A stretch of 11,928 bases of DNA from an uncultured Acidobacteriota bacterium (GTDB lineage: Bacteria; Acidobacteriota; Thermoanaerobaculia; Multivoradales; JAHEKO01), in NCBI GenBank assembly GCA_963713825.1, contig CAVQNG010000033.1:1-11928 (forward strand), in the 5' to 3' direction. Each line of letters starts with the position of its first letter. Position 1 is the stretch's first letter. The notes below the pieces were generated by a model. That model was not told the origin of the DNA. It was given only the letters and a program-made list of their open reading frames with translations, and did not search any database. Below, piece by piece: positions 1-11,928 of the stretch. Position numbers and translations under genes: made by a program.

Positions 1-84
1 GACCTCGATTCCGAAAGAGACGTCAGGAGCCCTCGAGCACTCACCACCTGGCTGCGGTCCTTGTGTGGGGACTGGTCAGTCAGT

Positions 85-224
85 CACTCCGCGGCTCCAG
101 TCGATCTGCGAGCCATCGAACCACTGAAGGGCTCTCCACTGGCGATCGACGTCTACATCTGGCTCACCTACTGGACGAGCTATCTGCGCCGACGGTGCAC
201 GATCCCACAAGCAAGTTCGGCGCG
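85..224 (+). pseudogene. repA: Degenerate fragment of a plasmid-type replication initiator (RepA_C-like, IncW/pBBR1-type Rep family)
   Basis: Frame 1 reads HSAAPVDLRAIEPLKGSPLAIDVYIWLTYWTSYLRRRCTIP, which I recognise as resembling the RepA_C C-terminal block (approx. PvDlra...Lk.SplalDlY.WLtYR..yL.....IpW..l..QFG). The expected QFG-like motif appears as KFGA in a different frame (213-224), so there is a deletion plus frameshift. No convincing start or continued similarity on either side. Confidence 0.65.
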
Positions 225-436
225 TCGCCAGCCGGCTCGCTACCGGCGGCGACAGACTCTCACTCTGATTGCGCGACAACAGGACTCAGGTCGCTCCCCC
301 ACCCCAGCGGGTGGTGTGCTGAAAGCGACCCTTTCGGTAGGGTCGAGGGGTCTGAAGCGAAAAGCTGATCTGTTCACCGGTTTCGTGCTGCGAGATCGGG
401 CGATATGTTGCTTGAGAGCTCTTCAGGGAGGGGAGC

Positions 437-1168
437 ATGAGCGACAAAGTAGCCACGACCCAGTGGAGCCAGGTCCTCGCCGCCAGAGACGGTTCCGACA
501 CCGAAGCTCGGGCGGCTCTGGAGAGCCTCTGCCAGACCTACTGGCAACCCCTTTACGCCTACATCCGACATCAGGGCTCGAGCCCTGAGGAAGCCAGCGA
601 CCTCACGCAGGGCTTCTTTGCCGAGCTCCTGGAGAAGGATTTCCTCGCGGATGTCGACCCCTCGAAAGGTCGGTTCCGCGCCTTCCTCCTGGCCTCGCTG
701 CGACACTTCCTGTCCCATCAGAGGGATCAGGCCCGCACGCTCAAACGGGGTGGTGGCACCCGCACCCTGTCGCTCGATACCGGCGTGGCTGAAAAGCGCT
801 ACTCGGGAGAGCCAGCCTCTGGGCAGACTCCAGAGGAGGTCTTCGAGCGGCGCTGGGCCATGACCGTACTCGACCGCGCTATGGATCGGCTTCGCAAGGA
901 GTCGACGGCAGACACTGATCCGAACCAGTTCGAGCTTCTCCGCCAGTATCTGACGGGCGGCGAGCCTCACTCGCCCTACAAGCAGGTCGCCCACTCCCTC
1001 GGGATGAGCGAAGGGGCCGTCAAGACGGCCGTCCACCGTCTGCGCAAGCAATACGGCCAATCCCTACGAACAGAAATCGCAGAAGTCGTGAGCAATCCCG
1101 CCGATGTCGACGACGAGGTCCGACATCTATTGGCGGTCGTTCGACCCCAATCAGGATCGGGGGAGTAA
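437..1168 (+). CDS. ECF-type RNA polymerase sigma-70 factor, Ser/Thr-kinase-associated type (243 aa)
   Basis: GGGAGGGGAG RBS just before the ATG. N-terminal TTQWSQVLAA motif; region 2 (ALESLCQTYWQPLYAYIR...EEASDLTQGFF...KGRFRAFL); region 4 HTH (YKQVAHSLGMSEGAVKTAVHRLRKQY); C-terminal VDDEVRHLL extension. Followed by a Ser/Thr kinase, with no anti-sigma gene in the window. Confidence 0.95.
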   Translation: MSDKVATTQWSQVLAARDGSDTEARAALESLCQTYWQPLYAYIRHQGSSPEEASDLTQGFFAELLEKDFLADVDPSKGRFRAFLLASLRHFLSHQRDQARTLKRGGGTRTLSLDTGVAEKRYSGEPASGQTPEEVFERRWAMTVLDRAMDRLRKESTADTDPNQFELLRQYLTGGEPHSPYKQVAHSLGMSEGAVKTAVHRLRKQYGQSLRTEIAEVVSNPADVDDEVRHLLAVVRPQSGSGE

Positions 1169-1193
1169 CCAGTAGTCGGCAATCCGTCTATTT
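1165..1193 (+). promoter_or_regulatory. Putative ECF-dependent promoter for the kinase gene (-35 GTAACC, N14, -10 CGTCTA)
   Basis: GTAACC (1165-1170, overlapping the sigma TAA stop), 14-nt spacer, CGTCTATTT (1185-1193). Fits the general ECF AAC/CGT promoter signature and recurs with the same spacing at 8711-8739. Confidence 0.6.
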
Positions 1194-1246
1194 CTCTCGA
1201 ACCTGACAACCGTGGAGGGCTTCCGGTTGGAAACGGTCGAGAGAGA
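1191..1246 (+). promoter_or_regulatory. Stem-loop covering the purine-rich RBS region of the kinase gene
   Basis: TTTCTCTCGA (1191-1200) pairs with TCGAGAGAGA (1237-1246), 10 bp with one G-U. Inner stems: CAACC/GGTTG (1207-1211/1225-1229) and GGAG/TTCC. The ATG is at 1248. Confidence 0.45.
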
Positions 1247-1247
1247 G

Positions 1248-2036
1248 ATGAACCCCGCACCGCTGAAGTGCTCGGCCTGCAATACCCCGCTGTCGCAGGA
1301 AGGCGACAGCGTTGGCCTGTGTCCGGGGTGTCTGCTGGAGTTGGCGCTCGATGACACTTCTTTCGAGGCCGAAGTCCTAGAAGATCCTGAAGAAGCGCCG
1401 ACCCTCCAATACTCCGGCTACACCTTTGAAGAAGGTCAGATTCAAGGCGAGCGGTATCGGGTCCGGTCGCTCCTCGGCCGGGGCGGCATGGGCGAGGTCT
1501 GGCGGGCCTACGACTTGAAGCTCCGCCAGGATGTGGCGCTCAAGGCCCTGCGAACCGAGCTGATCGAGGATTCCGACGCACTCGAAACGCTGCGCCAGGA
1601 AGTACGCACGGCTCGCGAGGTGATCTCCCCCAACGTCTGCCGCGTCTTCGACCTCCAAGAGCTCGACGGTCAAGAGCTGGTGTCGATGGAGTACATCGAC
1701 GGCACCACGCTGCAGGAGATTCTCAAAGAACGGTCTCCTCTAGACCTCGACGAGGCGAGAGAGATCGCCTCCCAATTCCTGGCCGGCCTCGAAGCCATCC
1801 ACGCTGCCGGCCTGGTCCACCGAGACATCAAGCCCGAAAACGTCATGGTCACCCGCACCGGGCGGGTTGTCGTCATGGACTTCGGCATCGCCAAGGGATT
1901 AGGCGATGGCAAAGGGGGTCTCATCGCCGGGACCCCGGCCTACATGTCCCCAGAGCAAGGCGAAGGGCGAGGAGCTCGATGCCCGCTCCGACGTCTTCTC
2001 CGCCGGTGTTGTGCTGGCGGAGATGGTGGAGCCTGA
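1248..2036 (+). CDS. 5' part of frameshifted gene: Zn-ribbon plus Hanks-type Ser/Thr kinase subdomains I-VIII
   Basis: ATG 1248 after GAGAGAG. Motifs: CSAC...CPGC, GRGGMGEV, VALK, HRDIKPEN (1818-1841), DFG (1878-1886), GTPAYMSPEQ (ends 1958). Kinase similarity stops after 1958 in this frame. Confidence 0.85.
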   Translation: MNPAPLKCSACNTPLSQEGDSVGLCPGCLLELALDDTSFEAEVLEDPEEAPTLQYSGYTFEEGQIQGERYRVRSLLGRGGMGEVWRAYDLKLRQDVALKALRTELIEDSDALETLRQEVRTAREVISPNVCRVFDLQELDGQELVSMEYIDGTTLQEILKERSPLDLDEAREIASQFLAGLEAIHAAGLVHRDIKPENVMVTRTGRVVVMDFGIAKGLGDGKGGLIAGTPAYMSPEQGEGRGARCPLRRLLRRCCAGGDGGA

Positions 2037-5000
2037 TGGGGTCCAAACCTTGGAGGATCGCCGGGGCCTCTGGGAGGCGCTTCACCAGAAGACTCCCGAG
2101 GTTGCAGAGACGCCCTGGTCGCGAGTCATCGGCCGGTGCATTGCCGGAGATCCGGACGGGCGCTATGAGAGCGCGGCGGAATTGGCAAGGGCCCTCGAAG
2201 AAGTCACTCTCCGGGCTGTCGGCGATGACACGGCACACCCCTACCCCGGGCTCTCCGCCTTTCAGGAAGAGGACGCCCAGTACTTCTTCGGCCGGGAGCT
2301 GGAAGTCGAGGCTCTGTGGAAGAAGCTGCGCCGGCCGTCTCTGCTGGCAGTGATCGGTCCCTCCGGAGCCGGCAAGAGCTCCTTCCTGCGTGCGGGCCTG
2401 CTGCCGACGCTGACCAACGGCTGGCAGGCGGTCATCACGACACCCGGCAACCGACCCTTCTCCAATCTGGCTCAGGCCCTGGCCCCGAAGCTGGGCGAGG
2501 CGACCGGCACCGCCGAGCTGTTGCTGCGCTTTGACGAACCAGACATCGCGATCGAACTGCTCGCCGACTGGCGAAAACAGTCCAGGCACGGCTTGGTAAT
2601 CCTCGATCAATTCGAGGAGCTCTTCACCCAGAACCCGGAAGCGGTCCAGGACTCCTTCGCCGAGCTCCTCGGGCGCCTCCCTCTCGAAGCCGATCTCTTC
2701 GTGCTGCTCTCCATGCGGGATGACTTCGTGATGCACTGCCATCGCTTCGAGGCCTTGCGACCCATCTTCTCGGAGCTCACGCCTCTCGACCCACCGTTGG
2801 GCTCCGCCCTGCGCCGTGCTCTCGTCGAGCCCGCCCTGCGCTGCGGCTATCGATTCGAGGAGGAAGCGATCATCGAAGAGATGCTCACCGAGGTCGAAGG
2901 CCAGCGGGGGGCCCTGCCTCTTCTCGCTTTCGCCGCGGCCCAACTCTGGGAGCGCCGCGACCGTGACACCGGACTCCTGACCCGCAAGAGCTACGAGCAG
3001 ATCGGCGGAGTGAGTGGTGCGCTCGCCCAACACGCCGAAGCGATGCTTGACTACGTCGGCGAGGCCAACGTGCCGATCGTTCGCGAGCTCTTCCGCAACC
3101 TCGTCACCGCTCAAGGCACTCGTGCGGCGAGGGACCGGGAGGAGCTCCTCTCCGTCTTCGACGGCGAGCAGCCGGCCGGCAGAGGCACCGGCCGCTTCAA
3201 GACCGATGTAGGGGCGGGGCTTGCCCCCGCCCGCGGTGATGAAACGTCGGAGGTACCACAACCACGGGCGCCCGCAAGGGGCGCCCCTACATCCACCCGA
3301 GAGGACGCCGCTGGCGTTCTCTCTTCCCTCATCGACGCCCGCCTCCTCACCTCCTACGAGGTTCCGCCTACCGAAGAAGCAGCCGAACCGCAGCATCGCA
3401 TCGAGATCGTCCACGAATCGCTGCTGTCGAACTGGCCTCGCCTGGTTCGGTGGCAAAGGCAGGATGCCGACAGCGCGCAGATGCGCGACGAACTCAGGAG
3501 TCAGGCGAAGCTCTGGGACGAGCATGGACGCTCGGAGGACTACCTCTGGACCGGCACCGCCTTCAAGGAGTACGAGCTCTGGCGTGAGCGCTACCCCGGG
3601 GGGCTCACCCAGATCGAAGAGACCTTCGCCAAAGCGATGACTACGCTCGCCGAGCGCCGCAAGCGGCGGCGGCGAGTCGCGATCGGTGCGGTGCTGATCA
3701 TTGCCATAGCAATCGCCACGGCGATGGGAGTTTTGTGGCGCCAGAGCGAGGCGGCTCGGCAACTGGCGGAGGCCGAGACTCTCCGCGCCGAAGCCGGCAA
3801 GCTCATTGCGCTGGGTGAGCTGGAGATCGATACCTATCCGACAGCGGCACTCGCCTGGGCTACCAAGAGTCTGGAGCTGGCGGACACCCTCGAAGGGCGA
3901 AGGCTCGCGCTGCGTGCGCTACAGCAGGGCCCGCCAGCAACCCTGCTCAGGGCGGGGCACGACCCCGGTGCCGAGGGCAACCAGATCCGCGAGCTCGCTT
4001 TCAGTCCGAGCGGTCAATGGCTTGCAACCTCCGGATCGGAGAACGCCGAACTCCGCTTCCATGACGGCAGTAGCCCGGTAGTCGTCGGCCACTACTCGCG
4101 CACTGGTCAGTGGCTCCAGATCGCCTTCGGAGGCGACGATCTGTTGATCACCGATCAAGGTGGTGACCTCCGCTGGTGGTCGATTCCGGGCGGAGACGAG
4201 CTTCGGCGGGCTGAGCGTGATCGAGGTCGACTCCACTGGCCAGCAGCGGGCGGATACTTCAGCTACTCGAAAGCCGGGGGACAGGTGTCGATGCAATTCT
4301 GGCCCTCTGGAGAGGGACCCGCAAAACCTGTGGGTTCGATGCCTACCTGGCAGGCCACCGCCATCGATGCATCGGGCTCCGGGATGACGTACAGCCGGGA
4401 GGGAACCATCTACTGGCGCTCTCTCGAGGATTGGAGCCAGCCTCCCCGCCGGCTGGCTGAGCATGACGAGACGGTTGTCGAGCTCACCTTCCACCCCGGA
4501 GGCGAGCGCGTCGCCGCTGTCGATGAGTCGGGCGAGGTTCGGATATGGCCGGTCATCGATGGCGCGAGAGAGCCGCTCCGATCCCTGCAAGCGGGCGAGC
4601 TACGCCAGATTCTCTACGACCCGAGCGGGCGCTGGCTTGCGGCCCAGGGAGTCGTGGAGGGCAGCCCGACCGTTCGGCTCTGGGATCTGCTTGCGCCTCA
4701 GGGCGCTGTGCCCATGACGCTGCGGAGAACCGACGACGTCTTCGCCCAGTCACTCGCCTTCCATCCCAGCAAGCCTTGGCTGGTCACGGCCAACATGAAC
4801 GGCGCCGGTTTCTGGCCGCTCGATACACCGTACCCCTGGACACTGACTGGTCACGAGGGATCGGTATTCGATGTCGCCTTCACCCCTGACGGGAAGTGGC
4901 TGATCTCCGCTGGGAGCGATGGCGTCCAAGCCTGGCCACTCGCCGATCAGAATAATCGTGCCTCTCGACCCCTTCTTCGAAAGGAACTCCGATTCGCCGA

Positions 5001-5910
5001 GATCGATATTCAATCTTCGGGCCGACACTTGGCAGTAGCCGCACAGGACGGCACCGTGCTAGTCATTCCGCTGACCGGAGCTCCCATTCGCAAATTGAGC
5101 GGCTTCGCTGAATCCGCCACCGCGGCTGGCATTCTCGTTGCCTTCAGCCCCGAAGGTCGGCTGCTCGCTGCGGTGCCAAGATTCGCTCCCCCACAAGAGT
5201 CTGTCATCCGGGTCTGGGATCTCGACTCGAACGAGATGCGGGTTCTTGGACCGGTTACGGGCCAATCTGCCTATCTGCAATTCGTCGACAATGACTCACT
5301 CCAGTGGAGTGGCGCGAGCCAGTCAGGTGAAGGGGGAGGTGAAAAGACCTTCAACCTGGGTGATGGGAGTATCGAGATCTCCGCGGATACGGGGTCCGAG
5401 TGGTTCAGAACTGTCAGTCGGAGTCGCACCTTCGCGATCAGTGTTGACAAGGACCCGAGCTCAGCGGAGGGTTTCGAACTGGTCCGACACAATCTCGACA
5501 CAGGTCAGCCGCAGGCCATCGCGACTCATGGAGACAACACCTGGGCCATTGGCTTGGATCGCTCGGACCGCTGGCTCGTTACTGGCGGTTACAGCGACGG
5601 CCTAGTACGGGTGGGACCGGTCTCCGGCGATGAGCCTCATCTTCTCTACGGTCACAGAGGATTGGTGCGGGCCGTAGCCGTCTCGCCCGACGGGCGATGG
5701 ATCGCCTCAGGAGGCGACGATGGAACGGTCCGTCTCTGGCCGATGCCGGATCTGGAGAAACCGCCTCTCCACACCCTGCCTCACGAAGAGCTGATCGCCA
5801 AGCTTCACTCCCTCACTAACCTCCGCGTGGTCGAAGATCCTGAATCCTCCACCGGCTGGAAGGTTGAAGACGGTCCCTTTCCGGGATGGAAGGAGGTGCC
5901 AAAGTGGTGA
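1960..5910 (+). CDS. 3' part of frameshifted gene: kinase C-lobe, nSTAND1-type P-loop NTPase, TM helix and WD40 beta-propeller repeats
   Basis: AKGEELDARSDVFSAGVVLAEM continues the kinase (subdomain IX), and RCIAGDPDGRY is subdomain XI. nSTAND1 signature PYPGLSAFQEEDAQYFFGRE (from 2239); Walker A GPSGAGKS (2356-2379); Walker B VILDQFEELF; SMRDDF; GALPLL; IEIVHESLLSNWPRL. RRKRRRR then a hydrophobic helix (3676-3738). WD40 units such as GHEGSVFDVAFTPDGKWLISAG and GHRGLVRAVAVSPDGRWIASGGDDGTVRLW. Confidence 0.9.
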   Translation, partial: AKGEELDARSDVFSAGVVLAEMVEPDGVQTLEDRRGLWEALHQKTPEVAETPWSRVIGRCIAGDPDGRYESAAELARALEEVTLRAVGDDTAHPYPGLSAFQEEDAQYFFGRELEVEALWKKLRRPSLLAVIGPSGAGKSSFLRAGLLPTLTNGWQAVITTPGNRPFSNLAQALAPKLGEATGTAELLLRFDEPDIAIELLADWRKQSRHGLVILDQFEELFTQNPEAVQDSFAELLGRLPLEADLFVLLSMRDDFVMHCHRFEALRPIFSELTPLDPPLGSALRRALVEPALRCGYRFEEEAIIEEMLTEVEGQRGALPLLAFAAAQLWERRDRDTGLLTRKSYEQIGGVSGALAQHAEAMLDYVGEANVPIVRELFRNLVTAQGTRAARDREELLSVFDGEQPAGRGTGRFKTDVGAGLAPARGDETSEVPQPRAPARGAPTSTREDAAGVLSSLIDARLLTSYEVPPTEEAAEPQHRIEIVHESLLSNWPRLVRWQRQDADSAQMRDELRSQAKLWDEHGRSEDYLWTGTAFKEYELWRERYPGGLTQIEETFAKAMTTLAERRKRRRRVAIGAVLIIAIAIATAMGVLWRQSEAARQLAEAETLRAEAGKLIALGELEIDTYPTAALAWATKSLELADTLEGRRLALRALQQGPPATLLRAGHDPGAEGNQIRELAFSPSGQWLATSGSENAELRFHDGSSPVVVGHYSRTGQWLQIAFGGDDLLITDQGGDLRWWSIPGGDELRRAERDRGRLHWPAAGGYFSYSKAGGQVSMQFWPSGEGPAKPVGSMPTWQATAIDASGSGMTYSREGTIYWRSLEDWSQPPRRLAEHDETVVELTFHPGGERVAAVDESGEVRIWPVIDGAREPLRSLQAGELRQILYDPSGRWLAAQGVVEGSPTVRLWDLLAPQGAVPMTLRRTDDVFAQSLAFHPSKPWLVTANMNGAGFWPLDTPYPWTLTGHEGSVFDVAFTPDGKWLISAGSDGVQAWPLADQNNRASRPLLRKELRFAEIDIQSSGRHLAVAAQDGTVLVIPLTGAPIRKLSGFAESATAAGILVAFSPEGRLLAAVPRFAPPQESVIRVWDLDSNEMRVLGPVTGQSAYLQFVDNDSLQWSGASQSGEGGGEKTFNLGDGSIEISADTGSEWFRTVSRSRTFAISVDKDPSSAEGFELVRHNLDTGQPQAIATHGDNTWAIGLDRSDRWLVTGGYSDGLVRVGPVSGDEPHLLYGHRGLVRAVAVSPDGRWIASGGDDGTVRLWPMPDLEKPPLHTLPHEELIAKLHSLTNLRVVEDPESSTGWKVEDGPFPGWKEVPKW
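3205..3293. repeat. Inverted pair of GTAG-family REP-like palindromes (REPIN-like) inside the STAND coding region
   Basis: Copy 1 (+, 3208-3232) is GTAG-GGGCGGGG-CTTGC-CCCCGCCC. Copy 2 (-, 3266-3290) is GTAG-GGGCGCCC-CTTGC-GGGCGCCC. They are 33 nt apart, and the outer flanks extend the inversion (GATGTAG...CTACATC). Confidence 0.8.
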
Positions 5911-8639
5911 GAACGTGCGCCAGAGCCCTACTTCTCATGCTGCTACTGGCTTCTCTGGCAGGAGCAGACACCGCCGGTCAGCTTTCCGGAGTGGTGACAG
6001 ACAACGATGGCGCGCCCCTGCCAGGGGCGATGGTGTCGGCGAGCTCCCCAACTCAAATCGGCGGAGACCAGCTCACGCAGACCGACGCAAGCGGATGGTT
6101 CCAATACCCACGGCTGGCGCCCGGCCTCTACATGGTGGTGATAACACTCGAGGGCTTCGCCACCCAGGAGCTCAAAGAAGTCCAGGTCAGGGTCGATCGC
6201 ATGACCCAGCTGAGGGTCTCCCTGCCCCTGGCGCGCTTCGCTGACACGGTGATCGTCACTGAGACGACACCGGTCTTGGATCCAGAGCAGGTGTTCACCG
6301 GCCAGACATTCACGAGCGAGTACATCCAAGAGACCCGGTCGAACTTCTTCGGGCTTCAGTATCAGGTCCCCGGTAGCTCAACGCCTTCGGGTGCCACAGA
6401 CGACTCGAATTGGCGTCAGATCTCGGGCTCGACTCCGCCCGACAACAGCTACTACCTGGACGGTGTTCAGGCCACGAGGTGGGACCAAAGGCTGCCGAAC
6501 ATGACGCTCGCCTTCCTGCCCTTCGATGCCTATCAGGAGGCTGTCAGCCATACTGCAGGCTTCGAAGCCGAATACGGTCAGGCCACGGGTGGGGTCATCA
6601 ACCTCGTCACCAAGTCGGGGGGCAATCGCTTCGCGGGCTCGGTCGACCTCAACTACACCGACACCAACCTCACCGCAGCGGGCGATCACTTCGACCCAGA
6701 GGACCGGGTTGCCGACGACCTCCGGCTCAACGCGACATTCGGCGGGCCGATCCTCCGAGACCGGCTCTGGTTCTTCTCCGCATTTCAGAACTGGTCCTAC
6801 AGCCGGACGCCGAGAGGGGCGCCCACGACCATCGAAGGTGGGGGCCCGACCTTCCTCGGCAAGCTGACATGGCAAGCGAGTCCCTCCTGGACTCTCATGG
6901 GAAGGCTGTCGAGCCAGTCGGGATTCGCAGAGAACTTCAATTCCTCGCCATTCAGGGCGCCGGAAGCGACAGGCCATTGGGATCTGGGCGAGGATCTCGG
7001 ATCCCTCGAGCTCGCGGGAGTGCTTTCCGACAATCTGCTCTGGAGCTTGCGCACCAGCCGAAGAGATGCGGAGGAAGCCGACGTCAGACCAGAAGACGGC
7101 GATCTTCTGAGCATCGGCCACTTCAACTTCATCACCGGTGAAGAGTATGGGAACTATTGGGGGCAGTTCTCTGACACGAGCAGCCAGAACCAGATCGAGA
7201 GCGACATCACGTGGTTCACTGATGAAGCCTGGGGATCCCACGTGATCAAGGCAGGCTTCGGCTACGGCGAGCCGCGGCTCACCAGCGAGTGGTGTTACAA
7301 CGGCAGCGGACAGCCGTGCGCGGTGGGAGTCGAAGGGTTTTCCTTCGAGGATGCCGTCGGCACCGCGGGCAGCCCGATTCCCAGTGCAATGTGGGTGGCA
7401 CAAGCATCGGGTCCAGCGGAATTTGGGGCGACCTACCTCGACGCCTACGCTCAGGATGCCTGGCGAGTCCTCCCGGGGCTAACTCTGAAGCTCGGATTGC
7501 GGTGGGACCAGGTCGTTCACGAGAACAACCTGAGAGAGGGGATCGCCGACTTCTCGAAGCTGCAGCCTCGCCTCGGGGTGGCCTGGGATGTGACCGGCAA
7601 TGGGCGCAACCTTCTTCGGGCCTCCTGGGGTCGCTTCATGAGTCCGGGAATCGGGTGGATGACGGACTCGACCAATGTGCTTCTCAATTCGGCCGAGGAG
7701 CTGTGGCTCTCGTGCTCCTCGGAGATAGGAATCACCGACCCCGGGGCCTGTGCCGCCTTGTCGGAGGCTCTCGGTGCCGGGTACCGACTCGATCCAGAAG
7801 GCTGGGACCCAGCCGGTTGGGTTCTCTTTCCGAGCCTCGTATTTGGATCGGAGCCCGCCGAAACCGTGAATGGTCTACGACCGAACTTGGTGGACCAGTG
7901 GATGATCGGCTTCGAGCGGGAGCTCTTCCGCCGCACCGCCTTCGAGGTCAGCTACATCAACAAGCAGGGCAAGGACTTCTTCGACGACACCTGCAACGGC
8001 AACCTGCCGGAGCCCTCCGTCGATGCCGACTGTGACTACTACGTGATCACGAATCTTCCGCAGATGAGATCGGAGTACGAGGCCCTCTGGCTGCGTGTCG
8101 AGAGCCGAGCCTTCGACTGGCTGCACTTGCTCGGGTCCTGGGTGATCGCGGACGCCAAGGGTTCGACCGACTTCAACAGCGGCATCACAGAGAACTTCGA
8201 CCAGTACCCGGTCCACTTCGAGAACCGCTTCGGGTATCTGTCCTCCCAGAGTCGGCACCGCTTCAAGCTCAGCGGCTTTGTACTACTGCCCTACGATTTC
8301 TCCGTCGCGGTCTTCGGTTGGTGGAATTCGGATTTTCGATGGACGCCAGTGGAACCAGCCAGAACGGTCGGCCCCGAGTTCTATGGCGAGGTCTTTTTCG
8401 AGCCGCGTGGCAACCGCAAAGAAGATGGCGTCTATCAGCTGGATCTCCAGGTCGGCAAGAGTTTTGGCCTCGGCCCCACCCGCCTGAAGCTCATCGCCAC
8501 CATCATCAACGTCTTCGACTCGGAGCGGCCGAGAGCCGTCTGCAACCGTGTCACCGGCTGCGGCGACCTCGACCTGGGCGACCCCATCGCCTGGCAGCTC
8601 CCCCGCCGCTACGAGCTGGGGCTGAGGGTGGAGTTCTAG
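5904..8639 (+). CDS. TonB-dependent receptor-like outer-membrane protein, Oar type, with N-terminal carboxypeptidase-regulatory-like domain
   Basis: Strong SD AAGGAGGT (5890-5897) favours GTG 5904 or GTG 5907 (GTGA overlap with the kinase stop) over ATG 5886. Signal peptide (LLLMLLLASLAGA); CarboxypepD_reg-like GQLSGVVTDNDGAPLPGAMV...LAPGLY...LEGF; plug end AGFEAEYGQATGGVINLVTKSGGNRFAGS; GGPILRDRLWFF; YAQDAWRV...LTLKLGLRWD; QPRLGVAWD; C-terminal beta-signal YELGLRVEF. Confidence 0.93.
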   Translation: MVRTCARALLLMLLLASLAGADTAGQLSGVVTDNDGAPLPGAMVSASSPTQIGGDQLTQTDASGWFQYPRLAPGLYMVVITLEGFATQELKEVQVRVDRMTQLRVSLPLARFADTVIVTETTPVLDPEQVFTGQTFTSEYIQETRSNFFGLQYQVPGSSTPSGATDDSNWRQISGSTPPDNSYYLDGVQATRWDQRLPNMTLAFLPFDAYQEAVSHTAGFEAEYGQATGGVINLVTKSGGNRFAGSVDLNYTDTNLTAAGDHFDPEDRVADDLRLNATFGGPILRDRLWFFSAFQNWSYSRTPRGAPTTIEGGGPTFLGKLTWQASPSWTLMGRLSSQSGFAENFNSSPFRAPEATGHWDLGEDLGSLELAGVLSDNLLWSLRTSRRDAEEADVRPEDGDLLSIGHFNFITGEEYGNYWGQFSDTSSQNQIESDITWFTDEAWGSHVIKAGFGYGEPRLTSEWCYNGSGQPCAVGVEGFSFEDAVGTAGSPIPSAMWVAQASGPAEFGATYLDAYAQDAWRVLPGLTLKLGLRWDQVVHENNLREGIADFSKLQPRLGVAWDVTGNGRNLLRASWGRFMSPGIGWMTDSTNVLLNSAEELWLSCSSEIGITDPGACAALSEALGAGYRLDPEGWDPAGWVLFPSLVFGSEPAETVNGLRPNLVDQWMIGFERELFRRTAFEVSYINKQGKDFFDDTCNGNLPEPSVDADCDYYVITNLPQMRSEYEALWLRVESRAFDWLHLLGSWVIADAKGSTDFNSGITENFDQYPVHFENRFGYLSSQSRHRFKLSGFVLLPYDFSVAVFGWWNSDFRWTPVEPARTVGPEFYGEVFFEPRGNRKEDGVYQLDLQVGKSFGLGPTRLKLIATIINVFDSERPRAVCNRVTGCGDLDLGDPIAWQLPRRYELGLRVEF

Positions 8640-8710
8640 AGGGCCGCCGAAGGGCAGCATCCTCTCCCCCAATACCCGGAGCTGGCTGTGGAGCAACGCA
8701 GGGCAGATCC

Positions 8711-8739
8711 GTGACATTTCTCTAGAAAATCGTCTATTT
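8711..8739 (+). promoter_or_regulatory. Putative ECF-dependent promoter (-35 GTGACA, N14, -10 CGTCTA)
   Basis: GTGACA (8711-8716), 14 nt, CGTCTATTT (8731-8739) in the intergenic gap, ending 24 nt before ATG 8764. Same architecture as 1165-1193. Confidence 0.6.
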
Positions 8740-8763
8740 GTTCCAGAGGGGGTTTCAAGTCCG

Positions 8764-9855
8764 ATGCTGGGAATCGCCGAACCGGGAATAGCGACCGAGT
8801 TTGGAGCTGCGGTTGAAGATAGGACGAGTGACGAGGTCGTCGGCATCAAGCTCTATCCGCCTCTCTCCGTATTGAAGACTGCGGCCCTGATGCTCGTGAC
8901 GCTGTCCTTTTACCAGATCTTCTGGTTCTACCGCACGGCCCGAGACGTACGCGAGGGGTTCGACATCTCACTCAAACCATGGAAATGGCCCTTTGCCACC
9001 TTGTTCGCGCTGGCGGCAGCAATTGCCGGAAGAAACCTGGCAGACCGGCTCGAGAGCTGGGCACTCGAGGTCTCAGCACCGAGGGCCAGGTTTTTCGACC
9101 CCTTGGTCATCGGGTTTGCGATATTCGTTCTCAGTGTTGCCGCATACGCGTCTGAACCGCTCTCGAATGACTGGTTGTTCTTTTCCGGGGCACTCGGCTT
9201 GTCAATCCCGTTCCTGCTGATGCAGCACCAACTGAATTTGATCAAGGATCGATACGACCCGAGTGTCTTCCGGACCGCCGCGAACCGGTACACCGGTAAG
9301 CAAATCGCCGCTCTCGCAGTCTTCGGTCTCATCGGCGCACTCAGCGTCGCCATCTTCGCGTTCGATGCTTGGCAGAGAAGAAGCGCAGAAGAAGTCGGTG
9401 TTGGAGAGGTGTTCAGTGATGACCAGAGCGGTTTCCAGGTCAGCATACAGGACGCGGACTGGTCGAGCGTCGATCCTGGCTATCTGAGCTACGAGTCCGC
9501 CATGGAATTCCTGGGACCTGACGAGTTCACCTGGGCAGCCGTCTTCTCCTATCCCAACACCGCCCTCGACGCCGTCATGGACACTCGAATCGGAATCGTC
9601 ACCAGTGAGTACCATGGCGCCAGCTGCACCCAATCCAAGTCCCTGGCGGAGAACGGCATGGACGTCGTTGGGCTCATCTACTGCACTGGGAGTGATTTCG
9701 CCAGTGATGAGTTCGCTTACGTGTCGCGGACGCTGGCCAGCGCTGACCGTGCCGCGGAGATCTTGGGCTTCACATCCGAGTACCCGAAGGGTGTCTTCAG
9801 CACGAAGGTGGCGAGGATCGAGAAGTTCGTCAAGGGATTGGAGCTGATCCCATGA
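8764..9855 (+). CDS. Hypothetical integral membrane protein: DUF4234-like N-terminal TM region plus soluble C-terminal domain (363 aa)
   Basis: LMLVTLSFYQIFWFYR resembles the DUF4234-type 'lsivTlGiY.lyW.Y' motif and is followed by a later 'Q..LN' motif. About 5 hydrophobic segments, then an acidic ~160-aa soluble domain with two Cys. The stop overlaps the next start (ATGA). Confidence 0.75.
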   Translation: MLGIAEPGIATEFGAAVEDRTSDEVVGIKLYPPLSVLKTAALMLVTLSFYQIFWFYRTARDVREGFDISLKPWKWPFATLFALAAAIAGRNLADRLESWALEVSAPRARFFDPLVIGFAIFVLSVAAYASEPLSNDWLFFSGALGLSIPFLLMQHQLNLIKDRYDPSVFRTAANRYTGKQIAALAVFGLIGALSVAIFAFDAWQRRSAEEVGVGEVFSDDQSGFQVSIQDADWSSVDPGYLSYESAMEFLGPDEFTWAAVFSYPNTALDAVMDTRIGIVTSEYHGASCTQSKSLAENGMDVVGLIYCTGSDFASDEFAYVSRTLASADRAAEILGFTSEYPKGVFSTKVARIEKFVKGLELIP

Positions 9856-11795
9856 AATGGCATGCTTCTCTCCTGGTCGTGATGAGCTTTGTCCTGCTGG
9901 GACTTGGTTCTCCCGACGCCCATGCCCGAGCGACTCGGATCAACGCGAACCTTACTTGGGCCTCTGCCGCAGAAGCTCCCAGGCTTCCTGAGGAGTTGGC
10001 AAATCTCATCGATTTCAGCGACCCCGGTCTTGACGAGAACCTCATCTGGCTGCTGCGATCGAATCGCGTCGATATCGATTCTGACACCGTGGTGACGACC
10101 AGTCAGCACATCATCAAATACCTCTCCAGCGAAGGCCTCGGCATCCTGGGAGAATTCCCCGTTCTGTACGATGCAGGAACAGACCACGTGACGGTGCAGC
10201 AGGCGCTGGTCATCGACTCTCTGGGTGTCGTGCACCTGGTCGACCCAACCACCGTGCAGGTCATCCCTCATGGGAGCGATCAGGTGTTCTCGGACACGAC
10301 CTACGCGGTCCTTCCATTCAAAGGCCTGAACGTCGGCTCGGTGGTGGTCGTCCGTTACACCACAACGACGGCACGAGACAAGTTACACGTTCCGTGGTTC
10401 CTGCAGTTCGAAGAACAGTCGCACTTTTCTCAGAGAAAGCTCGAATTCGAGGTTTCATGGTCGAGCGCCGACTTGAAACCGGCCTGGTCCTCCGAGTACG
10501 AGGGCACCGTCTGCCGACAGCCCGATGACCTGTCACTGATCTGCAGTGCCACAGATCTCCCGAAGTTTCCCGCCGATCCAGACGTCAATTACCCTGACCT
10601 GATCCCACACTTCACGGTGGCCGAGAACCTGAGCTGGGCCGAGGTGACCCGTTACACCAGCGACCTCATCGCTTCGGCCTACTCTGGTCACCCGGGCGTC
10701 GCGGCTACTGCCAGAAGATTGACCGACGGGCTGGAGACAGACCTCGAGAAGCTCGAAGCCTTGCATCGATTCGTGGTCAAGGAGATCCGCTATCTGGGGC
10801 TGGCGCACGGCCGCAGCGCCTACTTCCCGCACAGTACCGATGCGACACTCAGCCACCGCTATGGCGACTGCAAAGACAAGACTGCTCTGCTCATCGAGAT
10901 GCTCGACGCCATCGGCATCGAGAGTCATCCGGTCCTGGTCGCTACCGATCACCGTGACCCCGACAAACTCAGAGTTCCTTCCGGTGGCTACTTCGACCAC
11001 TTGATCGCGTGTGGTGACTCGAGAGATGGACAGCAATTCTGCGTTGACACCACTGATCCGTACACAGGAGTCGCCTCCTTGAATCCCTGGCTGCAGGGCC
11101 GAGTGGCCCTTCCCCTGTCCGGTGACAGCGGTCCCGTGCAATTGCCGGTCGAAACCTACTCCTGGTCCATCCAGGAGGTACTGAAGCGACGTCTCGAACC
11201 GGACGGTTCGGTGAGCGAGCAGAGCGAGGTGTCCTATGGCGGAGGGCTGGGAACCTCCTTTCGAGGCATCCTGACAGGGCTCGGTGAGGACGACCGAATC
11301 ACCTGGGCGATGGACGACTATCACAACACCATCTCTCCGAACACGGACCCGGAGTTCAGCTTCTCGGGGATCGAGTCGATCAACGACGATCTGGTGGTTT
11401 CCTGGACCGCCACCCAACTGAACGTAACCGATCCGTCAGGGTGCTACCTCTACGCCTTTGAGCCCGCGTGGCTCAACCAGGTACTTCCCAACTTGATCTC
11501 GAGCAATCAGCACCATGGCTACGAGTTTCAAGGCTTCCAATACAGCGGCAGAGCAATCCTCACGGTTGCCGACATCTGGGAAATCCAGGGAACCGGACCT
11601 CGGATCGAGTTCGAATCCGATTACGGGACGATGCGGCGGCAGTATGAAACTCGCGGCAATCGGGTCGTCGTCCGCACCGAGGTCGAGCTGCCCTACACCT
11701 TCGTCCCCCTCGACGAGCTCGAGAAGTTCAATCGATTCCTGAAAATCCTGATGACCGAGAACCGATTGAGTCTTCGTGCACACTTCAAGCGCTAG
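9852..11795 (+). CDS. Exported DUF3857 / transglutaminase-like domain protein (647 aa)
   Basis: Signal peptide ending AHA. DUF3857-like segment (VFSDTTYAVLPFKGLNVGSVVVVRY). Transglutaminase-like core FVVKEIRY...RYGDCKDKTALLIEML (Cys 10869), FDHLI (His 10998), VDTT (Asp 11046). C-terminal beta-rich domain. Tandem TAG TAA stops. Confidence 0.92.
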   Translation: MKWHASLLVVMSFVLLGLGSPDAHARATRINANLTWASAAEAPRLPEELANLIDFSDPGLDENLIWLLRSNRVDIDSDTVVTTSQHIIKYLSSEGLGILGEFPVLYDAGTDHVTVQQALVIDSLGVVHLVDPTTVQVIPHGSDQVFSDTTYAVLPFKGLNVGSVVVVRYTTTTARDKLHVPWFLQFEEQSHFSQRKLEFEVSWSSADLKPAWSSEYEGTVCRQPDDLSLICSATDLPKFPADPDVNYPDLIPHFTVAENLSWAEVTRYTSDLIASAYSGHPGVAATARRLTDGLETDLEKLEALHRFVVKEIRYLGLAHGRSAYFPHSTDATLSHRYGDCKDKTALLIEMLDAIGIESHPVLVATDHRDPDKLRVPSGGYFDHLIACGDSRDGQQFCVDTTDPYTGVASLNPWLQGRVALPLSGDSGPVQLPVETYSWSIQEVLKRRLEPDGSVSEQSEVSYGGGLGTSFRGILTGLGEDDRITWAMDDYHNTISPNTDPEFSFSGIESINDDLVVSWTATQLNVTDPSGCYLYAFEPAWLNQVLPNLISSNQHHGYEFQGFQYSGRAILTVADIWEIQGTGPRIEFESDYGTMRRQYETRGNRVVVRTEVELPYTFVPLDELEKFNRFLKILMTENRLSLRAHFKR

Positions 11796-11864
11796 TAAGG
11801 AATCCGAGACTCGACTCTGCAATAGGAAGTGGCAGTCGCTTTCGGACCCTGAGGACGGTGCGCA

Positions 11865-11884
11865 GACGTTTCCGCGGAAACGTC
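11865..11884. repeat. Perfect 20-bp palindrome
   Basis: GACGTTTCCGCGGAAACGTC equals its own reverse complement and lies 69 nt downstream of the last stop codon. Confidence 0.8.
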
Positions 11885-11928
11885 GGAAATGCGAATAGGG
11901 GGTAGCCGATTCTGCGACGCTTTGGGGA

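Follow-up and report, generated by a model that had tools for sequence, protein, structure and literature searches.

An Acidobacteriota locus combining an ECF sigma factor, a putative transmembrane STAND–WD40 receptor kinase and an Oar-like TonB-dependent receptor

Gene content and layout of the locus

The DNA analyzed here (the window) is a stretch of 11,928 nt from an uncultured Acidobacteriota bacterium (assembly GCA_963713825.1, contig CAVQNG010000033.1). A first-pass annotation made from the sequence had proposed, in this order, an ECF sigma factor gene, a kinase–nSTAND1–TM–WD40 gene, and an Oar-like TonB-dependent receptor (TBDR) gene, and all three were recovered where it had placed them:

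437..1168, + strand: ECF sigma factor gene (243 aa; Pfam and NCBIfam)
1248..5910, + strand: receptor kinase gene with zinc ribbon, Hanks kinase, nSTAND1, TM helix, and double WD40 propeller; two frames in the assembly
1269..1331, + strand: Cys4 zinc ribbon (CxxC, 13 residues, CxxC) at the kinase N-terminus (translation)
1455..2214, + strand: Hanks-type Ser/Thr kinase domain (Pkinase profile, Pfam/NCBIfam, translation)
1959..1961, + strand: extra base splitting the kinase gene, probable assembly indel (frames and Logan contigs)
2239..3147, + strand: nSTAND1 NTPase, best-scoring stretch (PF20703, 319 bits against a cut-off of 27.1)
3676..3732, + strand: single transmembrane helix (hydropathy 2.64)
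3733..5907, + strand: predicted periplasmic region with two beta-propellers (about 3940–5742) and a C-terminal tail (AlphaFold2, Foldseek, alignment)
5886..8639, + strand: Oar-like TBDR with signal peptide (Pfam, hydropathy, sequence)

The ECF and kinase genes are separated by 79 nt. At the other junction, the Shine-Dalgarno sequence and start of the TBDR gene lie in the last kinase codons, as had been read from the sequence: an AAGGAGG motif occupies 5890–5896, and the in-frame candidate starts at 5886 (ATG), 5904, and 5907 (both GTG) all fall within or just before the kinase stop codon (5908–5910), the two GTG codons overlapping it. The short gap, together with starts overlapping the kinase stop behind a strong Shine-Dalgarno sequence, fits a single transcript. 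A sigma-70 scan returned no promoter-like site, and terminator-like sites numbered 4 versus 6.7 expected. A shared ECF promoter motif upstream was considered and set aside, as the sole upstream regions to align were those of the window, its paralog, and its ortholog, whose similarity may be plain homology. Read cover over the window in four runs was patchy across the WD40 and TBDR parts, and no conclusion was drawn from it.

From its probable start (ATG at 1248), the kinase gene encodes an N-terminal zinc ribbon, for which no Pfam family was found at E < 0.05, and a kinase domain with the G-loop, VALK, HRD, DFG, and SPE motifs all present, followed by an nSTAND1 module whose Walker A (GPSGAGKSS) and Walker B (hhhhDQFEE type) motifs can be read in the translation. 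An RRKRRRR stretch precedes the single TM helix, and this R/K run on the N-terminal side of the helix predicts that the C-terminal part of the protein lies outside the cytoplasm. A TM helix was found at the equivalent position in 62 of the 80 nSTAND1 relatives examined. About 725 residues of WD40 sequence follow the helix, with juxtamembrane helices preceding the propellers in the predicted periplasmic region. The WD40 region was modeled as two propellers (AlphaFold2, pLDDT 89, pTM 0.87), for which Foldseek matches included tandem seven-bladed propellers and Apaf-1, and no tandem DNA repeats were found in it. The protein ends in a conserved 55-residue tail that closes with GPFPGW..VP.W and has no Pfam match.

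The same genome carries a second, intact ECF/kinase/TBDR locus in identical order. Its ECF is 79% identical to that of the window, its kinase–nSTAND1–WD40 protein 46–74% depending on the segment, and its TBDR 46%; the paralogous kinase is an uninterrupted protein of 1528 aa, with a TM helix hydropathy of 2.39.

In the window copy, the domains of the kinase gene stood as first annotated, but the single open reading frame did not, because the assembly holds a 1-base frameshift near 1959–1961. The N-lobe (Pkinase profile positions 1–167) is in the frame 1212–2036 and the C-lobe and remainder in the frame 1906–5910, with the reading frame moving by +1 past the SPEQ motif. In Logan contigs from two runs of one sample, one base is absent at position 1961 and the frame is restored, with one contig covering 648 nt at 1 mismatch and the other 151 nt at 0 mismatches. 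Since these two near-identical short-read contigs lack the extra base, the frameshift is probably an assembly error. Alternatively, the window copy could be a decaying pseudogene, leaving only the paralog to function: the break falls within the kinase domain, the shorter form accounts for only 4.02 of the 6.92 depth in run X1 (2.9 being without it), and a same-genus ortholog (L093), which is in frame through the window’s break site, has two frame breaks at other places. We nevertheless regard decay as unlikely, given the frame restored in the short-read contigs, the otherwise open remainder of the 4.6-kb gene with every catalytic motif intact, the redundancy of the assembly (C38 is part of C14 at 99.992%), and the common occurrence of frame breaks in related MAG loci.

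Pairing of the ECF sigma factor with kinases

The ECF protein matched Sigma70_r2, Sigma70_ECF, and TIGR02937, and its nearest Atlas clusters were mostly from Verrucomicrobiota and Pseudomonadota. Its sigma-2.2 region reads E-A-S-D-L-T-Q, and KRGGG and T-P-E motifs occur in the linker between sigma2 and sigma4. In an alignment of 75 family sequences, D55 was kept in all 75 and position 54 was variable (Q, R, E, or other). S54 was considered as a conserved phospho-acceptor and rejected, as the paralog has Met there and the family varies.

A search of 401 genomes from the phylum recovered relatives of this ECF in 68. A Ser/Thr kinase was encoded in 52 of the 71 related ECF loci fetched, lying directly downstream in 29, divergently upstream in 7, upstream on the same strand in 3, and elsewhere in 13; the other loci were without a kinase (18) or uninformative (1). 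The sensor domains of these partner kinases vary (CHASE2, TPR, PD40/WD40, RDD), which fits a conserved ECF–kinase core with swappable sensors. The N-terminal zinc ribbon of the kinase tracks the presence of the ECF: with both surveys pooled and the ECF counted within 4 kb, ribbon and ECF occurred together in 44 cases, the ribbon only in 3, the ECF only in 12 (2 of which are frame-broken genes), and neither in 62. Among STAND-fused kinases, a ribbon was found in 5, each with an ECF nearby, versus 0 of the 40 without an ECF.

The window had also been described as lacking an anti-sigma gene, and six-frame searches of contig C33 agreed, with no match to either FecR (PF04773; 2 matches elsewhere in the genome) or zf-HC2 (PF13490; 13 elsewhere). 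The ECF and kinase form a solidly conserved pair with no recognizable anti-sigma factor, and it is very likely that the two are functionally partnered.

Association of the kinase with TonB-dependent receptors

The TBDR of the window matched CarboxypepD_reg (59.7 bits) and OMP_b-brl_4 (136 bits) in Pfam, along with a weak Plug match (17.4 bits against a cut-off of 23.9), and no STN signaling domain was listed at E up to 0.01. A check of homologous kinase loci for a conserved neighboring TBDR had been suggested, and the neighborhood survey supported the link as an enrichment but not as a universal rule. An Oar-like TBDR was the immediate neighbor in 14 of 27 informative loci of the STAND–WD40 kinase type versus about 1 of 69 non-STAND ECF loci, although the loci are interrelated so that these counts overstate independence; the other 13 of the 27 had no adjacent TBDR, including one (L013) with an ECF. 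Ten of the TBDRs were co-directional (window, L011, L014, L020, L021, L031, L034, L035, L093, and L098, the last with the TBDR between ECF and kinase), with convergent (L017, L019) and divergent (L018, L036) arrangements in the remainder; the calls at L034, L036, L093, and L098 come from tblastn alone. In the 69 non-STAND ECF loci, tblastn detected no TBDR, and Pfam identified one among 77 neighbor proteins (L140).

The TBDR thus adjoins the STAND–WD40 kinase type far above chance. Distinct TBDR-sized frames that contain CarboxypepD_reg number only 8 in the 5.4-Mb genome, 2 of them at the two kinase loci, and the background in this genome is near 0.2% per neighbor. Chance or neutral gene order would be in keeping with TBDRs that are polyphyletic and missing from almost half of the loci, but it is difficult to reconcile with 14 of 27 against such a background and about 1 of 69 in the control loci, or with an adjacency that recurs with non-orthologous TBDRs and in another gene order (L098), and we consider it highly improbable.

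Many TBDR-linked STAND–WD40 kinases are without an upstream ECF (L017–L021, L031, L035), so that the trio represents two overlapping pairings rather than one obligate unit. On a quick tree, which includes long branches, the kinase-adjacent TBDRs were spread over at least 3 Oar-like lineages, the one in the window sharing a clade with those of L011 and L021, and a single specialized clade of kinase-adjacent TBDRs was rejected. The labels clustered no more tightly than when shuffled (127 of 500 shuffles were as low), and nothing points to inheritance of the parts as a single module. In the same-genus ortholog L093 a TBDR is in place, yet it is only 24% identical to that of the window, indicating that the adjacency persists through replacement. 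The mosaic nature of this ortholog prompted the idea that WD40 region and TBDR are swapped as a cassette, which was rejected as their identities to the window do not co-vary (propeller and TBDR: about 50% and 24% in L093, 47% and 46% in L011, 35% and 50% in the second copy of L021). A complex prediction between the propellers (alignment A2, residues 20–744) and the TBDR N-terminal domain (A3, residues 27–150) scored 0.00 against a mark of 0.32; it gives no answer and counts neither way.

These patterns bear on what the TBDR does. The kinase could sense an unrelated periplasmic cue, with the TBDR gene simply belonging to the operon or regulon of the ECF and its product having neither physical nor signaling contact with the propellers. 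The polyphyletic, replaceable TBDRs, the absence of co-variation between propeller and TBDR identities, and a Pfam content of CarboxypepD_reg and barrel without STN would all suit such a role. The adjacency, however, follows the STAND–WD40 kinase even where no ECF lies upstream and is not a general trait of the ECF family (none by tblastn and one by Pfam in the non-STAND loci), so that we see a pure output role as a credible but less probable explanation. A functional tie between the TBDR and the STAND–WD40 kinase type is, in our view, reasonably probable.

The family match of the NTPase raises another alternative, as nSTAND1 was defined among NTP-dependent conflict systems. The protein could be an NLR-like guard of the envelope, detecting foreign proteins that come in via the TBDR, for instance parts of bacteriocins or phages, and triggering an ECF-driven defense. 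In line with this, the fold is similar to that of the sensor propellers of Apaf-1, and of all segments the propellers differ most between the window and its same-genus ortholog (about 50% identity versus 89–96% for the kinase). The output, however, is a sigma factor rather than a death effector, the WD40 DNA shows no repeat-shuffling signature, and no defense genes were seen in the window with Pfam and NCBIfam, making a defense role quite improbable.

Proposed mechanism and comparison with known systems

The reading to which we give slightly better than even chances is that the locus constitutes a co-transcribed envelope-signaling module. The giant protein would be a transmembrane STAND receptor kinase whose pair of WD40 propellers in the periplasm would recognize a cue from the envelope. 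The cytoplasmic nSTAND1 modules would then cluster or undergo nucleotide-dependent oligomerization, allowing the Hanks kinase domains to meet and activate. The N-terminal zinc ribbon would provide the kinase’s hold on its cognate ECF, which the kinase would phosphorylate, thereby turning on the operon. The outer-membrane partner would be the Oar-like TBDR, with its translation coupled to that of the kinase, at least as a co-expressed output and possibly as a source of the cue. This reading builds on the observed domain order, the predicted topology, the intact catalytic motifs of kinase and NTPase, the ECF–kinase synteny, the joint occurrence of ribbon and ECF, and the TBDR enrichment; from these we infer ligand sensing, oligomerization, ECF phosphorylation, and any propeller–TBDR contact. 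We doubt that what is sensed is the TBDR or its cargo. Equally doubtful is a bolder version in which an apoptosome-like transmembrane kinase replaces the anti-sigma factor: the propellers would read TBDR state or traffic, STAND oligomerization would carry the signal across the inner membrane, and phosphorylation would activate the ribbon-docked ECF. In one form of this version, the kinase protein may guard the TBDR entry gate.

Overall, the family may be viewed as a modular natural series built on one ECF and zinc-ribbon kinase core with differing sensors, one branch of which has an NLR-type NTPase between kinase and membrane and an adjoining TonB-dependent receptor. If the envelope-signaling reading is true, STAND oligomerization would serve as a transmembrane signaling device in bacteria, Acidobacteriota would own a kinase-based counterpart of Fec-type surface signaling, and the zinc ribbon would be a concrete candidate docking element. 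To our knowledge, only two kinase-controlled ECF sigma factors, both proteobacterial, have been characterized.

As in FecI–FecR–FecA, an ECF and a TBDR are encoded with a single-pass inner-membrane protein having a periplasmic domain, but the window has no FecR, its TBDR no STN, and the transducer is a kinase-NTPase rather than an anti-sigma factor. With Apaf-1 and NLR-type STAND proteins, including nSTAND1, the window protein shares an effector, a P-loop STAND NTPase, and a tandem WD40 propeller sensor; it differs in the TM helix between NTPase and sensor, which makes the sensor extracytoplasmic by prediction. Membrane Ser/Thr kinases of Planctomycetota likewise combine a cytoplasmic kinase, a single TM helix, and long WD40 or TPR arrays predicted to be periplasmic, and the passages describing them mention no STAND module, ECF pairing, or TBDR (PMC11032199).

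The first-pass annotation had drawn a parallel with EcfP/PknT of Vibrio parahaemolyticus and EcfK/PknS of Xanthomonas citri, in which an ECF is activated by an adjacent, cognate single-pass Hanks kinase. These ECF43 sigmas are described as directly phosphorylated by PknT and PknS, having lost the acidic DAED motif in sigma-2.2 and carrying a conserved Thr phospho-acceptor at its third position (PMC13147305, PMC8999054). The likeness extends to the gene pairing, a sigma2–sigma4 ECF with a Sigma70_ECF match, a Ser/Thr-rich linker after the KRGG motif, and the lack of an anti-sigma gene. The window family, however, retains [ED]-A-x-D with D55 invariant, and no conserved phospho-acceptor was found at the EcfP/EcfK acceptor position in the 75-sequence alignment; the retained acidic motif indicates that the window ECF is not of the ECF43 type, so that the parallel does not hold at the level of the sigma factor. 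The ECF43 kinases also have periplasmic TPRs and no STAND module, with no TBDR partner reported in the passages on them.

Among the titles listed by a literature search for the exact ECF, STAND kinase, and TBDR layout, none concerned it. The annotation had known of no characterized pathway with such a layout, but a related kinase arrangement was already on record from genomes: the closest described layout is that of ECF62 of Planctomycetes, in which the kinase encoded at +1 begins with a zinc finger and also has WD repeats and one TM helix (Jogler 2012, cited in Casas-Pastor 2021, PMC7826278). All of these features are present in the window kinase, which similarly follows an ECF without an anti-sigma factor. 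ECF62, known solely through comparative genomics, is a group whose reported members are 100% Planctomycetes, whereas the window derives from Acidobacteriota, and the passages on ECF62 are silent on both STAND NTPases and TonB-dependent receptors (PMC7826278). Relative to ECF62, the newly recognized parts are the nSTAND1 module and the TBDR.

Gene content of the contig and architecture of the receptor kinase

The window is the entire short contig C33 (11,928 b) of a genome assembled into 38 contigs and 5.4 Mb, and positions 437-11795 are occupied by five genes, all on the plus strand.

Genes in the window
437-1168, +, ECF sigma factor
1248-5910, +, giant receptor kinase
5886-8639, +, Oar-like TonB-dependent receptor (TBDR)
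8764-9855, +, membrane protein of 363 aa, weakly matching DUF4234 and with three hydrophobic helices
9852-11795, +, secreted DUF3857/transglutaminase-like (transglutaminase-core) protein

The ECF and kinase genes are separated by 79 nt. Because the last two genes overlap by 4 nt, they look like a small operon of their own; this pair is not conserved at the paralogous ECF/kinase/TBDR locus of the same genome, where an FG-GAP protein stands instead. At the contig start, the only hit of an open frame (1-588) is to RepA_C, below threshold at 22.6 bits (cut-off 26), and similarity to the same-genus ortholog of the locus (L093) starts only at window position 296. A DUF222-HNH endonuclease gene is found downstream of the paralogous locus (at L011:1216-2538) and also of the ortholog (at L093:10852-12174), at 81% nucleotide identity. 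The last bases of the window (11851-11884) match this gene, which may be a repeated one that breaks the assembly at this end.

The kinase begins with a Cys4 zinc ribbon, for which no Pfam family was found at E < 0.05, followed by a Hanks kinase domain with every catalytic motif present and an nSTAND1 NTPase (319 bits) in which both Walker motifs, A and B, are present. A single strongly hydrophobic helix comes next, preceded by an RRKRRRR stretch. In the AlphaFold2 model (pLDDT 89), the ~725 residues beyond this helix form a helical stalk followed by two beta-propellers, with a short tail at the C terminus. Foldseek matches to the propeller region were tandem 7-bladed propellers and the Apaf-1 sensor. 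By the positive-inside rule, and because both the kinase and the NTPase require ATP, the propellers are predicted to be periplasmic. The tail spans ~55 residues after the last WD40 blade (5743-5907) and ends in GPFPGW..VP.W; it is near-invariant over 22 relatives, whereas the propellers diverge, and had no match in Pfam. Across 80 relatives (loci L013-L092), a hydrophobic helix directly follows nSTAND1 in 62, including cyanobacteria, Chloroflexi, and Actinobacteria, and a kinase is fused to nSTAND1 or adjacent upstream of it in 39. This recurrence makes the membrane-spanning STAND design a trait of the family and not a peculiarity of the window locus.

A frame break in the kinase gene

The domains and their order were as described in the first-pass annotation, which had placed this receptor kinase next to the ECF, but it had overlooked that the gene is frame-split: in the window assembly, the kinase domain is divided over two frames directly after the SPEQ motif. 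Contigs from two public runs of a single sample cover the site, one aligning over 648 nt with 1 mismatch and the other over 151 nt with 0 mismatches, and both are without one base at position 1961, which restores the frame. The frame is likewise open through the corresponding site of the same-genus ortholog. Furthermore, the assembly is redundant: contig C38 (12,797 b) is a near-copy of C14:89222-102018 (99.992% identity), so that the paralogous locus is present twice as an assembly duplicate. Taken together, these three observations indicate that the frame break is probably an assembly indel. A genuine pseudogene would be consistent with the depth of the shorter form in one of the runs (only 4.02/6.92) and with two other frame breaks in the same-genus ortholog, yet given the restored frames we consider it unlikely and favor the indel.

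Pairing of the ECF with a zinc-ribbon kinase

A six-frame search detected neither FecR nor zf-HC2 on this contig, with 2 and 13 matches, respectively, elsewhere in the genome, in agreement with the earlier proposal that the locus contains no anti-sigma factor. An intact paralogous locus on contig C14 repeats the arrangement, with an ECF, then a kinase-nSTAND1-WD40 gene (1528 aa), then a TBDR. More broadly, members of the ECF family were found in 68 of the 401 genomes sampled from the Acidobacteriota, a tally that takes in two unpublished genomes (G152 and G024), neither of which contributes to the 71 loci that were fetched.

Position of Ser/Thr kinase genes at 71 ECF loci
Directly downstream of the ECF: 29
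Divergent, upstream of the ECF: 7
Same strand, upstream of the ECF: 3
Elsewhere within the locus: 13
No Ser/Thr kinase found: 18
Uninformative: 1

CHASE2, TPR, PD40/WD40, or RDD modules are present in the partner kinases, and this variety suggests a conserved core of ECF and zinc-ribbon kinase onto which sensors can be swapped. Among STAND-fused kinases in the first survey, 5 had both ribbon and ECF and 40 had neither, the single apparent exception being a frame-broken gene. When both surveys were pooled, ribbon and ECF co-occurred in 44 cases, 3 had the ribbon without the ECF, 12 the ECF without the ribbon, and 62 lacked both. The ribbon tracks the ECF, and from this co-occurrence we infer that it docks the sigma factor.

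The whole kinase-nSTAND1-WD40 gene is tandemly duplicated at L021 and at L032, where each copy has its own ECF. At L029, a small regulator (8360-9004) with winged-helix Trans_reg_C and FHA (phospho-Thr-binding) domains comes before a kinase-nSTAND1-WD40 gene that has no ECF, and this regulator may represent an alternative kinase output. At kinase-less ECF loci (L096, L100, L105, and L109), a retropepsin-like aspartyl protease gene repeatedly adjoins the ECF, one copy also having a PDZ domain.

TBDR adjacency and relation to known kinase-linked ECFs

We surveyed kinase-nSTAND1-TM-WD40 genes with a STAND part at least 41% identical to that of the window, yielding 27 informative loci (including the window, its paralog, and three same-genus loci) and six more that end too early to show the neighboring gene. 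The expectation that a TBDR is conserved beside homologous kinases held in part: an Oar-like TBDR is the immediate neighbor in 14 of the 27 (4 of these adjacencies being supported by tblastn alone), while none was found in the other 13. Ten of these pairs are co-directional, including L098, where the TBDR lies between ECF and kinase, 2 are convergent, and 2 divergent. The background is low: over the whole genome, CarboxypepD_reg was found in 8 distinct frames of TBDR size, and 69 non-STAND ECF loci yielded 0 TBDRs by tblastn and 1 by Pfam.

In a quick tree, the adjacent TBDRs were polyphyletic within the Oar-like family. The same-genus ortholog has its TBDR in place, but from another lineage (24% identity to the window TBDR), and the ortholog of that TBDR in the window genome lies on C14, ~60 kb from the paralogous locus. 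The adjacency has thus been maintained through replacement, which argues for a function. It is not obligatory, and it does not depend on the ECF; several TBDR-linked kinases (L017-L021, L031, and L035) are without an upstream ECF. Propeller and TBDR identities did not co-vary across loci, and the Fec-like mechanism first put forward, in which the propellers would sense the TBDR or its cargo, is possible but unsupported.

Overall, the module at the window locus is genuine and conserved, and it belongs with the known kinase-linked ECFs. Its sigma factor is not of the ECF43 type: unlike ECF43, the family keeps an acidic sigma-2.2 motif (D55 in 75/75 sequences), and the position of the EcfP/EcfK phospho-acceptor is variable across the same 75 sequences. 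Conserved Ser/Thr candidates are T57 (63/75), S112 (50/75), and T/S131 followed by Pro (67/75 and 72/75). By kinase layout, the closest described system is ECF62 of Planctomycetes, whose +1 kinase is described in PMC7826278 as having a zinc finger at its N terminus, a single TM helix, and WD repeats. Relative to known kinase-linked ECFs, the newly recognized features are the nSTAND1 switch and the frequent coupling to an Oar-like TBDR.
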